A stretch of 64,000 nt of DNA, from the IMG/VR virus record IMGVR_UViG_3300034375_013346, positions 1 through 64,000 of that record; one strand, written 5' to 3'. A model generated the notes under the pieces. It worked only from the letters and a program-made list of their open reading frames with translations, was not told the DNA's origin and made no database searches. Origin of the DNA: a virus. Below are positions 1-64,000 of the stretch, in pieces. Both the position numbers and the translations under genes were made by a program. Position 1 is the first letter of the stretch; every line of letters begins with the position of its first letter.

Positions 1-120
1 AATGAATAATTCCATCTCCTAGTTAGCCATGATATTCTTTCTAGTAACCGTCTCATAATTATCCTATTAAAGTCATGTATTTTACAGGACAATAGGATGA
101 TTTGTTTCGACAAATATTAA

Positions 121-1047
121 TTATCTCTTAGCCTTGAACTTGAGGTTTATAGGCTCGTCCATTCGATTATCTATTACGTATCCAGGGGAAACTACCTCGG
201 ACTTAACCCATTCTCCATCTTCACCGATGGGAAGCTCTACTATCTCACCAGCAGGTAGTTTCTTAGGTAGCTTCATCTTTTTCCCTTTTACATCGATGAG
301 AAGATCCAGTCCTATGCCCTCTTCTCTGAATTCATCATCAATCCTGTTATTGATGCGATCAATTTCACCCTCAACAAATCCACCGGCGAATTTTACAAAA
401 ACCCTAATCTTATTCCCGGCGTTAAGATTGTACTGCTGTTCTTTACTGTAGTCTATAGGAGCAGATTTTCTGGTCTTATATGGAACGACTTCCCCTTCTT
501 TTACCTCCACTTTATAGATATAATCCTGTTTCTTAGGTATCATTTTAAAAGCTCCTCCAGACTCACCAAAACTCCTGATTGCATGATCCCGCTGCCTCTT
601 CTCTATTTCAGAGTCATCCATATTTGCTGGATATGGAATAATAGTAAGTAACTTGCCATCTCTAATTGGAACGTAGATCTGATTCCCTCTGGATTCTTTT
701 TTAACTCCAGTTTTTTCGTCCCTGCTTTCAGAAACTATAATTACGGGATAATCTACCCCATCGTGTGTAAAATATGGAGCTATCAGGGGATATCCAGAGT
801 TTCTATCAAATGCAAGGGATGATTTCTCCAGTGCCTTGATTCTGCTCAGTGTCTCGTCTGTTATGAGTTTTTTAACCTGTTCCTTTAGCTTACTCGCTGG
901 GGTTGGTATCCTTGAAAGTAGCTGCTGCGGAAGGAGTATATCCTTCATATCCACTATTCTCTCCTCGACCCTTTCCCTGAAATGTGAGGTAGGATCCAGA
1001 TCTTCCTGGATCTTTAGCCATTCTGAAAAATTAAAAAGCTTACTCAT
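121..1047 (-). CDS. hypothetical protein with N-terminal capsid-targeting-like motif
   Basis: 308-aa ORF; starts MSKLFNFSEWL; no recognisable catalytic motif. Confidence 0.7.
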   Translation of the reverse strand: MSKLFNFSEWLKIQEDLDPTSHFRERVEERIVDMKDILLPQQLLSRIPTPASKLKEQVKKLITDETLSRIKALEKSSLAFDRNSGYPLIAPYFTHDGVDYPVIIVSESRDEKTGVKKESRGNQIYVPIRDGKLLTIIPYPANMDDSEIEKRQRDHAIRSFGESGGAFKMIPKKQDYIYKVEVKEGEVVPYKTRKSAPIDYSKEQQYNLNAGNKIRVFVKFAGGFVEGEIDRINNRIDDEFREEGIGLDLLIDVKGKKMKLPKKLPAGEIVELPIGEDGEWVKSEVVSPGYVIDNRMDEPINLKFKAKR

Positions 1048-1066
1048 GTTTTCTTTATCTTTCCCA

Positions 1067-2575
1067 TTAGGCTAGCATTGATCCATCTGTATTGACTATA
1101 TCGAAATTAGCTGCGTATTCTCTGGCGTTGCTAAGTGATTTACTGCCTTCTATATTTTTACCCCATCCTGCGTTGGCATTCGTAGCTGCTTTTAATGCTG
1201 TATCGAAATTCGTAAAATCATTGGGGTCGTCATTCCCGTACTTTTTCTTGGAATGTCTGCTGTTTAATCTGTTTAGGAAGAATAGGGCTGCCACCTCAGC
1301 CGCTATTTTAGGGTCATTCACCATTTCCGGGTTGTTCACTATATCAACGTTTGTCCCATTTTTCTTCAGAAGATCGTTGTACTTCTTATAGCTGTCCTTG
1401 AAAGTGAGCTGGTTAAATCCCCTTCCCCTGTATTTGGATCCGTCACCTGGTGAATCGTTTCCGTATCTACCCCCATAGACAACGTCCCAGAATCGATCTA
1501 CATCCTTCTTGAGATCTGTTAATTCCGACTCAGTATAATTAGAAACACGACTCCCGAAGTATTTGCGTATCCTCTCATTGGAGGTGTTGTTATATGCGTG
1601 CTCATTCTTAGGAACAAATCCGGATTCCTTACCTATTACGCTCAGTATTCCTTTCTGTATAAGTGGATTAACTATTCCATACTTATTTAGAGCACTTATT
1701 ACTATCTCGATATTCTCTTTATGTGAAGAAGCCTTACCCTTGGGTACTATCGAACCGACCACTGGGGATATTTCATTGTGTAAATCATTAGCAACTGACA
1801 TAGGTGATGGTCCCTTGCCTATGGTTGTGGCTTTTGGAGTGATTGAGGTGGTGCTTCTCATGGGGGAAGCCTGCGATCCTAGCCGAGGTAGATTAAGCAA
1901 GGTGAATAGCCCAGTCGATCCTTGTGCCCCACCCGCATCGGCTAACACTTTTTCCTTCCTCTTTTGTAGGAACTTCAGGAATCCCATCACGTTGCTATTC
2001 GATTTGGCTGTTGCATCGGTATATTTGGTATCCCATCTGACATCCATTGGGGTTTCTCCTCCGGTGACTTTCCTTCCTTTGTTGGATGATTCAGGGTTAA
2101 CAAGAAGAAGGGTCCCATCTTCTTTCATATAGTCTCTGATGTGCTTATTATTGCTCAGACCTATGTGAACGTGGGTTGATTTACTATCCCCCCATTCAGA
2201 TATTTCACCAATTACATCACCCGCTTCTATCTTATCTCCTGGTTTTACTGATACGTTTTTAAGATGTGTGTAAAAAACTTGAGGATCCCTACCAGAACTA
2301 TCCACAGTAACGTGGGTTCCGTAAACCTTTCCAGATTTTTTTCCTGTATCTTTTACCTTCTTAACTTCTCCGCTCGTGATGGAATATACCGGAGTACCCG
2401 CCTTTGCGAAAATATCCCAGGCATTATCAGATTGCCAGTTACCTAATGGTCTGGATTGGTGGTTTCTCGGGCCGTTCTCATAAGATCCCCATTTGGGATC
2501 TAAACCCCCGAAGATGGTTACCGCCTCTTTGAGATCTTCTCCTCTATTTTTAAATTGATCGTAACTTTTAATCAT
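1067..2575 (-). CDS. M23 peptidase + GH19 (lysozyme/chitinase-like) two-domain peptidoglycan hydrolase
   Basis: N-half WDIFAKAGTPVYS, YGTHV, FYTHL, HVHIG (M23); C-half ESG, GDGSKYRGRGFNQLT (GH19); start moved to MIKSYDQF, downstream of a GATATATA motif. Confidence 0.85.
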   Translation of the reverse strand: MIKSYDQFKNRGEDLKEAVTIFGGLDPKWGSYENGPRNHQSRPLGNWQSDNAWDIFAKAGTPVYSITSGEVKKVKDTGKKSGKVYGTHVTVDSSGRDPQVFYTHLKNVSVKPGDKIEAGDVIGEISEWGDSKSTHVHIGLSNNKHIRDYMKEDGTLLLVNPESSNKGRKVTGGETPMDVRWDTKYTDATAKSNSNVMGFLKFLQKRKEKVLADAGGAQGSTGLFTLLNLPRLGSQASPMRSTTSITPKATTIGKGPSPMSVANDLHNEISPVVGSIVPKGKASSHKENIEIVISALNKYGIVNPLIQKGILSVIGKESGFVPKNEHAYNNTSNERIRKYFGSRVSNYTESELTDLKKDVDRFWDVVYGGRYGNDSPGDGSKYRGRGFNQLTFKDSYKKYNDLLKKNGTNVDIVNNPEMVNDPKIAAEVAALFFLNRLNSRHSKKKYGNDDPNDFTNFDTALKAATNANAGWGKNIEGSKSLSNAREYAANFDIVNTDGSMLA

Positions 2576-2622
2576 GGATCTTGAAAATATCCACATATAT
2601 ATCCAAGCTGGACATCATATAT

Positions 2623-3411
2623 TTACCAGCCCGCTAGAGATGGGTAATACTTATCACCATCGACAAATGGGAATAGGTACGCATGTTCCCGAATTCTCAT
2701 TTCCATATTTTTTTCGCATCCTTTGTGGTCTGAGTGACTGAGATACTCTCTAGATACCATTGGCCAAATGGAATAGTTGTTTATCGGAACATCACAGCTT
2801 GTGATGAAATGATCTATATCCAATTTATCCCCCTCCCTCATGTTGAGATTGTCCTTTATCTTATCCAGAATAGTATTCCTGATAATTGAAAAATTAATCG
2901 TGGATGCCCTATTTAGGGGTTTTGCCAGATGTTCATTTATTACCCCCATTTCTCCAAAGAAATAATGGTTGCCTATCAAAATATCCCAATCCTGTGGAAG
3001 ACTAGCATATGAATCCCTTATTTTATCCATAGCCCCGGAAACCAAATAAGCATCATCCTCCATCACGACTATCGAATCCTGACAATCTTCTCCAAATGCT
3101 TTTTCCATGACATCGAGATAACTTCTAAAGATGGCCCAGGGAACGTCCGATAGATCTTCAACCGCATCAAATCTCTCGACCTCGAAATTGGAAAAGAGCT
3201 GCTTATTTAATGAATTGAATCTCTCCCATCTGTCGTGTCTCCTGGCCAAGTTTATAACATAGGCTTTTTTTGGGAATTGTACCTCGTTCTTCCCGCTCAA
3301 TTCAAATTTACTTCCGATATCTATTATCCTTGAGAGGTCTGATTCTTTGTTCAGCTCGCAGATCCTCCTTAAGTCACCCGGTCCGTAGTTAGAGGTTCTG
3401 GTGGGATCCAT
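2623..3411 (-). CDS. glycosyltransferase family 25-like
   Basis: YVINLARRHDRWERF, RFDAV and MEDDA motifs. Confidence 0.75.
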   Translation of the reverse strand: MDPTRTSNYGPGDLRRICELNKESDLSRIIDIGSKFELSGKNEVQFPKKAYVINLARRHDRWERFNSLNKQLFSNFEVERFDAVEDLSDVPWAIFRSYLDVMEKAFGEDCQDSIVVMEDDAYLVSGAMDKIRDSYASLPQDWDILIGNHYFFGEMGVINEHLAKPLNRASTINFSIIRNTILDKIKDNLNMREGDKLDIDHFITSCDVPINNYSIWPMVSREYLSHSDHKGCEKNMEMRIREHAYLFPFVDGDKYYPSLAGW

Positions 3412-3417
3412 GTTTTT

Positions 3418-3858
3418 TTAATTTTCCCAATCGTCCCATTCTGGGTCTGACCAGTTATCCCCGTCGTAGTAGTTGTCCTCTTCGGAATGTGATAATTCCC
3501 ACTGGTAGTTATCCTTAACCCACGTTCTACTCGTAAATGGAAATTCAACCTCCCATTTAAGTGACGATCCGTAGTCAAACTGCCCGATTATCAATTCTAT
3601 CTTTACAATAAAATCAACAAGGGAGTCAGAGCAATCCTCATTAAATTTATTGTCCTCTATATAAATCTCTATCTTACCTTCCTGGTTTATCCTCAGAACT
3701 GAGCATATACTTTCAGCGATCTCCGGGTAATCAAAGGGGATGGATCTAATCTTTCCCTCCAGATCTTCCAACATGTGATCCTGACACCTCTTTTCCGAGA
3801 CCAGATCTAAGCTGTATGTGCAGCTTTCTCCCATTATTAGTTCTTCTATATTTTCCAC
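3418..3858 (-). CDS. hypothetical acidic protein
   Basis: 146-aa ORF tightly packed in the minus-strand gene run. Confidence 0.6.
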   Translation of the reverse strand: MENIEELIMGESCTYSLDLVSEKRCQDHMLEDLEGKIRSIPFDYPEIAESICSVLRINQEGKIEIYIEDNKFNEDCSDSLVDFIVKIELIIGQFDYGSSLKWEVEFPFTSRTWVKDNYQWELSHSEEDNYYDGDNWSDPEWDDWEN

Positions 3859-3871
3859 TATATAACCTTAA

Positions 3872-4456
3872 TTAAAAAATAGAATTGCCTTTTATAAAAC
3901 GAGAACAAAAAGATCTCCTATGGTGTTCGGTTAGACCGTGGTTCTCGATAGCATTCATATGGTCCTTGGTTCCATATCCTGAATTTTTCTCCCATAGGTA
4001 TTCGGGGTAATCCATGGAAAGATTTTCCATGAATCTATCTCTCGTAACCTTTGCTATAATGGAAGCTGCCGATATTGAGGGAATCTTAGAATCTCCCTTT
4101 ATTATACATTTAAATGGTATGTTTTGATAACCCGGAAACTTATCACCATCGACCAACAACATTTCCGGTATTATACCTAGCTCATCGATTGATCTAAACA
4201 TAGATCTGAATGTAGCTTGAAGTATGTTGATCTCATCTATCTCGGCTGGGTATGAATAGCCGATACCTACATGAAGGGCATTATCCATTATTACCCCGTA
4301 GGCAATTTCTCTCTTTTTCTTGCTTAGTTTCTTGCTATCCGTTATTAGATCATGGGAAAAAGAATCAGGTAGAATTACCGACGAAGATACAACTGGTCCG
4401 GAAAGACACCCTCTGCCTACCTCATCTATTCCTGCCGTCATTTTTATCAATTTCAC
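3872..4456 (-). CDS. rnhB: ribonuclease HII
   Basis: GIDEVGRGCLSGPVV, DSKKLS, VDG, KGD, AASIIAKVTRD, GYGT, HRRSF. Confidence 0.95.
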   Translation of the reverse strand: MKLIKMTAGIDEVGRGCLSGPVVSSSVILPDSFSHDLITDSKKLSKKKREIAYGVIMDNALHVGIGYSYPAEIDEINILQATFRSMFRSIDELGIIPEMLLVDGDKFPGYQNIPFKCIIKGDSKIPSISAASIIAKVTRDRFMENLSMDYPEYLWEKNSGYGTKDHMNAIENHGLTEHHRRSFCSRFIKGNSIF

Positions 4457-4616
4457 TCATGGCTTCTTTAAAAGCATTTTCATAGATGGATTCCCGGTCG
4501 ATATGTCTCTTGCCTTCACTGTGGAGTTTAGCAGTTTCATTAGAGACCTTTTCCATAACTTGGTCCTTAATTCCGAGCTTCCATGCTTCCATTAGTAGAT
4601 CCTCTATTAGACTCAT
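4422..4616 (-). CDS. hypothetical protein
   Basis: 64-aa ORF filling the gap between neighbours. Confidence 0.5.
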   Translation of the reverse strand: MSLIEDLLMEAWKLGIKDQVMEKVSNETAKLHSEGKRHIDRESIYENAFKEAMSEIDKNDGRNR

Positions 4617-4637
4617 TTCTATATTACGTTTATTACG

Positions 4638-6191
4638 TCATACGTTTGCCATTAGTGTGGCTTTTATCCCACTCTCCGGGTGGATCACATAAGCATGCAA
4701 AGCTCTGGTTGATCCTTCATACCCGTGATTGTGATGCCATCTATCCGATCCGGAAAGACTAGGCATCTGAAATACCTTCACGCCTTTGTAGTCTTTAACC
4801 ATCTCATGATGGAGGTGACCAGTAAAGAAAGCTCTATGTTTGGTCTTTGCCCATAGGTCCGGAGCTTCATTAGCCATCATATATGGCAAATCCTGAAGCT
4901 TCATCCCATCCCCATGGGTAAATCCCATTAGGGTATTCCCGTAACTGAAGTACTGTCGGAATCGGTGACACCTTATAACATTGACGTCTTCACACTCCCT
5001 GTAATATGCATCCAGATATTGAAGTAAAACATGTGATAACTTAAAGTCGTGATTTCCTGCAGTAAGAATTATTTCAACATCAGCTACCTGTCTTAATATG
5101 TCCAGGAACTCTACCATGAGCTTTTGACCTTCGACCATTATCTGTATGAAGGTACCGTCACAATCTTGCGGAGTTCCCTTAGTTGTGGTGCCTCTCATCG
5201 TGTCTACGTGGAAAAAATCAGATCCCACCGGGACTATCACTTTCTCTATGTTATATTTGAGAATATCGGGGATAAGCTCATTTGTTTTTTCCATCAAAAG
5301 ATCCCTTGCCATTTTCCTATTGTACTCCTCCTTCACTTCGCCGGACCAAGAGTACTTACCATAGTGGAGATCGAAAGGGGATATCACCAAAGCGTGTTTA
5401 TCACCTTCCGGTATATTGATCTTAGGAACGGTATATTTGGCAAAAACGCTCTCTAGTTTTTCAGCCAAGGGATTTAGAGTTAATCCTTTGAAAGCCCACC
5501 AATTATTTGCGGCATCCTTGATAAGTTTTTCCTCGCTTCGTGTATATTTCTGGAAGAAAGAGAATTTCCTTTTCTGTAAGGCATCCTGAACCATCTCATC
5601 CTCACCTCTTGAGAACATTTCCTCGTCTGTGAATGGTTCGGAGTCGTGGGTCCATCCCATGATAGACTTTAGAGCAATAAAGATATTCCTTGGGATCTCA
5701 AAGTTTCTACATATTTCATTGATGGTTTCCGGAGACCCGTCCATATTCGAATATCTGGACTTCATATCCCTAACAATGGTTCCTGTAAACTTATAGGGCT
5801 TGTTTTTTATGTATATGATGTAGAGATCTTTAGCTTCGTCGTAATAATAAGCGGTGCTGTGCTTGTATTTCTTGTATGCTCTTTTAGCAAGATTAGATTC
5901 CTCCTCCTCTATATCCTGTATAACATTATCATCTATATTATCCTTCTCAAATTTTTCTCTTATTGACCTTTCCATATCTTCTCCTTCCTCCTCTGAGATG
6001 TAAGAACTCTCGGGTTTTTCTGCAGATAGAAAAATGGTGATCTGCCTCCTTAGCGAGTCGGGTTTATATTCACCGATATCTACTCCCCTATCGGAGATTA
6101 GTTTTTTTGCTATTTCTGGGTGGCTTAGTCCCTGTTGACTTAAGTTGATGATATCATCGCTAAATTTTTCAACAATTTCTTTTGGTGACAT
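4638..6191 (-). CDS. calcineurin-like metallophosphoesterase with long N-terminal extension
   Basis: DLHYG, GSDFFH, GNHD, THGD, GHLHH metal-binding motifs. Confidence 0.8.
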   Translation of the reverse strand: MSPKEIVEKFSDDIINLSQQGLSHPEIAKKLISDRGVDIGEYKPDSLRRQITIFLSAEKPESSYISEEEGEDMERSIREKFEKDNIDDNVIQDIEEEESNLAKRAYKKYKHSTAYYYDEAKDLYIIYIKNKPYKFTGTIVRDMKSRYSNMDGSPETINEICRNFEIPRNIFIALKSIMGWTHDSEPFTDEEMFSRGEDEMVQDALQKRKFSFFQKYTRSEEKLIKDAANNWWAFKGLTLNPLAEKLESVFAKYTVPKINIPEGDKHALVISPFDLHYGKYSWSGEVKEEYNRKMARDLLMEKTNELIPDILKYNIEKVIVPVGSDFFHVDTMRGTTTKGTPQDCDGTFIQIMVEGQKLMVEFLDILRQVADVEIILTAGNHDFKLSHVLLQYLDAYYRECEDVNVIRCHRFRQYFSYGNTLMGFTHGDGMKLQDLPYMMANEAPDLWAKTKHRAFFTGHLHHEMVKDYKGVKVFQMPSLSGSDRWHHNHGYEGSTRALHAYVIHPESGIKATLMANV

Positions 6192-6240
6192 ATGCTATTC
6201 TTTAATTTCCTGGGTTCTTAATACTTCGGAAGTTTTCTAA

Positions 6241-6267
6241 TATATGGGAGACATTCAAAAAAATTTC
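6241..6267 (-). promoter_or_regulatory. putative phage promoter GAAAT-N16-CATATA
   Basis: same bipartite motif and spacing recurs upstream of several operons. Confidence 0.55.
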
Positions 6268-6365
6268 GGGTCCCCTTAGTATTTATATCCGGGCTTCGTT
6301 AGACCTATACCACAAAAAATGGGTAAATTGAATACCCATTATATATGAACAGAGATGTGATTCTA

Positions 6366-6620
6366 CTATTCCTCCTTCAGTCTTCCTATTATGCCAAGGA
6401 TATTTATTTCCTTTTCCACCATATTGAAGAACTCCGTAATGTACTTACATTTCTCGTACTCCTCTGTCGATTCGTAATAATCCAGAAGTGATTCCTTTAT
6501 AGCGTGTCTCTTCTCTATAAGACGGGGCTGAAGTATCGCCTTAGTACCGAGTGTCTCCATCCTGCTTATAGCATTCTCATAAATATCTCTTTCAAGTGGC
6601 TTGCTGCCTTTCACTTCCAT
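6366..6620 (-). CDS. small protein with UVR-like ExYExC motif
   Basis: YYESTEEYEKCKYI. Confidence 0.65.
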   Translation of the reverse strand: MEVKGSKPLERDIYENAISRMETLGTKAILQPRLIEKRHAIKESLLDYYESTEEYEKCKYITEFFNMVEKEINILGIIGRLKEE

Positions 6621-6623
6621 TTC

Positions 6624-6821
6624 CTATTTTTTTTCTCCAGTAGTTAAGGATTTTATAACCTCGTAAAGATCAGAGCATTTTTCATATTCTTCAAACTCTT
6701 CGAGTATGCCCATACAATCGTTTGAACTCTCAAATAGCGGACTTTTCGATCCACGTTTTATTATATCCGAATATATCTTCAGAGCCCAATTCAATTCTTC
6801 TATAGATCTTAGAGTTCTCAT
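6624..6821 (-). CDS. small protein with UVR-like ExYExC motif
   Basis: LEEFEEYEKCSDL. Confidence 0.6.
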   Translation of the reverse strand: MRTLRSIEELNWALKIYSDIIKRGSKSPLFESSNDCMGILEEFEEYEKCSDLYEVIKSLTTGEKK

Positions 6822-6848
6822 AATATCCCATGCTAAGTATATATTTAC

Positions 6849-7070
6849 TTAGTGCAGGAAAGAGAATGACTCCACGGGTTTTTGAAATACCCCAGCCGCC
6901 CCGGAAGGAGAGTTGTATTCCACCTGAAGCATGTACTGGTTTTCCGAGTTTCTAAGTACATTTAGCACCTTTACAGTCTTGGACGTGTTATTCTCTCGTA
7001 GAATATCACCCTTTGAGACTTGTATCCCATTTATCCTTGCGGATTGTGTTAATCTAAATTCTGTTCCCAT
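6849..7070 (-). CDS. hypothetical protein
   Basis: 73-aa ORF in operon. Confidence 0.55.
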   Translation of the reverse strand: MGTEFRLTQSARINGIQVSKGDILRENNTSKTVKVLNVLRNSENQYMLQVEYNSPSGAAGVFQKPVESFSFLH

Positions 7071-7360
7071 AATTTATATTCATCAATTAAAGTCTTAACC
7101 TCCATACAGGTTTCGTATCTTTCAAGATCTTCCGACCACATGAGGTAATTTCTGAGAAAAGTTCCGTAATCCCTCTTCTGTATAACAATGGAATATCCAT
7201 CCTCGTTATCTAATCCCATCTCATCCAGATGGAATATCAGGGTGAATGAGTGTTTTTTCTTCACCGCTTTTGATACATTTTTATAGATTAGCTTCCAGAA
7301 TAAATCCTTTTCCTCAAAGGACATCCCATCTGAATCGAGAAAAACTTCGGGTCCTTCCAT
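7049..7360 (-). CDS. small protein with UVR-like ExYExC motif
   Basis: SEDLERYETCMEV. Confidence 0.65.
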   Translation of the reverse strand: MEGPEVFLDSDGMSFEEKDLFWKLIYKNVSKAVKKKHSFTLIFHLDEMGLDNEDGYSIVIQKRDYGTFLRNYLMWSEDLERYETCMEVKTLIDEYKLWEQNLD

Positions 7361-7369
7361 AATTTAAAT

Positions 7370-8431
7370 TTAGCTCTGGAGAGATACCACGTCTGTTTTT
7401 AATATGTCATCCATATATGCAGTGATAAGATATGGATCCGCATTTGACCCAGGTCTCCTGTCTTCCAGATATCCTTTCCATTCCTTTGCAGTGGTAACTG
7501 GTACCCTGATTGAAGCCCCTCGATCACTCATTCCCCATGAGAACTTATCTATGCTCTGGGTTTCGTGTTCTCCGGTTAGCCTCTGATCATTATCAGAGCC
7601 ATATATGTCTATTGCTTCTTTGTGTGTTTTTTCCAGATGTCTGAATATTGAATCGAAGAGTTCCTTTCCACCAACTTCTCTCATTTCCCTGTTTGAGAAG
7701 TTTACGTGCATACCTGATCCGTTCCAATCTGCTCCCTTCCCCATAGGCTTGGGATGAAAATCAACGCTAACCCTATATTTTTCTGCTATTCTGCGAAGTA
7801 GAAATCTAGAAACCCATAGATCATCAGCTGCATCTTTATTACCCTCTCCAAGAACCTGATATTCCCATTGACCCAGCATAACTTCTGCATTTGTCCCAGT
7901 AATATTAATACCGCAGGAAATACAAGCATCCATATGCTCTTCGGATATTTCTCTACCTGCACTATGTGGATGCCCAACCGAACAATAGTATTTGCCCTGC
8001 TTTTCAGGTTGTTGGAAATTCTCAAATCCAAGTGGTCTGTTATCCTTGCTATTGAACCATCTTAGAACATATTCCTGTTCAAATCCGAACCAGTTATCCT
8101 TCCCCTCGCTCCCTATGGAAGCTCTGGTGTTAGTCTCGTGTGTACTTCCATCCATATTAAGGACTTCACACATAACTATATAGGAAAATCCACCGCGGGT
8201 TGGATCGTGGTAGAGTTTAACCGGATTTAATATGCAATCTGAGGAACTTCCCTCGGCCTGCATTGTGGAACTTCCGTCAAATGACCATTGGGGAATGTCC
8301 ATTAACTTAGGCATAATCAGAGATATAGGATTCTCGATATCACCACCAAAATCAATTACTTTGACCTTGGATCTCAGGTTAGGCTCGGGTTTATAACCAT
8401 CTAGCCAGACATATTCTAATTTTATCTTCAT
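7370..8431 (-). CDS. glnII: glutamine synthetase type II
   Basis: EYVWLDG, WSFDGSST, FGFEQEY, NAEVMLGQWEYQ, DWNGSGMHVNFS, RLTGEHET, DRGASIRVP, YLEDRRP; 353 aa. Confidence 0.95.
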   Translation of the reverse strand: MKIKLEYVWLDGYKPEPNLRSKVKVIDFGGDIENPISLIMPKLMDIPQWSFDGSSTMQAEGSSSDCILNPVKLYHDPTRGGFSYIVMCEVLNMDGSTHETNTRASIGSEGKDNWFGFEQEYVLRWFNSKDNRPLGFENFQQPEKQGKYYCSVGHPHSAGREISEEHMDACISCGINITGTNAEVMLGQWEYQVLGEGNKDAADDLWVSRFLLRRIAEKYRVSVDFHPKPMGKGADWNGSGMHVNFSNREMREVGGKELFDSIFRHLEKTHKEAIDIYGSDNDQRLTGEHETQSIDKFSWGMSDRGASIRVPVTTAKEWKGYLEDRRPGSNADPYLITAYMDDILKTDVVSLQS

Positions 8432-8514
8432 GAAGGAGATTGATTTTTTGATATACTATTTATATACTAGTTTATCAAAAAATTTTCGGCCTTTTCTGAA
8501 ATAAATTCTCCTGA

Positions 8515-8700
8515 TTATTTTGACTGAATCCCCTTCGCAGATTGGGAGAAGTCTTCGTACTGCATTAGTTTTCCAACCGTTCCCCTTTCTAATCCAAGGG
8601 ATCCCCTTTCGGATCCAAAGGTTTTCTGGTCGAACCATTTTACAAAGTTGTCGACTGTCTTGAATTTCTTATCTGGTTCTACTACTGGTAATTTGGACAT
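8515..8700 (-). CDS. hypothetical protein
   Basis: 61-aa ORF preceded by GATAAATA; C-terminal LMQYEDF motif. Confidence 0.55.
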   Translation of the reverse strand: MSKLPVVEPDKKFKTVDNFVKWFDQKTFGSERGSLGLERGTVGKLMQYEDFSQSAKGIQSK

Positions 8701-8717
8701 AACTTTCCTTCTTTTAT

Positions 8718-9098
8718 CTATTTATCCAAAAAGAACATTTTAGCCAAAATACCAACCAGTGCAGAGAATATTATCCATAAGGCTTTAGTTACACTTCCCT
8801 TCCATTTAACTAACTCAGCATGCTCCAATAGCAATTCCTGATTAGCCCTCTCATCTTCCTCGTGATTCAGCCTGTGTTTTGTGTTTTGATTAACCTTTAC
8901 TATAACACCGTCTTCGGGATCCAGGAGTTTCCTCTTTAGCTCAGATAAATCTTGCTTCATCTCAGATTGAGCATGTCTTAGCTCCTGGATGTTAATCTGA
9001 ATAATTTTTAACTCCCCATTAGGAAGCTGACTCTGCATCGAGTTAAGCTGATTTAATATATCCTGTATCAATTCAGGTATTTCCCTATTTTGGCTCAT
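8718..9098 (-). CDS. coiled-coil protein with C-terminal transmembrane helix
   Basis: heptad-rich N-part; ALWIIFSALVGILAKMFF. Confidence 0.6.
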   Translation of the reverse strand: MSQNREIPELIQDILNQLNSMQSQLPNGELKIIQINIQELRHAQSEMKQDLSELKRKLLDPEDGVIVKVNQNTKHRLNHEEDERANQELLLEHAELVKWKGSVTKALWIIFSALVGILAKMFFLDK

Positions 9099-9203
9099 AT
9101 ACTTTGATTATGGTTTGTTCCCCAACAATCCCAAATAAAGTGTACTCTATATATTTTAGTAAGCCAAACCCGCAGGACAATTTTTTGTAATACTATCAAC
9201 TTT

Positions 9204-9401
9204 TTAATCCTCCCAGATAATTTCTATGCCGTCCAACAAAAGGAGAGATTCCATGGATTCCTCCGGTGTGTCAATTATAAAATTCCCATATGATTCCCCA
9301 GCCCCGAGTCCATTCTCTACTATCTCCGAATTATAGATTCTTATAATTGTGCAAACCTCTATGTGTGCCTGTGGGGAGTATGTGGTAATCTCTACTATCA
9401 C
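9204..9401 (-). CDS. hypothetical protein
   Basis: 65-aa ORF in operon. Confidence 0.45.
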   Translation of the reverse strand: MIVEITTYSPQAHIEVCTIIRIYNSEIVENGLGAGESYGNFIIDTPEESMESLLLLDGIEIIWED

Positions 9402-9407
9402 TGGACA

Positions 9408-9677
9408 TCAGTTAAGGATAATGTTTGTTATATCGTCTATATGGACTATGTAATGTTCCCCGCTGACTAGATTTTCTAAAACAACCTCAGTGGAGCTAGA
9501 GCTACCTAGGAGCTTGTGTGATTCCTTAAGAAAGACAAATTCGGAACCCAAATGAGACTGTTCGAGTTTAGATCTCCTCATCCACTTGCTCTGGTTTCTG
9601 AGATATAGCTTCTCGTAATATTCCTTCATAGAATCGGTTGGCTTCTTAATTTTCCGGGGTTTCTTCTTCAGTTCCAT
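9408..9677 (-). CDS. hypothetical protein
   Basis: 89-aa ORF in operon. Confidence 0.55.
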   Translation of the reverse strand: MELKKKPRKIKKPTDSMKEYYEKLYLRNQSKWMRRSKLEQSHLGSEFVFLKESHKLLGSSSSTEVVLENLVSGEHYIVHIDDITNIILN

Positions 9678-10623
9678 TATCGTAGTATCCTTTATTTTTT
9701 AATTCCTTTAGATATTCTATTATCGTCTCCACCTCTTGTTTCCTCTTTTCCCCGTGTAGTACTTTTATGTCCCTTTTATTTTCTGGAATTCTATAGAATG
9801 AAGAGATTAAGCCGCTTTCCACCTCCTCTGGATTCTGGAAAAAATGAAGAACCGTATCCATCCCCTCTATATTGATATATGACATTGGTAATCCACCACC
9901 TCCATTTTTCCAAACCAGAGTATTCATTACGCTCTCATCCTGGAAAGGTGAATATTCATACACATCAACTACCTTCCATAGGACATTGAGAACTTCCTCC
10001 AGTACAATGAGAAATTCCTTACAGCCCTGATTAAAGAGGAAGAGATTACCAGTCCTATATTCATCCCTTGATTCTATGGGTACCTGAAAAAATTTCATTA
10101 GTGGATATTCAATGGTCTTTGTCAAATCTCTTTCTGGCCAGCATCCTTCGAATGGATTTCCCCTCACATTCCCATCATCGTCGGTTACCATGACAAATTC
10201 ATGCGGACCTTTGGTCATCAGAGGGGTGGATTTAATTTTATCCGAGTACGAGAAGATTTCATCTATGTTTGGGCAAGCTATGCTATCCCCGTCTATAAAA
10301 CAACATTCGTCATATCCCATATCCAGAACTCTCAGGCAAGCTTCGGATTTTCTGGTCATGATCTGGAAGCTTCTCAAATTCCTCCTGTCGACGTAGAAAT
10401 TCCCACCCTCAACATAGTTGAATGGTGTTCCATTCTCGTTAATATCATACTCTATCTCATGGAAGATCGCTCCAGAGGGCATTTCCAACCCTTCTTTCTT
10501 TGGGTTGTAATTAATACAAAAAATATGTATGGGATAAGAGGAGAACTCCGATATACTATTAGATAGCAATACCGATAGGTAGTGATAATTTTTGGTTGTT
10601 ATTGAAACGAAACACCTCCTCAT
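9646..10623 (-). CDS. GT-A fold glycosyltransferase (GT8-like)
   Basis: FIDGDS (DxD), QDESVMN, late VLHG motif. Confidence 0.6.
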   Translation of the reverse strand: MRRCFVSITTKNYHYLSVLLSNSISEFSSYPIHIFCINYNPKKEGLEMPSGAIFHEIEYDINENGTPFNYVEGGNFYVDRRNLRSFQIMTRKSEACLRVLDMGYDECCFIDGDSIACPNIDEIFSYSDKIKSTPLMTKGPHEFVMVTDDDGNVRGNPFEGCWPERDLTKTIEYPLMKFFQVPIESRDEYRTGNLFLFNQGCKEFLIVLEEVLNVLWKVVDVYEYSPFQDESVMNTLVWKNGGGGLPMSYINIEGMDTVLHFFQNPEEVESGLISSFYRIPENKRDIKVLHGEKRKQEVETIIEYLKELKNKGYYDNGTEEETPEN

Positions 10624-10666
10624 ATATCGTATTTTAGAAATTGTTCGGGTAAACGTAATGAACCCA

Positions 10667-11461
10667 TTATATGTTGCTTTGTTTTAATATACCCTTCTCC
10701 CGATTAAAACAATGCAGAGATATGATATGCATTGAATAATATCCGGGTTCAACTTCTCCCCAAGTTTCGGGGTCTCTCTTTTTCAAGGAATCTAAAATCC
10801 AATATAGCTTTCTACAAGCTAAATAGATATCATCCCTAAAGTGTCTTATGATATCACAGGATCTGATAAAATAAGATATATGAAATCTATCTCCTCTTCT
10901 CATGAAGTGGTAACCTATTGTACAAGGTACTCTTTCCTTATGTGGGGCTCCGGTATCCTCTGGGAACCAAATTGGGAGAAAAGCTTGTCTAGTGAATGGC
11001 TCCCTTTCCAACATATCTATTAAATCAGACATATCACCATACTCAAACCTAATGCCCTGAAGACTCTTTTTTCTAACCTTGCCGGTCTGATTGTTTATAG
11101 GAGCCTTTTTTGGCCAAATTCTCTCCGGATAGGTATGGGAAAACATCTCATCCTTTTTGAATTGCTCATTTTTCTTCCTGTTATAAGGCCACCATTCATT
11201 TGAGGGAGGAGGATTAAGTGGTACCCCACCTATCCTCTCGTCAAAGTGATCATCAGCCCAGGGGAGGTTTGGATTAACCTCCTCGATAAGGCTTTCTATA
11301 TCCTTAGGTATAAACATCTGGAAAGAGTGGTTCATTACTTCCCACATGTCATCTGGGGAAGGAACCCCTTGCCACCTTTCGGTCTTAACCACATATCCGT
11401 GATTATAAAGTCTTTCCTTACTCCACTTAATTGCTTCCGATGGCTTATAAAATGTTTTCAT
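10667..11461 (-). CDS. thymidylate synthase-family enzyme, probably dCMP-specific (hydroxymethylase-like)
   Basis: TRQA, catalytic PC, RSCD, SLH; Asp at the position of E. coli ThyA Asn177 (RSCDIIRHFRDD). Confidence 0.8.
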   Translation of the reverse strand: MKTFYKPSEAIKWSKERLYNHGYVVKTERWQGVPSPDDMWEVMNHSFQMFIPKDIESLIEEVNPNLPWADDHFDERIGGVPLNPPPSNEWWPYNRKKNEQFKKDEMFSHTYPERIWPKKAPINNQTGKVRKKSLQGIRFEYGDMSDLIDMLEREPFTRQAFLPIWFPEDTGAPHKERVPCTIGYHFMRRGDRFHISYFIRSCDIIRHFRDDIYLACRKLYWILDSLKKRDPETWGEVEPGYYSMHIISLHCFNREKGILKQSNI

Positions 11462-11597
11462 AACAAGAACTTACATTTTTATACAGCCTTGTTATCTTGG
11501 AGTTTCCAGATTTTTAATTTTTAAATCTGAATTCATCTTCAGCGGTATGTTGATGTAATGGTTTCTAGATATTAACTACCCAATTCCGTTAGCTCGG

Positions 11598-11945
11598 TTA
11601 GTCTCTTACCTTAATTCGATACTTGCTTTCGATCCAAGACATCTCCATCTCGGCTTTCATTTTTTCACATCCAGTAATTGACATGATCGAATTAACGCCA
11701 TACTCAATCCACTCCTGATATTCCATCCGGGTGATTGATTTGGTGTTTTGCCAAAACGGGTTTTTCTTGACGTCATCTCTTGTTAAACCAAGATAACTTA
11801 GATGTCTCTCCTGTAGAAGATTCACGATAACTTCCTCTTTTTTCTTAGTACTGGAAGAACTCATTGGATATAAAATTTGATATCTGTTTGGATTATTCAT
11901 TTTTACGATTGGGGGCCGAGTATGTTTCGACCGGTACAGACTCAA
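11598..11945 (-). CDS. hypothetical protein
   Basis: ORF of about 100 aa; start uncertain. Confidence 0.5.
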   Translation of the reverse strand: MSLYRSKHTRPPIVKMNNPNRYQILYPMSSSSTKKKEEVIVNLLQERHLSYLGLTRDDVKKNPFWQNTKSITRMEYQEWIEYGVNSIMSITGCEKMKAEMEMSWIESKYRIKVRD

Positions 11946-11977
11946 CTGGATCTATTTATGTCTGTATCCAATTGAAC

Positions 11978-12364
11978 TTACTTTTGAGAGTCTCCTCTCC
12001 ATACTCTATATGAGTCTGAATCGAAGTGTTCAGTAGAGACTTCATAAACTACACCGTCCTCTAAAGCTTCCAACTGGTGTGGTTGACCAGGTCTCTGTCT
12101 TACTGAATCCCCCACCCTGAGTTCAACCTCGTTTACCTCGGCGGTTTCTGTGTCTATCCATCTATAAAGGAAAGATCCCTCCTGGACATACCACGTTTCG
12201 TCCTTTATCATATGGTAGTGCATCGAAAATTTAGCTCCTTTTTTAAAGCATAATAGTTTACCACAGTAAAGTTCATTGTTCTCAAAGATTATCTCATGTC
12301 CCCATCCCTTGGGAACGTTGCATCCTGGACATTCTTTTGCATTAAATACCTTGGGCTTTTCCAT
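11978..12364 (-). CDS. cupin-fold protein (sugar isomerase-like)
   Basis: KGWGHE, SMHYHMIKDETWYV, PGQPH. Confidence 0.8.
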   Translation of the reverse strand: MEKPKVFNAKECPGCNVPKGWGHEIIFENNELYCGKLLCFKKGAKFSMHYHMIKDETWYVQEGSFLYRWIDTETAEVNEVELRVGDSVRQRPGQPHQLEALEDGVVYEVSTEHFDSDSYRVWRGDSQK

Positions 12365-12374
12365 TGGATTTATC

Positions 12375-12794
12375 TTATTTTAATAATTCGTTTATCATGT
12401 CATGATATCGGGGAAGTGCTCTCACGCTAGCCTCATCCTTATCCATGAATTTGGCGTCGTCTATTTCCTCTAATTGTAGCATAGTCTGTGGAATTATTTC
12501 GCTCTTCAGTCCCAGTTCAGAGAGGGATTCGACCCTATATTCATAGATAAAGACCTCCTTGAAAATTTTCTTTGCCCTTATATAGTTAATCTTGAATTCT
12601 CTCCCCAATAAATCCATAGGTACTTCAATTCCAACCTCCTCCAAGGTTTCCCTACATGCTGCTTCCTTATTGCTTTCCCCCTTTTCAACATGTCCCTTTG
12701 GTGGCATATAGCTCTTGAACCATCTAGACCTAGAGCTATGGCAAAGGAGTATCTTATTTTCACACACTATAGCTATCCCTGCTGATCTTTCCAT
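12375..12794 (-). CDS. NUDIX hydrolase
   Basis: Nudix box GHVEKGESNKEAACRETLEEVG. Confidence 0.9.
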   Translation of the reverse strand: MERSAGIAIVCENKILLCHSSRSRWFKSYMPPKGHVEKGESNKEAACRETLEEVGIEVPMDLLGREFKINYIRAKKIFKEVFIYEYRVESLSELGLKSEIIPQTMLQLEEIDDAKFMDKDEASVRALPRYHDMINELLK

Positions 12795-12865
12795 CTCGTT
12801 TTAATATTTGTACAGATATTTATCCAACTTTACACAGCTCTCACCAGATCACTATGTAAAAAAAT

Positions 12866-13699
12866 CTATATCTGATCCGCAGATACTGCTCTACCTTTCA
12901 TTTTCTCCCAATCCTTCTCGGGTCTCACCTCCAGGTTAGTTTTCCATCCACCTTCCACTGTATTCATAGGAAGACCTGCCTCTCTGGCAAAGTGGATCAT
13001 CGCATTAACGTCCTTAGGAAAGCAAGTTCCTCCATACCCCATCTTACCATCTGGACCTGGTACATGAAGATGTGAATCACCCACTCTTCCATCCGAAGCA
13101 AATCCATGGATTGCATCCTCCCAATTAATACCTATCTTCTCACCTAATCGGTAGAATTCATTCATCATTGAAACCTTGGTAGCAAAAAAGGTATTATTCA
13201 TATACTTGATATACTCAGCAGTTGTAGAGTCCGTGTATATGATATGCTTGTTCATGAATCTTTCAGAGAATAATTCACCAACCTCCTTAGTGAGGTCTTC
13301 ATCCCCACCAAGAACTATCCTAGCCTGTGTTAAAATATCAAGCTTAGCAGTCCTCTCCGTTAAAAACTCAGGCGAGAATATAATCCGGTATCCGAATTTC
13401 TCTCTCATCTCCATGGTGGTTCCTGGGAGTACCGTTGATTTGATTATAAAGATAGAATCGGGTGAGGGGATAATGGAGCTAAAGAAATCCTCAATAAGGG
13501 ATAAATCTTGGGTTCCATCGGATCTCATGGGTGTGGGCAGACACACAAAGATGTATTTTTGCCCGAGCACGGCATCTAAACTATGGGTCCTCCTCTTTTC
13601 ATCTATGTCATAAATTCTGACATCGGCTGTTGGAGAAAAAGCAAAGGCCTGAGCCTCTCCTACAAAGCCATTACCCACTATTCCTACTCTTCTTTTCAT
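12866..13699 (-). CDS. UDP-glucose/GDP-mannose dehydrogenase family protein
   Basis: GNGFVG, CLPTP, KSTVLPGT, PEFL, GYGGTCFPKD. Confidence 0.9.
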   Translation of the reverse strand: MKRRVGIVGNGFVGEAQAFAFSPTADVRIYDIDEKRRTHSLDAVLGQKYIFVCLPTPMRSDGTQDLSLIEDFFSSIIPSPDSIFIIKSTVLPGTTMEMREKFGYRIIFSPEFLTERTAKLDILTQARIVLGGDEDLTKEVGELFSERFMNKHIIYTDSTTAEYIKYMNNTFFATKVSMMNEFYRLGEKIGINWEDAIHGFASDGRVGDSHLHVPGPDGKMGYGGTCFPKDVNAMIHFAREAGLPMNTVEGGWKTNLEVRPEKDWEKMKGRAVSADQI

Positions 13700-13704
13700 A
13701 TGTT

Positions 13705-14544
13705 TTATTTTTTATTCTTAAATTCCAGATCAAGACTTTCCTTGTAGTCCTTTATTCTGTTTTTTATTTCTTTCTCGGGTTCCCATCCGGGTAATCTCTT
13801 ATTAACATCTGCACAAGTTAGAAACTGGTATCCCTCGGGTATCATCTCCGGACCAGTATACGTAAAAGGTATATTGAAGGTTGTCATAAAATCCTCGAAG
13901 TAACATGGAGTACCGGTTCCTATATCCCAGGTAGTTCCGGCTTTAACCTTGTCCATCGCTATCAGATTTGCACTAACAACATCATCTACGTGAATGAAGT
14001 CCCTCTGGGGTTTCTTGGGGAAAAGCTCCATTACCTTCATGGATTTTTCCACGTAATATTTATAATAAGCCTGGTAAGCTACTGAGGACATCCTACCTTT
14101 ATTTTGTTCACCTGGACCAAAGACATTAAAATATCTGAGGCAAACAGCAATCCCCATCCCGTGGAGAAAGCCCTCAGCAGCATATTTGGACCAGGCATAT
14201 AGATTAGCCGGTTTTTCCCCATCTGTTCCATAACAGGCAGCGGATGATGAATAAACCATTTTTACCCGATGTTCCATACAGAGATTTCCTAGATACTTGG
14301 AAAACTCGTAATTCAGGAACATCATGTAATTTACATCTTGGTTCAGAGTATCTGAACAAGCACCTACATGAAAAACCCCGTGTATTTTATTATTCTCGAA
14401 TACCTTTCTGAGTCTATCTTGCCAGTCATGCGATAACGCATCTTCCTCCTCGAACGAAAATACTGAATTTCCGCTTGATACAAGGGATCTCTTTAGATTT
14501 CTCCCTATGAATCCATTGGATCCAGTAATTAAATAATTCCTCAT
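13705..14544 (-). CDS. NAD-dependent sugar epimerase, ADP-glycero-manno-heptose 6-epimerase (HldD)-like
   Basis: TGSNGFIG, FHVGACSDT, YSSSAACYG, YAWSK, RYFNVFGPGEQNKGRMSSV, RDFIHVDD. Confidence 0.85.
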   Translation of the reverse strand: MRNYLITGSNGFIGRNLKRSLVSSGNSVFSFEEEDALSHDWQDRLRKVFENNKIHGVFHVGACSDTLNQDVNYMMFLNYEFSKYLGNLCMEHRVKMVYSSSAACYGTDGEKPANLYAWSKYAAEGFLHGMGIAVCLRYFNVFGPGEQNKGRMSSVAYQAYYKYYVEKSMKVMELFPKKPQRDFIHVDDVVSANLIAMDKVKAGTTWDIGTGTPCYFEDFMTTFNIPFTYTGPEMIPEGYQFLTCADVNKRLPGWEPEKEIKNRIKDYKESLDLEFKNKK

Positions 14545-14602
14545 AGAGACTTATTTACTCTATGATACCGGAATTGATCGGAAATATTTCGTTTGTTCTG
14601 GA

Positions 14603-15082
14603 TTATTTTTTAAAATAATCCCAATCTATATCTTGGAAATCTATATCATCCACATCATAACCAGCATATCTATTGCCGCTGAACTGAGCTGGAAAATAAA
14701 ACACATACTTGGAATCATCCGTTATCCCTGTAAGAAATCCTAATCCCTCTCCGGGTTCAGTGATCTCATCGTCATCTAGAATTACTATATCCTCAAAACC
14801 ATCGGGTCTAATAACACTCACAGCCTCCCATGAGGTGTTTTTAAATTGGTTCTTTATCTTCTCCTTATCCGCCTCCCCTGATGGATCCAGAAAGTAAGAG
14901 TAGGTACCATCACGATCAGACCATTCCTTAATCTTCCCTATTAATTCCTCCAGGTCAAGTTCATCACTCCATGGTAAAAGTCTGCGTATGAACTTTACCC
15001 CTCTGCTGTGTTTTTTCTGGGGAAAGGGTGAACTCCTCGCTCTTCTATTCCAATAATCTTCAAAAAGATCTATCTTTTTCAT
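14603..15082 (-). CDS. hypothetical protein with N-terminal capsid-targeting-like motif
   Basis: start MKKIDLFEDY immediately after GATATATA (15088-15095). Confidence 0.6.
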   Translation of the reverse strand: MKKIDLFEDYWNRRARSSPFPQKKHSRGVKFIRRLLPWSDELDLEELIGKIKEWSDRDGTYSYFLDPSGEADKEKIKNQFKNTSWEAVSVIRPDGFEDIVILDDDEITEPGEGLGFLTGITDDSKYVFYFPAQFSGNRYAGYDVDDIDFQDIDWDYFKK

Positions 15083-15086
15083 CAGA

Positions 15087-17048
15087 TTATATATCCAAAA
15101 AGATCCATTGCTCCTGGTAGCATGTGGGATCAAGTATAACAAGCTTCAGATCCATCCCAATCCAATCCCGAGAAACACCTATCCAGTAATTCCCACCGCT
15201 TGTTAAATTTATTGAATATCTGATCAATGCTTGTCCGTATTGATCCTCCAGTATTACCCCACAATTACCCCGGGACTTTCCATTATATTTAAATGATAAC
15301 CTATCTAGAGATGAATCGAACGAAATTTCCGTCAGTGGATTCGATAATGAGGTGGAGAGTCTCTTCGCTACTATAGACCTTATTATATGAGATTCTAGCT
15401 GTCTTATGATTTCATACCAACTGGAATCCATATTCAGATGTACAACATTTAGTGGATTACCTATGAGGTCCCTAGTAGATTTATCAGGAAATGCTGTTCT
15501 ATTAGATTTATCTATAATTTCCTTTGTGTATCTGATTTTATTAGCCCCTATATCTCTCTTTAGTGTACCATCCAGGCAGAGAAAGAAGAAGGGGAAATCA
15601 GGAACTTTGGAAATCTCCAGAGCATCCACCAATGTATAGACTATGTTAATGTCATATGAAACCAGGTCATCATTACTATTCCTAATATCTACCTTATGAC
15701 CCCTTCCTCTGAGCAATGATGCCATTCTCGCACAGTTCTCATAAAAAGGGAAGTCCGAATACTCAACAGGATCGATGATCGAGATGTTTAGTTGAGAGAT
15801 GGATTTTTCGATATCAATCAAGGATTCATGTCTAACCATATCAAATCCAACCGAGTGCTTATACCAATCAGACCCAGTGGCCAAGGATGCTAATATTTCT
15901 TCGAACCCTTTACGATATTGTGATTCATAAGCCCTGTTAAGAAGAATTTTAAACTCTAAATCTTTATTCGATATCGGATTAGATGAGATCGAAAAAACCT
16001 TAATCCTGATTCCACTGAATACATCAACAACCATATCATGAACCTCGATGTGTTGGATATGACCATACTCGCCATATCTACTATGAGTTATTACGCAATC
16101 CCATTTTTCAGAAAATCTAAGTCTCTGCAGATCCGAGTAGATGGAACTAGAATCCTCAAGGGGAGATAAGGAGAACCTATAATCCCATATTTCATAATCC
16201 TCTATTTCGAGGATCTCCATTGCTTTTAAAAATTCAGATTTCCTGACTTCATCATATCCGCCAGTTACACAAACTACCCTGGTGTTTTCCGCATTCTTTG
16301 AAAGCCAATTACCGAAGAATATAGATTCATCATCCGGATGAGCGACTATTATAAGATTTCTTGCAATTTCCAAACAGTTTTCGCATTCTTTTCTAGTGTC
16401 ATCCCAATAAACCCATCTTGAGTTGCATAGTTTACAAAAACCTATTTTATAATTGGGATTCTCTGTAGTATATATTTTACCATCCCGGGGGATGAATTTC
16501 CACTTATAACCGAAGTCACCGGATGAATTGGATTTGACCCTGCTCTTTACAACCTCATGCCAAGAAGTTGACATGCCCTCAGGTGCTACGAAATCTAGAT
16601 AGTCGATTGAGTGATCTGTTATACAATACTCGATAAGCTTTATCCACATCCACTTACCCAAACCTGGATACAATTCCTTGTTATAGAGTGGGGCATTGCA
16701 ATAAAGATAGTTTCCCCACCTAAATATAAAATGTATGGAGATATCCTGATTCCCTAAATATCCTGCAAATAACATTATGTCATTGCCAGAATTAAGAATG
16801 GAATTAGAGTTCCATTCTCCCCATATCGGAAAGTTCCCGTTTGAAAGAGGCTGTGAACACCAGAGATCCATGTAATCCTGTACGAGTGAAACGTCGTAAT
16901 CGATCAACCGATATTCCAGGTTACGATTCCGGGAGAGTGTGCTCTTAAAGTCCTTCCTCGCTGGTTTGGATAGAGATGAGATATACTCACCTAATGAACC
17001 AAAGTCTGAAACCTTCAGTATTAATGGGTTATTCAGATTCGGTATCAT
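15087..17048 (-). CDS. multidomain protein: GNAT-like N-terminus + PIG-L family deacetylase
   Basis: SLSKPARKDFK...GLGKWMW...YLDF (GNAT-like); IIVAHPDDES, RKSEF, GEYGHIQH (PIG-L). Confidence 0.7.
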   Translation of the reverse strand: MIPNLNNPLILKVSDFGSLGEYISSLSKPARKDFKSTLSRNRNLEYRLIDYDVSLVQDYMDLWCSQPLSNGNFPIWGEWNSNSILNSGNDIMLFAGYLGNQDISIHFIFRWGNYLYCNAPLYNKELYPGLGKWMWIKLIEYCITDHSIDYLDFVAPEGMSTSWHEVVKSRVKSNSSGDFGYKWKFIPRDGKIYTTENPNYKIGFCKLCNSRWVYWDDTRKECENCLEIARNLIIVAHPDDESIFFGNWLSKNAENTRVVCVTGGYDEVRKSEFLKAMEILEIEDYEIWDYRFSLSPLEDSSSIYSDLQRLRFSEKWDCVITHSRYGEYGHIQHIEVHDMVVDVFSGIRIKVFSISSNPISNKDLEFKILLNRAYESQYRKGFEEILASLATGSDWYKHSVGFDMVRHESLIDIEKSISQLNISIIDPVEYSDFPFYENCARMASLLRGRGHKVDIRNSNDDLVSYDINIVYTLVDALEISKVPDFPFFFLCLDGTLKRDIGANKIRYTKEIIDKSNRTAFPDKSTRDLIGNPLNVVHLNMDSSWYEIIRQLESHIIRSIVAKRLSTSLSNPLTEISFDSSLDRLSFKYNGKSRGNCGVILEDQYGQALIRYSINLTSGGNYWIGVSRDWIGMDLKLVILDPTCYQEQWIFLDI

Positions 17049-17230
17049 AATCTATCAGAAGTTTATTCCGATCCCATAATGCAATATCGAGAAGAAAAGA
17101 ACCTGCATCAGCAGCAAGACCAAGAAAAATATGAACTCCTCTAACCCGGTCTCCTTAAAAGGGATTCTCTTTGCCCATATGATTCTACCAAAAATTGTTA
17201 CAACCAATATGAAGGTTAAACTAGGCATGC

Positions 17231-17626
17231 TTATTTCTCCACCTTATGTTTAAAATACTTGATCATTATGTGTGCAGACTTGTAGTTGGTGGCAAGAGGC
17301 ACCTCATGAACATCGCACAATCTCATCAGCATGGAAATGTCCACGTCGTGGGGGTGTTTATCCAGTGGATCCCGAAAAAATATCACCCCATCAACCTCGC
17401 CCCTTGTAACCATTGCACCAATTTCAGCGTCCCCTCCCATCGGACCAGATGCTACTTTACATACCTTATCTACCCCTGCATGTGTTATCATAGTTCCAGT
17501 AGTTCCGGTTGCTACTATTCCAACATCGCTTAGTTGGAAGAATGAAAGTCTCTTCATCACAAAAGAGACCATATCAGCTTTCTTCCCATCATGTGCTATC
17601 AAAGCTAACCTAATTTTCTCCTTCAT
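17231..17626 (-). CDS. mgsA: methylglyoxal synthase
   Basis: ALIAHDGKK, ATGTTG, SGPMGGDAEIG, DPLDKHPHDVD, LATN. Confidence 0.95.
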   Translation of the reverse strand: MKEKIRLALIAHDGKKADMVSFVMKRLSFFQLSDVGIVATGTTGTMITHAGVDKVCKVASGPMGGDAEIGAMVTRGEVDGVIFFRDPLDKHPHDVDISMLMRLCDVHEVPLATNYKSAHIMIKYFKHKVEK

Positions 17627-17640
17627 ATTATTTCCATTAT

Positions 17641-18306
17641 TTAGTCCCACCATCTTTCAATGTTTTGTTCCATGATTTTGAAAAGCAGCTTTCTGGCTCT
17701 ATCGTGATTAATATGACCAATATTCATTGCAATCCTTTGTTTATCTTCTTGTTTAAAAGATATAGGTTGAAATGGGCCTTCACCTGCTAGAACCCTTTTA
17801 TAAATCAATGGATATTTAGAAAAGTAATCATCAAAGTTCTCTTCTAGTTCTTTAGATTCCCAGGTTGTGTATCCCTCTTTATCATCACATGGTTTAAACC
17901 AGTGTTTTGTCTTGTGATAGTCCATGTACTCTGAAGAATAGGTCTCATCATCTATCAATTCCATCAGCCGAACACAAGTCATCATGATCTCAGCATCTCT
18001 TTCTGCGCTTACATGAATTCCTCTGCCGCCGATATATTTTGACTGTGCTTTTAATTTATGTGAAAGAATAATAAAGATGAATGAATCATCCCAATTGCGA
18101 TCTTTCCAAATTACAGGGGACCAGTAGATCAGGTTCTTAATACCCACCTTAAAATTACGCCAAGTGTATCTGCCTTCACGGTCCCACCACATTCCTACCA
18201 CTCGGAGCTTCCTTACTATCCAAGGTCTATTATTTCTTTCCTCAGTCCATTGTTCGAATATGTCTTTTTCTGGCTCCATATTAAATTTATTGCTCCAAGC
18301 CAGCAT
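17641..18306 (-). CDS. hypothetical phage protein
   Basis: 221-aa ORF; IWKDRNWD, C-terminal WWD. Confidence 0.65.
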   Translation of the reverse strand: MLAWSNKFNMEPEKDIFEQWTEERNNRPWIVRKLRVVGMWWDREGRYTWRNFKVGIKNLIYWSPVIWKDRNWDDSFIFIILSHKLKAQSKYIGGRGIHVSAERDAEIMMTCVRLMELIDDETYSSEYMDYHKTKHWFKPCDDKEGYTTWESKELEENFDDYFSKYPLIYKRVLAGEGPFQPISFKQEDKQRIAMNIGHINHDRARKLLFKIMEQNIERWWD

Positions 18307-18907
18307 TTTCTAATTCTTCCAATTGAGCTCTAAGCCTATCACTGTTACCCCAAATGATACTTGCATCCGGATCTATTTTTAGTATTTTTTCGACCAATTC
18401 ACTTTCCTCACCCCTCCGATAAAATCCCATCTCGATATCATCCGCTAAATCCTGAAGGTATTTAGGAGCATGGATACTAATTCGTAAATCATAATCTTCC
18501 CATTTAGTTTTCCAATCAACAAAAGCGATACCCTTAGTAAGCTTTCGTTCTAAGTTGTGTAATTTCCAATTACGAACCCTAACAATGCTTCTATCACTCC
18601 CAAAGACGTGCAGAAAACGTAAGAACCATCTTGGGCACCATTTTGGTTTTGCTTCATAATCTAAAGCAAGAACTAGTGGATACAAAGCTTTAAAATAATC
18701 GCTATCTTCATTCCATATTTGCGTTCCCAAGTAACCGAATTTTTCAAATCCTCTAGGAAAGAAGATATAGCGAAAATCACTCCACTCAATATTACGGGTA
18801 TGAATCATTCCCTTCTTACGTCCTTTCCAAAATAAGAATGAGTATTTCAGACTAGCCAGTCGTTCTTTAATTGTTGGCGGTGTATAGAATCTATTACTAC
18901 GTTTCAT
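18287..18907 (-). CDS. hypothetical phage protein
   Basis: 206-aa ORF in operon. Confidence 0.65.
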   Translation of the reverse strand: MKRSNRFYTPPTIKERLASLKYSFLFWKGRKKGMIHTRNIEWSDFRYIFFPRGFEKFGYLGTQIWNEDSDYFKALYPLVLALDYEAKPKWCPRWFLRFLHVFGSDRSIVRVRNWKLHNLERKLTKGIAFVDWKTKWEDYDLRISIHAPKYLQDLADDIEMGFYRRGEESELVEKILKIDPDASIIWGNSDRLRAQLEELENAGLEQ

Positions 18908-18909
18908 AT

Positions 18910-19407
18910 TTAACTAAATTCGGTAGAACTACTGACTCTAAGCCCGTCAACTTCACGATCATAATAATCCTCCGGGTTACTCATCCAGTGGTGATGCGAA
19001 GTTGTATCAAAATATGTCCTATCTGCAACTAAGCCGTCTGGCTGTCCCCAAGCAAATGCCATATCTAAGAATTTCCGAGCATCAATCTCTTCCCCATACT
19101 CGTTGACTACTCGACCGCTGCTGACAAAATCGATTAATTCCTGCTTGGTAGAATAGTATTTATTGCCATTGAAGTTCCAACAGAATTTCCAGCCACTACT
19201 GCGCTTTCCAAGATGGATGCTTGTCACCCTGATAAATTCGTCCCACGGGTTAAGCGAGCTCCACTCGTCATCCGGGTTATCAATATACCTAAAGGCACGT
19301 TCAACATTACCTACACTCATTGGCATGGAGTCTATCCGTTCTTTAAGTCTTTCTTTTTTCCGTTCTAATTCTTCTTCAGTCGGAATTCTATAATAATTTG
19401 TTCCCAT
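18910..19407 (-). CDS. hypothetical phage protein
   Basis: MGTNYY...HLGKRSSGWKF...NEYGE...EFS. Confidence 0.65.
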   Translation of the reverse strand: MGTNYYRIPTEEELERKKERLKERIDSMPMSVGNVERAFRYIDNPDDEWSSLNPWDEFIRVTSIHLGKRSSGWKFCWNFNGNKYYSTKQELIDFVSSGRVVNEYGEEIDARKFLDMAFAWGQPDGLVADRTYFDTTSHHHWMSNPEDYYDREVDGLRVSSSTEFS

Positions 19408-19607
19408 AGTTTCTAGGTTAATCCATATCTCCTGCTGATCTACTGCCAACATTATTAGGTCTTCCGAAGATATCCCTCCTTTTCCCAGCTCTTTCTTTTT
19501 CGTAGCCCCATTTAAAGACGGAGTAAATCAAAAATCCCCCAACCAGGGACATAACTAACATAAGGATTGACATTTCCAAGTAATATGAAATATTCATTTT
19601 TTCAATT

Positions 19608-19955
19608 TTACAAAATTCTTGATTTCTTATAATTAAACAGGAGACAATTTATATTTTCCTTGCCGACTGGATTTGCACTCTGTACTCTCCAATCCGGGAT
19701 ATTTAAATCCTGGTCCATACAATAGTTGACTAACCACTTTGCACACTCATGACCGCTGGGGGAGTCTTCTCCCAAGTCGTGATCAAAGCAGATAAGGTCT
19801 GGCATTCCCCTCAAGGCAAAGTATTCCGTGAATTCCTCAAAATTCTTTGCCCATGAGATATCATCAATTCCTATCTCGTAATCTGGAGCAAACCTGATAA
19901 TCCAGTCTGATTGGAATGGGTTCCTTATGTCATCTAACCAAAGTAGTCTCTTCAT
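19608..19955 (-). CDS. stand-alone receiver-like protein (cyclic-phosphate-processing Receiver type)
   Basis: LWLDDIRNP, FDHDLG, SANPVG. Confidence 0.75.
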   Translation of the reverse strand: MKRLLWLDDIRNPFQSDWIIRFAPDYEIGIDDISWAKNFEEFTEYFALRGMPDLICFDHDLGEDSPSGHECAKWLVNYCMDQDLNIPDWRVQSANPVGKENINCLLFNYKKSRIL

Positions 19956-19963
19956 ATAGTCTG

Positions 19964-20242
19964 TTATCCAGTTATTCTAACGCTGGAGTTTGTTTCTAAT
20001 ACAACTCTAGCACCGCAACTCAGAATGGGATCCTTATCTCCGCTCCCACAATAAGAGAGTTTTGATGGTCCCATGATCTCTATGGAATTGCAGTAGTAGT
20101 TTTTCCTTCCGACTTTTATAGTCACAACGGGCAATTCAGTTCCGTCTTTCTTGTTGGATCTTATATTGTGCTGATTTATATGGATCTTCTTTATTGCTTT
20201 TGACTGCTCCAATATTTCACCCGCCTTAAGTACTTCAACCAT
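19964..20242 (-). CDS. hypothetical phage protein
   Basis: IHINQHNIR...LSCGARV. Confidence 0.6.
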   Translation of the reverse strand: MVEVLKAGEILEQSKAIKKIHINQHNIRSNKKDGTELPVVTIKVGRKNYYCNSIEIMGPSKLSYCGSGDKDPILSCGARVVLETNSSVRITG

Positions 20243-20591
20243 TTTTAGCTCTATTTCTTTTTAGCAATTCCCCTCTAGATATCGCCTCAAGATTTTCGGG
20301 GGAATCGTTATACTTATCACCATCTATATGGTAAATGATATACCCATCGGGAACAGGACCGTGGGTTTCCTCATAGACAAATTTGGGTCTCCTTTTCCTC
20401 TTACCCACGCCATCCCAATAATGTATGCAGTCGTTCTTAGGCTTTTGTACTCCACCCTTCCAACTAACGTGATTTTTCCCTTGGTGAGATTCACCACTTC
20501 TAAAGGTAGTCTCTGGACTTGGGAAAAATCCCTTCATACCCTTATTCCAAGGTATCTGTCCTTTCACGAATTGTCCTTTCTTATTTCTCAT
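20235..20591 (-). CDS. HNH endonuclease with basic N-terminal DNA-binding repeat
   Basis: GQFVKGQIPWNKG; HIDGDKYNDSPENL. Confidence 0.75.
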   Translation of the reverse strand: MRNKKGQFVKGQIPWNKGMKGFFPSPETTFRSGESHQGKNHVSWKGGVQKPKNDCIHYWDGVGKRKRRPKFVYEETHGPVPDGYIIYHIDGDKYNDSPENLEAISRGELLKRNRAKNG

Positions 20592-20598
20592 ATTTTAT

Positions 20599-20673
20599 TG
20601 GTAGCCCCGCCAGGAATCGAACCTGGATCTAAAATTTAGGAAATTCTTATTCTATCCGTTGAACTACGGGGCC
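20599..20673 (-). tRNA. tRNA-Arg(CCT)
   Basis: cloverleaf; anticodon loop TTCCTAA; GGTTCGATTCC T-arm; encoded CCA. Confidence 0.9.
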
Positions 20674-20677
20674 AGAT

Positions 20678-20932
20678 TTATTTCTTCTTTCTCATTTCCT
20701 CCGTTATTTCTTCTATCTCCTCCTCTGTCATATCCTTTATCATGCTATTAAGAACCATATCTAGAGCATGGTCCTCGTCCCACTCCTCAATGCCGTCGTT
20801 TATGACTCTTTCCCAGTCATCATAAAGTCCTGATTCTTGATCCCGCTTCATCATATCAACAAGAATCCTTTGTCTACGGTTGGGCATTAGCCAATTCAAA
20901 AACTTATTCAAACATCTCCTCATTCCTTTCAT
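20678..20932 (-). CDS. hypothetical protein
   Basis: 84-aa ORF. Confidence 0.55.
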   Translation of the reverse strand: MKGMRRCLNKFLNWLMPNRRQRILVDMMKRDQESGLYDDWERVINDGIEEWDEDHALDMVLNSMIKDMTEEEIEEITEEMRKKK

Positions 20933-21394
20933 TTCTCTTTGGTGTTAAAGGTTTCTATGTAATGATTTAAAGCCTCTTCAAAAGTTCTGCTCTTATCATA
21001 TACTTGGTCATCACGACCTTGCTGATAAAACCATTTCGCTATTTTTATATAGTTCATCTCTCTTTGGTATTATATCTAAACACGAGTAATCTATTCTTTA
21101 ATGTATTACAATACTAAAGAATAAAGGCGTTATAAAAAAATAAAAACGGTATTTAAATAAATAGGATTACATCGCCATACTCTGGCCATTCATCCTCTGT
21201 GTCATCCTGTAGAATAGGACTTATCCTTTCCTCCAGACTTTTGATGTTATCCGAAGAAGTATTTTCTGCATTCTTATTTGCTTTTTCTTCGGGATCTGGG
21301 GTAAGGTATTGGGTCATTTGATGATGGATATTTTAATATATCTATCTCAAAAAAAGTACCGTTTTGGCCTAATATGAAGACATTTTCGAAAAAA

Positions 21395-22033
21395 TTATTT
21401 TATCCAGTTGCTGTAGTCCATAGTCTGGTTTTGTATATCACTATACCCAGCTCTTTGAACCGCTACTGCAGGATAAAAGCAATAGAAGTTGTGTGATTTT
21501 TGTAAATCCGTATATGCAACATCCAGTGGGGAATCAACCTTCCTTATCTTATCTAAAACACCCGGTATAAAAGATCCACTGAACCCCACGCAGTGGGTCG
21601 AGAAGGTATGGCTGATCTTTAGCAGTCTTTCGTTATGATTTTTTGGCATTGGAATACCTTTATGGGTATTATGATTCCCGCCAAAATATAAAGAATCCCA
21701 ATTTTCCGGTATGTAATCTAGATTTGACATATCGGATATCCCCGGAGTAAATTCAACATCATCCTCCATTATTAGTACCCTGTCAACCTTGTCCCTAATG
21801 CACTCTTCCATTATTTGTATGTTGGTCATCACAAGACCCGCAGCTGCTCTGGGAAATTTTTTATTTATCCCCCCAGCATTGGTGAGGACATCTCCGTCTA
21901 CTGCACTATATCTTTTTACGCCGGATAGCCCGAATTTTTCAGATTCCTCCAGAAATGATTCCCACCTGTCCGGCCTCCTGTCCAAGTTGATACAGTATAT
22001 TCTATCGAATATTAGATTCAGTATATTTTTCAT
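21395..22033 (-). CDS. glycosyltransferase family 25-like
   Basis: YCINLDRRPDRW, SAVDG, MEDDV, QRAGYSDI. Confidence 0.85.
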   Translation of the reverse strand: MKNILNLIFDRIYCINLDRRPDRWESFLEESEKFGLSGVKRYSAVDGDVLTNAGGINKKFPRAAAGLVMTNIQIMEECIRDKVDRVLIMEDDVEFTPGISDMSNLDYIPENWDSLYFGGNHNTHKGIPMPKNHNERLLKISHTFSTHCVGFSGSFIPGVLDKIRKVDSPLDVAYTDLQKSHNFYCFYPAVAVQRAGYSDIQNQTMDYSNWIK

Positions 22034-22258
22034 ATCCTCTTAATTCTCTTAGAGATGTTAGAACACTATGTTTCAGTAAAATTATTAACCCAAAAAATGC
22101 CCGCGGAAGAAGGGATTCCTGAATATATACAATGTCTCCAGACTGAAAAGTCAGTCCACAAATCAAAAAAATTACCAATTACAAAACGAAGTCCATGATT
22201 TACATGATGGACTAGAAATCAGTGATCATAAAAGATCGAAAAAATTATATCAACCAAA

Positions 22259-22705
22259 ATGACAAGTTTATATCGTAGTACATCCATTATTTTTTTGCTA
22301 TCAATTCTACACATAATCTCATATTCACAGACTTGCCAACAGCACATACTTTCAACAGTTCCAGCCACTGAATGGACCACTTGGCAATACGTTAGTTGTG
22401 AAACATCCGATACAGTCACCCAAAGTCTACCCTGCTGTGGATGGACATTACCTGTATGCGCCGTAATTGGAACTGTCGAGCTCATTGATGGGGACGGATT
22501 TAGTGCTCCACTAATTAATGAGGTTGGTGGTCCATGGGAATCCTGTAGTCAATATAACGAAAATGAAACTGACACCTGTCAGTGGGATCTGGATCAGGAT
22601 GGAAGGATAGCTGTTTCAGATCTGCTTATAATGCTAGCCAACGATAGCTATGGTGAGGGTGATTTGGAGGGTCTCCTAAATAACTTCTCAAATCAATGCG
22701 AATAA
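22259..22705 (+). CDS. secreted Cys-rich protein with dockerin/EF-hand-like C-terminus
   Basis: signal-peptide-like N-terminus; DLDQDGRIAVSDLL. Confidence 0.6.
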   Translation: MTSLYRSTSIIFLLSILHIISYSQTCQQHILSTVPATEWTTWQYVSCETSDTVTQSLPCCGWTLPVCAVIGTVELIDGDGFSAPLINEVGGPWESCSQYNENETDTCQWDLDQDGRIAVSDLLIMLANDSYGEGDLEGLLNNFSNQCE

Positions 22706-25700
22706 TCAGTCTTTTATCACTGCTGTTATTATTTCCTATTCACAGTTCTTTCTCGCAATGTGATGTTTTTATCGAACCAGGATCAGTTAATGTTATAGAC
22801 AATGGCTCTGGTGTAATGTTTGAGTTTGATGTTACAAACTCATCCTCTGGTGATTGGTACGGGGACGTCTTAAAAATGTACTGGTCTCTCAATTCGGGTG
22901 CCCCTATATGGAATATCGATTATAGTACTAACACAAATCAACCGCCAATAGCCCCAGGAGAAACTCGTACTTTAGAAACCCCCTGGTTCGATATTCCTAA
23001 TCTCCCTTCTTGGTTTCCTGAAGACCCAGGACCAGGAGGTACTTTGGATGACAACTGGATAGAAGCTTACGAATGGCCCTATTGGTCAGTAACCCCAGAT
23101 GGGTTTGATGGTACTTGGTCACAAGTTAACCTCAGACTAGGAAGTTGCGGATTAGCTGATGGTGCTTGGGTATACAACTCAGACGGTACACAATACTATG
23201 GTCCATTTAATTCTGATTGTCCTGATCTAAATGGAGACGCCTTTTGTGATTGTGATTTAGATTTTATAGGATTCGACCCAGTCACTCTGGATGTAAGTGT
23301 CGAGGTTATAAGCGACTGGAACTGTGGCACTACATTGAACGCTGGGATGAGTTCCGAAATGAGCTCCATTAATCACATACACTTCGGAATCCATGTCCCA
23401 GGATGGGATTATCCATGGGGATGCACAACCGGGATTAATCACCCGGGATGGTCATTTGCAGGATGGAGTAGCTTAGGAATAGAATCCTCTGAATTACATG
23501 CTGGTGACATCTTTAATGCTAACCTTCTAGATATTGGCGGAAGTGGTGATTGCTTTCAAGAGATTCTATCCAGTGATACCTTGACCGCTTGTCCTGAAAT
23601 TGTTATATGGCAAATAAATTATTCTAAAACCTTAAACGTATCGGATGGCGGATGGGCGGTAAACCCAAGCATCGGAAATAGTACACAGGAATATCCCGAC
23701 ATTTCCATAGGTCTAAACTCCCTATCTGCTTGCGATACACCTCCCCCATTGTATCCAGGTTGCATGGATCCTGAAGCAACTAACTACGATCCTACTGCAG
23801 GTTATGACGATAATACATGCGCATACGGTCCTGTTCTAGGATGTACAGATCCTGTGGCTTGCAATTACAATAGCTCAGCCAATTCAAACGATGGAAGTTG
23901 CGATTATTCTTGCATTGGATGTACGGATGAAAGCGCAAGTAATTATAATCCTGAAGCAGTATATGATAATAATTCTTGCGAATATCTCTTCCCAGACGCA
24001 GATCCCTCGGTAAACTTTAACCAAGTAATATGCAACGGGGAAGATCCGGAAAACTCATATAATATCTTTGTTTATAACTACGGTGAAGATACACTCTTCT
24101 ATTATTGCATAGAAATCCCAGAATTGGAATTTGATGAATGTTATAACGGATATGAAATGGGAAATCTATGGATTGAACCAGGGGCAGGACAATTCATGGG
24201 AACTTTTAATGTCCCAAGCAACCTATCCCAATTCACCGTTATAGTTTATGATGCAGATGGAGAACCAGTTGGCGACGGTGGGAATAACGTACAGGTGATT
24301 AATATAAGTCCAATATTAGTCAATCCTTGTCTACCCCTGATTGATCTAGGAATAGACACACTAACTTCACAACTTGGGGGTTGTAACGGCCAGCCTATTT
24401 ATTGGATACCCCAAGTCAACGTAATTAACTACGGGGAAGAAGACATAACCGAGTTCTGCACAACCTTCGATATCCTGAATGACGGAATCCCAATGGATAC
24501 TATTTGTCTCGATGGATTATCTTTATCCCCAGGAGATACGCTGGTCGTCGAATTCCCACAAAACAATTATGGAGCTGATCTTCCTGTAACAGTAACCACA
24601 AATATCATACATATAAATGGTGAAAATCCACCAAGTACAGCCGGCTATGATCAAGTTTACGATAACAACTATAGTGTAAATAACTTCCAGATGTGGTGTT
24701 ACGATTGTACAGATCCAGAGGCAAACAACTATAACGAATATGCTACTGATGATGACGGATCTTGCACTTACGATTTATTAGAACTGATCTATGTTGACCT
24801 CTACCCTATTAATGGATGTGACCTCACGGAAGGCGGATATTACATACCGGAAATTCTATTTGAAAATACAGGAAACGTAGAAATAACCGAGTTTTGCTCT
24901 ACCTACGACATTTACGGATCAACATACGAGGAGGAATTTTGTTGGACAGGAACCTTAAATCCGGGGGATCTTATTTACATACAGTTCCCTCCTGTTTTTG
25001 AGGATGGATTAGGTGCTGCCTATATACAAGTAAATGGAATAAATGGACAGATAAGCTTCACTGAGACAATCACTGGGGTTAACTATGCATCATATTCGGA
25101 TGACGAGTGCATATATGGATGTACGATAGTTGAGGCATGCAATTACGATCCTTTAGCCACAGTAAATGACGGTAGTTGTGATTTTGAAACCTGTGTAGGA
25201 TGTACCGACCCTCTAGCTACTAACTACAACCCAGATGCTTGGTTTGACGACGGATCTTGTGAATATGACATACTTGGTTGCACGGATCCGGCTGCATTAA
25301 ATTATGATCCTCTGGCTACTTTGGACGACGGAAGCTGCCAATACGTAATTTATCTAGGAGGATGCACAGACCCAGAAGCTATTAACTACAATGTTGCTGC
25401 AACATATGACGACGGAAGCTGCATATATGATCCATGTAGCGGAATACTAGGAGCAGTTTATTATGCACCCAATACATTCACTCCTAATAACGATGGTGTG
25501 AATGATGGATGGACCATAGTTACTGATCCTCAATGCTGGTTAAAGTGGCACGTACAGATCTACAACCGTTGGGGACAACTTATTTGGGAATCTTTCACTC
25601 CAGGAGAGGTTTGGCCAGGGTCTCAATTCGACGGAGGATATTACGTAGCTGATGGAGTTTATTTCTATCAGGTTATTGGCATCGGATACAACCCAGCTAA

Positions 25701-25740
25701 CACATTCAGAACCTCCGGGAATATAACAGTATTTAGATAA
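22696..25740 (+). CDS. large secreted/surface protein with Cys-rich repeats and T9SS type-B (gliding-motility, CHU_C) C-terminal domain
   Basis: signal peptide; 8 GCTDPxAxNYxxxAxxDDGSC repeats; C-terminal PNTFTPNNDGVND...IYNRWG...GVYFY...GNITVFR. Confidence 0.85.
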   Translation: MRIISLLSLLLLFPIHSSFSQCDVFIEPGSVNVIDNGSGVMFEFDVTNSSSGDWYGDVLKMYWSLNSGAPIWNIDYSTNTNQPPIAPGETRTLETPWFDIPNLPSWFPEDPGPGGTLDDNWIEAYEWPYWSVTPDGFDGTWSQVNLRLGSCGLADGAWVYNSDGTQYYGPFNSDCPDLNGDAFCDCDLDFIGFDPVTLDVSVEVISDWNCGTTLNAGMSSEMSSINHIHFGIHVPGWDYPWGCTTGINHPGWSFAGWSSLGIESSELHAGDIFNANLLDIGGSGDCFQEILSSDTLTACPEIVIWQINYSKTLNVSDGGWAVNPSIGNSTQEYPDISIGLNSLSACDTPPPLYPGCMDPEATNYDPTAGYDDNTCAYGPVLGCTDPVACNYNSSANSNDGSCDYSCIGCTDESASNYNPEAVYDNNSCEYLFPDADPSVNFNQVICNGEDPENSYNIFVYNYGEDTLFYYCIEIPELEFDECYNGYEMGNLWIEPGAGQFMGTFNVPSNLSQFTVIVYDADGEPVGDGGNNVQVINISPILVNPCLPLIDLGIDTLTSQLGGCNGQPIYWIPQVNVINYGEEDITEFCTTFDILNDGIPMDTICLDGLSLSPGDTLVVEFPQNNYGADLPVTVTTNIIHINGENPPSTAGYDQVYDNNYSVNNFQMWCYDCTDPEANNYNEYATDDDGSCTYDLLELIYVDLYPINGCDLTEGGYYIPEILFENTGNVEITEFCSTYDIYGSTYEEEFCWTGTLNPGDLIYIQFPPVFEDGLGAAYIQVNGINGQISFTETITGVNYASYSDDECIYGCTIVEACNYDPLATVNDGSCDFETCVGCTDPLATNYNPDAWFDDGSCEYDILGCTDPAALNYDPLATLDDGSCQYVIYLGGCTDPEAINYNVAATYDDGSCIYDPCSGILGAVYYAPNTFTPNNDGVNDGWTIVTDPQCWLKWHVQIYNRWGQLIWESFTPGEVWPGSQFDGGYYVADGVYFYQVIGIGYNPANTFRTSGNITVFR
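23758..25422 (+). repeat. eight dispersed ~21-aa coding repeats (GCTDPxAxNYxPxAxxDDGSC)
   Basis: visible in the translation as clusters of 3, 1 and 4. Confidence 0.85.
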
Positions 25741-25744
25741 TCCA

Positions 25745-25778
25745 CAAAGAACCCCGGATAAAAATCCAGGGTTCTTTG
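25745..25778. terminator. bidirectional intrinsic terminator
   Basis: CAAAGAACCC...GGGTTCTTTG inverted repeat between convergent genes. Confidence 0.7.
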
Positions 25779-25802
25779 GTATAGACGAGGAACAGAGATT
25801 TC

Positions 25803-26408
25803 TCAATCCTCGAATAAGCTTTCAGTGTTCGTTTTTCGGTTAAAGTATTTCTCTGCATGCTCCCGATTTAATGCATTCACAAACTCATCGATTTCATCCG
25901 CTGACGAGAAAACAAAAACCCCTCCCTTGGAATCAATATACTGATTGGAGTATGAGTTGAGTTCTCCGGTGGAAACGATAAGTAGAGGAGCACCATCGAT
26001 GTGCTTAAATCTATAGGTCAATCTTACGCTGTAGTCGAAGTTCCAATCACCATATGTAAATGCACATTTGAGATTTCTTGGTTTAATTGACATCTCTTTT
26101 TCAAGATCCGTTACATTATTAGCAACAGAAATCGAATCCCATTCGGCATACTTACTCCTCGCTTGTTCCATGTTGCTAATTAAGGAAGCAAGATCATCAG
26201 GTTTTTCAACCATTAAAACAACAGGTCTATTTTCACCAGCTAGAGAATACATGTCAATAAAGTATTCATAATCACCGTCGTCCTGGACTGCGGAGACCTC
26301 ATATGAGGGATTTTCAAAATAGCTCATCATATACGAGCTAATAGCTTCTTGACCCGATGCTGAAGCTGAGAGGATCAGGGCAAAGATAAACGGCGCTACT
26401 TTTTCCAT
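25803..26408 (-). CDS. hypothetical exported protein
   Basis: signal peptide ending ASASG. Confidence 0.65.
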   Translation of the reverse strand: MEKVAPFIFALILSASASGQEAISSYMMSYFENPSYEVSAVQDDGDYEYFIDMYSLAGENRPVVLMVEKPDDLASLISNMEQARSKYAEWDSISVANNVTDLEKEMSIKPRNLKCAFTYGDWNFDYSVRLTYRFKHIDGAPLLIVSTGELNSYSNQYIDSKGGVFVFSSADEIDEFVNALNREHAEKYFNRKTNTESLFED

Positions 26409-26526
26409 GTCGGAATTTTTTGGTTTTTAAAGATTTTCGGATTGGGGTGGATTCACGCTTGAATCCTTTTTGATGACTGTAAATCTAATCAATATCTACG
26501 GAATAAAAAAATTACTCCTTTTTTTG

Positions 26527-26612
26527 TACTCGAAGCGGGACTCGAACCCGCACGAACAATTCTGTTCAGCAGAGTTTAAGTCTGCCGTGTCTCCCAATTC
26601 CACCATTCGAGC
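26527..26612 (-). tRNA. tRNA-Leu(TAA)
   Basis: GCAGA-CTTAAAC-TCTGC anticodon arm; long variable arm. Confidence 0.9.
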
Positions 26613-26637
26613 ATATTTCACAACTCGGATTCAATCT

Positions 26638-26910
26638 TCATATTCGCCGTTCCGCATGGTTTTTTTTATTTAGGGTTAGGTATACACCAAATAAGGCGGA
26701 GATAAAGATAAACAAAAATCCTGGGTCAATTGATATTGTACCGCAACAGTTGTAGCAAGGATGTTGTGTATCGTTACACCACCACGGTGGATTTACCTGA
26801 TAGCAAGGCTGACAGTCGCTTTCTTCGGGCCCGCTAAGATAAGATCCGCTGCCATAGTCAGTGAGATATGGGTTGTTTGTAAAAGCTGGATCTTTTTTCG
26901 GATCATACAT
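26638..26910 (-). CDS. small Cys-rich protein with C-terminal sorting-signal-like tail
   Basis: SIDPG + TM helix + basic cluster. Confidence 0.5.
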   Translation of the reverse strand: MYDPKKDPAFTNNPYLTDYGSGSYLSGPEESDCQPCYQVNPPWWCNDTQHPCYNCCGTISIDPGFLFIFISALFGVYLTLNKKNHAERRI

Positions 26911-26939
26911 GGTGATGCAGATTCATGATAAGGAATTCA

Positions 26940-27605
26940 TTATTTTTTCCTTAGTACCAATTTTTGATTTGGCCCGAGCTGATATTCACCTAAAAGTTCC
27001 CACGGGGATTCTGGCTTTTTGCAGTAGTGGTATATCATGGATCCTTTGCCCAATATCTCCTGTCTTACCTCGTATTGTTCGGTGTCCCCGCCATTCCACT
27101 TCCAGAAAATAAAAGTGCCCCTCATAAAATTATCGTCTACCACGATATAGCTTCCGCTTTCCATTTTGCTCTCTATTGCTTGAAACTCCAAGAATCCGTG
27201 GAGCATAGCTGGCTCTGGGTCAAATATATCAAGATCCCAAGAATCCAGGTGTACTATGGTTGGACTACCATCATATTTTTCTAGGAATTGAATTGAATCG
27301 GATGTAGATGCTGTATACTCAAGATCAGGTAAGAATTTATTGAATATCTCAATGCTGGAATCACATACCTCTTTATCATTATCAACGGAACAAAAACTCC
27401 CGCCATCCAAATTAGCAAGGTGTGCAAATAGTAGACCAAAGCACCCATCACCCAGGTTTTGACTAGCACCAGTTTCGATTACCTCTATCCTATCGATTGT
27501 GTTAAGGTCTATCAATGATGCTACCTTCTCCGCCTGCTCTCTACGATCATCGCTAATCTCGGAAATCGAGGTATAAAAATCAAGGGATTTCCACCACCTT
27601 CTCAT
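26940..27605 (-). CDS. class I SAM-dependent methyltransferase
   Basis: VIETG, SVD, HLDSWD, IVVDD. Confidence 0.7.
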   Translation of the reverse strand: MRRWWKSLDFYTSISEISDDRREQAEKVASLIDLNTIDRIEVIETGASQNLGDGCFGLLFAHLANLDGGSFCSVDNDKEVCDSSIEIFNKFLPDLEYTASTSDSIQFLEKYDGSPTIVHLDSWDLDIFDPEPAMLHGFLEFQAIESKMESGSYIVVDDNFMRGTFIFWKWNGGDTEQYEVRQEILGKGSMIYHYCKKPESPWELLGEYQLGPNQKLVLRKK

Positions 27606-27620
27606 CAGCTTATAAAATGT

Positions 27621-27884
27621 TTAATATTCATATTCGCCATACACATCACCATAGTCATCCGCCGGATCTGAATCCACATGCAAGGGTTCCTGAGGTCTAT
27701 CCTTAAGAATGGTTTTAGACTTCCTCTCTATCCATCCGTAGCTATCCCCCTTGAATTCCTTCCAATTGTCAAAATCCTCAAGTTCCTTTATGATCTCGTC
27801 GGGTATTAATATAAACCCTTCGGGAGCTATACCTTGATACTTATAATAGCATGAGTATTTGATTTTATCTTCTATGTTGGACAA
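27621..27884 (-). CDS. hypothetical protein
   Basis: 87-aa ORF. Confidence 0.5.
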   Translation of the reverse strand: MSNIEDKIKYSCYYKYQGIAPEGFILIPDEIIKELEDFDNWKEFKGDSYGWIERKSKTILKDRPQEPLHVDSDPADDYGDVYGEYEY

Positions 27885-27910
27885 TTTTAGTGACTTTTCT
27901 TTGTTACTTG

Positions 27911-27986
27911 AGTCGAAGGCAGGAATCGAACCTATCGCGTCACAACCAGTCTTAGCTGGTCTGCTCTACCACTGAGCTACTTCGAC
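27911..27986 (-). ncRNA. atypical tRNA-like gene (abnormal anticodon loop, bulged T-stem)
   Basis: perfect acceptor GTCGAAG/CTTCGAC and D-arm; anticodon arm GACCAG-CTAAGA-CTGGTT; T-stem GC(GAT)AGG/CCTGC. Confidence 0.7.
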
Positions 27987-28021
27987 TTAACTACCGTTTC
28001 CGGATTTCTTAGTTTACTTAT

Positions 28022-28348
28022 CTACTTATGTTTCGAAATAGCTTCTAATTTTCTATTGATAGATTCGATATCTTTAGAAATACCATCCGCCATTTTGTCT
28101 GTCCGAGAATCTATATAGCCATAAAGCTTATTCAATTCATCGTGCACATTGTTGTTGAGGGTATCTGTATAGTCGATTTGGTCGGAATTCTGTTTATCCC
28201 TAGCCCTATCTACTTCTTCGATATTCCTCGAAAGATCAATGATCTGCTTCTTGATTTTGTTTAAATGCATGTAATTCACGAACATACCCACGACCATCAT
28301 AGCAACGATGACCGCACATACACCCGCAAGAAAATAGAATGTTTCCAT
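28022..28348 (-). CDS. membrane-anchored coiled-coil protein
   Basis: start METFYF, then TM helix and heptads; the longer ORF overlaps tRNA-Gly. Confidence 0.65.
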   Translation of the reverse strand: METFYFLAGVCAVIVAMMVVGMFVNYMHLNKIKKQIIDLSRNIEEVDRARDKQNSDQIDYTDTLNNNVHDELNKLYGYIDSRTDKMADGISKDIESINRKLEAISKHK

Positions 28349-28389
28349 AATTGTTAGTTTTATTTTTTTAGGATGGAAACGGTAGTTAG

Positions 28390-28462
28390 AGCGGGTGACC
28401 GGATTCGAACCGGCTGCCCCCAGCTTGGAAGGCTGGTGCTCGACCACATGAGCTTCACCCGC
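28390..28462 (-). tRNA. tRNA-Gly(TCC)
   Basis: CCAGC-CTTCCAA-GCTGG; acceptor GCGGGTG/CACCCGC. Confidence 0.93.
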
Positions 28463-28467
28463 TTTTG

Positions 28468-28541
28468 CTCCCCCACCTGGGCTCGAACCAGGGACCTATT
28501 GATTAACAGTCAACCGCTCTAACCAGCTGAGCTATGGGGGA
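28468..28541 (-). tRNA. tRNA-Asn(GTT)
   Basis: anticodon loop CTGTTAA; acceptor TCCCCCA/TGGGGGA. Confidence 0.93.
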
Positions 28542-28585
28542 ATAGAAAGGTCCGGGCCCAAAAAGGGCCCTTTTGAAGACCTTAG

Positions 28586-28659
28586 TTGCGGGAGTGGGAC
28601 TCGAACCCACGGCCTCCAGGTTATGAGCCTGGCGAGCTACCAACTGCTACCATCCCGCT
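28586..28659 (-). tRNA. tRNA-Met(CAT), initiator-like
   Basis: loop CTCATAA; 1:72 mismatch; GCGGGA acceptor. Confidence 0.85.
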
Positions 28660-28669
28660 ATTTGCTATG

Positions 28670-28743
28670 TGCTCCCTGTAGGGCTTGAACCTACGACCTA
28701 CCGATTATGAGTCGGGTGCTCTGACCAACTGAGCTAAGAGAGC
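28670..28743 (-). tRNA. tRNA with CAT anticodon (elongator Met or Ile2)
   Basis: loop CTCATAA; full cloverleaf; identity cannot be settled by eye. Confidence 0.85.
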
Positions 28744-28776
28744 GGAAAAGATTTTTAAAGGAAAAATTTGTCTAGG

Positions 28777-28853
28777 TAGGCACGGCGGGGATTGAACCCA
28801 CATGTAACCATTTACTCTTTCTACAAGGTATAAGCTTGAGGAGATACGTGCCC
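28777..28853 (-). ncRNA. rearranged tRNA-like RNA (TAT anticodon arm placed before a D-loop-like hairpin)
   Basis: acceptor GGGCACG/CGTGCCT-A; CAAG-CTTATAC-CTTG; GTAA-ATGG-TTAC; T-arm GTGGG-TTCAATC-CCCGC. Confidence 0.7.
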
Positions 28854-28861
28854 ATATGATC

Positions 28862-28914
28862 AGGATGTTGGGTTGTAATTTGCATAACGAAAAGAAACTT
28901 GCTGCATACATCCT
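28862..28914 (-). ncRNA. CAGCAA-motif small RNA (copy 3)
   Basis: AGGATGT-ATG-CAGCAA...ACATCCT-G. Confidence 0.6.
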
Positions 28915-28921
28915 TGTGAAG

Positions 28922-29003
28922 TACCGAGGGTCGGACTCGAACCGACACACCGTAAGGCGCTAGATCCTAAGTCTAGTGCGTCTACCAATTTCGCCACCCC
29001 GGC
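28922..29003 (-). tRNA. tRNA-Leu(TAG)
   Basis: CTAGA-CTTAGGA-TCTAG; variable arm. Confidence 0.93.
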
Positions 29004-29007
29004 ATTT

Positions 29008-29070
29008 GCAGGATATCGCTTAACCTGCGGTGAGTGTTCCTTTCACCTTTTTCCCTTTCGGTACTACGAT
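29008..29070 (-). ncRNA. candidate structured RNA between tRNA-Ser and tRNA-Leu
   Basis: CC-GAAA-GG, GGTGA/TCACC and GCAGG/CCTGC hairpins; 5' ATCG complementary to loop CGAT. Confidence 0.45.
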
Positions 29071-29078
29071 TTTTTTTG

Positions 29079-29163
29079 CGGAGAGGGAGGGATTCGAACC
29101 CCCGGTACCTTGCGGTACATCAGTTTTCAAGACTGGCGCATTCGACCACTCTGCCACCTCTCC
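29079..29163 (-). tRNA. tRNA-Ser(TGA)
   Basis: loop CTTGAAA; long variable arm GTACC-GCAA-GGTAC; G discriminator. Confidence 0.93.
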
Positions 29164-29175
29164 TAAATTTCCAAC

Positions 29176-29233
29176 ATGTCAAAGAACCTGATGTTTTGTT
29201 CATGGTTTATACTTCTTAAGCATAAAGTGTTTC
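29176..29233 (-). promoter_or_regulatory. putative tRNA-operon promoter (GAAAC-N16-GTATAA) followed by boxA-like GTTCTTTGACAT
   Basis: promoter 29207-29233; boxA-like element 29176-29187. Confidence 0.5.
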
Positions 29234-29280
29234 TCCTTTATGAAAAAAAATACCTGAGGAAAAACCAGGAATTAGATTTG

Positions 29281-29721
29281 TGGAGCTGGGGGGATTCGAA
29301 CCCCCGTCCAGCTAGGCAAATCCTAAGAACATCGTTCACAGGCTTAGTTGATTGTACGACATCAACAAACTTTTCCCAATCCGGATTTTTGAACTGAGGC
29401 GATCGGATTCCTCAGCGGAAGACGCTAACAGCGATCTTAAGGGTATTGGACTGTGGTCCTCAGGGTTACTGATCGACTTCCTATTGTGGGTACTACTAAC
29501 CCTTATTCCCCGTTTGCAACTTTCTGTTCCTAGGCAGTTACCGCCCGGTGCTTAGGCTACAAGTGCAACTTCAGCTTCCTCAACAGGAGCTAGTCCTGCA
29601 AGGATATAAAATGGGTTTTCGCCATTTAAAAAATACATAGGTTATTATAGAGTTTCCAATGCTAACTCTGCCTGCATCAATTCAAAGAACTTCGGCCTCC
29701 TGTCGATTCCATTTCAGCCCC
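29281..29721 (-). ncRNA. ssrA: tmRNA; tag (A)GENPFYILAGLAPVEEAEVALVA*
   Basis: 5' GGGGCTGAAATGGAATCGAC; 3' GACGGGGGTTCGAATCCCCCCAGCTCCA with G3:U70; tag ORF 29623-29552 after TTAAAT. Confidence 0.92.
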
Positions 29722-29801
29722 TTATTTATTAGGTAAATTTAACCAATCAATATCAAAGGATATCAATATAGACTTGCTTTATTTTTCACCTTTACGTGAT
29801 C

Positions 29802-29828
29802 TATATGTATCATCGCGAAAATGGTTTC
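29802..29828 (-). promoter_or_regulatory. putative promoter GAAAC-N16-CATATA for tmRNA
   Basis: recurrent bipartite motif. Confidence 0.55.
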
Positions 29829-29856
29829 GTTTTAAAAAGTTAAGGATTATATCCGG

Positions 29857-30507
29857 TTAGAACTCTGGATATGGGTCTAAATCAGTGTGTTCAATCCAGC
29901 CAGTTACTATGTATTTATATTGGTCCCCGCCTGGAGGATTTCCCCTATGCAGATGAGTCCAAAACGCGGGTGCTAATAGAAGATCCCCAGTTCCCGGTTG
30001 AACCTTTTGCCCGGAATATTTAAATTCAGTTGCTCCCCCGTTTACATCATTGAGATAGAATATAAAGAACAGCTGTCTCTTTGCTGAATCCCCACCCTCG
30101 TTCTCGAAGTGCCATGCATAGTATCCCTCGTCCCCAATGTATCTCTGAGCCTGTATACTTGGGAATCCCCCTCCTGTCACAGATAGCATCTGGTGTGCGT
30201 GTCGAACCAGAATATTTCTTTGCGGCACCATTCCTTGATTAAATATAAAGGGATAATCTTCCAGATAATCTACCACTCTGTGAAGAAGAATCTCAGTGAG
30301 ATAGTCGTATATCTTCCTCCACTCCGGATCATTCAGATGGTGGTTTATCATCAGATCAGTGGAAGCTTTACTTTCCTTGTTAACCCCTCCGGATGTTATT
30401 CCCTCGAATTTGTTCGATGACATTTCGAATAGATCTATGATCCTTTTGCAAATTCCAGACGGAAGCTCTGCTGGGAATATCTTGGTTAGGTATGTTTCTT
30501 CCTCCAT
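29857..30507 (-). CDS. 2OG-Fe(II) oxygenase
   Basis: WHFE, FYLNDVNGGATEF, HLHRG, KYIVTGW. Confidence 0.85.
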   Translation of the reverse strand: MEEETYLTKIFPAELPSGICKRIIDLFEMSSNKFEGITSGGVNKESKASTDLMINHHLNDPEWRKIYDYLTEILLHRVVDYLEDYPFIFNQGMVPQRNILVRHAHQMLSVTGGGFPSIQAQRYIGDEGYYAWHFENEGGDSAKRQLFFIFYLNDVNGGATEFKYSGQKVQPGTGDLLLAPAFWTHLHRGNPPGGDQYKYIVTGWIEHTDLDPYPEF

Positions 30508-30995
30508 TAGAATGTTTTATTTAGTACATAGGAGAACTCAATTCTATCCTCCAGATGCTGGTTAAATCTCAGCGGAGTGATTCCTCCTGATTCCAGGTCA
30601 TATTTATAGCTTTCATCCATAAAACAATAAACACGAGAAACCCCTCTTTGTTTTAGTGAATTCGCATACTCGAATAGCAGATTTAGATCGATCTTTCCGC
30701 TATCTCCGTTAAACGAAACAAAGAGTAGAACATTGGATCCTTCTACAAGATGGTGGTGTGTAAAAAGAACTTCTGAGCCATCAGGGGCATAGAATTCTAT
30801 TCTCCAATCTAAAACTTCTCTCTCATTAGAAAAAGCACCCCACATCCCTCCCTGAAGCTCCATTTCTCCAACGTATTCGTCAGAGTTCTTGAACCATTTG
30901 ACCAGGTAATTTCCGGTCCCAATGGTTACGGTTATGGATTCATCTGCAACGGATACGTTTATGTCCTCTCCTGGTGGAGAATCTGATACTACCAT
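30507..30995 (-). CDS. hypothetical protein
   Basis: 162-aa ORF coupled to neighbours. Confidence 0.6.
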   Translation of the reverse strand: MVVSDSPPGEDINVSVADESITVTIGTGNYLVKWFKNSDEYVGEMELQGGMWGAFSNEREVLDWRIEFYAPDGSEVLFTHHHLVEGSNVLLFVSFNGDSGKIDLNLLFEYANSLKQRGVSRVYCFMDESYKYDLESGGITPLRFNQHLEDRIEFSYVLNKTF

Positions 30996-31013
30996 GTCAT
31001 TTATTTATTTTTT

Positions 31014-31601
31014 CTAGTGATTATTTATACATCCTGCACATTCAGTTATCGAAAGCCTTTCACCGCTCGTTACCGCAGTTACCTCGTGGGGATCCGTGCC
31101 TCTATACAAGATGAATGTTCCTTTACTTCTCGGGGCAACTTCTCCGTTTATGATCAAATCACCCCCCGAATATTCTCTCGGGTCACTCAATTGGATGGTA
31201 ATCGTCATATCCCTCTTGACACCATTATGAATTCCATCATCGATATGTAAGGTATGGTATCCTCCGGTTGGATATTTGGTAAAGTAATGCGGGCCTTCAA
31301 TACCGAACTTATAATCTGCCTTCATTGAAAAAACCCGCTCTATTTTTTCTGATAAGAATCCAATAGCATCTACCGGTATACCAACAATTTCAACCCGTCT
31401 GGGAATGCTATCTATAACTGTTTTCCTTGTGGATCTTACATCCCACATATTTGAATTCATGATTTCCGGAGAGGTGTCAATACCCTCCCAATATTTCATC
31501 AGGATGTTTATCTCCTCGTCTGAAATAACACCCTCGGCATACGAAAAGTTATCCCCCGTTTTTAGTATGAGCTCTCCCTGTCCCATGTTGTATATAATCA
31601 C
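31014..31601 (-). CDS. 2OG-Fe(II) oxygenase (PKHD-type hydroxylase-like)
   Basis: HIDD, IQLSDPREYSGGDL, HEVTAVTSGERLS. Confidence 0.85.
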   Translation of the reverse strand: MIIYNMGQGELILKTGDNFSYAEGVISDEEINILMKYWEGIDTSPEIMNSNMWDVRSTRKTVIDSIPRRVEIVGIPVDAIGFLSEKIERVFSMKADYKFGIEGPHYFTKYPTGGYHTLHIDDGIHNGVKRDMTITIQLSDPREYSGGDLIINGEVAPRSKGTFILYRGTDPHEVTAVTSGERLSITECAGCINNH

Positions 31602-32809
31602 TCCTTTGTAAGCCTTCTAAGTAACCAAAATTTCTCTATATCGCTAACCGGAACTTTTTGACATATCCGATGTACGTAATCCTCCTCTAGGTTTTTAACG
31701 TCAAACTCCAAATGCAGATGCCCATTTAATTCCGAGATTGAATCAATATCACCTATTACCTGATCGTGAAAGGTAAACCAAGACCCTGGCTCAGCTATGA
31801 AGTCGGGTATTTTTATTTCGACCTCGCTAATTTTAAGGGTAGAGCTAGAGATTCTGAAGGAAATGTGGTCAGATATATTGTAACAAGCTAGGACAACTCC
31901 GTATTTTCCATCAGCCTTGTAAGGAAAAAGAGAATATTTGAGATACTCTATTGCTGTTATTCTACTAAAATCCTTGCTTGGAGGCTTATCAGTAAGCGCT
32001 TTATATAATGTCAGTTCCCTCCCGGACTTTCCCCAATATTTCTGGAAGAATTCTTCCTCGTCTCTATATAGGACGGAATCTTCACCTCCCGAGCATGCTA
32101 CAGCCTCTATTATTTCCTCAAAGAACATGTTTCGAAACGTACCAAACCATGAAATACTATCTTTTTCCCACCGTGATGAAAACATCTCATTTTGCTGGAA
32201 TATCTCAGTTCGGTATATCGAAAACCCCCCACTTATAAATCCCTCATTTTTTCTCATAAGTAGGAGAGAATCCTTACCCTCTGAAACCATATCTTCTATC
32301 TGATCCTTGATTATATCTCCAAAATCCACCAGGGGCTGGGAATAATCATATTCGAGGTATATTGTCCATTCGTAGTTATTACGAGAAGCCAAATTAATTC
32401 CATTTTTTATTAAGCTTAAAGCAGATCTTTGGTGTGGTGCGTGTCTGGCCATGAATGAACTAAACAGACCTAGATTAGGAACGGAATACCAGTTAGACCA
32501 CCTCTGAGAAATCCCTTCAGGTTTGAATAAGGGACAGCAATTTATAAGCTCGTAATCGTTAACAAAGGTGTTATTCGAATCAAAAATAAGATAATCACAG
32601 GCCTCGGCAATTTTGTCCAGCCCATAATTGCAATGTGTAACGAAACAGACGTTAATTCCGCTTCTCTTTAGCGACAGTAGCATATCCATAGTATGTGATA
32701 GTTTTTCCATGCTATCCTGGTGAGCTCCCACTATAACTAAGGAATCGTCGATATACTTATTTTCCATCCTTGGGTACATAAGAAATGTTACATAGACCTG
32801 ACATATCAA
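31598..32809 (-). CDS. hypothetical protein, possibly GT-A-like
   Basis: about 390-aa ORF with YLEYD; glycan-gene context; start uncertain. Confidence 0.55.
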   Translation of the reverse strand: MICQVYVTFLMYPRMENKYIDDSLVIVGAHQDSMEKLSHTMDMLLSLKRSGINVCFVTHCNYGLDKIAEACDYLIFDSNNTFVNDYELINCCPLFKPEGISQRWSNWYSVPNLGLFSSFMARHAPHQRSALSLIKNGINLASRNNYEWTIYLEYDYSQPLVDFGDIIKDQIEDMVSEGKDSLLLMRKNEGFISGGFSIYRTEIFQQNEMFSSRWEKDSISWFGTFRNMFFEEIIEAVACSGGEDSVLYRDEEEFFQKYWGKSGRELTLYKALTDKPPSKDFSRITAIEYLKYSLFPYKADGKYGVVLACYNISDHISFRISSSTLKISEVEIKIPDFIAEPGSWFTFHDQVIGDIDSISELNGHLHLEFDVKNLEEDYVHRICQKVPVSDIEKFWLLRRLTKE

Positions 32810-33332
32810 CCACCCGGCTAAGACTAACCCAATCTTCCCTCAGGATTCCCAGGAATATGCTATCCAGGTATTGCCCGCATTTATGGATACATCTCCTTTT
32901 GATTCCCTCCTTTACAAAACCAACCCAAAGGGCACTCTTTAGACTAGCTATATTATTCTCTAAGACCTCAGTATCAATCCTATTCATATTTAAAACCTCG
33001 AAGCCAAAGTCTATCCCAGCTTCTAGTACAGGTTTGGAATAACCTTGTCCCCTATGATCCGATATCACATCATGGGCAGAATCATACCTTCTATTAACCC
33101 AATCTATATTTTGTATCTTATATAAACCAACCATATCTCCGGACTGGTTCAGAGCTTTAAGAATTAGTGATTTGGAGCTATCTAGAGATGAAAACCACCT
33201 TTCCTGGTCCATCGAATTAACAAAGGATATATTGTGGGTTCCAAACCATGACTCATTCTTGAGATCCTTAAGAATCGGAAGATCCTCACTCTCTATTTTT
33301 AATAGAGTTATCCCATTCTTGTGTTTATACAT
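32757..33332 (-). CDS. GNAT N-acetyltransferase (RimJ/PseH-like)
   Basis: HRGQGYS, EVLENNIAS, GFVKEG; adjacent to a sugar aminotransferase. Confidence 0.85.
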   Translation of the reverse strand: MYKHKNGITLLKIESEDLPILKDLKNESWFGTHNISFVNSMDQERWFSSLDSSKSLILKALNQSGDMVGLYKIQNIDWVNRRYDSAHDVISDHRGQGYSKPVLEAGIDFGFEVLNMNRIDTEVLENNIASLKSALWVGFVKEGIKRRCIHKCGQYLDSIFLGILREDWVSLSRVVDMSGLCNISYVPKDGK

Positions 33333-33352
33333 AGTAATTAAAGAAATTATCT

Positions 33353-34540
33353 CTACCATCCCTTCTTAATGCAATCCGCAATATACTCTCTTTGTTCATT
33401 AGTCACCCACCAACCTACTGGGATTGAAACAACATTACCTATAGTCTTATCCAGGGTTGGTAGAAAAGATCTATATTCTGCAACGCAGGTATGCTTATCG
33501 TTTCTCTCATGGACTTGAGATACCGAAATTCCACATTCATCCATCCATCTATAGAACCCATCCCTATTATCCACGAGCATTGAATAGATCCAGAAGGAGG
33601 AATCAAAACCTTCATCCCTCCTTAGGAGATTCACACCGTCTGCATCAGAAAGCTCCGAGTCGTAGAAAGAAGCATTCGATCTATGAGAATTAACTATATC
33701 ATCCGCATGTTTTAGATTTTCTATGCCCACGGTTGCACAGACGTCGTTCATGTGAAATTTATATCCCCATTCCTCTATATTCGCCTCACATCTAAAATCC
33801 TTGCGATCTCCGTCCCTATCTATTCCATACCACCTGATTAGTCTACCTCTGTTGTGCAATTCTTTATGTGGAGAGATAAGTAATCCCCCGTCAACTGAGG
33901 TTACATGCTTTATAGCCTGAAGGGAGAACATAGTTAGATTTCCGTGGGATCCTATTAATTTTCCTTTATACCTCGACCCAAATGAATGAGCCCCGTCCTC
34001 AATAACCGCTGGTTTGAAACCCAGTTTAAGGTAAGATTTTTCCTGTATACTTCTGATCTTATCGAGGTCATTCGGATATCCTCCCCAATGGACCAGCATG
34101 ATAACCTTTGTTTTATGCGTTATCTTCCTTGCAAGATCGTCTAGATCCATGTTGAGTGTTTCAGGATCTATGTCTACCCATTTTATTTTCAGCCCATTTG
34201 CTAAGATAGGCCAGTTTGAAGCGGTACACGTCAGAGGGGTTGCTAAAACCTCATCACCTGGCTGAAGCCCAGGCCATATAGAATCCGCAGCAATTGCCCC
34301 GTGATATATCTGTGTAATCTTGGTTGGTTTTTTCAATAGGTGAAGAGCTAGGTGTAAAGCTGAGGTTCCCGAGTTTACTGTCGAGATATAGTCTTGATTA
34401 AAGTACTTTCTCAGATCAGACTCAAATTGATCGACTTTTGCACCCTGTCCTATGTAGCCACTATTTAAAACCTCAGCAACCTTATCTCCAGCTTGGGGTG
34501 ACATGAAAACTTTAAAAAGAGGAATATTTTCTTTGCTCAT
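33353..34540 (-). CDS. DegT/DnrJ/EryC1/StrS PLP-dependent sugar aminotransferase
   Basis: NSGTSALHLAL, VHWGG, IEDGAHSFG, FSLQAIKHVTSVDGG. Confidence 0.92.
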   Translation of the reverse strand: MSKENIPLFKVFMSPQAGDKVAEVLNSGYIGQGAKVDQFESDLRKYFNQDYISTVNSGTSALHLALHLLKKPTKITQIYHGAIAADSIWPGLQPGDEVLATPLTCTASNWPILANGLKIKWVDIDPETLNMDLDDLARKITHKTKVIMLVHWGGYPNDLDKIRSIQEKSYLKLGFKPAVIEDGAHSFGSRYKGKLIGSHGNLTMFSLQAIKHVTSVDGGLLISPHKELHNRGRLIRWYGIDRDGDRKDFRCEANIEEWGYKFHMNDVCATVGIENLKHADDIVNSHRSNASFYDSELSDADGVNLLRRDEGFDSSFWIYSMLVDNRDGFYRWMDECGISVSQVHERNDKHTCVAEYRSFLPTLDKTIGNVVSIPVGWWVTNEQREYIADCIKKGW

Positions 34541-34560
34541 TACCTGATATATTTTTAATC

Positions 34561-34587
34561 TATATAAAAGATGGGAACTAAAGTTTC
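34561..34587 (-). promoter_or_regulatory. putative promoter GAAAC-N16-TATATA
   Basis: recurrent bipartite motif just after a terminator. Confidence 0.55.
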
Positions 34588-34599
34588 GTATGTTAACAC

Positions 34600-34626
34600 A
34601 AAAAACCCCGGCCCGATGGGCCAGGG
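34600..34626 (-). terminator. intrinsic terminator closing the DUF2828/small-RNA unit
   Basis: CCCTGGCCC-ATC-GGGCCGGGG followed by T6. Confidence 0.8.
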
Positions 34627-34642
34627 ATTAATGATAAAAAAC

Positions 34643-34759
34643 GGGATCGTGGTTCGTGTTTTACTTCCCGTCGGAAGAGGGGTTATCTTTTTTTATTGAT
34701 GGTATTATCCCAAAATTCCATCTCTCTGTTTTAACGGTAAAGTTTGCTGAACCGATCCC
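34643..34759 (-). ncRNA. CAGCAA-motif small RNA (copy 1)
   Basis: GGGATCG-GTT-CAGCAA...CGATCCC-G; internal hairpins. Confidence 0.65.
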
Positions 34760-34765
34760 TTTACC

Positions 34766-34825
34766 AGGCTTCATTTTTTTCAGTAATCATAATCGTAGTT
34801 GAAAAAAGTTTGCTGTAAGAAGCCT
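34766..34825 (-). ncRNA. CAGCAA-motif small RNA (copy 2)
   Basis: AGGCTTC-TTA-CAGCAA...GAAGCCT-G; internal TTTTTTCA/TGAAAAAA stem. Confidence 0.65.
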
Positions 34826-34837
34826 ATTTTTTATACG

Positions 34838-35101
34838 TCAAAGTACTCTTTTGTTCCTTAATTCTTCTCGTAATGAATCAACCATTTGAACAGTCATGAA
34901 ATCCTTATTTTGCCAAATGTCCAATATTAGCTTGGCTATTTCCTCTTCCCTATAGGAGGTGGTAATAAAAGCTTTCTCTCCCGAGGTGTACCCTTCTCTG
35001 ATGGATATCAGAGAGATCTCTTCTCTTTCTCTGTCGCTGCATTCTGACCAAAATTCCTCAGGATCAAAATCTACTTCTCTTTCTATTATAAAGCTAGGCA
35101 T
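34838..35101 (-). CDS. hypothetical protein
   Basis: 87-aa ORF coupled to the upstream gene. Confidence 0.6.
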   Translation of the reverse strand: MPSFIIEREVDFDPEEFWSECSDREREEISLISIREGYTSGEKAFITTSYREEEIAKLILDIWQNKDFMTVQMVDSLREELRNKRVL

Positions 35102-35102
35102 A

Positions 35103-36551
35103 TTATATCTTAATTTGTTTATATCTCTCAGAATCGATGGTTTGATCCATAATTTTTTCTGGTGTCATCCCATCACAATTGAGGATACTCCTCATGATTG
35201 CTGGGGAAAATCCAGAAACCAAAGCTGTACCAGCCTCGTCAAAGCTAACTGGTATGTTTTTTCCACTGGCATTAAGGTTCCAATACACTATGGATGGAGC
35301 CTCATATCCTGCTTCTTCATAGGATTTTTTAATCATCTCCTGTGCAGTAGGGTTCCAAATATTCTTTCCCTGCTCTCCCCAACCGAATACCTCTTCCCTT
35401 TTGTATACAGCTTGATCAAACTCCATGTCGGATAAAATTAGAAGTGTTGATGGCATCTCCTCATCAGGAACTGAATTTTTTACCGCCTGGTTGAGTATCA
35501 ATTCAAATACCGCCTGGAGATCGGTGTTCATTCCCCAATCCGAGCGGCTCAATTGTCTAAATCTATCATTGAGGTCTCCGCTTAAAACCTGGAGATCAGG
35601 ATTAGCAGAAAAAGTTATGAAAGAGTCCTTAAAACTTCCTTCATTCCTCTCGGAGATATAAAGACCCAAAGAAATTGCCACGTCCATGCAGGTAAGATTC
35701 TTATTATTACCAGCGCTACATTGCATAGATCCAGAGACGTCTACCACGGGCAGAATCATTCCGTTTGCACCCTCCATATAATTAGGCAAGGATTTCCACT
35801 GCTGATTAGCAACTTCGGAATCTCCAAATCCCAGAGATTTAGTTATATCGTAAGGATATACGGCACCTGCGTTTATTTTTGCGGTCCCGTTTTTAAGAGC
35901 CTCCCTATATTTAGCATATTGCTCGGGTGCATTTTTAGTAAATGCTTTCTGATATCTAGCAGAGGCCAAAGAGGGGAGTTTACTAAAGTCAATGGAATCC
36001 CAATCGCCCGAGCACATCTTACTTTCAACTACGTCCGTAAGAGAAACCAACAGCTTTCTGTATTCCTTGGGAGAGAGCTTCATAAAATTTCTAAGCTTCG
36101 CAGCTACTTTACCCTTTCGTGGCATCCATTTAGCACAAAGCCCGTCCTTGTTATCCAATGCTTCGGTGATTAGACTGAAAGCATCTTTTTCAACTCTGGT
36201 CCCCTCGAAAACTAGCACATCGTCCCACCTTCCGTAGAAAGGTATAAGTGAAAGATTACTCTTAACGATTAGATCTTGGTGTTCAGCAAGGTATATGATA
36301 ATATCCCTGAATATCTGTCTCTCTCCTGCTCCACCTCTCACATCCCTCGCCCAGAAAAGGATCTTCATTGCCCTTTCCGGATCCTCGTTGTATGCAAGGG
36401 AAAACTTCTGGATTAAGACTTCTTTCTCCGACCCCCTCATAGCTCCGATGTTAAAAAATAGATCAACACAGAAGCTAAGGGATGAAGAGTTAGTTGCCAT
36501 ACCGTTTTCGGTAATCGAATCTTTCGTTCTCAAGGCGTTTACTAGTTTCAT
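35103..36551 (-). CDS. Ro60/TROVE-like + VWA protein (DUF2828 type)
   Basis: TENG, ARDVRGGAGER, YGRWDD, AKWMPR helical part; VWA MIDAS DVSGSM, TFS, WGMNTD, SDMEFD, VSGFS. Confidence 0.88.
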   Translation of the reverse strand: MKLVNALRTKDSITENGMATNSSSLSFCVDLFFNIGAMRGSEKEVLIQKFSLAYNEDPERAMKILFWARDVRGGAGERQIFRDIIIYLAEHQDLIVKSNLSLIPFYGRWDDVLVFEGTRVEKDAFSLITEALDNKDGLCAKWMPRKGKVAAKLRNFMKLSPKEYRKLLVSLTDVVESKMCSGDWDSIDFSKLPSLASARYQKAFTKNAPEQYAKYREALKNGTAKINAGAVYPYDITKSLGFGDSEVANQQWKSLPNYMEGANGMILPVVDVSGSMQCSAGNNKNLTCMDVAISLGLYISERNEGSFKDSFITFSANPDLQVLSGDLNDRFRQLSRSDWGMNTDLQAVFELILNQAVKNSVPDEEMPSTLLILSDMEFDQAVYKREEVFGWGEQGKNIWNPTAQEMIKKSYEEAGYEAPSIVYWNLNASGKNIPVSFDEAGTALVSGFSPAIMRSILNCDGMTPEKIMDQTIDSERYKQIKI

Positions 36552-36658
36552 AGCTTCCGTTTTAATCAATTCCTTATATGGAAAAAATATCTTTTGTTTC
36601 TTTTTTAATTGGGAGCAAATTTAGTTATCCAAATCGTACTAAAAAAATTTTATTCCAT

Positions 36659-37330
36659 TTATTTTCTAGTTGAGATGACCTCATCTATAATTCCATATTC
36701 TACCGCCTCCTGTGAATCTAGCCAAAAATCACGAGTCGCATCATTCTTTACTTGTTCCGGATCTTTATCGCAATATGAGCCCAGAAGATCAAATAGGATC
36801 TTATTATACTTATCCCATTCAACGAAATCGATTTTAGCGTCTTGTATATTACCACTAAAACCCCCGGAAGATTGATGAAGCATTACCTTCGAGAATCTGA
36901 GAGAATATCTTTTCCCCTTGGTCCCAGCTCCAAGCAGCACAGATCCCATGGAAGCTGCCATACCGGTATTAACCGTGATTATGTCGGATTTAATATAATC
37001 CATAACGTCCACCATCGAAAGGCCAGACTTTACAGATCCCCCTGGTGAATCTATATGCATAGTTATGTCCTTCTTGTCAACCGAATCTAGGAACATTAAC
37101 TGAGCCTGAACGATAGTCGACATTTTATCGTTGACCACCCCGGAGACCCAAAGGAGTCTATCCATCATCAGTCGGGAAAATATATCCATCTGGGTAGCTC
37201 TCAATTCCCTTTCCTCCAATATATATGGGGTAAGAGAGGATTCGACCATATTTTCGTAATACATCATATTCAATGAGCTGATTCCATGTTCGCTCATTGC
37301 ATATTTACCGAATTCATCTTTTATGTTCAT
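36659..37330 (-). CDS. clpP: ATP-dependent Clp protease proteolytic subunit
   Basis: DIFSRL, SPGGSV, GMAASMG (Ser), MLHQ (His), RDFW (Asp). Confidence 0.95.
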   Translation of the reverse strand: MNIKDEFGKYAMSEHGISSLNMMYYENMVESSLTPYILEERELRATQMDIFSRLMMDRLLWVSGVVNDKMSTIVQAQLMFLDSVDKKDITMHIDSPGGSVKSGLSMVDVMDYIKSDIITVNTGMAASMGSVLLGAGTKGKRYSLRFSKVMLHQSSGGFSGNIQDAKIDFVEWDKYNKILFDLLGSYCDKDPEQVKNDATRDFWLDSQEAVEYGIIDEVISTRK

Positions 37331-37517
37331 CTATTTTTTGCTGTTTTAATGTTATGCTAAGGGCTTCATTAAGCATTTTCTGTGTCACCTTAATTTCCTC
37401 TACAACGTCAAGTATATTAACTCTCCTATTCTTGGAAATGGTTAGGTCCTCAATGTCTGTAACCACGGAGTTTAGCTTGGACTCCGCGCCTTGGATTAAT
37501 AATTTTAACTGATTCAT
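37314..37517 (-). CDS. hypothetical coiled-coil protein
   Basis: 67-aa ORF overlapping the clpP start. Confidence 0.5.
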   Translation of the reverse strand: MNQLKLLIQGAESKLNSVVTDIEDLTISKNRRVNILDVVEEIKVTQKMLNEALSITLKQQKIDEHKR

Positions 37518-37586
37518 TTTTTCACTTTTTACGAAATGTATTACAAAAATACCAGAATCAGTCGTTTTAAAAAAATTTTTATGAAA

Positions 37587-37910
37587 TTAAATAAGAGAGG
37601 TATTCACCGATCTATTAGCAACCCCATTAACTCCAGATATACCTGAATATAGAGTAGCGACACTTTTTATAGTGCTATCCCAAGGGGAATAGTTTTCAAA
37701 GAATCTTTTCATTGGGGTTATCGAAGTAACTTTTACGTCATTCATATTTCTGTGTATGCCGCATCTAATTCTACCCTTACCGTGATCGGGATGTTCCAAA
37801 TCAACATAGACAACACCCTTTCCTTCTAATCCCCATCTTACATTAGAGCAGCAAACCTGGGTACCCCCTGATTTTTCGAAGAATTCTTTCAGACTATCAA
37901 CTAAACTCAT
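37587..37910 (-). CDS. hypothetical protein
   Basis: 107-aa ORF coupled to trx. Confidence 0.55.
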   Translation of the reverse strand: MSLVDSLKEFFEKSGGTQVCCSNVRWGLEGKGVVYVDLEHPDHGKGRIRCGIHRNMNDVKVTSITPMKRFFENYSPWDSTIKSVATLYSGISGVNGVANRSVNTSLI

Positions 37911-38209
37911 GGAAGATTACTATCTATGATTTCCTGAAGCTGATTTTTCTGCTTAATTCCTATCGCCCTTTGTATCTCATCATCTCCCTTGAAGAAAACA
38001 ACCGTTGGTATATTTCTTACATTAAACTGTCCAGCAAGATCTGGTGATTCGTCTACATTTATTTTGATCAGCTTTACCCTTGGGTTATCCTCCTCAACCG
38101 ACTCCAAGATAGGTTTCATCATTTTACATGGACCGCACCATGGGGCCCAAAAATCCACCATAGTTAAATCAGATCCATCCATTTCCTTAATAAGTTCTAA
38201 AGCATTCAT
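37907..38209 (-). CDS. trxA: thioredoxin
   Basis: DFWAPWCGPCK, NIPT. Confidence 0.95.
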   Translation of the reverse strand: MNALELIKEMDGSDLTMVDFWAPWCGPCKMMKPILESVEEDNPRVKLIKINVDESPDLAGQFNVRNIPTVVFFKGDDEIQRAIGIKQKNQLQEIIDSNLP

Positions 38210-38280
38210 ATCTTTCGCTATTTATTTTCTTAGATTTTTTAGACACAGACTACATGAATATTTCGATCCTCCGATATTAT

Positions 38281-38601
38281 TTATCCCATTATGGTTTGAA
38301 CCATGTCCGGTTGGGTTCGATATATCATCTGCGGATTAGGAGCCATTATAACAGATATACCATCAGATAAGTCCTGTAAACCCGATATGTAGTTTTTCAC
38401 TGCATCCTCCAGGTTGGGTTTGAATGAGAATTGGTTCATAACATCCTTAACTATCTCATCTAAAGAATTTTCAAATTCATCTGGGTCATGGAATTTAAAG
38501 TACTTCTCATATTTCCTCACGAAATTTTTAATCATCTCCTGCTGGGGCAAGGATAAAGAAAGATCTGACATAAAGTCATCGAATTCAAAAAGTCTTTTCA
38601 T
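38281..38601 (-). CDS. hypothetical protein with N-terminal capsid-targeting-like motif
   Basis: MKRLFEFDDF; upstream GATAAATA. Confidence 0.65.
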   Translation of the reverse strand: MKRLFEFDDFMSDLSLSLPQQEMIKNFVRKYEKYFKFHDPDEFENSLDEIVKDVMNQFSFKPNLEDAVKNYISGLQDLSDGISVIMAPNPQMIYRTQPDMVQTIMG

Positions 38602-38698
38602 GTTGATAAAGATTATTATACACTATTTATCTTAGGGAGAAACAAAAAACGGAAATATGAATACTAATATATAGATCAACATCTTATAAAAAATCAAA

Positions 38699-39007
38699 AT
38701 GACAGAAGAGGAAAACATTGACGTCCAAATTGAGGATACACTTGAATTCGACGACCAAGAACAGGATTCAACAGAGGATTTTCCGGTAAACCAAGAATTT
38801 CCAGGAGAAACAGACCCGCAAGAAATAGCGGAAGATCCAGAAGGACATAATGGTATATCTGAGATTCCTGACAATGAGGTAGATCGACAAGAGGACGTTG
38901 GACTTCAAAACACCGACCACAATCAACCCGAGATAGAACAACAAAAAACCTCACCTAACCCAACAAGGGTGATGAGGTTTGAAGATTTTATCAGGGATCA
39001 ATCCTAA
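38699..39007 (+). CDS. highly acidic, probably disordered protein
   Basis: D/E/Q-rich; C-terminal RVMRFEDFI. Confidence 0.65.
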   Translation: MTEEENIDVQIEDTLEFDDQEQDSTEDFPVNQEFPGETDPQEIAEDPEGHNGISEIPDNEVDRQEDVGLQNTDHNQPEIEQQKTSPNPTRVMRFEDFIRDQS

Positions 39008-39187
39008 TTAATCACCCGATCCGGATCTACCCAGATCTCTCCTGATCAATCTTCTCACGTAATGTGAAATCGACTCTGGAGGTTGTCCCTGGGTCAATGC
39101 TTTTTTGGATATCTTTTTGCTTAGTTCCTCGAGATCTTCACTAGATAGGAGAACTTGGATCTTTTCAGTTTTTTCTTCGCTAGCCAT
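39008..39187 (-). CDS. small ribbon-helix-helix-like protein (not in ORF track)
   Basis: MASEEKTEKIQVLLSSEDLEEL...SISHYVRRLIRRDL, 59 aa; upstream GATATATA. Confidence 0.55.
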   Translation of the reverse strand: MASEEKTEKIQVLLSSEDLEELSKKISKKALTQGQPPESISHYVRRLIRRDLGRSGSGD

Positions 39188-39228
39188 TTTAGATTGGTTT
39201 TTTTATTGATTTATATATCCCCGAGGTT

Positions 39229-40707
39229 TCAATTACTCTGATCAAATTCTATACCTCCGTGCCTTTCCCCTTTTGTCTTAAGTGGGGAGTAATCATCGAT
39301 AGGATCGGATATCACAAAAGCCTTATGTGGATTGACCATAACACCCAATCTCTTCATAAGTTTTCGGTTAATAAGCAAAGGGGTGGATTTGGATACCCTA
39401 TCAGTTGGTGCTATTTTAACACCTGGTATCTTAACACCATTAAAAATTAGATCAACCTCTATTATTGGTCTCTCTACCGTTTCTCTTCCAATTTCTGTGT
39501 TTGTATATCCTACTATTTTATTTTCTAACTCAACATCACCGATCTTCCATTTTAGTTGGTCTCCATCTATATTAAGCTCATCCGCATGTATAGAGCTAGC
39601 GGTGGAACCATTACCAGTATCAAATTTAGCTACAAATTTTCCTATTTGAGGGATTTCCACCGTTTCTAGATATCCCACCTCCATCTTGGTGTAAGACCAA
39701 TTGTTCTTGTTGGATATAAAATCGATCACATCACCCACAATAGGTTTTCCTATAGCCTCTGATATACCCTCTGTTCCCGGGGAGGAATTAACCTCCAGAA
39801 CATAGGGATTCCCGGTTTTTGAATCTATCATAATATCAACACCACACCAATGACAAGCTACAGCATTAGCAGATTCGCAAGCTATCTTTTCGATCTCCTC
39901 TGTGATTTCATACGAGGAAACGCTTCCTCCTAGTGAATAGTTAGTTCTGAAATCCTTCTCAACTGCCTCTCTTTTCATAGCACCCAGAATTTCAAAATTA
40001 TCCTTGCCAGGATTAAGAGGGTCAAACTTCTTAGTAATGACTTGAACCCTAATATCGAAGTTGGAATCTATTTTTTCCTGGAGTAGGATCTCACCATCCG
40101 GATCGAGCTTCCTTATTGTCTGATATACAGATTTAAGAGAAGCATAGGAATCAACTACGGATACTCCGATTCCCTGAGTACCCGCTAACAGCTTCATTAC
40201 TATCGGAAATTCCCCACCAACTTCTTCGAGCGATCTATCAAGTGTATCTTCTCCACTTACTAAAGAATACCTAGGAACGGGAATTCCTGAATCGTCAAGT
40301 ACCTGTGAAGTTGTGTATTTGCTTTCGCAGATCTCTATAGACTCGAGGGAGTTCAGACAAAAGTATCTGGAGTCTTCCAGATCCGACATGATCCTCTTAG
40401 TATGCGAGTTGGTTATGACTCCTCTTCTCGGAACTATGGCTGTAGTTTCCGGGCGTATTAGTATCTCTATGGTTTCATCCCCTTTTTCTTCTCTAAGTAA
40501 ATGTCCGTTATAAACCTTCTCGAGTACGCAGTTATTGACATTGACTGCCTTACATTCTATTCCTCTGTTCGAACACTCACTAATGAAAGATTCAGCTGTT
40601 TTACTGGGCGAGGATTGACCACTTAAAATTATTATATCTATTGACCCTCTATCCTCTGCTTCGTTTAAGAAAGAGCTATAATTAAGAGCTGGGGATATTT
40701 TTCCCAT
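39229..40707 (-). CDS. RimK-family ATP-grasp ligase fused to RimK-associated aspartic-type protease domain
   Basis: GTQGIGV, LLQEKI, DIRV, DFRTNYSLGG, GVD, LEVNSSPG; C-terminal AKFDTGNG...LLINR. Confidence 0.88.
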   Translation of the reverse strand: MGKISPALNYSSFLNEAEDRGSIDIIILSGQSSPSKTAESFISECSNRGIECKAVNVNNCVLEKVYNGHLLREEKGDETIEILIRPETTAIVPRRGVITNSHTKRIMSDLEDSRYFCLNSLESIEICESKYTTSQVLDDSGIPVPRYSLVSGEDTLDRSLEEVGGEFPIVMKLLAGTQGIGVSVVDSYASLKSVYQTIRKLDPDGEILLQEKIDSNFDIRVQVITKKFDPLNPGKDNFEILGAMKREAVEKDFRTNYSLGGSVSSYEITEEIEKIACESANAVACHWCGVDIMIDSKTGNPYVLEVNSSPGTEGISEAIGKPIVGDVIDFISNKNNWSYTKMEVGYLETVEIPQIGKFVAKFDTGNGSTASSIHADELNIDGDQLKWKIGDVELENKIVGYTNTEIGRETVERPIIEVDLIFNGVKIPGVKIAPTDRVSKSTPLLINRKLMKRLGVMVNPHKAFVISDPIDDYSPLKTKGERHGGIEFDQSN

Positions 40708-40744
40708 CGGTTGTTTCTTTTCTTGTATATATCCACGTTTACAT

Positions 40745-41023
40745 CTAGTAGTTCCTTTCCCTGTTATAAACTTCAGATATTATGTAATCTACTTCCAGTG
40801 CTGCCTTTATATACATAAGCTTCTCGCACTTGTCATATCGGTCCTCCAATAGGAAGAAGTCCAACATCTCTTGTACCCTGCTGAGCTTGTATTTAGGGCT
40901 AAAATAGTCATCCCTCATGAACTCGAAGGTATTCTGGCTTATTACATCAAAGTTTAAATACATCGAATCCCGGTATTCTTCAAAACCAGCATCAATTTCG
41001 TCATCTTCAAAAACTTCTCTCAT
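40745..41023 (-). CDS. small protein with UVR-like motif
   Basis: FFLLEDRYDKCEKL. Confidence 0.6.
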   Translation of the reverse strand: MREVFEDDEIDAGFEEYRDSMYLNFDVISQNTFEFMRDDYFSPKYKLSRVQEMLDFFLLEDRYDKCEKLMYIKAALEVDYIISEVYNRERNY

Positions 41024-41194
41024 TTTTGAATCTCCCTTTCCAATTTATGTAGATATTCCATGGATTCAGTGGGACCAATTAAAGCATCGGGTTTATATAG
41101 GTAAATTTCAAGAAACCTTGAGTCGTCATTCATTCTCTCCCTTATTGATTTAAGTTCAGCTAGATCGGGAAGATATCTCTTATTAAATCCCATA

Positions 41195-42340
41195 TTAAAA
41201 AAGAGTGTTTATCATAAATAAATTAGGGCTTATCGGGTTGTAACCCATTACCTCTATAAATCTGTTAATCGGATCAAGGATAGTTTTAGTAAACTGCTCA
41301 TCAAAATCTATAGGTGGAGCAAATTCATGTGGGAATGTACCCTGAGCATATGCAAAAACGTTATTTTCCATTACGTTCTTCCTCTTTACAAAATAAAATC
41401 TAACCTTTTCCCCGCCCCCGATCAAGGGATATTTATCCTTGAACTTCGTTGAATTCAGAAGGTAATTGTGATATGCTGATGCTCTAACATGTATAGGACA
41501 ACCCTTGGCTACCTCCAGATTGGTTGTGTCGTTTAATACAAACTTCTCGTAGTTATTAACCATGATAGCAGCGGATATATTTTCGGGCTCTTGAGCCTTA
41601 AAGTCTCTCTTGATCTTCTTGAGCTCCTGAACAAATTCTCGGAGCTCGAATTTATTACCCTTGCTAAAAATAAATTTGGTTAAGTATATGAGCTTCTCCC
41701 TTACGAATGATGGGGTTCCGCCTTTCACCATCTCAACCCCAGTAGTTTTGATGGATGTTAAAGGCTCGGAATGTACACCTTCGGAATAAACGATATTGGT
41801 AACATATTTTTTCTTACCCAGGAATATCCCGTTGATGGAGAGAGTCTCCATCTCAAAATCCTGATAATTATCAGTTCCCCATTTTTCTGCGTAGATATCA
41901 AAGCACTTCTTGAGATATCCGACTAATCGATTCTCATTTATTGCTAATATCAAATCCTTTTCACTTCCTTCCCATCCTTCACAAGAGGCTACGACTTCCT
42001 GAAAGGTTACATAGTTGGAGTCAGTATCACCATAAACGACCATCGGCTTGTGTATCTTCTTAACCGATGTTAGTCCCAGCTTATCATGCAATTCCTTGTC
42101 CTTATGCCAAAACTCATGAAAATACTTATCGAGAATCTTCTCGGAGTGCTTAATCAAGCTTTGTCCTTGTAGGGTAACAGCTTCAGCTACTTCGGGATTA
42201 AAACAGGCAAACCAGCTATTCCCTATTGCACCATAAATGGAATTCATGGTAAGTTTTACAGCTTGCTCCTCGTTCTTAAGCTCATTCTTAAGAGCCGTAA
42301 GAACCTCAATTTTTTCCTTTAATTCTTCCCTCTCAGACAT
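41195..42340 (-). CDS. family B DNA polymerase, C-terminal subunit (motifs B and C, thumb)
   Basis: KLTMNSIYG, YGDTDS, KKKY. Confidence 0.92.
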   Translation of the reverse strand: MSEREELKEKIEVLTALKNELKNEEQAVKLTMNSIYGAIGNSWFACFNPEVAEAVTLQGQSLIKHSEKILDKYFHEFWHKDKELHDKLGLTSVKKIHKPMVVYGDTDSNYVTFQEVVASCEGWEGSEKDLILAINENRLVGYLKKCFDIYAEKWGTDNYQDFEMETLSINGIFLGKKKYVTNIVYSEGVHSEPLTSIKTTGVEMVKGGTPSFVREKLIYLTKFIFSKGNKFELREFVQELKKIKRDFKAQEPENISAAIMVNNYEKFVLNDTTNLEVAKGCPIHVRASAYHNYLLNSTKFKDKYPLIGGGEKVRFYFVKRKNVMENNVFAYAQGTFPHEFAPPIDFDEQFTKTILDPINRFIEVMGYNPISPNLFMINTLF

Positions 42341-42348
42341 AGCTTATC

Positions 42349-43107
42349 TTACTTCTCTATAATACCCACAGCAGTTGATGTATCGGACTGCTCAGAAAAA
42401 AACACGATTCTGTTTTCGTGCAAATAACATCCACACGTTTCAGTATCAACATAGTTGAGATGTGATTTATAGATGGAGGATTCTGTGCTACCCTCAACGG
42501 AAATCTCATCCGGGCCTATGTTTAGCTTATAATTGAATGAATCCCCATTGATTTTCACATTCTCAGCGTCTACCTTGTAGACTAGAAGTTCCTCGGAATT
42601 ACTTTCCAACCCACATAGGGCCATTACAGAGGAGAAATCCGAACTATAGATCTTAAACTTTGAGAGAGGATCCTCCTTTGAATGCACTATGGAAAGGATA
42701 TTGTCCTCAACATATGATATCAGGGAAAGATCTGCACATCTAATTTTAATCTGGAGAGAATTTGATATAACATGTAGTTGTGTAGCTACGCAATCTCCAT
42801 CAATCTCAGAAACCTCGAGATCAAGATGTATATCCTCCTCCGGCCTGAAGTGCTTGAAGCAATCCATGAGTCTAGTGACGTCGATTAAACCGATCTTTAT
42901 TCTATCACAGGACCCATCTAATTCAGGCATTTCATCAAATACCTGATCAACATCCACCGAGGCATACTTCATAACAGATTTATCGGGGGTGTGGACCTTA
43001 CAAAAGAGCTTCTCGCTATCTAATTCAAGAAGGACGCTCTTATCAACAACCTTCAGCTTCTTCAGGAAAGAAATAAGGTTGCTGGTGCTGGTTACTCTAA
43101 TCTTCAT
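42349..43107 (-). CDS. probable DNA sliding clamp (gp45-like)
   Basis: 252 aa, acidic, beta-rich pattern, directly upstream of the polymerase subunit; inferred from context. Confidence 0.55.
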   Translation of the reverse strand: MKIRVTSTSNLISFLKKLKVVDKSVLLELDSEKLFCKVHTPDKSVMKYASVDVDQVFDEMPELDGSCDRIKIGLIDVTRLMDCFKHFRPEEDIHLDLEVSEIDGDCVATQLHVISNSLQIKIRCADLSLISYVEDNILSIVHSKEDPLSKFKIYSSDFSSVMALCGLESNSEELLVYKVDAENVKINGDSFNYKLNIGPDEISVEGSTESSIYKSHLNYVDTETCGCYLHENRIVFFSEQSDTSTAVGIIEK

Positions 43108-43162
43108 AGTGTTAATATTTAGATCTTCTATGACGACACTGTAGATTGTTTTCGATTAAAAC

Positions 43163-43192
43163 AAAAAATCCCAGCCTTTTTTGCTGGGATTT
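43163..43192 (-). terminator. intrinsic terminator
   Basis: ATCCCAGC/GCTGGGAT stem with T-run. Confidence 0.75.
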
Positions 43193-43217
43193 AAATCTCG
43201 TTAAGTTACATTATATC

Positions 43218-44141
43218 TTACCTCATGCCAGTAGATCTAATGGTATCTATTATAACTTGCTTAGTAGCTGGGTCTAAGGTCTTTGCCCATTTCTTTACTG
43301 AAGGGACATCAGTGGGGATAGTCGATTGACTGTCATTTTTTGATCCTCCGGTAGACTTAGATTTGGCCAGATCTGCACTAAAAGAGGAAAGCTGCTTCTC
43401 TAGCTCCGCAAGGGATTTCTTAGCTTCAGGAGACTTTATATCGGATTTCACATCCTCTACGTTGCCATCCTCTACCTCCGGTTTCTTTAATAGCTTGAAA
43501 TCTATCTTTTTACTACCAAGTCTGGAATTAAGATCCGTAAATAAATCGGAAAGCATCTTGTTTGACATCTCAACTCTTCTTCCACCGAAAAGTCGAGAAA
43601 ATGTGTTTCCCATCAATTCTATGAAAAGATTAGCCTGTTCTTCTACAATCATACTATAAGTAGGATTATACAGTGCATCAGCTAATCCGTCCATCACTTC
43701 ATCGTACGTGGTCTCAGGGGATAGGACGGTATATTTCTTGAGAAGTTTTTTCTCGGGTTCACTGAATTCACTCCATACTTTAGGCCAAGCTTCCTTCCAA
43801 AATTGTTGTGGAGTTATGACTTTCTCTTTTATAACGTCCTTTCCCTCATATTTAATTCCCGGGATTATATAGGGGACCAAAGCAGGAAATATCTTTTTGG
43901 CCATCCTATTAAAAGCTACCAAGAAGATCGGCCTTGCAGCATTCACAACATTTTCTTTGGAAACTTCCCTAATGTTTTCCAAACAGGTATCAACAACATT
44001 CAGTGAGATCTCATATGGCTTTACGGACTGGTTGTTTATTTTAATCTCACTGTCTATAGGGAGTCCTGACTTCTCCCAGTCAACTTGAAGTCCCTCATCG
44101 ATTGCGGTTAGGAAGTAGTGGTCTACATAGTCATTAATCAT
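43218..44141 (-). CDS. hypothetical protein
   Basis: 307-aa ORF. Confidence 0.65.
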   Translation of the reverse strand: MINDYVDHYFLTAIDEGLQVDWEKSGLPIDSEIKINNQSVKPYEISLNVVDTCLENIREVSKENVVNAARPIFLVAFNRMAKKIFPALVPYIIPGIKYEGKDVIKEKVITPQQFWKEAWPKVWSEFSEPEKKLLKKYTVLSPETTYDEVMDGLADALYNPTYSMIVEEQANLFIELMGNTFSRLFGGRRVEMSNKMLSDLFTDLNSRLGSKKIDFKLLKKPEVEDGNVEDVKSDIKSPEAKKSLAELEKQLSSFSADLAKSKSTGGSKNDSQSTIPTDVPSVKKWAKTLDPATKQVIIDTIRSTGMR

Positions 44142-44162
44142 GGATAACCTGTATAATTTATC

Positions 44163-45536
44163 CTATATATCCTCCTCGTCATCTGTTAATTCAAAAATCT
44201 CCACCTCGGGATCTATCTCCTGGGGAGTTCTAACGTTGGATTTAGGAAGTAGAGAAGCAGCCTTGGTTTTTCTAAGAGAAGCTGTTACTTTTTTAACCAC
44301 CGATTCCTGCTTCTTAATTAGGGCCTGAGTTTTTCTAATCTCACTTTTAACTCTTTTTATTTCATCCTCGGTCTCCTTGATGTGATCAGAAGAGAGCTTT
44401 ATAATTTGGATAGATGATAGCTTCTGTGATATCCACTTTTTGAATCCAGATAAGAAAGATATAATTTCACTATTCTTCCTCTTCTTCTCGCTCATGTAGA
44501 GCAGGAACTTTAACTTGGCCTCCAAGAATTCGAGATCAAGGTTAAGATTCACCTCGTCTCTAATTAGTCTCTTCAAGCGGACATTCTCTAAGTGAACCCT
44601 GAACGCATCCAGATACTCTTTTACGGAGTCAAATTGAGCAACAAGCCCGTCTTTGATTAAGACGACATCCTCTTTCACCACTATCTTCGTTTGTTTCTTA
44701 ATAAGCTCAACAGCAGAATCAAATTCCTTAGTTGGCACCTTATTTAGATACACCGTAACATCGCAGGTACTCTGAGAATTATTGTTGACCCTAAATTCCC
44801 AATCTGAAAAATCCAGCTTGGATAGGAGCTTTTTCATGAATGAGTCATACCTCATAACGGGAGGAAGATCAAAAATTCTAACTGTCTTCCTAGTTTTATT
44901 GACCTCAAATCCGCTCTCCAGAATCCAGATATTATCCTCTGGACCAACCTTATAAATTTTCCCTCTGAAGTCTTTGAAATATGGTTTCAATAACTTATTC
45001 TTCCCCTCCAAATACTCCACTATATCCTCCATCTTACGGGGAAGTATATTACTCCGGTACCCAACCGCAATACCGACCACATGGGTAAGAAGACCCACAG
45101 GAACTTCCAGATGTATCCAATCATGACCACCCTCCTCATTCTTCTCATTGAGATCCTCATGTCTCTTGACTATATCCTTTATATCCCGGTTTATTCTTAC
45201 CGAGGTATATCTGGGAGCGGAAGGGTTAGGGTTAACAGGAGATCCAAAAAACCCATCCCCCTCGAGTATAGGATAGGCACAGCCAAAAGGTCGAGCCAAT
45301 TTTGATATAGCGCCAGCCAGCGAAGAATCGCCATGATGATATAGGCCAGTTCTTATCACCTCTCCCACGAGGCCAACGGTCTTATTGAAAGAATTTGGCG
45401 AATTTTCTATTATTATTCTCTGTACCGGGGTCAAGGAATCATAGAAATTAGGTATTCCTCTAGCCTGCAAGACATATAAGGCATATTCCCTATATTTCTG
45501 GTTTATCTGATCCGTAATGGTTAAAGTAGAGCTCAA
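44163..45536 (-). CDS. type II DNA topoisomerase, breakage-reunion subunit (gp52/GyrA-like)
   Basis: DSLTPVQR, YHHGDSS, GFFGS, APRYT catalytic Tyr, GIAVGY. Confidence 0.92.
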   Translation of the reverse strand: MSSTLTITDQINQKYREYALYVLQARGIPNFYDSLTPVQRIIIENSPNSFNKTVGLVGEVIRTGLYHHGDSSLAGAISKLARPFGCAYPILEGDGFFGSPVNPNPSAPRYTSVRINRDIKDIVKRHEDLNEKNEEGGHDWIHLEVPVGLLTHVVGIAVGYRSNILPRKMEDIVEYLEGKNKLLKPYFKDFRGKIYKVGPEDNIWILESGFEVNKTRKTVRIFDLPPVMRYDSFMKKLLSKLDFSDWEFRVNNNSQSTCDVTVYLNKVPTKEFDSAVELIKKQTKIVVKEDVVLIKDGLVAQFDSVKEYLDAFRVHLENVRLKRLIRDEVNLNLDLEFLEAKLKFLLYMSEKKRKNSEIISFLSGFKKWISQKLSSIQIIKLSSDHIKETEDEIKRVKSEIRKTQALIKKQESVVKKVTASLRKTKAASLLPKSNVRTPQEIDPEVEIFELTDDEEDI

Positions 45537-45750
45537 ATCCGAGTTATTTTGTGTCTTTTCTATAAGGACATCGTGATTTTGTTTCTATATTGGTAAAGCA
45601 AAAAAATAAGACAAATGCCCAAATCAAAAATCCACAGAAAAAAGAAGCAGGGATCAACAATCATCATTGTACATCCCAAGGGTGAGATTCCAGATATGGT
45701 AATGGACAGAAAGGAGAGAAGAAAAATTATGAGAAAGGAGAGAGGATCTA

Positions 45751-46959
45751 CTAGCTAAGAGATGAAATAACGCTCTCTATTTCCTTACGTGCACTCGAAT
45801 CTAATTTATCCAACTCTAACAAATACACATCTACTTTACTTTGCTTGTTCTTCTCAAGAGCGTAAAGAGTGTTGGAGAGTCCACTCGAATCCTCGAAAAC
45901 AAAACATCCAGCTGAATAACTATTTATTTTTTCAGTAGATCCTGAGCGATCAGCTCTGTGGATGTTTATTCCAAACTTACCGGATTCAGAGTTACCAGGA
46001 GAATAAGTGGTATATTTGGCATCGCCTGGAGATGCAACAGGAACGTATCGATGCACCTTTACGCTTCCGTCCTGTACCAATGCCTGGTAGCCTCTATGGC
46101 TTCCGATCTTATATGAATATTTACCAGGTTGTACGATAGCTAAACCCTTTGGATTAATCGAGGAATCCGGGTTAGCAGCAACATACCAGTTTCTGAAAGG
46201 AACCGCCAAATACAAAGGACCAGGAGTAGTCGTTGCTTCAAACATCCGAATAATCTTATCCTTTTTTGGGTTCATCACAATAATCCAATCTGTGAAGTGG
46301 TTTTGATGTCCAATCTTCTCGGAGAGGTTATTTCTTATCGCAATAAGGTTAACTTCTTTGGTGTTAACCTTATATCCCTCATCCGTAAGTGCTTTCTTGA
46401 CCGCATCCCACCTTTCATCATCGGTATCAGTGTGGGATCTTTTCTTGGACCAAGAACCGTAATTATATGGGGAGCTGGGAGGCAATAGACTAGACGATGG
46501 TTCCATCACCGCGTTTTCATCCTCTGCTGCGGCTTTTATAGATTCCACATTGTTATCAAATTGGTCCTTGTCCGCTCTAGATTTATTGAGCCTATCCAAA
46601 ACCGAACCAACAGTCATAGGGGAATCAGATACCGATTGAGTTGGTACACCCTCTTGAGCAATATAATCCGGATTATTAGCCAAAATCTTAGCTAGGCCCG
46701 CTCCGGCAGGAGTTGCTAATAGTAGGTCTATTGCCTTTATGCTTCCAATGTCACCCACCTTAGGTTGGTCGACTTGTTGCTGGTTGGGACCTGATGATAA
46801 GGCTATATTAGTCCTAGCTTGGTTTATTCGATCGCTGTTTTTCTGTATTTGATCCGCTAAGGCGTGAAGTTGAGCTTTAGCAGGATCTAATGTCCCGCTA
46901 GAGTTTTCATTTAATATCTCTTCCCTGAAATCACTGAAGTTAAGTATCCTGCTATCCAT
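45751..46959 (-). CDS. probable virion protein with C-terminal L,D-transpeptidase-like domain
   Basis: ATTTPG, FGINIHRA...YSAGC (His/Cys pair); N-terminus ILNFSDF...LNE. Confidence 0.7.
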   Translation of the reverse strand: MDSRILNFSDFREEILNENSSGTLDPAKAQLHALADQIQKNSDRINQARTNIALSSGPNQQQVDQPKVGDIGSIKAIDLLLATPAGAGLAKILANNPDYIAQEGVPTQSVSDSPMTVGSVLDRLNKSRADKDQFDNNVESIKAAAEDENAVMEPSSSLLPPSSPYNYGSWSKKRSHTDTDDERWDAVKKALTDEGYKVNTKEVNLIAIRNNLSEKIGHQNHFTDWIIVMNPKKDKIIRMFEATTTPGPLYLAVPFRNWYVAANPDSSINPKGLAIVQPGKYSYKIGSHRGYQALVQDGSVKVHRYVPVASPGDAKYTTYSPGNSESGKFGINIHRADRSGSTEKINSYSAGCFVFEDSSGLSNTLYALEKNKQSKVDVYLLELDKLDSSARKEIESVISSLS

Positions 46960-47005
46960 GCAAACCCAATGTGTTTGTTCTATTTATCTGTTTCCAAATA
47001 ACTTT

Positions 47006-47335
47006 CTATTCCTTTATGAGATAAACTATCAGGGAATCCAGAATCACACTAACCCCACTATTCAAAAAACCATAGGAAATACAAGTTAGAAAGACCTCGG
47101 ATAGCCAGTGAGAGGAAAGTACCCAGGAATCCACGGGATTAGTAACAACACCAGTAAATGAAAGAATTCCTAGAAAAACCCCTACCCAAAATCCACTACA
47201 TTGTATACACGTAAGCAGTTTGGAAAGTGAGGGAGCTTTGACTTGAAGATATACGCGGAGTCCGTCGAATATTGTTCCGTTAACTAGAATACTGGTAATA
47301 GACCAGCCGATAATGAGTGTAATTAAAAATTCCAT
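47006..47335 (-). CDS. small membrane protein with CxxC (DUF1360-like)
   Basis: IFDGLR...LLTCIQCSGFWVG. Confidence 0.65.
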   Translation of the reverse strand: MEFLITLIIGWSITSILVNGTIFDGLRVYLQVKAPSLSKLLTCIQCSGFWVGVFLGILSFTGVVTNPVDSWVLSSHWLSEVFLTCISYGFLNSGVSVILDSLIVYLIKE

Positions 47336-47336
47336 A

Positions 47337-48365
47337 TCAAAATATTTTCTTGTATTCTTCTAAAAATTCCCTCTGCTCCTGGGATAGAACAGGAGGGACC
47401 GAGACATCTATTCTCACTAGGATATCACCTCTAAAATTATTTCCAAATTCAGGCACCCCCTTCCCAGCTAATCTAAATATCTTACCTGGGCTGGTTCCAG
47501 GAGGGATAGTTATCTTATATTCCCCACCTGTTGAGATATTCGGAATTTTAATCTCACTGCCAAGACAAACTTCAGGGAATGTAAGGGTTTCAGAACATAT
47601 GAGGTTTAGTCCATCCCTTTTATAAAATGGATGCGGCATGTCAAAAACGGTAATAATCAGATCCCCGGGATCGGAAGGAGATTTAGCCATATCACCTTTT
47701 CCGCTTAAGGTAAAACTAATACCTGATACAGATCCCTTAGGTATATTGATATCTACCTTATCCTGTCTTCTCTCCGTTCCTTGGCCTCCGCAGGAAGGGC
47801 AAATGGTTTTCGGAGTTTTTCCAGTACCAGAGCAAGAGTAACAGGTTTCGTCCATAGCTATCTGCCCGAAATTGCTATTTACTATTTTCCTCTTTACCCC
47901 AATCCCGCTGCAGACCTGACATGTATCCATCTGTCCATCCTTAGCACCGGTACCCATACAAGGGCTACATTGCATCCTTCTAAAGATATTAGCGGATTTT
48001 TTGGTTCCGTTAATAACCTCCTCGAGGTTTATCTCAACCCTGGCATTGATGTTCTTTCCCCTTTTGATTATCTCCTGCTCGGAAAAACCACCGAATGGGT
48101 TAAAACCACCGGGGAATGGGTTACCTGAAGAAAATGTGCTATGAGAAGAAAATGGGTTGGGGTTATCGTAATCTCTCCTTTTTTGAGGATTACCTAGGAT
48201 TTCATAGGCCTCAGCTATTTCCTTAAACTTATTCTCGGAATCCTTATCGTTACCAGTTTTATCCGGGTGATACTTCTGAACGAGCTTACGATAAGATTTC
48301 TTTATCTCGTCCTGAGTAGCAGTTCGTTGAACTTCTAATATCCTGTAGTAATCCTTTGTCATCAA
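47337..48365 (-). CDS. dnaJ: DnaJ chaperone
   Basis: J-domain HPD, G/F region, four CxxCxGxG repeats, C-terminal domain. Confidence 0.95.
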   Translation of the reverse strand: MMTKDYYRILEVQRTATQDEIKKSYRKLVQKYHPDKTGNDKDSENKFKEIAEAYEILGNPQKRRDYDNPNPFSSHSTFSSGNPFPGGFNPFGGFSEQEIIKRGKNINARVEINLEEVINGTKKSANIFRRMQCSPCMGTGAKDGQMDTCQVCSGIGVKRKIVNSNFGQIAMDETCYSCSGTGKTPKTICPSCGGQGTERRQDKVDINIPKGSVSGISFTLSGKGDMAKSPSDPGDLIITVFDMPHPFYKRDGLNLICSETLTFPEVCLGSEIKIPNISTGGEYKITIPPGTSPGKIFRLAGKGVPEFGNNFRGDILVRIDVSVPPVLSQEQREFLEEYKKIF

Positions 48366-48368
48366 TAA

Positions 48369-48716
48369 TTAGAAAGATGACTTAAGCCACTCCCTAATTA
48401 CCATCTCTTTTCCTCTATCGGAATCAGGTACCATTTTCCACTTAGATAGAAGCTCATTCTCCAGTGATAGAATTTCCCCGCAAATTTCATAGCTCTCTTC
48501 ATTTTCCCAGTATTTGCACATTTTTTTGCAGAAATCTGAGATCTGCTCCTTACTGGCAAATATGTAGATGAACTCCTGGCTTTGGCCTCGTAGGGCTTCC
48601 AAAAAAAGATCCTGGACTGCTCTCTCGACGTGACACTTTAAAACTGAAAGCTGAGGATGATCTTCAAAGGAAGATCTCCAATCTGGAAAATGTTGATTGT
48701 CGAAAGATAGATTCAT
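48369..48716 (-). CDS. small protein with UVR-like ExYExC motif
   Basis: YWENEESYEICGEI. Confidence 0.6.
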   Translation of the reverse strand: MNLSFDNQHFPDWRSSFEDHPQLSVLKCHVERAVQDLFLEALRGQSQEFIYIFASKEQISDFCKKMCKYWENEESYEICGEILSLENELLSKWKMVPDSDRGKEMVIREWLKSSF

Positions 48717-48723
48717 GCCGGTT

Positions 48724-48987
48724 TTATTTAATGGTATCTAGAAATTTATATATCTCCACATAAATTTCATGTTCGCTCAAATCTAAATAATTTAGGTTTA
48801 ATTTTTTCAATGCCCAATCAGTTTTTTTTGAACCAAATTTTTCAAACAGCACTTCACGCTTGATTTGAGCTTCCATTTCAGTGTCCCTGCTATAAGAAAC
48901 ACCAGAGTCTTTTAGAGAAATAATCTTCTCCTCGAACTCTCTCAACCTTTCATAGTCTTCTTTCTTTAATTCGTGGTTTCCTGACAT
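48724..48987 (-). CDS. hypothetical protein
   Basis: 87-aa ORF. Confidence 0.55.
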   Translation of the reverse strand: MSGNHELKKEDYERLREFEEKIISLKDSGVSYSRDTEMEAQIKREVLFEKFGSKKTDWALKKLNLNYLDLSEHEIYVEIYKFLDTIK

Positions 48988-49919
48988 ATAATTTCCTCGA
49001 TATTAGAGTGGTAATGAAGAAGTGCTTTGTCCTTCATTTTAACCTCCAATTCTATATCGAAGTTATGTCCATAAGTTTCGATCTTTTCGTGGATCCAATC
49101 AGAGTGAGCTAAATCTTTTGCTGAGTTGTCTTCAAATAAAGCACGGGATTCCGAAAAATGAGTTAAAGGGGTTACGTCATTAGGCCAGGTTGATAGACAC
49201 ACTAATAGTGATTCCTCCTCAGAAAGACCCTCCGGAGGATTACACCGATTATGCAAGTAATCAAATGTAACCGGAATTCCTATCGAGTCATGTATCATTT
49301 CTTTGAGATCCAAAGAGGTATACTGAGATCCCTTATCATCAATTTCCACGACCAACCTTTTCTTTACCGAATCGGGGAGTAGCATAAAGTTCTTACAGAA
49401 TCTAGATGCAGCTTCCTCTTTAGTTGGCTTGGTAGTATTGACGTGTATATTTATGGGATAGTGGAGATTTTGATCCAGACCCATTAAATCCATAATTTCT
49501 CCATGCTGCCTTAATTCCTTCAAAGCATTATGGACAACATCTTCCCGGAGAGAAGCAAGAACACCGTAGGGAGATGGATGGAATGTTATTCTCTGATCTC
49601 CGCTAATTGCTAGACCCCCAGCACGTTTAAGATGGGTCTTTATCTCCTCGAAGTCAGGTAGATCGGATAGCTCATATTCAGAACACCAAGGAAAAATATC
49701 GGAGCTCATCCGGTACATCTTTATTCCCATCTGATTGTTCCACTCAATTATGGTGCAGAGATCTTTCACATTGAGCAGAGATAACTCAGAGACATACTCA
49801 ATACCCCTTTCAAGAAATGTTTTCTTGGTCATAGATCTGTTAGTAGTCACTCGATCTTTCTTTTTTCTGCCCTCAGAAATACTCAGGTTAATGCAGCAAT
49901 ATCCATATCTTCTATCCAT
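48966..49919 (-). CDS. uvsE: UV damage endonuclease
   Basis: GYCCIN, YRMSSDIFP, RITFHP, RLVVEIDD, FDYLH, HFSES, AHSD, ELEVKMKD. Confidence 0.9.
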   Translation of the reverse strand: MDRRYGYCCINLSISEGRKKKDRVTTNRSMTKKTFLERGIEYVSELSLLNVKDLCTIIEWNNQMGIKMYRMSSDIFPWCSEYELSDLPDFEEIKTHLKRAGGLAISGDQRITFHPSPYGVLASLREDVVHNALKELRQHGEIMDLMGLDQNLHYPINIHVNTTKPTKEEAASRFCKNFMLLPDSVKKRLVVEIDDKGSQYTSLDLKEMIHDSIGIPVTFDYLHNRCNPPEGLSEEESLLVCLSTWPNDVTPLTHFSESRALFEDNSAKDLAHSDWIHEKIETYGHNFDIELEVKMKDKALLHYHSNIEEIICQETTN

Positions 49920-49957
49920 AAACCAAAATTACAATTACCAGCCGTTCTAAAAAAATA

Positions 49958-51742
49958 TTAACCCATGGAAGATAACCAGGCTTTTCTAGCCTCCGAAGAT
50001 TTACCGAAAGCCATATCAAGCATTGCTGATGATTTTTTATCCTTTACGATATTTGTCATCTTTTTATTCCTCATCACGTAATCCCAATCATCCAGAGATA
50101 GGGATCCAAGGCCTTTTAAATATCGGACTCCAGAGAGTCTGGAGTTTTTAGATTCTTTTTTGAAATCATCGAGAGAATAAAAATATTTTTTATTTCTCTC
50201 CCCTATAGATACAAGAGGAGTTTCCAGGAAATATAGCATTCTTTTCTCAACAATCCAAGGGAACCATCGGAAAAATAGGCTTATCAAAAGGGATGTGATG
50301 TGTGCACCGTCAGGATCCTGGTCCGTCGCTATTACGATGTTCTGATAAGGACATCGCAAATTTGAGTTTTCCGGATCCAAATTGAGTATCTGCATAAGCT
50401 CCAATATTTCTCTATTCTCCGCAAGGTCCGAAAGGCTTCGTGCATTTTTAATCTTGCCCTTTAAAGCATATACCCCATCCCTAGAAGGATTCCTCTTCTG
50501 CAAGATCGATCCCATAGCACTAAGACCTTCAACTATAAACAAATTCTGAGCGGACCTTGAGGTAGGAGGAAAATATTTATGCGAGTATTTTACGTTCACA
50601 CTCTTCTTTTCCCTCCTAATTTTTTTCAGATTAGATTCCTTCTTTCTCCGCTCAACCTTGTCCTTTACTTTTTTATATAAGGGGGTGGAGAAGAATTTTT
50701 TTAGGGAACCACTAAAGGAATTCAATATTATTCCCTCTACCTCTTCCCTCCTTGTGACAAATTTGGTCTTATTCTGATCCCCAAATTTTACCTTACCTGG
50801 GGGTAAGTTCAATATTAAACAGAAGTCGTAGAAGTGATGAGCCAGAGAATCGTCCAGGGTTCCATTGATCTGATCCATGATTATCTTTTGGTGTATGCCT
50901 GTGCAAGTAGCGGAATTAACAAATGATACAGAACCAGAATCATCAATCTTCTCCCATATCAATATTTCTCCGATCCTAGTCTTATATGAGAGCTGCTGGA
51001 AAACCTTGGTGTCTATAGGTATAACGACCTCATCCCAGATGAAATTAATCTTTATACTTTTAGTATTATCCTCCGTCTCCAAAACTCTTTTTTTCAGCAG
51101 CAACAGGGATCTTAGAACTTCTTTATTCCACCTGCAGTTATCGAATATCTCAGCTAATGGAGAGAAGCTAACAGAGGTTCCCAGTTTTTTTCTACCTCGC
51201 TTGAGGACCTTAGGTTTCCCTGGTTTAAAGTTATTCCACTCCTGAAAGTAATACTCATTGGGACTAACAGTCTCTATGGAAAAATAACTGGACATGGCAT
51301 TAACAAGGCTAACCCCCATCCCGTTGGTACCTATCAGGGTTTCAGCTATATCGTCATTATTAAAATTGGACCCTGCTCTTAACATCGAGACCGCAGTAGC
51401 AACATTGGACATTCCACTCTTCTTATTGATAGACGAGCCGTTAATAAATCCTTCGCCAGAGTCTGTTACCCTAATGGTATTGGTTTTTGAATCAACCTCG
51501 ATTGTGATTGAGTCCATGGACTTCTTCATCCTTTTAGCCTCATCAACAGAATTAGAAAAGACCTCATCGAATAACTTATACATACCTATAGATATGTTAT
51601 AAGGAACCAGTCTTATCTTATCTTTCTCCACTATCGGGATCTGCTCCTCCGTTACTTTTACGGATCCAACATAAATAGTTGGTCTTTTGAGTATATGTTC
51701 AAAATCCGAAAGTACCTGTATGCTCTTATTAGCTGATTTCAT
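49958..51742 (-). CDS. type II DNA topoisomerase, ATPase/TOPRIM subunit (GyrB-like)
   Basis: EHILKRP, NSVDE, GTNGMG, VEGLSA, LKGK, TDQDPDG, RYLKGLGS. Confidence 0.93.
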   Translation of the reverse strand: MKSANKSIQVLSDFEHILKRPTIYVGSVKVTEEQIPIVEKDKIRLVPYNISIGMYKLFDEVFSNSVDEAKRMKKSMDSITIEVDSKTNTIRVTDSGEGFINGSSINKKSGMSNVATAVSMLRAGSNFNNDDIAETLIGTNGMGVSLVNAMSSYFSIETVSPNEYYFQEWNNFKPGKPKVLKRGRKKLGTSVSFSPLAEIFDNCRWNKEVLRSLLLLKKRVLETEDNTKSIKINFIWDEVVIPIDTKVFQQLSYKTRIGEILIWEKIDDSGSVSFVNSATCTGIHQKIIMDQINGTLDDSLAHHFYDFCLILNLPPGKVKFGDQNKTKFVTRREEVEGIILNSFSGSLKKFFSTPLYKKVKDKVERRKKESNLKKIRREKKSVNVKYSHKYFPPTSRSAQNLFIVEGLSAMGSILQKRNPSRDGVYALKGKIKNARSLSDLAENREILELMQILNLDPENSNLRCPYQNIVIATDQDPDGAHITSLLISLFFRWFPWIVEKRMLYFLETPLVSIGERNKKYFYSLDDFKKESKNSRLSGVRYLKGLGSLSLDDWDYVMRNKKMTNIVKDKKSSAMLDMAFGKSSEARKAWLSSMG

Positions 51743-51766
51743 ATTTAAATCCTATTGATCTAGGTT

Positions 51767-51793
51767 TATATGTCCAATCGATGTGATTATTTC
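51767..51793 (-). promoter_or_regulatory. putative promoter GAAAT-N16-CATATA
   Basis: recurrent bipartite motif. Confidence 0.55.
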
Positions 51794-51795
51794 AC

Positions 51796-51828
51796 AAAAA
51801 AAAGGTCTGGAGTTAACCAAACCTTTTT
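51796..51828 (-). terminator. intrinsic terminator
   Basis: AAAAAGGTTTGG/CCAGACCTTTTT hairpin with T-run. Confidence 0.65.
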
Positions 51829-51850
51829 AAATCGAAGATTATAGGAGGGT

Positions 51851-52027
51851 TTAGGCCTCCTCAGGAGCTTTGTTTTTGTCCAATACAGACCAAATACCAC
51901 CTATTAAGGTCATAGTGGCACCAAATAGTTCTGTGAACATAGCATCATCAATAAGACCTTGCGTTATTAACACACCTCCCAAGAAGGTTAAAGCGTGTCT
52001 AATGATTCCTAGTGTTTTTTCTTTCAT
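51851..52027 (-). CDS. small two-TM protein, putative holin (not in ORF track)
   Basis: MKEKTLGIIRHALTFLGGVLITQG...IGGIWSVLDK, 58 aa. Confidence 0.6.
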   Translation of the reverse strand: MKEKTLGIIRHALTFLGGVLITQGLIDDAMFTELFGATMTLIGGIWSVLDKNKAPEEA

Positions 52028-52053
52028 TTTTTTATTAATTTGATTTTGGGGTT

Positions 52054-52587
52054 TTATTCCTCTCCGGCTGGGGTAAAATATATTTCATCGACCTTCATAG
52101 GGGAGATCTTAGCTTCATATCCTTTATCCGGCAAAGAAGCTGGAATTCCTATTATCATATCATTACCACCTACATTTTCAATGCGATCTACGATAAATTC
52201 AGAATCGAAGAATATTGTTCTCTGGTCACCGAACCTGTTAACATCAAAGTCAAATTCTTCCGCCTCTACGTCGCTCCCTATTTTTTTACCTATGGTCGAT
52301 TTATATTGTCTGGCTAGTCGTTCTCTTTCTTGAGCTATAATATCTTTTATATAATCAGGAGCACCCTTTCCCTGGGTTGGGACTTCAGCAATAACATTGA
52401 TGTTCTCAACCGATCCCATTTCTTTCTGTGCTAGAAGATCCCTCAATCTAGGTATGATTTCGGAGTATTTCAATTCCTCGACAGGAGCTGCATTTATATT
52501 CTTCTTAAAGTCCAGCTCGTTATAAAGAGGAGTAGATCCTTCGTTTACCTTATTTGAATAGTCTTCGAATAAACTTATGTGCTTCAT
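52054..52587 (-). CDS. hypothetical protein with N-terminal capsid-targeting-like motif
   Basis: MKHISLFEDY...VNE; upstream GATATATA. Confidence 0.7.
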   Translation of the reverse strand: MKHISLFEDYSNKVNEGSTPLYNELDFKKNINAAPVEELKYSEIIPRLRDLLAQKEMGSVENINVIAEVPTQGKGAPDYIKDIIAQERERLARQYKSTIGKKIGSDVEAEEFDFDVNRFGDQRTIFFDSEFIVDRIENVGGNDMIIGIPASLPDKGYEAKISPMKVDEIYFTPAGEE

Positions 52588-52617
52588 CTACTTAAAAATT
52601 AGATTTATCTATATATC

Positions 52618-52893
52618 TCATTCAGGGAAATATTTTGTAACAATCACCTCAAGCTTAGAATTTCCCTTTATAAGCCGATGCCAGACCCCCGCTTTTATTT
52701 TTATCTTACCTTTACATTCAACCGGGAGTTGGTTATCGATCTGAAATAGCCAGTCATTCGGGGTTAAAAATTCCAAAGTTCGATCCTCCTCATCCCAATG
52801 CCACTTTAGAGAATTCTCGTCAGAATTTTCACTGAACACTCTCCGGTAGGTGCTGCCAGATTCGTGTATTTCTATATAAGGATGATCTACCAA
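52618..52893 (-). CDS. small cupin-like phage protein
   Basis: WHWDEEDR...WHRLIKG. Confidence 0.6.
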   Translation of the reverse strand: MVDHPYIEIHESGSTYRRVFSENSDENSLKWHWDEEDRTLEFLTPNDWLFQIDNQLPVECKGKIKIKAGVWHRLIKGNSKLEVIVTKYFPE

Positions 52894-53438
52894 GGATTAC
52901 TTGATTTAAGTCCTAGTAGTTTATGATACCTGTGAACATTACATGACCACCATCTTGGTTTCCATCTTGGCCCGGGATCATTACATCTGTGTCTAGCTCT
53001 AAAAGACTTTGATGCCTCTTTGTCGGAATTCTTTATTCTCATTCCAGGCTGACCAAACCTAACCAGTATGACTTTCCCATCTCCGTTCTTAGTGTAAACC
53101 CCGAACTTTCTGGGAGCTTTAGGTGTTCTGAAAGGCTTATTCAATTCCACGTCTCTTCCTTTATATTCAGCCTCGTTAATCTCAAAGGGGACATCCAATA
53201 AGACTTCTTCGCCAAGATAAGTGGATTTAGATCCAGCGTCAGTACTTATAAGGAAAACATCATCGAATGATAGATCCAATCTATCATTAAGCCACATATC
53301 CCTGGATTCATTAATTAGATCTAACCAGGACTCAGACTCTATCCTATACACGCTTTCCATTAGAGAGACCTCATTTTTCAAATGGTAGTCCATCCCTTCG
53401 CTTAATCTATCAAAATCTGAGAATCCCTTTATTCGCAT
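52887..53438 (-). CDS. phage protein with basic C-terminal domain and capsid-targeting-like N-terminus
   Basis: MRIKGFSDF; INEAEYKG; VRFGQPG, SFRARHRC, RWWSC. Confidence 0.7.
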   Translation of the reverse strand: MRIKGFSDFDRLSEGMDYHLKNEVSLMESVYRIESESWLDLINESRDMWLNDRLDLSFDDVFLISTDAGSKSTYLGEEVLLDVPFEINEAEYKGRDVELNKPFRTPKAPRKFGVYTKNGDGKVILVRFGQPGMRIKNSDKEASKSFRARHRCNDPGPRWKPRWWSCNVHRYHKLLGLKSSNPW

Positions 53439-53470
53439 ATGCTATATATCGATTCGGAATTTCCCATTCA

Positions 53471-54754
53471 TCAGGTATCCTGTTTACTGAGCTTCTTTTT
53501 CTCCTCGATAGCTTTGGCTTTTTTCAAAGCTGCTTCCCTAAAATATTCATGGTTTTTCCTTATCCTAGATTTTTCATTTTCGCTCATTGTAACAAAGAAA
53601 GGCATCCTCATGATGGCTTCCATCTTCTCAGCGGAGATTTCAGGATTTCCTGTGTGATATGCAGCTAATGCAAATTCATCAAGAAGACGCCATTGCCAAA
53701 TTTCAGGTTCTACAAATAATATATCCGATGTTCCTGGATTCTTTACTGCCATATTTCCGTAAGTAAAGGAAAGAACCCATCTTTCCTGCTCCCTTAGTTT
53801 TCTCATAGCATGGAATATAGCTTCGAGCCTTTCCGGTCTGTATTCCCAGGCTTTGGAATAGGCAGTAATGACTTCATCGGGGTGCCTCCCGAGCTGCTCT
53901 TTTAATCTACCTATCATGTAAAGGGAATAGTAAACCTCCTCATCCCATCCGCCAGCATCTGCCCTTTTTTGATAAGCGTCTATGGCTTTTACCTTCTGTT
54001 GGGAATCTCTATAACTTTGAGCCAAATAGAACATATATCGGGTATTTTCTGGATCCTTATCTAATGCTTCCTCCAATATTTCAGCATCCTTTGCGTATTT
54101 TTCTTCCAAGGAGCTAGCCCTTTTCAGAGGACTTATATCGGCATCTACCCTACATCTGTCACCTGGAATTTGGTATTGTATTACCGGCTCTTTTCCAGGT
54201 AGATCCAAATACTCATGCAAAACCCCTTTGTATACCCAATCTTGATCGGATCTAACTATCTGAGCTCGATGATACTGTAGGTTATTTAATCTGTACATTA
54301 TCTGGAAGCAATCAACATCAGAGGGTAAATCCGAGAATGGATTAATGTTGGGATTTAAAACTTCGAAGGTATCATCAGCATCTATTATCCATGAGTAATC
54401 ACATTTACCTCTGGCTAATTCCAGACTTTCCGTGCGATTAACTTCAAAGTTAACCCAGGGTCTCTCGTAGATTTCGCCTTCTATACCAAGCTCATCCATA
54501 GTTGATTTTATCTCATCTATTGTATTATCGCTTGATCCAGTGTCACATATTACATAATATGAGATATATGGTGCACATCTGGTTAAACATTTTCGGATCG
54601 TGTCCTCCTCATCTTTCACGATCATAACAAGACAGAGACTAATCGATTGGGACTTATCTACTTTTTCCGTAGATGCATCCTCCGTAGCGATTTCTTTTTT
54701 ACTTTCTTTGTTAATTGCAGGTCTGGATTTGCTCCTTGATTTTTTGGATGCCAT
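53471..54754 (-). CDS. GT2 glycosyltransferase with TPR repeats
   Basis: MIVKDEE, DTGSSDNT, IDAD, GVLHE; YMFYLAQSY TPR-like region. Confidence 0.88.
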   Translation of the reverse strand: MASKKSRSKSRPAINKESKKEIATEDASTEKVDKSQSISLCLVMIVKDEEDTIRKCLTRCAPYISYYVICDTGSSDNTIDEIKSTMDELGIEGEIYERPWVNFEVNRTESLELARGKCDYSWIIDADDTFEVLNPNINPFSDLPSDVDCFQIMYRLNNLQYHRAQIVRSDQDWVYKGVLHEYLDLPGKEPVIQYQIPGDRCRVDADISPLKRASSLEEKYAKDAEILEEALDKDPENTRYMFYLAQSYRDSQQKVKAIDAYQKRADAGGWDEEVYYSLYMIGRLKEQLGRHPDEVITAYSKAWEYRPERLEAIFHAMRKLREQERWVLSFTYGNMAVKNPGTSDILFVEPEIWQWRLLDEFALAAYHTGNPEISAEKMEAIMRMPFFVTMSENEKSRIRKNHEYFREAALKKAKAIEEKKKLSKQDT

Positions 54755-54779
54755 CTTTTATATGAGTATATTTTCCATT

Positions 54780-54806
54780 TATATGGGGAATACACTAAAA
54801 AATTTC
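54780..54806 (-). promoter_or_regulatory. putative promoter GAAAT-N16-CATATA
   Basis: recurrent bipartite motif. Confidence 0.55.
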
Positions 54807-54810
54807 ACCC

Positions 54811-55536
54811 TTATCCCTGATCTAACGAGGTTATTCTCTCAAGAATGAGTCCATCATTGAGTGTCATAGTAAATTCACCCTTAGCTACGACATTTCTTTT
54901 GCTTGTAGATATGAGATCCACATTAAGAAATCCCGTTTCCTCGCATATGTCGATATCCTCCGTCGGGTTAACCCTGGGAAGAAAGGTAGATCTACTCATA
55001 CCCCTACCGTTCCAATAAACCAGGGTGAGATTATCTATTTTACCATCCAATATCTTTACAACCTGATTTTCTCTTAGGCATTCTATCTTTATCGAGGGTC
55101 CTCTAGACTTGAAACCTGAAGAAAATGAGGTCAAAAAATACCCTCTACCCTCGAGAAGCCCGGGGACGGTATCATTTTTGCAGGAAAACATTCCTAAAGA
55201 ACCCGAGAATCTATGGTGCTTAAATCTTACACCTAGCTCCATGAAGGATTTTCTTAGGGCCTCCATTATCTCCTCCACATCCTCAGATTTATAGAAATCC
55301 ATTAGGTAATGGGGATTAGCTCCCTTTATAATCTTGGAAGACCTGATGCGAAGGTTGGAATAATACCTTATATAATTTTCGAAGACAATACCTATGGAAG
55401 CAACTTGTTCCTCCTCAGATTTAGTCATCTTCTTCCTCATATTCATCTCATGTTCGAATCTTTCTACAAACTCTGAGAGGATGTTATTATCGTTCATATT
55501 CAATTTAGATTCTTTTCCAGGAGTAATCCGTGTCAA
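54811..55536 (-). CDS. hypothetical protein
   Basis: ORF of about 230 aa; start uncertain. Confidence 0.6.
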   Translation of the reverse strand: MTRITPGKESKLNMNDNNILSEFVERFEHEMNMRKKMTKSEEEQVASIGIVFENYIRYYSNLRIRSSKIIKGANPHYLMDFYKSEDVEEIMEALRKSFMELGVRFKHHRFSGSLGMFSCKNDTVPGLLEGRGYFLTSFSSGFKSRGPSIKIECLRENQVVKILDGKIDNLTLVYWNGRGMSRSTFLPRVNPTEDIDICEETGFLNVDLISTSKRNVVAKGEFTMTLNDGLILERITSLDQG

Positions 55537-55918
55537 GCTTGAATCTCCCTAAACACTCAAACTTATTACCCCATTCTTCGGGTGAAATTATGCTAGCAAA
55601 TGTCTTTTCTTTATTACCAACATATAGATATATCTCTATTCCTATATAGGGTTCAAAAGAAATTTTAGAAGACCATATCATCTGGTTATCCGAATATTCA
55701 CTATACAGATCCCTAATCTGCTCTTTTATTTCCTCAGCCCTCTTGTTAAATTTTTTAGCAGCTTTGGATACAGCACCTCCTTTAAACTTGTCGATGTCAT
55801 CTATCTGGAAACTAGGGGAACTTAAAGAAGTTGGATATGGCTTTAGAAAAGCATCAAAAACCCCGGTCTCCTGATTAAACACTACGGAATCCGGTAATTT
55901 ACGATTTTTCTTTTTCAA
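55505..55918 (-). CDS. DUF2452-like protein
   Basis: PYPTSLSSPSF, FEPYIG..YLY, SIISPEEW. Confidence 0.65.
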   Translation of the reverse strand: MKKKNRKLPDSVVFNQETGVFDAFLKPYPTSLSSPSFQIDDIDKFKGGAVSKAAKKFNKRAEEIKEQIRDLYSEYSDNQMIWSSKISFEPYIGIEIYLYVGNKEKTFASIISPEEWGNKFECLGRFKLDTDYSWKRI

Positions 55919-56540
55919 GTGAGGTTGGCTTTATTCCTATCTTATCTATCACTTGTTTATAGACTTCTTCGGATCCGGGGGAGGCATTAATCTTAACCAG
56001 CTTTCTACTTTTCCTATACTTATCCAATAGAGGTTTGGTTTTATTCTCATATTCGTCGAACCTCTTATTAATTACATCTGGATTTTTATCATCTTCCCTT
56101 CCTTCCTTCTCGGCTCTATTGAGGATTCTTTCCCTCGATTTTTTTCTGCTCAGGTCCAGGTAGATGCAATGGTTTAATCCAACACCCAATTTACCCAGGA
56201 TGGAGTCAAGCATCTTAGTTTGCTTAATAGTTCTTGGAAATCCGTCTATTACTACACCACTTTCAAGATCCGCTTTACCAAGCTCTCTTCTTAACATTCT
56301 AGCCATTATTCTATCCGGAATATAATCTCCTTTGGCTATGATCTTTTTTAGATCTTCATCCTTGGAATTCCTGATTAGTTCTCCCGTAGAAATATGGGTA
56401 AATCCGTTCTTGGAGGCAAGTTTTTTAGAAACCGTTCCCTTTCCGGAACCGGGAGGACCCATTATGATTATGATTTCTCCTTGCTTATCTGGGATTTCCC
56501 TCTCGTTGATAAAATATTCGTAGCTTTTAACCTTATCCAT
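55899..56540 (-). CDS. adk: adenylate kinase with N-terminal extension
   Basis: GPPGSGKGT, HISTGELIR, DGFPR, GREDD. Confidence 0.92.
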   Translation of the reverse strand: MDKVKSYEYFINEREIPDKQGEIIIIMGPPGSGKGTVSKKLASKNGFTHISTGELIRNSKDEDLKKIIAKGDYIPDRIMARMLRRELGKADLESGVVIDGFPRTIKQTKMLDSILGKLGVGLNHCIYLDLSRKKSRERILNRAEKEGREDDKNPDVINKRFDEYENKTKPLLDKYRKSRKLVKINASPGSEEVYKQVIDKIGIKPTSLEKEKS

Positions 56541-56551
56541 CTCAATTTAGC

Positions 56552-57160
56552 TTATTTTTTCTCGAAATACCAAGTACCGAACCACTCATCGGTTACAGAT
56601 AGCTGATACCCCATTCTCTCACAGAACTCATCTACTGCAGGATTCACACCAAATACACCACAATACCATTTATGGATATTATCATAAATGTGCTTATCCT
56701 TGCCGTTTGGTAAAAAAGGCCCCTCCTTCCAATTAAGGTCTATATAATCGTGGCCCATTAATATGCCCCCGCTTTTAACTTTGGGATACCAAAGACCAAT
56801 ATCCTCACAAACTGACTTGTAGGTATGGTTAGCATCTATAAAAACAAAATCCAGGCTCTCGTCAGGAAATAGCTTATAGGTCTTATTAGAAAAGTTCCTT
56901 ATCATAGTCGATCTCTCACCAAACTGTTCCATCCTTTCCGCACATTCAGTCATGATTGCGTAGGGTTCAAAAGACCCATGGTTGGATCCATCTGGGTAAT
57001 CCTCGAAATCCAATTCTCTCCAAACATCGATCATGTAGAGATCTCCGTCCCACGTTTTCAATATTTCCTCAGCAAATTCTCCCTTAAAGGAACCAATCTC
57101 AGCTCCTACTTTAAAGCCCCTTTTAACAAAGATCTCTTTTATTAAATCTTCCCTCTTCAT
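56552..57160 (-). CDS. class I SAM-dependent methyltransferase (Methyltransf_24-like)
   Basis: AEIGSFKG, FVFIDANHTY, GGILMGHDY, GVNPAVDEF. Confidence 0.85.
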   Translation of the reverse strand: MKREDLIKEIFVKRGFKVGAEIGSFKGEFAEEILKTWDGDLYMIDVWRELDFEDYPDGSNHGSFEPYAIMTECAERMEQFGERSTMIRNFSNKTYKLFPDESLDFVFIDANHTYKSVCEDIGLWYPKVKSGGILMGHDYIDLNWKEGPFLPNGKDKHIYDNIHKWYCGVFGVNPAVDEFCERMGYQLSVTDEWFGTWYFEKK

Positions 57161-57178
57161 CAGCTATTTTTAAATGTG

Positions 57179-59674
57179 TTACGATCCACAGGATATACAG
57201 TCATCCGGATTATCTAGACTACATGATATATCAGACATTGCCTGATTTGCTAGCTCCTTTAACTCCTCACTAGCAGATTCAGAGTGATTAGAATTCTTTT
57301 CATCATTGGGAACATTGACAGTTTCCTCAACCTTAACTACACTGGGAGACTTGGTTTTATACTTACTTGAATCTATACCGAGACCGGATAAGGCATCCAC
57401 TGCTGCCTTAGTTCTCAAATAGTACATACCAGTTTTAAGACCCATCTTCCAGGAATGGAAATGAGCTGCAGTTAACTTGGCTGCATTCACGCCCTCTATG
57501 AAAAGATTAAGGGACTGAGACTGGCATATAAATTTACCTCTCTCAGCAGACATTTCAATAAGATCCTTCTGCTTTATCTCCCAGACAGTTTTATAGATCT
57601 CCTTAATATCGTCGGGTATATTGGGTATATTCTGAATTGACCCCTTATGGATGATAATCATATTCTTCATATCATCATCCCATAGATTGAGTGAAATTAG
57701 ATCATTCACGAGATGCTTATTAATCACAATAAATTCCCCACTCAAAGTTCTTCGAGTATAAATGTTTGAAGTGAAAGGCTCGAAAGCTTCATTATTCCCC
57801 ATAATCTGAGCGGTAGAAGCAGTTGGCATTGGGGCTAAAAGCAATGAATTTCTTGCCCCATGCTTCATAACTTCCTTCCTAAGCTTTTTCCAGTCCCACC
57901 TACCAGATAATTCCTCGTCGGTGAAATTCCATAGATTGAATTGGAATTTGCCCTGGCTCAGAGGAGATCCATCAAAGGTCTCATATGCTCCAAGTTTTTT
58001 GGCTAAAGAAACTGAGGCGGACATAGAAGCAAAATATATCGTTTCAAATATATCTGAGTTTATTTTCCTAGCCTCATCCGATGAGAATGGTATTCCCATA
58101 ATAGCATAAAGATCAGCCAGACCCTGTATTCCTATCCCTATGGGTCTATGCCTCATGTTGGATTTTCTAGTTTCTGGAGTAGGATAAAAATTAACATCTA
58201 TAACCTTATTAAGATTAATAGCGGTTTGATAGGCCACCTCATACAGAAGATCGTGATCGACTTCACACTTTCCTCTCAGTATTTTGGAGGTTCTAGCATC
58301 AGTAGATTTCAAGAAGTTATTTACCGCTATCGAAGCAAGATTACAAACTGCTTGTTCATCTTTATCAGTATACTCGATTATCTCGGTACACAGATTAGAA
58401 GATTTTATAGTACCGAGGTTTTGCTGATTTGATTTCCTATTTGCAGCATCTTTATATAGGATATATGGTGTACCAGTCTCTATCTGGGATTCTATTATTT
58501 TTCCCCATAGTTCGCGAGCTCTAACTTTTTTCCTGACTTTCCCTTCTCTCTCAGCAGCTATGTATTTCTTATTGAATTCTTCTCCATAAACCTCGTGTAA
58601 ACCAGGAACTTCAGAAGGAGATATTAATGACCAGTCCTCATCCTTTTCTACTCTCTCCATAAACAGGTCCGGAACCCAGAGAGCCAAAAATAAATCTCTT
58701 GCTCTCCTCTCCTCCTTACCCGTATTTTTTCTTAGCTCTAGAAAATCCTCCACATCTGCGTGCCATGGTTCAAGGTAAATGGCGAAAGATCCCTTTCTCT
58801 TTCCACCACCCTGATCAACATATCTGGCGGTCTCGTTATAGACCTTCAACATCGGAACAATCCCATTCGACTTACCATTTGTTCCTCGTATATAGGAACC
58901 AGTAGATCTCACATTATGTATGGCTAGTCCAATACCTCCCGCATTTTGAGAGATCAAAGCAACATCGGATAGGGTCTTATAGATACCCGGAATTGAATCA
59001 TCACTCATCGTGAGAAGAAAGCAGGACGATAATTGGGGTTTTCTAGTACCCGCATTAAATAGGGTAGGAGTAGCGTGAGTCATCATATGAGTTGACAAAA
59101 GCTCATACGTCTTAATGGCATTCTTTATGTCGCTTCCCCATATTCCTACCGCAACCCTCATGTACATGTGCTGAGGGGTTTCTGAAGGATTCCCATGCAT
59201 TTTTAGAAGATAACTCTTCTCCAATGTTTTGAAACCAAAATACTCAAAATTGAAATCACGATCATGTATAATCGAGGAATCCAACTTGTTCTTATTTTTT
59301 CTAACAACCTCGTACGTCTCATCACTGATAAGACCTGCAGGCTTGTCCGTTTCCGGATCGATATAGGAATATAGGTCCTCTATGGTATCCGAGAATTTCT
59401 TCTTAGTTGTTTTATGTAACCTCGAGACCGCTATTCTTGAAGCCAGAATTGAGTGGTCCGGGTGAATGGGTATAAGTGAAGCAGCGGTTTCGGCTGCTAA
59501 ATTGTCAAGTTCACCTGTGGTGATACCGTCATAAATTCCGGCGATCACCTTTTGTGATATACCCATTGAATCCACAAAATCTGTGTTCAATCCATAAGTC
59601 ATTTTCCTCACGCGGTTAGATATTTTATCAAATCTTACCGCTTCGCTAGATCCGTCTCTCTTAGTTACGTACAT
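57179..59674 (-). CDS. nrdA: class Ia ribonucleotide reductase alpha subunit with ATP cone
   Basis: [48 protein letters not shown]-terminal CISCGS. Confidence 0.97.
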
Positions 59675-59693
59675 TGTTCTTTTTTGGTTATTT

Positions 59694-60674
59694 TTAAAAA
59701 TCCACGTCCATATCGAACGTGTTCTCTGAGGAGTTCATAACTCCCGCTTTCTGATATTCCCCAACTCTTTTTTCGAAGAAGTTGGTTTTTCCCTGAAGTG
59801 ATATATTGGTCATAAAATCAAACGGATTCTCCACATTGAAAACTTTAGAGCATTCAAGATCAACCAAAAGTCTATCAGCAACAAACTCCAAATATTGCTT
59901 CATCAGATCTGAATTCATACCAATCAATTTAACTGGAAGGGACTCGGTGATGAATTCTTTCTCTATCTCAAGAGCACTTAATATGATCTCCCTTATTCTT
60001 TCTTCAGATACCTTATTATTTACAAATCTATTGTGGAGCATAACAGCAAAATCGCAATGCATCCCTTCGTCTCTGGAGATAAGCTCGTTAGAAAAACTAA
60101 GACCCGGCATTAGACCCCTTTTCTTAAGCCAAAAAATGGAACAAAAAGATCCGGAAAAGAATATGCCCTCCACCGCGGCAAAAGCAATAAGTCTTTCCTG
60201 GAAGTGATCTGATTCCACCCATTTAAGAGCCCATTCAGCTTTCCTTTTAACAGCTGGGATAGTATCAATTGCATTAAAAAGATTGGACTTCTCCTCAGGG
60301 TCTGAGATATAAGTATCGATCAGGAGGGAGTAAGTCTCGGAATGTATATTCTCCATCATAATCTGGAATCCGTAGAAAAATTTAGCCTCCGTATATTGTA
60401 CCTCACTAACAAAATTCTCAGCAAGATTCTCGTTAACTATACCATCAGAGGCAGCAAAAAAAGCTAAGACATGCTTAATAAAATGCCTTTCATTATCATT
60501 GAGCTTATTTCTCCAATCATCAATATCACTGGATAAATCAATTTCCTCAGCAGTCCAAATACATGCTTGCTGTTTTTTATACATCTCCCAGATCTCCTGG
60601 TGTTCTATTGGGAAAATCACAAAGCGATTTGGATTTTCATTTAATATCGGTTCAGGTAACGAATATCCTTCCAT
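59694..60674 (-). CDS. nrdB: class Ia ribonucleotide reductase beta subunit
   Basis: [43 protein letters not shown]. Confidence 0.97.
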
Positions 60675-60715
60675 AGGTATTAATTTTTTGGTTAATTTTT
60701 AATCGATCTTTGTTC

Positions 60716-61183
60716 TTAATAGTTATTCTCCTGTCTCCTCCTATTCTCCTCATTCTTACTCATGTACATATTGTACATTTCCTGGGAAGTCATTCCTATG
60801 GAGGCAGCATAATTCATAAAAAAATGAAGCATGTCAACTATTTCGAACTTGCACTCAAGCTGGTCTGATTCAGATAAATCACTAAATCGGATCTCCGTGT
60901 AACTATTATACGCTTGCTTCCATCTTTTCCAGATTGCGTTTCCCCCGCCTTGCTTAATACCACCCAAGGCATCAGTAGCTTCGTGGATCTCGTCAATCAT
61001 AGCATGGTTATTCATATGCCAGAAATCCATTAGATCCCTGAGAGTCATGTCCTGAAAATTGTAGCCGTAAACGTTCTTCTGAGTGTCTGCTTGAAGTTCA
61101 AGAATTTCACCTAGTGTATCGGAAGATTCAGAATACAGATCCTTAATTTCTAGTTCTGCACAAGTATTATCAGTGTTTGCCAT
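60716..61183 (-). CDS. dimeric all-alpha dUTPase/dCTPase (T4 gp56-like)
   Basis: DEIHE, WKRWK, EIVDMLHFF, KNEENRRRQENNY. Confidence 0.8.
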   Translation of the reverse strand: MANTDNTCAELEIKDLYSESSDTLGEILELQADTQKNVYGYNFQDMTLRDLMDFWHMNNHAMIDEIHEATDALGGIKQGGGNAIWKRWKQAYNSYTEIRFSDLSESDQLECKFEIVDMLHFFMNYAASIGMTSQEMYNMYMSKNEENRRRQENNY

Positions 61184-61273
61184 ATTTTTTTGTTTGATCT
61201 ATTTTTAATCCTCTAGACACTAGGTTTTTTATATATCAAGTGGTCTATAGAGGTCGAGTATTTTTAGGATTTT

Positions 61274-62686
61274 CTACCCCATTTTTTTTAATTGTTTCTC
61301 CATCTGATCAATTTCAATCTGGAGTTTTAACATTCGATCTTTAGTTGCTTTACGCTTGGCATAAAGATCTTTAATTATTGTCTTAAGTATTGGATTTTCC
61401 GAGTCACCTCCAAAAACGGCCTTAGATGAAGTTCTCACCCATCCTTCCTTAACTTCGGATAAGTTTATTCCCTCCTTTCCTTTATAAACCTCAGGGGATA
61501 TTCCCCATTGAACAATCGTATTAGGATACAGAGAGGCAAAGTCGTAACAAGCCACCCATTCATGTAGACCTTTGATGGGCTCTTTCACATATCCACCTAT
61601 AAATTTAACGTGGCTTTCCTCTTTCCTCTCGTTAACAAAAACCTGTCCCCTCTCTAAGAATTTGCGGAGCATCAGCACTTCCGTTGACCAAACAGGAGAA
61701 AGAGCCCTACTTATCTCAACGCCATTTAAATTGGCAATTTTGAGATAAGTAAGCATTGTTTGAAGCTTTACGTCTATATAGTGAACAAGAGCGCAGTCAA
61801 TAACATTATACAGTATAAATTTTGGAAAATCGGACTGATACAGGTCCCTTAGGGATCCATTATAGACTATCTTTTTAAGTCCCGTGGCCTTTTCCGCTAC
61901 GTAATCAAGTCTATTACTTTCTTTAATTTTTATTACTCGGTCCCACTTCCGGTATATCTCCAGATAATCGACCATGAGCAAGTGCATGGGGAGGTTGTTC
62001 TTTCCAATGAGCCAATTGGAAGGAGATATTATCTTAGGATCTATGCCCAACCTCTTAGCTCTGTTAACCAAATACGGCCAGTCATATCCAAACCAGTTCC
62101 ATCCAGTAATCAGGGACATTTTGGGTGCTAGGTTCTTGAAGAAAGTATAAAGCATATCATATTCACTCTCGAATTTATGATACTTAAAACTCCACTCATC
62201 GCCCATTGGAGACAGATACTCGTTAGTCCTTCTATGGATATCGGCTTGCTCTTCAGGGGTAAGTGGGTCTAGACCAAGCATAATCGCCTTACATCGGTCA
62301 GTGGCTATACCTATTGAAAGAACCTTATTCTTTGCCGATGCTGTATCGAGTGAATCCCTCATCTCGTCGGTCATCTCTACCTCTATATCGACAAAATATT
62401 TTTTGGGAGTCTGGAATTCAAAAAGGGGCTTAGTTAACTCCGGATCAGCCTCTTCCAAGATCTGTATCATCCGATACTTGTCATATTTCTGGGTTTTTGC
62501 TTTTCTAACTGGGAACCCGTCCCAGCTCTCCCATTCCTTCTCCCTTCTACTATCTGATGGTGAGCATTTTTCCCATATGAATCTCTCCTTATCAGGGACC
62601 GGAACATTAATAAATATTAAATCACCGTCCTCAGAAAAACTTGATACCTTCAAGTAGGTTCCTTTATTCTCAATATCAACTATCAT
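61274..62686 (-). CDS. family B DNA polymerase, N-terminal subunit (3'-5' exonuclease + motif A)
   Basis: DIEV, GWNWFGYDWPY, YNVID, GGYV, DFASLYP; ends inside the fingers domain. Confidence 0.92.
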   Translation of the reverse strand: MIVDIENKGTYLKVSSFSEDGDLIFINVPVPDKERFIWEKCSPSDSRREKEWESWDGFPVRKAKTQKYDKYRMIQILEEADPELTKPLFEFQTPKKYFVDIEVEMTDEMRDSLDTASAKNKVLSIGIATDRCKAIMLGLDPLTPEEQADIHRRTNEYLSPMGDEWSFKYHKFESEYDMLYTFFKNLAPKMSLITGWNWFGYDWPYLVNRAKRLGIDPKIISPSNWLIGKNNLPMHLLMVDYLEIYRKWDRVIKIKESNRLDYVAEKATGLKKIVYNGSLRDLYQSDFPKFILYNVIDCALVHYIDVKLQTMLTYLKIANLNGVEISRALSPVWSTEVLMLRKFLERGQVFVNERKEESHVKFIGGYVKEPIKGLHEWVACYDFASLYPNTIVQWGISPEVYKGKEGINLSEVKEGWVRTSSKAVFGGDSENPILKTIIKDLYAKRKATKDRMLKLQIEIDQMEKQLKKMG

Positions 62687-62744
62687 CAAATATTTAGATT
62701 TATTATATCCTAACCAGATCAGGTTGGAGGATATATAGAAGTAT

Positions 62745-63068
62745 ATGAAAGCTAACATCAAAAGTTTCGAAGATTTCTTATTAGAATATTACGTTTCGGA
62801 AGCTCCAGGTAGCGTTGTAGTACCGGGTGAATGGTACAAGGACAGCGTTAATTCCAGGAACTACCGCCCAGCATATACTCAAATGCCCCAAGTAGTGGAC
62901 TCAATGTTCCAAACAACCGACCTATACAACTATCTGGATACCCTTTCCGAGGAGGAAGAGTTTAATAGGATAGTCAAAGAGAATAACGGAGAACCGAAGA
63001 AAATAATTAAATATCTTAAGAGACGAATAAACGAGGAGCTTCTACCTCAGCAGAAGGGGGAAAAATAA
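62745..63068 (+). CDS. hypothetical protein with N-terminal capsid-targeting-like motif
   Basis: MKANIKSFEDFLLE; upstream GATATATA. Confidence 0.7.
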   Translation: MKANIKSFEDFLLEYYVSEAPGSVVVPGEWYKDSVNSRNYRPAYTQMPQVVDSMFQTTDLYNYLDTLSEEEEFNRIVKENNGEPKKIIKYLKRRINEELLPQQKGEK

Positions 63069-63080
63069 GGAGCTGGTAAA

Positions 63081-63914
63081 GTGGAAATAATCAAACATCC
63101 CATCAATGAGGGATCTTATTATTCGGATCCCAACTTTAAAGATTCGATATTCATACATCACACAGGAGGACACCATAGACCAGACTGGACAATAGATAGC
63201 TGGGGCAGAGACCGAAAGGAATCAACAAATAAAATAAGATCCGGAGCTTCTTACGTAATAGGTGGTCCCGATCCAATTAACGCAAAGAATAAAAAACACG
63301 ACGGTAAGATACTAGAGGCATTCAACTCAGAACATTGGTCACATCACCTCTTCATAAAAAACAAAAGCAATACCTTTCTCAACCAAAAAAGTATAGCTAT
63401 CGAGATCTGTAATTACGGGGAGCTTACTAAGAGCACGGATGGAGAATTCTTTACCAAGGGCAATATAAAGATACCCAAAGGACAGGTGGAAATATTAAAG
63501 GATCCATTCAAAGGGGAAAGGTATTTCCATTCATATTCGGATCATCAAATAGAGTCACTCCGGTACCTAATATTGCTACTAGCGAAAAAACATGATATAG
63601 ATCTAAAGAGGGGATTATTAAAGGAGATCGGGAGGAGCGAAATCCAAATGCCCGAGGGTTTATCAGTAAGGGATCAGAAGAAATGGATGAACAAGAACGG
63701 AATAACCGATAGCAAAGGGAAAAAGCTAATCGAAAATAGCGAAGAGGATACCAGATATTTGCAAGCAATCGATTATCTCAATAGTAATCCATTTGATCTC
63801 TCACCACAAGCTTTACAGGGATTTCAGGGACTGTGGTCACATTCCAACGTAAGGGCAGATATCAGAGACTGCTACCCTTCACAACAAATGATACAGATGT
63901 TAAGATCTCTCTAG
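63081..63914 (+). CDS. N-acetylmuramoyl-L-alanine amidase (Amidase_2-like)
   Basis: FIHHTGG, SIAIEICNYG, SHSNVRADIRDCYP. Confidence 0.8.
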   Translation: MEIIKHPINEGSYYSDPNFKDSIFIHHTGGHHRPDWTIDSWGRDRKESTNKIRSGASYVIGGPDPINAKNKKHDGKILEAFNSEHWSHHLFIKNKSNTFLNQKSIAIEICNYGELTKSTDGEFFTKGNIKIPKGQVEILKDPFKGERYFHSYSDHQIESLRYLILLLAKKHDIDLKRGLLKEIGRSEIQMPEGLSVRDQKKWMNKNGITDSKGKKLIENSEEDTRYLQAIDYLNSNPFDLSPQALQGFQGLWSHSNVRADIRDCYPSQQMIQMLRSL

Positions 63915-64000
63915 TGGTTCATACTCTCCAGATATCCCCTTAGCTTCTTATCACTGGGTGATATTGAAAAATTTCCATTGACAAAGATCTCCCAGGATTC

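Follow-up and report, generated by a model that had tools for sequence, protein, structure and literature searches.

To our knowledge, the connectivity of the cloverleaf is regarded as universal among tRNAs outside organelles. In mitochondria, mammalian tRNA-Ser(AGY) and nematode tRNA-Ser lack a D-arm, and a review of non-canonical tRNAs lists D-arm loss for mitochondria only (Krahn et al. 2020, PMC7609411). In Cyanidioschyzon merolae, circularly permuted tRNA genes carry the 3' half before the 5' half, and a circular intermediate restores a normal tRNA (PMC3728597, PMC4033280). The allo-tRNAs have an 8/4 or 9/3 branch with a normal D-arm and a long variable arm, with UAU among their commonest anticodons (Mukai et al. 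2017, PMC5389517), and Mycoplasma mobile has a tRNA-Ile with the rare UAU anticodon (Taniguchi et al. 2013, PMC3575796).

Here we analyse a 77-nt gene from a phage tRNA array that sequence comparison identifies as a tRNA with a different core topology, and as a member of a large family rather than a one-off. With canonical elongator tRNA-Ile (RF00005) it has in common the 7-bp acceptor stem, the 5-bp T stem with a UUCRA loop, U33/NAU/A37 and A73, equivalents of U8, A14, R15-Y48 and G18 G19, and placement in a tRNA array; its UAU anticodon would read AUA without lysidine. Unlike canonical tRNA-Ile, it lacks the D hairpin that would stand between positions 9 and 26: the putative D-stem is formed by long-range pairing around the anticodon arm, with the D-loop after it, so that the junction is three-way instead of four-way, and the gene falls below the Rfam cut-off and receives no ARAGORN call. 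Mitochondrial D-armless tRNAs share the missing D hairpin in its usual place and the short connector after position 9, but they have lost the D elements and elbow contacts and are organellar molecules with adapted factors, whereas the rewired tRNA keeps a D-stem equivalent, the GG and a canonical T-loop and is carried by phages and bacteria. The C. merolae genes likewise depart from the segment order of the cloverleaf; here, however, the ends are normal, with the acceptor strands terminal, and the internal rearrangement is expected to be present in the mature RNA. Allo-tRNAs are also non-canonical tRNAs of phage and bacterial tRNA clusters. Compared with these and with class II tRNAs, the branch is 7/5, the D-arm is rewired and the candidate variable hairpin lacks covariation. 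No description of the rewired architecture was found in the searchable full-text literature, which mostly does not extend to subscription journals.

A tRNA-like gene without a D hairpin in a phage tRNA array

The window analysed covers positions 1 to 64,000 of IMG/VR virus record IMGVR_UViG_3300034375_013346, which is 114.6 kb long and has a CheckV completeness estimate of 42%. Its GC content is about 39%, and its minus strand holds nearly all genes. The rewired gene occupies 28777-28853 on the minus strand, within the main tRNA array of the phage (26526-29163, minus strand), which has seven other tRNA genes; array content at 26.5-29.2 kb comprises Leu-UAA, one odd tRNA, Gly-UCC, Asn-GUU, two CAU tRNAs, Leu-UAG and Ser-UGA. 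Its neighbours are tRNA-Met(CAU) at 28669-28743, 33 nt away, and tRNA-Leu(UAG) at 28921-29003, 67 nt away; a tRNA-Arg(CCU) lies outside the main array at 20599-20673. By ARAGORN calls, the other tRNAs of the phage mostly serve codons that end in A (UUA, CUA, GGA, UCA). Among Ile codons of the window, ATA is the commonest (49%, 37 per 1000), and no canonical tRNA-Ile was found in the source record, which is incomplete. Megablast of the tRNA region against cultured phages returned matches to ordinary tRNA-Met genes only.

The gene is read from 28853 to 28777, so that RNA position p lies at window coordinate 28854 - p. The acceptor stem pairs RNA 1-7 (GGGCACG, 28847-28853) with RNA 70-76 (CGUGCCU), which together with the discriminator A77 occupies 28777-28784; its first pair, 1-76, is G.U in this copy. 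CCA is not encoded, the 3' flank being CCU. After U8, A9 and U10 (28844-28846) comes CUC (RNA 11-13, 28841-28843), then C14, then the anticodon arm UCAAG-CUUAUAC-CUUGU (RNA 15-31, 28823-28839), with the UAU anticodon at 28830-28832 and a U15.U31 mismatch that is conserved in the family. An AGAAA linker (RNA 32-36, 28818-28822) takes the place of the variable loop and joins the anticodon stem to the returning strand GAG (RNA 37-39, 28815-28817), the partner of CUC. The putative D-loop equivalent, UAAAUGGUUACAU (RNA 40-52, 28802-28814), leads directly into the T-arm GUGGG-UUCAAUC-CCCGC (RNA 53-69, 28785-28801).

An earlier note, made from the sequence of this stretch alone, had described a tRNA-like gene with a 7-bp acceptor stem, a canonical T-arm, a CUUAUAC loop and no D hairpin after position 9, all of which we confirm on the minus strand. 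The canonical features extend to the 5-bp T stem with its UUCRA loop and the 7-nt anticodon loop with U33 and R37. The 4-5 nt between position 9 and the anticodon stem leave no room for a D hairpin, and none appears in the single-sequence minimum free energy fold, whose energy is itself unremarkable (z = -1.72). The ordinary cloverleaf, which the note had named as an outcome that would overturn it, was rejected as a fold for this gene, the complement needed for a D-stem after position 9 being absent.

Standard gene finders do miss the gene, as had been anticipated. ARAGORN made no call at this position of the window, and its calls overlap just 2 of 149 rewired family members. The Rfam tRNA model RF00005 covers the whole gene but reaches only 26.9 bits against a cut-off of 29, and to do so it drops the D-arm (4 nt against 15 in the model) and opens an 18-nt insertion in the variable region. 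A family covariance model trained on 126 rewired relatives scores the window copy at 92.7 bits (E = 3.7e-25) over model positions 1-77, including helix 11-13/37-39 and pair 42-52, and gives the canonical tRNAs of the same record at most 28 bits.

Covariation supports a rearranged core

Relatives were collected with two independent pattern scans. The first, of IMG/VR, required CTTATAC, a gap of 24-36 nt and a T-loop, fixing the anticodon loop and T-loop only; among the matches listed, about 34 had the rewired layout. The second combined a D-loop-like segment with a T-loop, left the anticodon free and covered viral contigs and bacterial genomes, yielding 38 stretches in bacterial genomes besides the viral contig matches. 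Among the matches listed, 126 distinct sequences of 76-78 nt entered the alignment. Several of its invariant columns were imposed by the search pattern, and related phages are not independent samples.

Standard pairs fill 93.7% of the cells of the proposed structure, compared with 60.4% in shuffles and less than 50% with slid partners. All seven acceptor pairs covary (98.5% paired across the 126 relatives), as do four pairs of the anticodon stem (16-30 to 19-27), three of the T stem and two of the three in helix 11-13/37-39. In the last of these, CUC/GAG in the window copy, pairing reaches 99.7% and double changes are frequent: pair 12-38 is CG in 54 sequences, GC in 38, UA in 30, AU in 3 and UG in 1, and pair 13-37 is CG in 84, GC in 38, AU in 2 and UA in 1. 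RNAalifold predicts the helix independently. In Streptomyces phage Jay2Jay it reads ACC/GGU, with A-U at pair 11-39, so the third pair has also changed on both sides. The homologue search, in which a lack of compensatory changes would have told against the earlier note, thus favoured it: the covarying acceptor, anticodon and T stems and helix 11-13/37-39 support its proposal that the tRNA is rearranged yet retains the components of the D/T elbow.

Outside the helices, U8 and A9 are invariant, and neither search pattern imposed them. The core family has the linker NGAAA; its GAAA was imposed by the second pattern, having already been invariant in the first, unconstrained set. In the same way, A41, G45 G46 and the T-loop UUCRA show no variation among the 26 sequences of the first set and were imposed by the second pattern. 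The discriminator is A in 126 of 126 sequences; the base after it is C in 123 of 125, and the full CCA is templated in only 15. Divergent members keep the layout with other linkers, one (L007) having an 8-nt linker, and in three (L008, L054 and L116) the D-loop equivalent is 18-20 nt long, starts with UAG and ends with AC.

One further pair covaries within the segment that follows the long-range helix. R42-Y52, for which the search pattern permitted R and Y independently, is AU in 80 sequences, GC in 42, GU in 1 and another combination in 3, and both the A-U and the G-C state occur within all three anticodon classes. On a tree made without the two columns, nine independent contrasts on supported branches point in the same direction (sign test, median P = 0.008). 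As judged from the alignment, this covariation is the signature of the canonical 15-48 pair.

The rest of the correspondence with a canonical tRNA is inferred. We infer that A41 is A14, A42 is R15, G45 G46 are G18 G19, and U52 (Y52), directly 5' of the T stem, is Y48. Strand continuity would make G37-G39 the canonical 10-12, followed by U40, A41 and R42 as 13, 14 and 15, and C11-C13 the canonical 23-25, running into C14 (26) and the anticodon stem (27 on). U10 lies opposite U40, and the two may be the equivalent of the canonical 13-22 pair, a possibility that depends on this inferred numbering. Equivalents of the core nucleotides U8, A14, R15-Y48 and G18 G19 are all present in changed order; that they make the canonical contacts is an inference. 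The best reading of the alignment is that canonical 10-21, the 5' D-stem strand and the D-loop, would no longer lie between 9 and 22 but would have shifted to a place between 47 and 48. In yeast tRNA-Phe, the triples 9-12-23, 45-10-25 and 8-14-21 and the 15-48 pair bring the nucleotides concerned close together. The new junctions 9 to 22, 47 to 10 and 21 to 48 would each join spatial neighbours of that structure, an inference from established structural knowledge without a three-dimensional model.

Proposed function and alternative readings

That the window gene is a selected, structured RNA of tRNA type is close to certain. We consider it probable that it is a working tRNA-Ile for AUA, with expression, aminoacylation and decoding all inferred. 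In such a molecule the acceptor stem (1-7/70-76) would stack on the T-arm (53-69). The 3-bp helix 11-13/37-39 would act as the D-stem, enclosing the anticodon arm (15-31) and stacking coaxially on it, with AGAAA (32-36) bridging helix and arm. The single-stranded segment 40-52 would serve as the D-loop, with A41 meeting U8, R42 pairing with Y52 in the manner of 15-48, and G45 G46 meeting the T-loop. We envisage that the RNA would be cut from the transcript of the phage tRNA array and given CCA by a host enzyme, that host IleRS would charge it through the NAU anticodon, A37 and A73, and that the charged elongator would read AUA, the commonest Ile codon of the phage, without TilS or lysidine. 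The L-shaped fold, processing, charging and decoding all remain inferred.

The identity elements of Escherichia coli IleRS are the NAU anticodon, A37 and A73. The window gene has them all (UAU, A37, A73), and in its relatives A35, A37 and A73 are invariant (126 of 126) and U36 is present in 125, the exception (L144) having UAC; U33 is invariant as well. Among the matches listed, the family has the anticodons UAU (about 100), GAU (about 15), CAU (about 14) and UAC (1). A scan for the core signature with a middle anticodon base other than A gave four matches, none with a tRNA-like acceptor or T-arm. The rewired genes sit in tRNA arrays, a median of 42 nt from the nearest tRNA on the same strand. 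A UAU anticodon reading AUA without lysidine fits a phage in which ATA makes up about half of the Ile codons, although decoding is inferred. In carrier phages, AUA usage did not differ among UAU, GAU and CAU types and was high in all (median 33% of Ile codons).

The start of the acceptor stem differs between anticodon types. G1 is present in 13 and C4 in 12 of the 14 CAU-type members, and only 14 of 99 UAU-type members start with G1. The bias suggests a class-specific constraint on the acceptor stem, as would be expected if TilS acts on the CAU type and reads its acceptor stem, which is an inference. The UAU type begins with C1, U1 or A1 in 85 of 99 members; such a non-G start is unusual among bacterial elongator tRNAs and counts against a working tRNA.

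The gene could instead encode a mimic or decoy that does not decode, showing its Ile-type loop to an anticodon nuclease, TilS, IleRS or a defence sensor, or serving some other tRNA-dependent process outside translation. The unusual first base pairs of the UAU type would suit such a role, as would a core unlike that of every tRNA known to function on bacterial ribosomes. So would the coexistence in Jay2Jay of the rewired GAU gene with a canonical tRNA of the same anticodon: that phage has canonical genes for both tRNA-Ile(GAU) and tRNA-Ile(UAU), which means that supply does not always rest on the rewired gene alone. We nevertheless think a mimic unlikely. A full Ile set of UAU, GAU and CAU, with Arg UCU and UCG in a sister subfamily, resembles a set of decoders and not a single bait, and the family has kept A73, templated C74, U33, A37 and an acceptor/T branch of 12 bp. 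The window phage also uses AUA heavily. In arrays of at least five tRNAs a canonical tRNA-Ile(GAU) stands alongside 0 of 14 rewired GAU genes against 11 of 26 rewired UAU genes (Fisher exact test, P = 0.0036), an exclusion of the canonical tRNA with the same anticodon that counts against a mimic.

If the gene is the Ile decoder that we favour, its rewiring may be adaptive and not neutral. It could allow escape from host nucleases or quality control directed at tRNAs, or it could alter decoding, with an unmodified or differently modified U34 faithful on AUA (and on AGA in the Arg subfamily), which would make it a second working core topology for rare split-box codons. The structural premise is that both strands are continuous at the hinge between D-stem and anticodon stem, with the D-loop re-threaded. 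We offer this only tentatively and regard it as doubtful.

A different fold has also to be weighed. The earlier note had read the region after position 9 as one continuous stem followed by a GG-containing hairpin, GUAA/UUAC. If that hairpin were a true variable arm, the RNA would be a D-armless tRNA with a loose elbow, as in the mitochondrial D-armless tRNAs, and CUC/GAG would be an extension of the anticodon stem. Four base pairs are indeed possible in the window copy, pairs 40-50 (UA 98, UG 26) and 42-48 (AU 83, GU 43) stay pairable across the family, and Infernal places the GG segment in the variable region. The hairpin found no covariation support on either 26 or 126 sequences: none of its four pairs shows a compensatory change, 41-49 fails in 55 of 126, and RNAalifold does not predict it. 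It would also need G39, which cannot serve both GUAA/UUAC and CUC/GAG, and covariation favours CUC/GAG only; R42, similarly, covaries with Y52 and not with 48. Conservation of the GG and of a canonical T-loop also sets the family apart from the mitochondrial D-armless tRNAs. Of the earlier description, then, the helix enclosing the anticodon arm stands and the hairpin sharing G39 does not, and we hold a D-armless tRNA with such a variable arm to be very unlikely. Because pair 41-49 so often fails and no hairpin pair is compensated, the GG segment is better read, from the sequences available, as an unpaired D-loop equivalent that would be closed by the 15-48-like pair R42-Y52.

A decayed pseudogene or recombination scar, such as a remnant at an integration or HNH-insertion site, would account for the failure of both finders and for the ordinary fold energy of the lone sequence, but covariation refutes it in practice: the same layout, identical to the nucleotide, recurs in over 126 distinct sequences whose stems differ widely yet are compensated throughout, it occurs in phages of Actinobacteria, Bacteroidota and Firmicutes, and the family model scores the window copy at 92.7 bits. 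Hardly more tenable is the idea that the gene is permuted or split and that its RNA is rearranged into an ordinary cloverleaf, as in C. merolae: the segment order does correspond to a permutation of canonical 10-47, yet the acceptor ends already stand at the gene termini, the relocated piece is internal and would have to be excised and re-inserted, no bulge-helix-bulge motifs or flanking repeats were seen, and the rearranged order itself covaries as a fold. We know of no bacterial or phage enzymology for excising and re-inserting an internal tRNA piece.

Distribution and sister families

Viral carriers of the rewired tRNA amount to at least hundreds of contigs. The cultured carriers are about 40 Streptomyces phages of the genus Samistivirus, and the gene is unannotated in the Samistivirus records listed, except in phage EGole (L257:296-372), where this GAU-type gene is labelled tRNA-Leu. 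In Jay2Jay the GAU-type gene lies at about 75237-75313 of NC_029098.1 (L256:1496-1572), between nucleotidyltransferase and FtsK-like genes. A common origin with the phage's own canonical tRNA-Ile(GAU) was considered and set aside, as no similarity was obvious by eye. Two further records, cr130_1 and bajarodcaudo virus 1, from crAss-like or gut phages, have the gene too, again without annotation.

Among bacteria, single copies inside tRNA arrays occur in isolates of Chryseolinea, Chryseosolibacter, Ohtaekwangia and Pedobacter and in metagenome-assembled genomes of several phyla. We rejected the idea of a core chromosomal tRNA of Bacteroidota: the gene was found in only 1 of 81 and 2 of 41 sampled family genomes, and the copies lie in tRNA arrays. 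These searches scored a fraction of first-look candidates, so the remaining genomes count as 'not found in those searched' and not as 'absent'. Rarity within families and location in tRNA arrays mark the bacterial copies as accessory, and they are probably borne by phages or islands.

A looser descriptor recovered an Arg(UCG) gene with the rewired layout. Scanning on the D-loop motif brought out a sister subfamily of 49 distinct sequences (Arg-UCU 29, Ile-UAU 17, Arg-UCG 1), all with the covarying long-range helix, an 8-nt linker CRUUAAYN and the D-loop equivalent UAAUUGGWGUAU; its loci include L135 at about 2864-2942 (plus strand), L007:6599-6677 and L262-L331. Arg anticodons were seen only in this 8-nt-linker subfamily.

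A second non-canonical tRNA(UAU) family also occurs on phage contigs (for example, L001:9781-9873, plus strand), with about 54 distinct sequences among the matches listed, and is carried in the tRNA cluster of a relative of the window phage. It has a normal 4-bp D-arm, a 7/5 branch and a long variable arm with a covarying stem (32 distinct stems). The 7-nt loop of the variable arm (CAGAUUA, CAGAUAA, UAGAUGA or CUGAUAA) looks like the anticodon loop of an Ile(GAU) tRNA; 53 of 54 sequences have GAT in the variable region, and 43 of 54 template CCA.

The rewired family is widespread, in phages of several bacterial phyla as well as in tRNA arrays of bacteria, and its covariation is evidence for a chain order unlike that of the cloverleaf, with all nucleotides of the tertiary core kept. 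If the family does decode, the ordinary ribosomes, synthetases, RNase P and EF-Tu of bacteria could work with an L-shape reached through a different topology. The tRNA repertoires of phages would then be systematically under-annotated, for AUA and AGA especially, and the family would offer a natural scaffold for studying effects of the core and hinge on decoding and, possibly, for tRNA engineering.

Other features of the window

The odd tRNA of the array, at 27911-27986 (minus strand), scores 39.3 bits with Rfam, and its anticodon loop, flanked by ACCAG and CUGGU, seems to be 6 nt long (CUAAGA); ARAGORN labels it tRNA-??? with a 2-nt anticodon. Directly upstream of the array lies a phage-borne tmRNA (29278-29721, minus strand; Rfam RF00023, 81.5 bits, full length) for which ARAGORN makes no call. 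On the minority strand, an ORF of 1014 amino acids (22696-25740, plus strand) ends in a CHU_C type IX secretion sorting domain, a sequence match that indicates a host among the Bacteroidota and a T9SS cargo gene carried by the phage. A protein of 488 amino acids with DUF2828 and DUF7788 (35103-36569, minus strand), encoded some 6 kb away from the tRNA array, matches PHROG 850, 'RNA-binding protein' (E = 3.6e-156). Two 2OG-Fe(II) oxygenase paralogues, at 29857-30507 and 31014-31601 (both minus strand), sit at the upstream end of the tmRNA/tRNA region.
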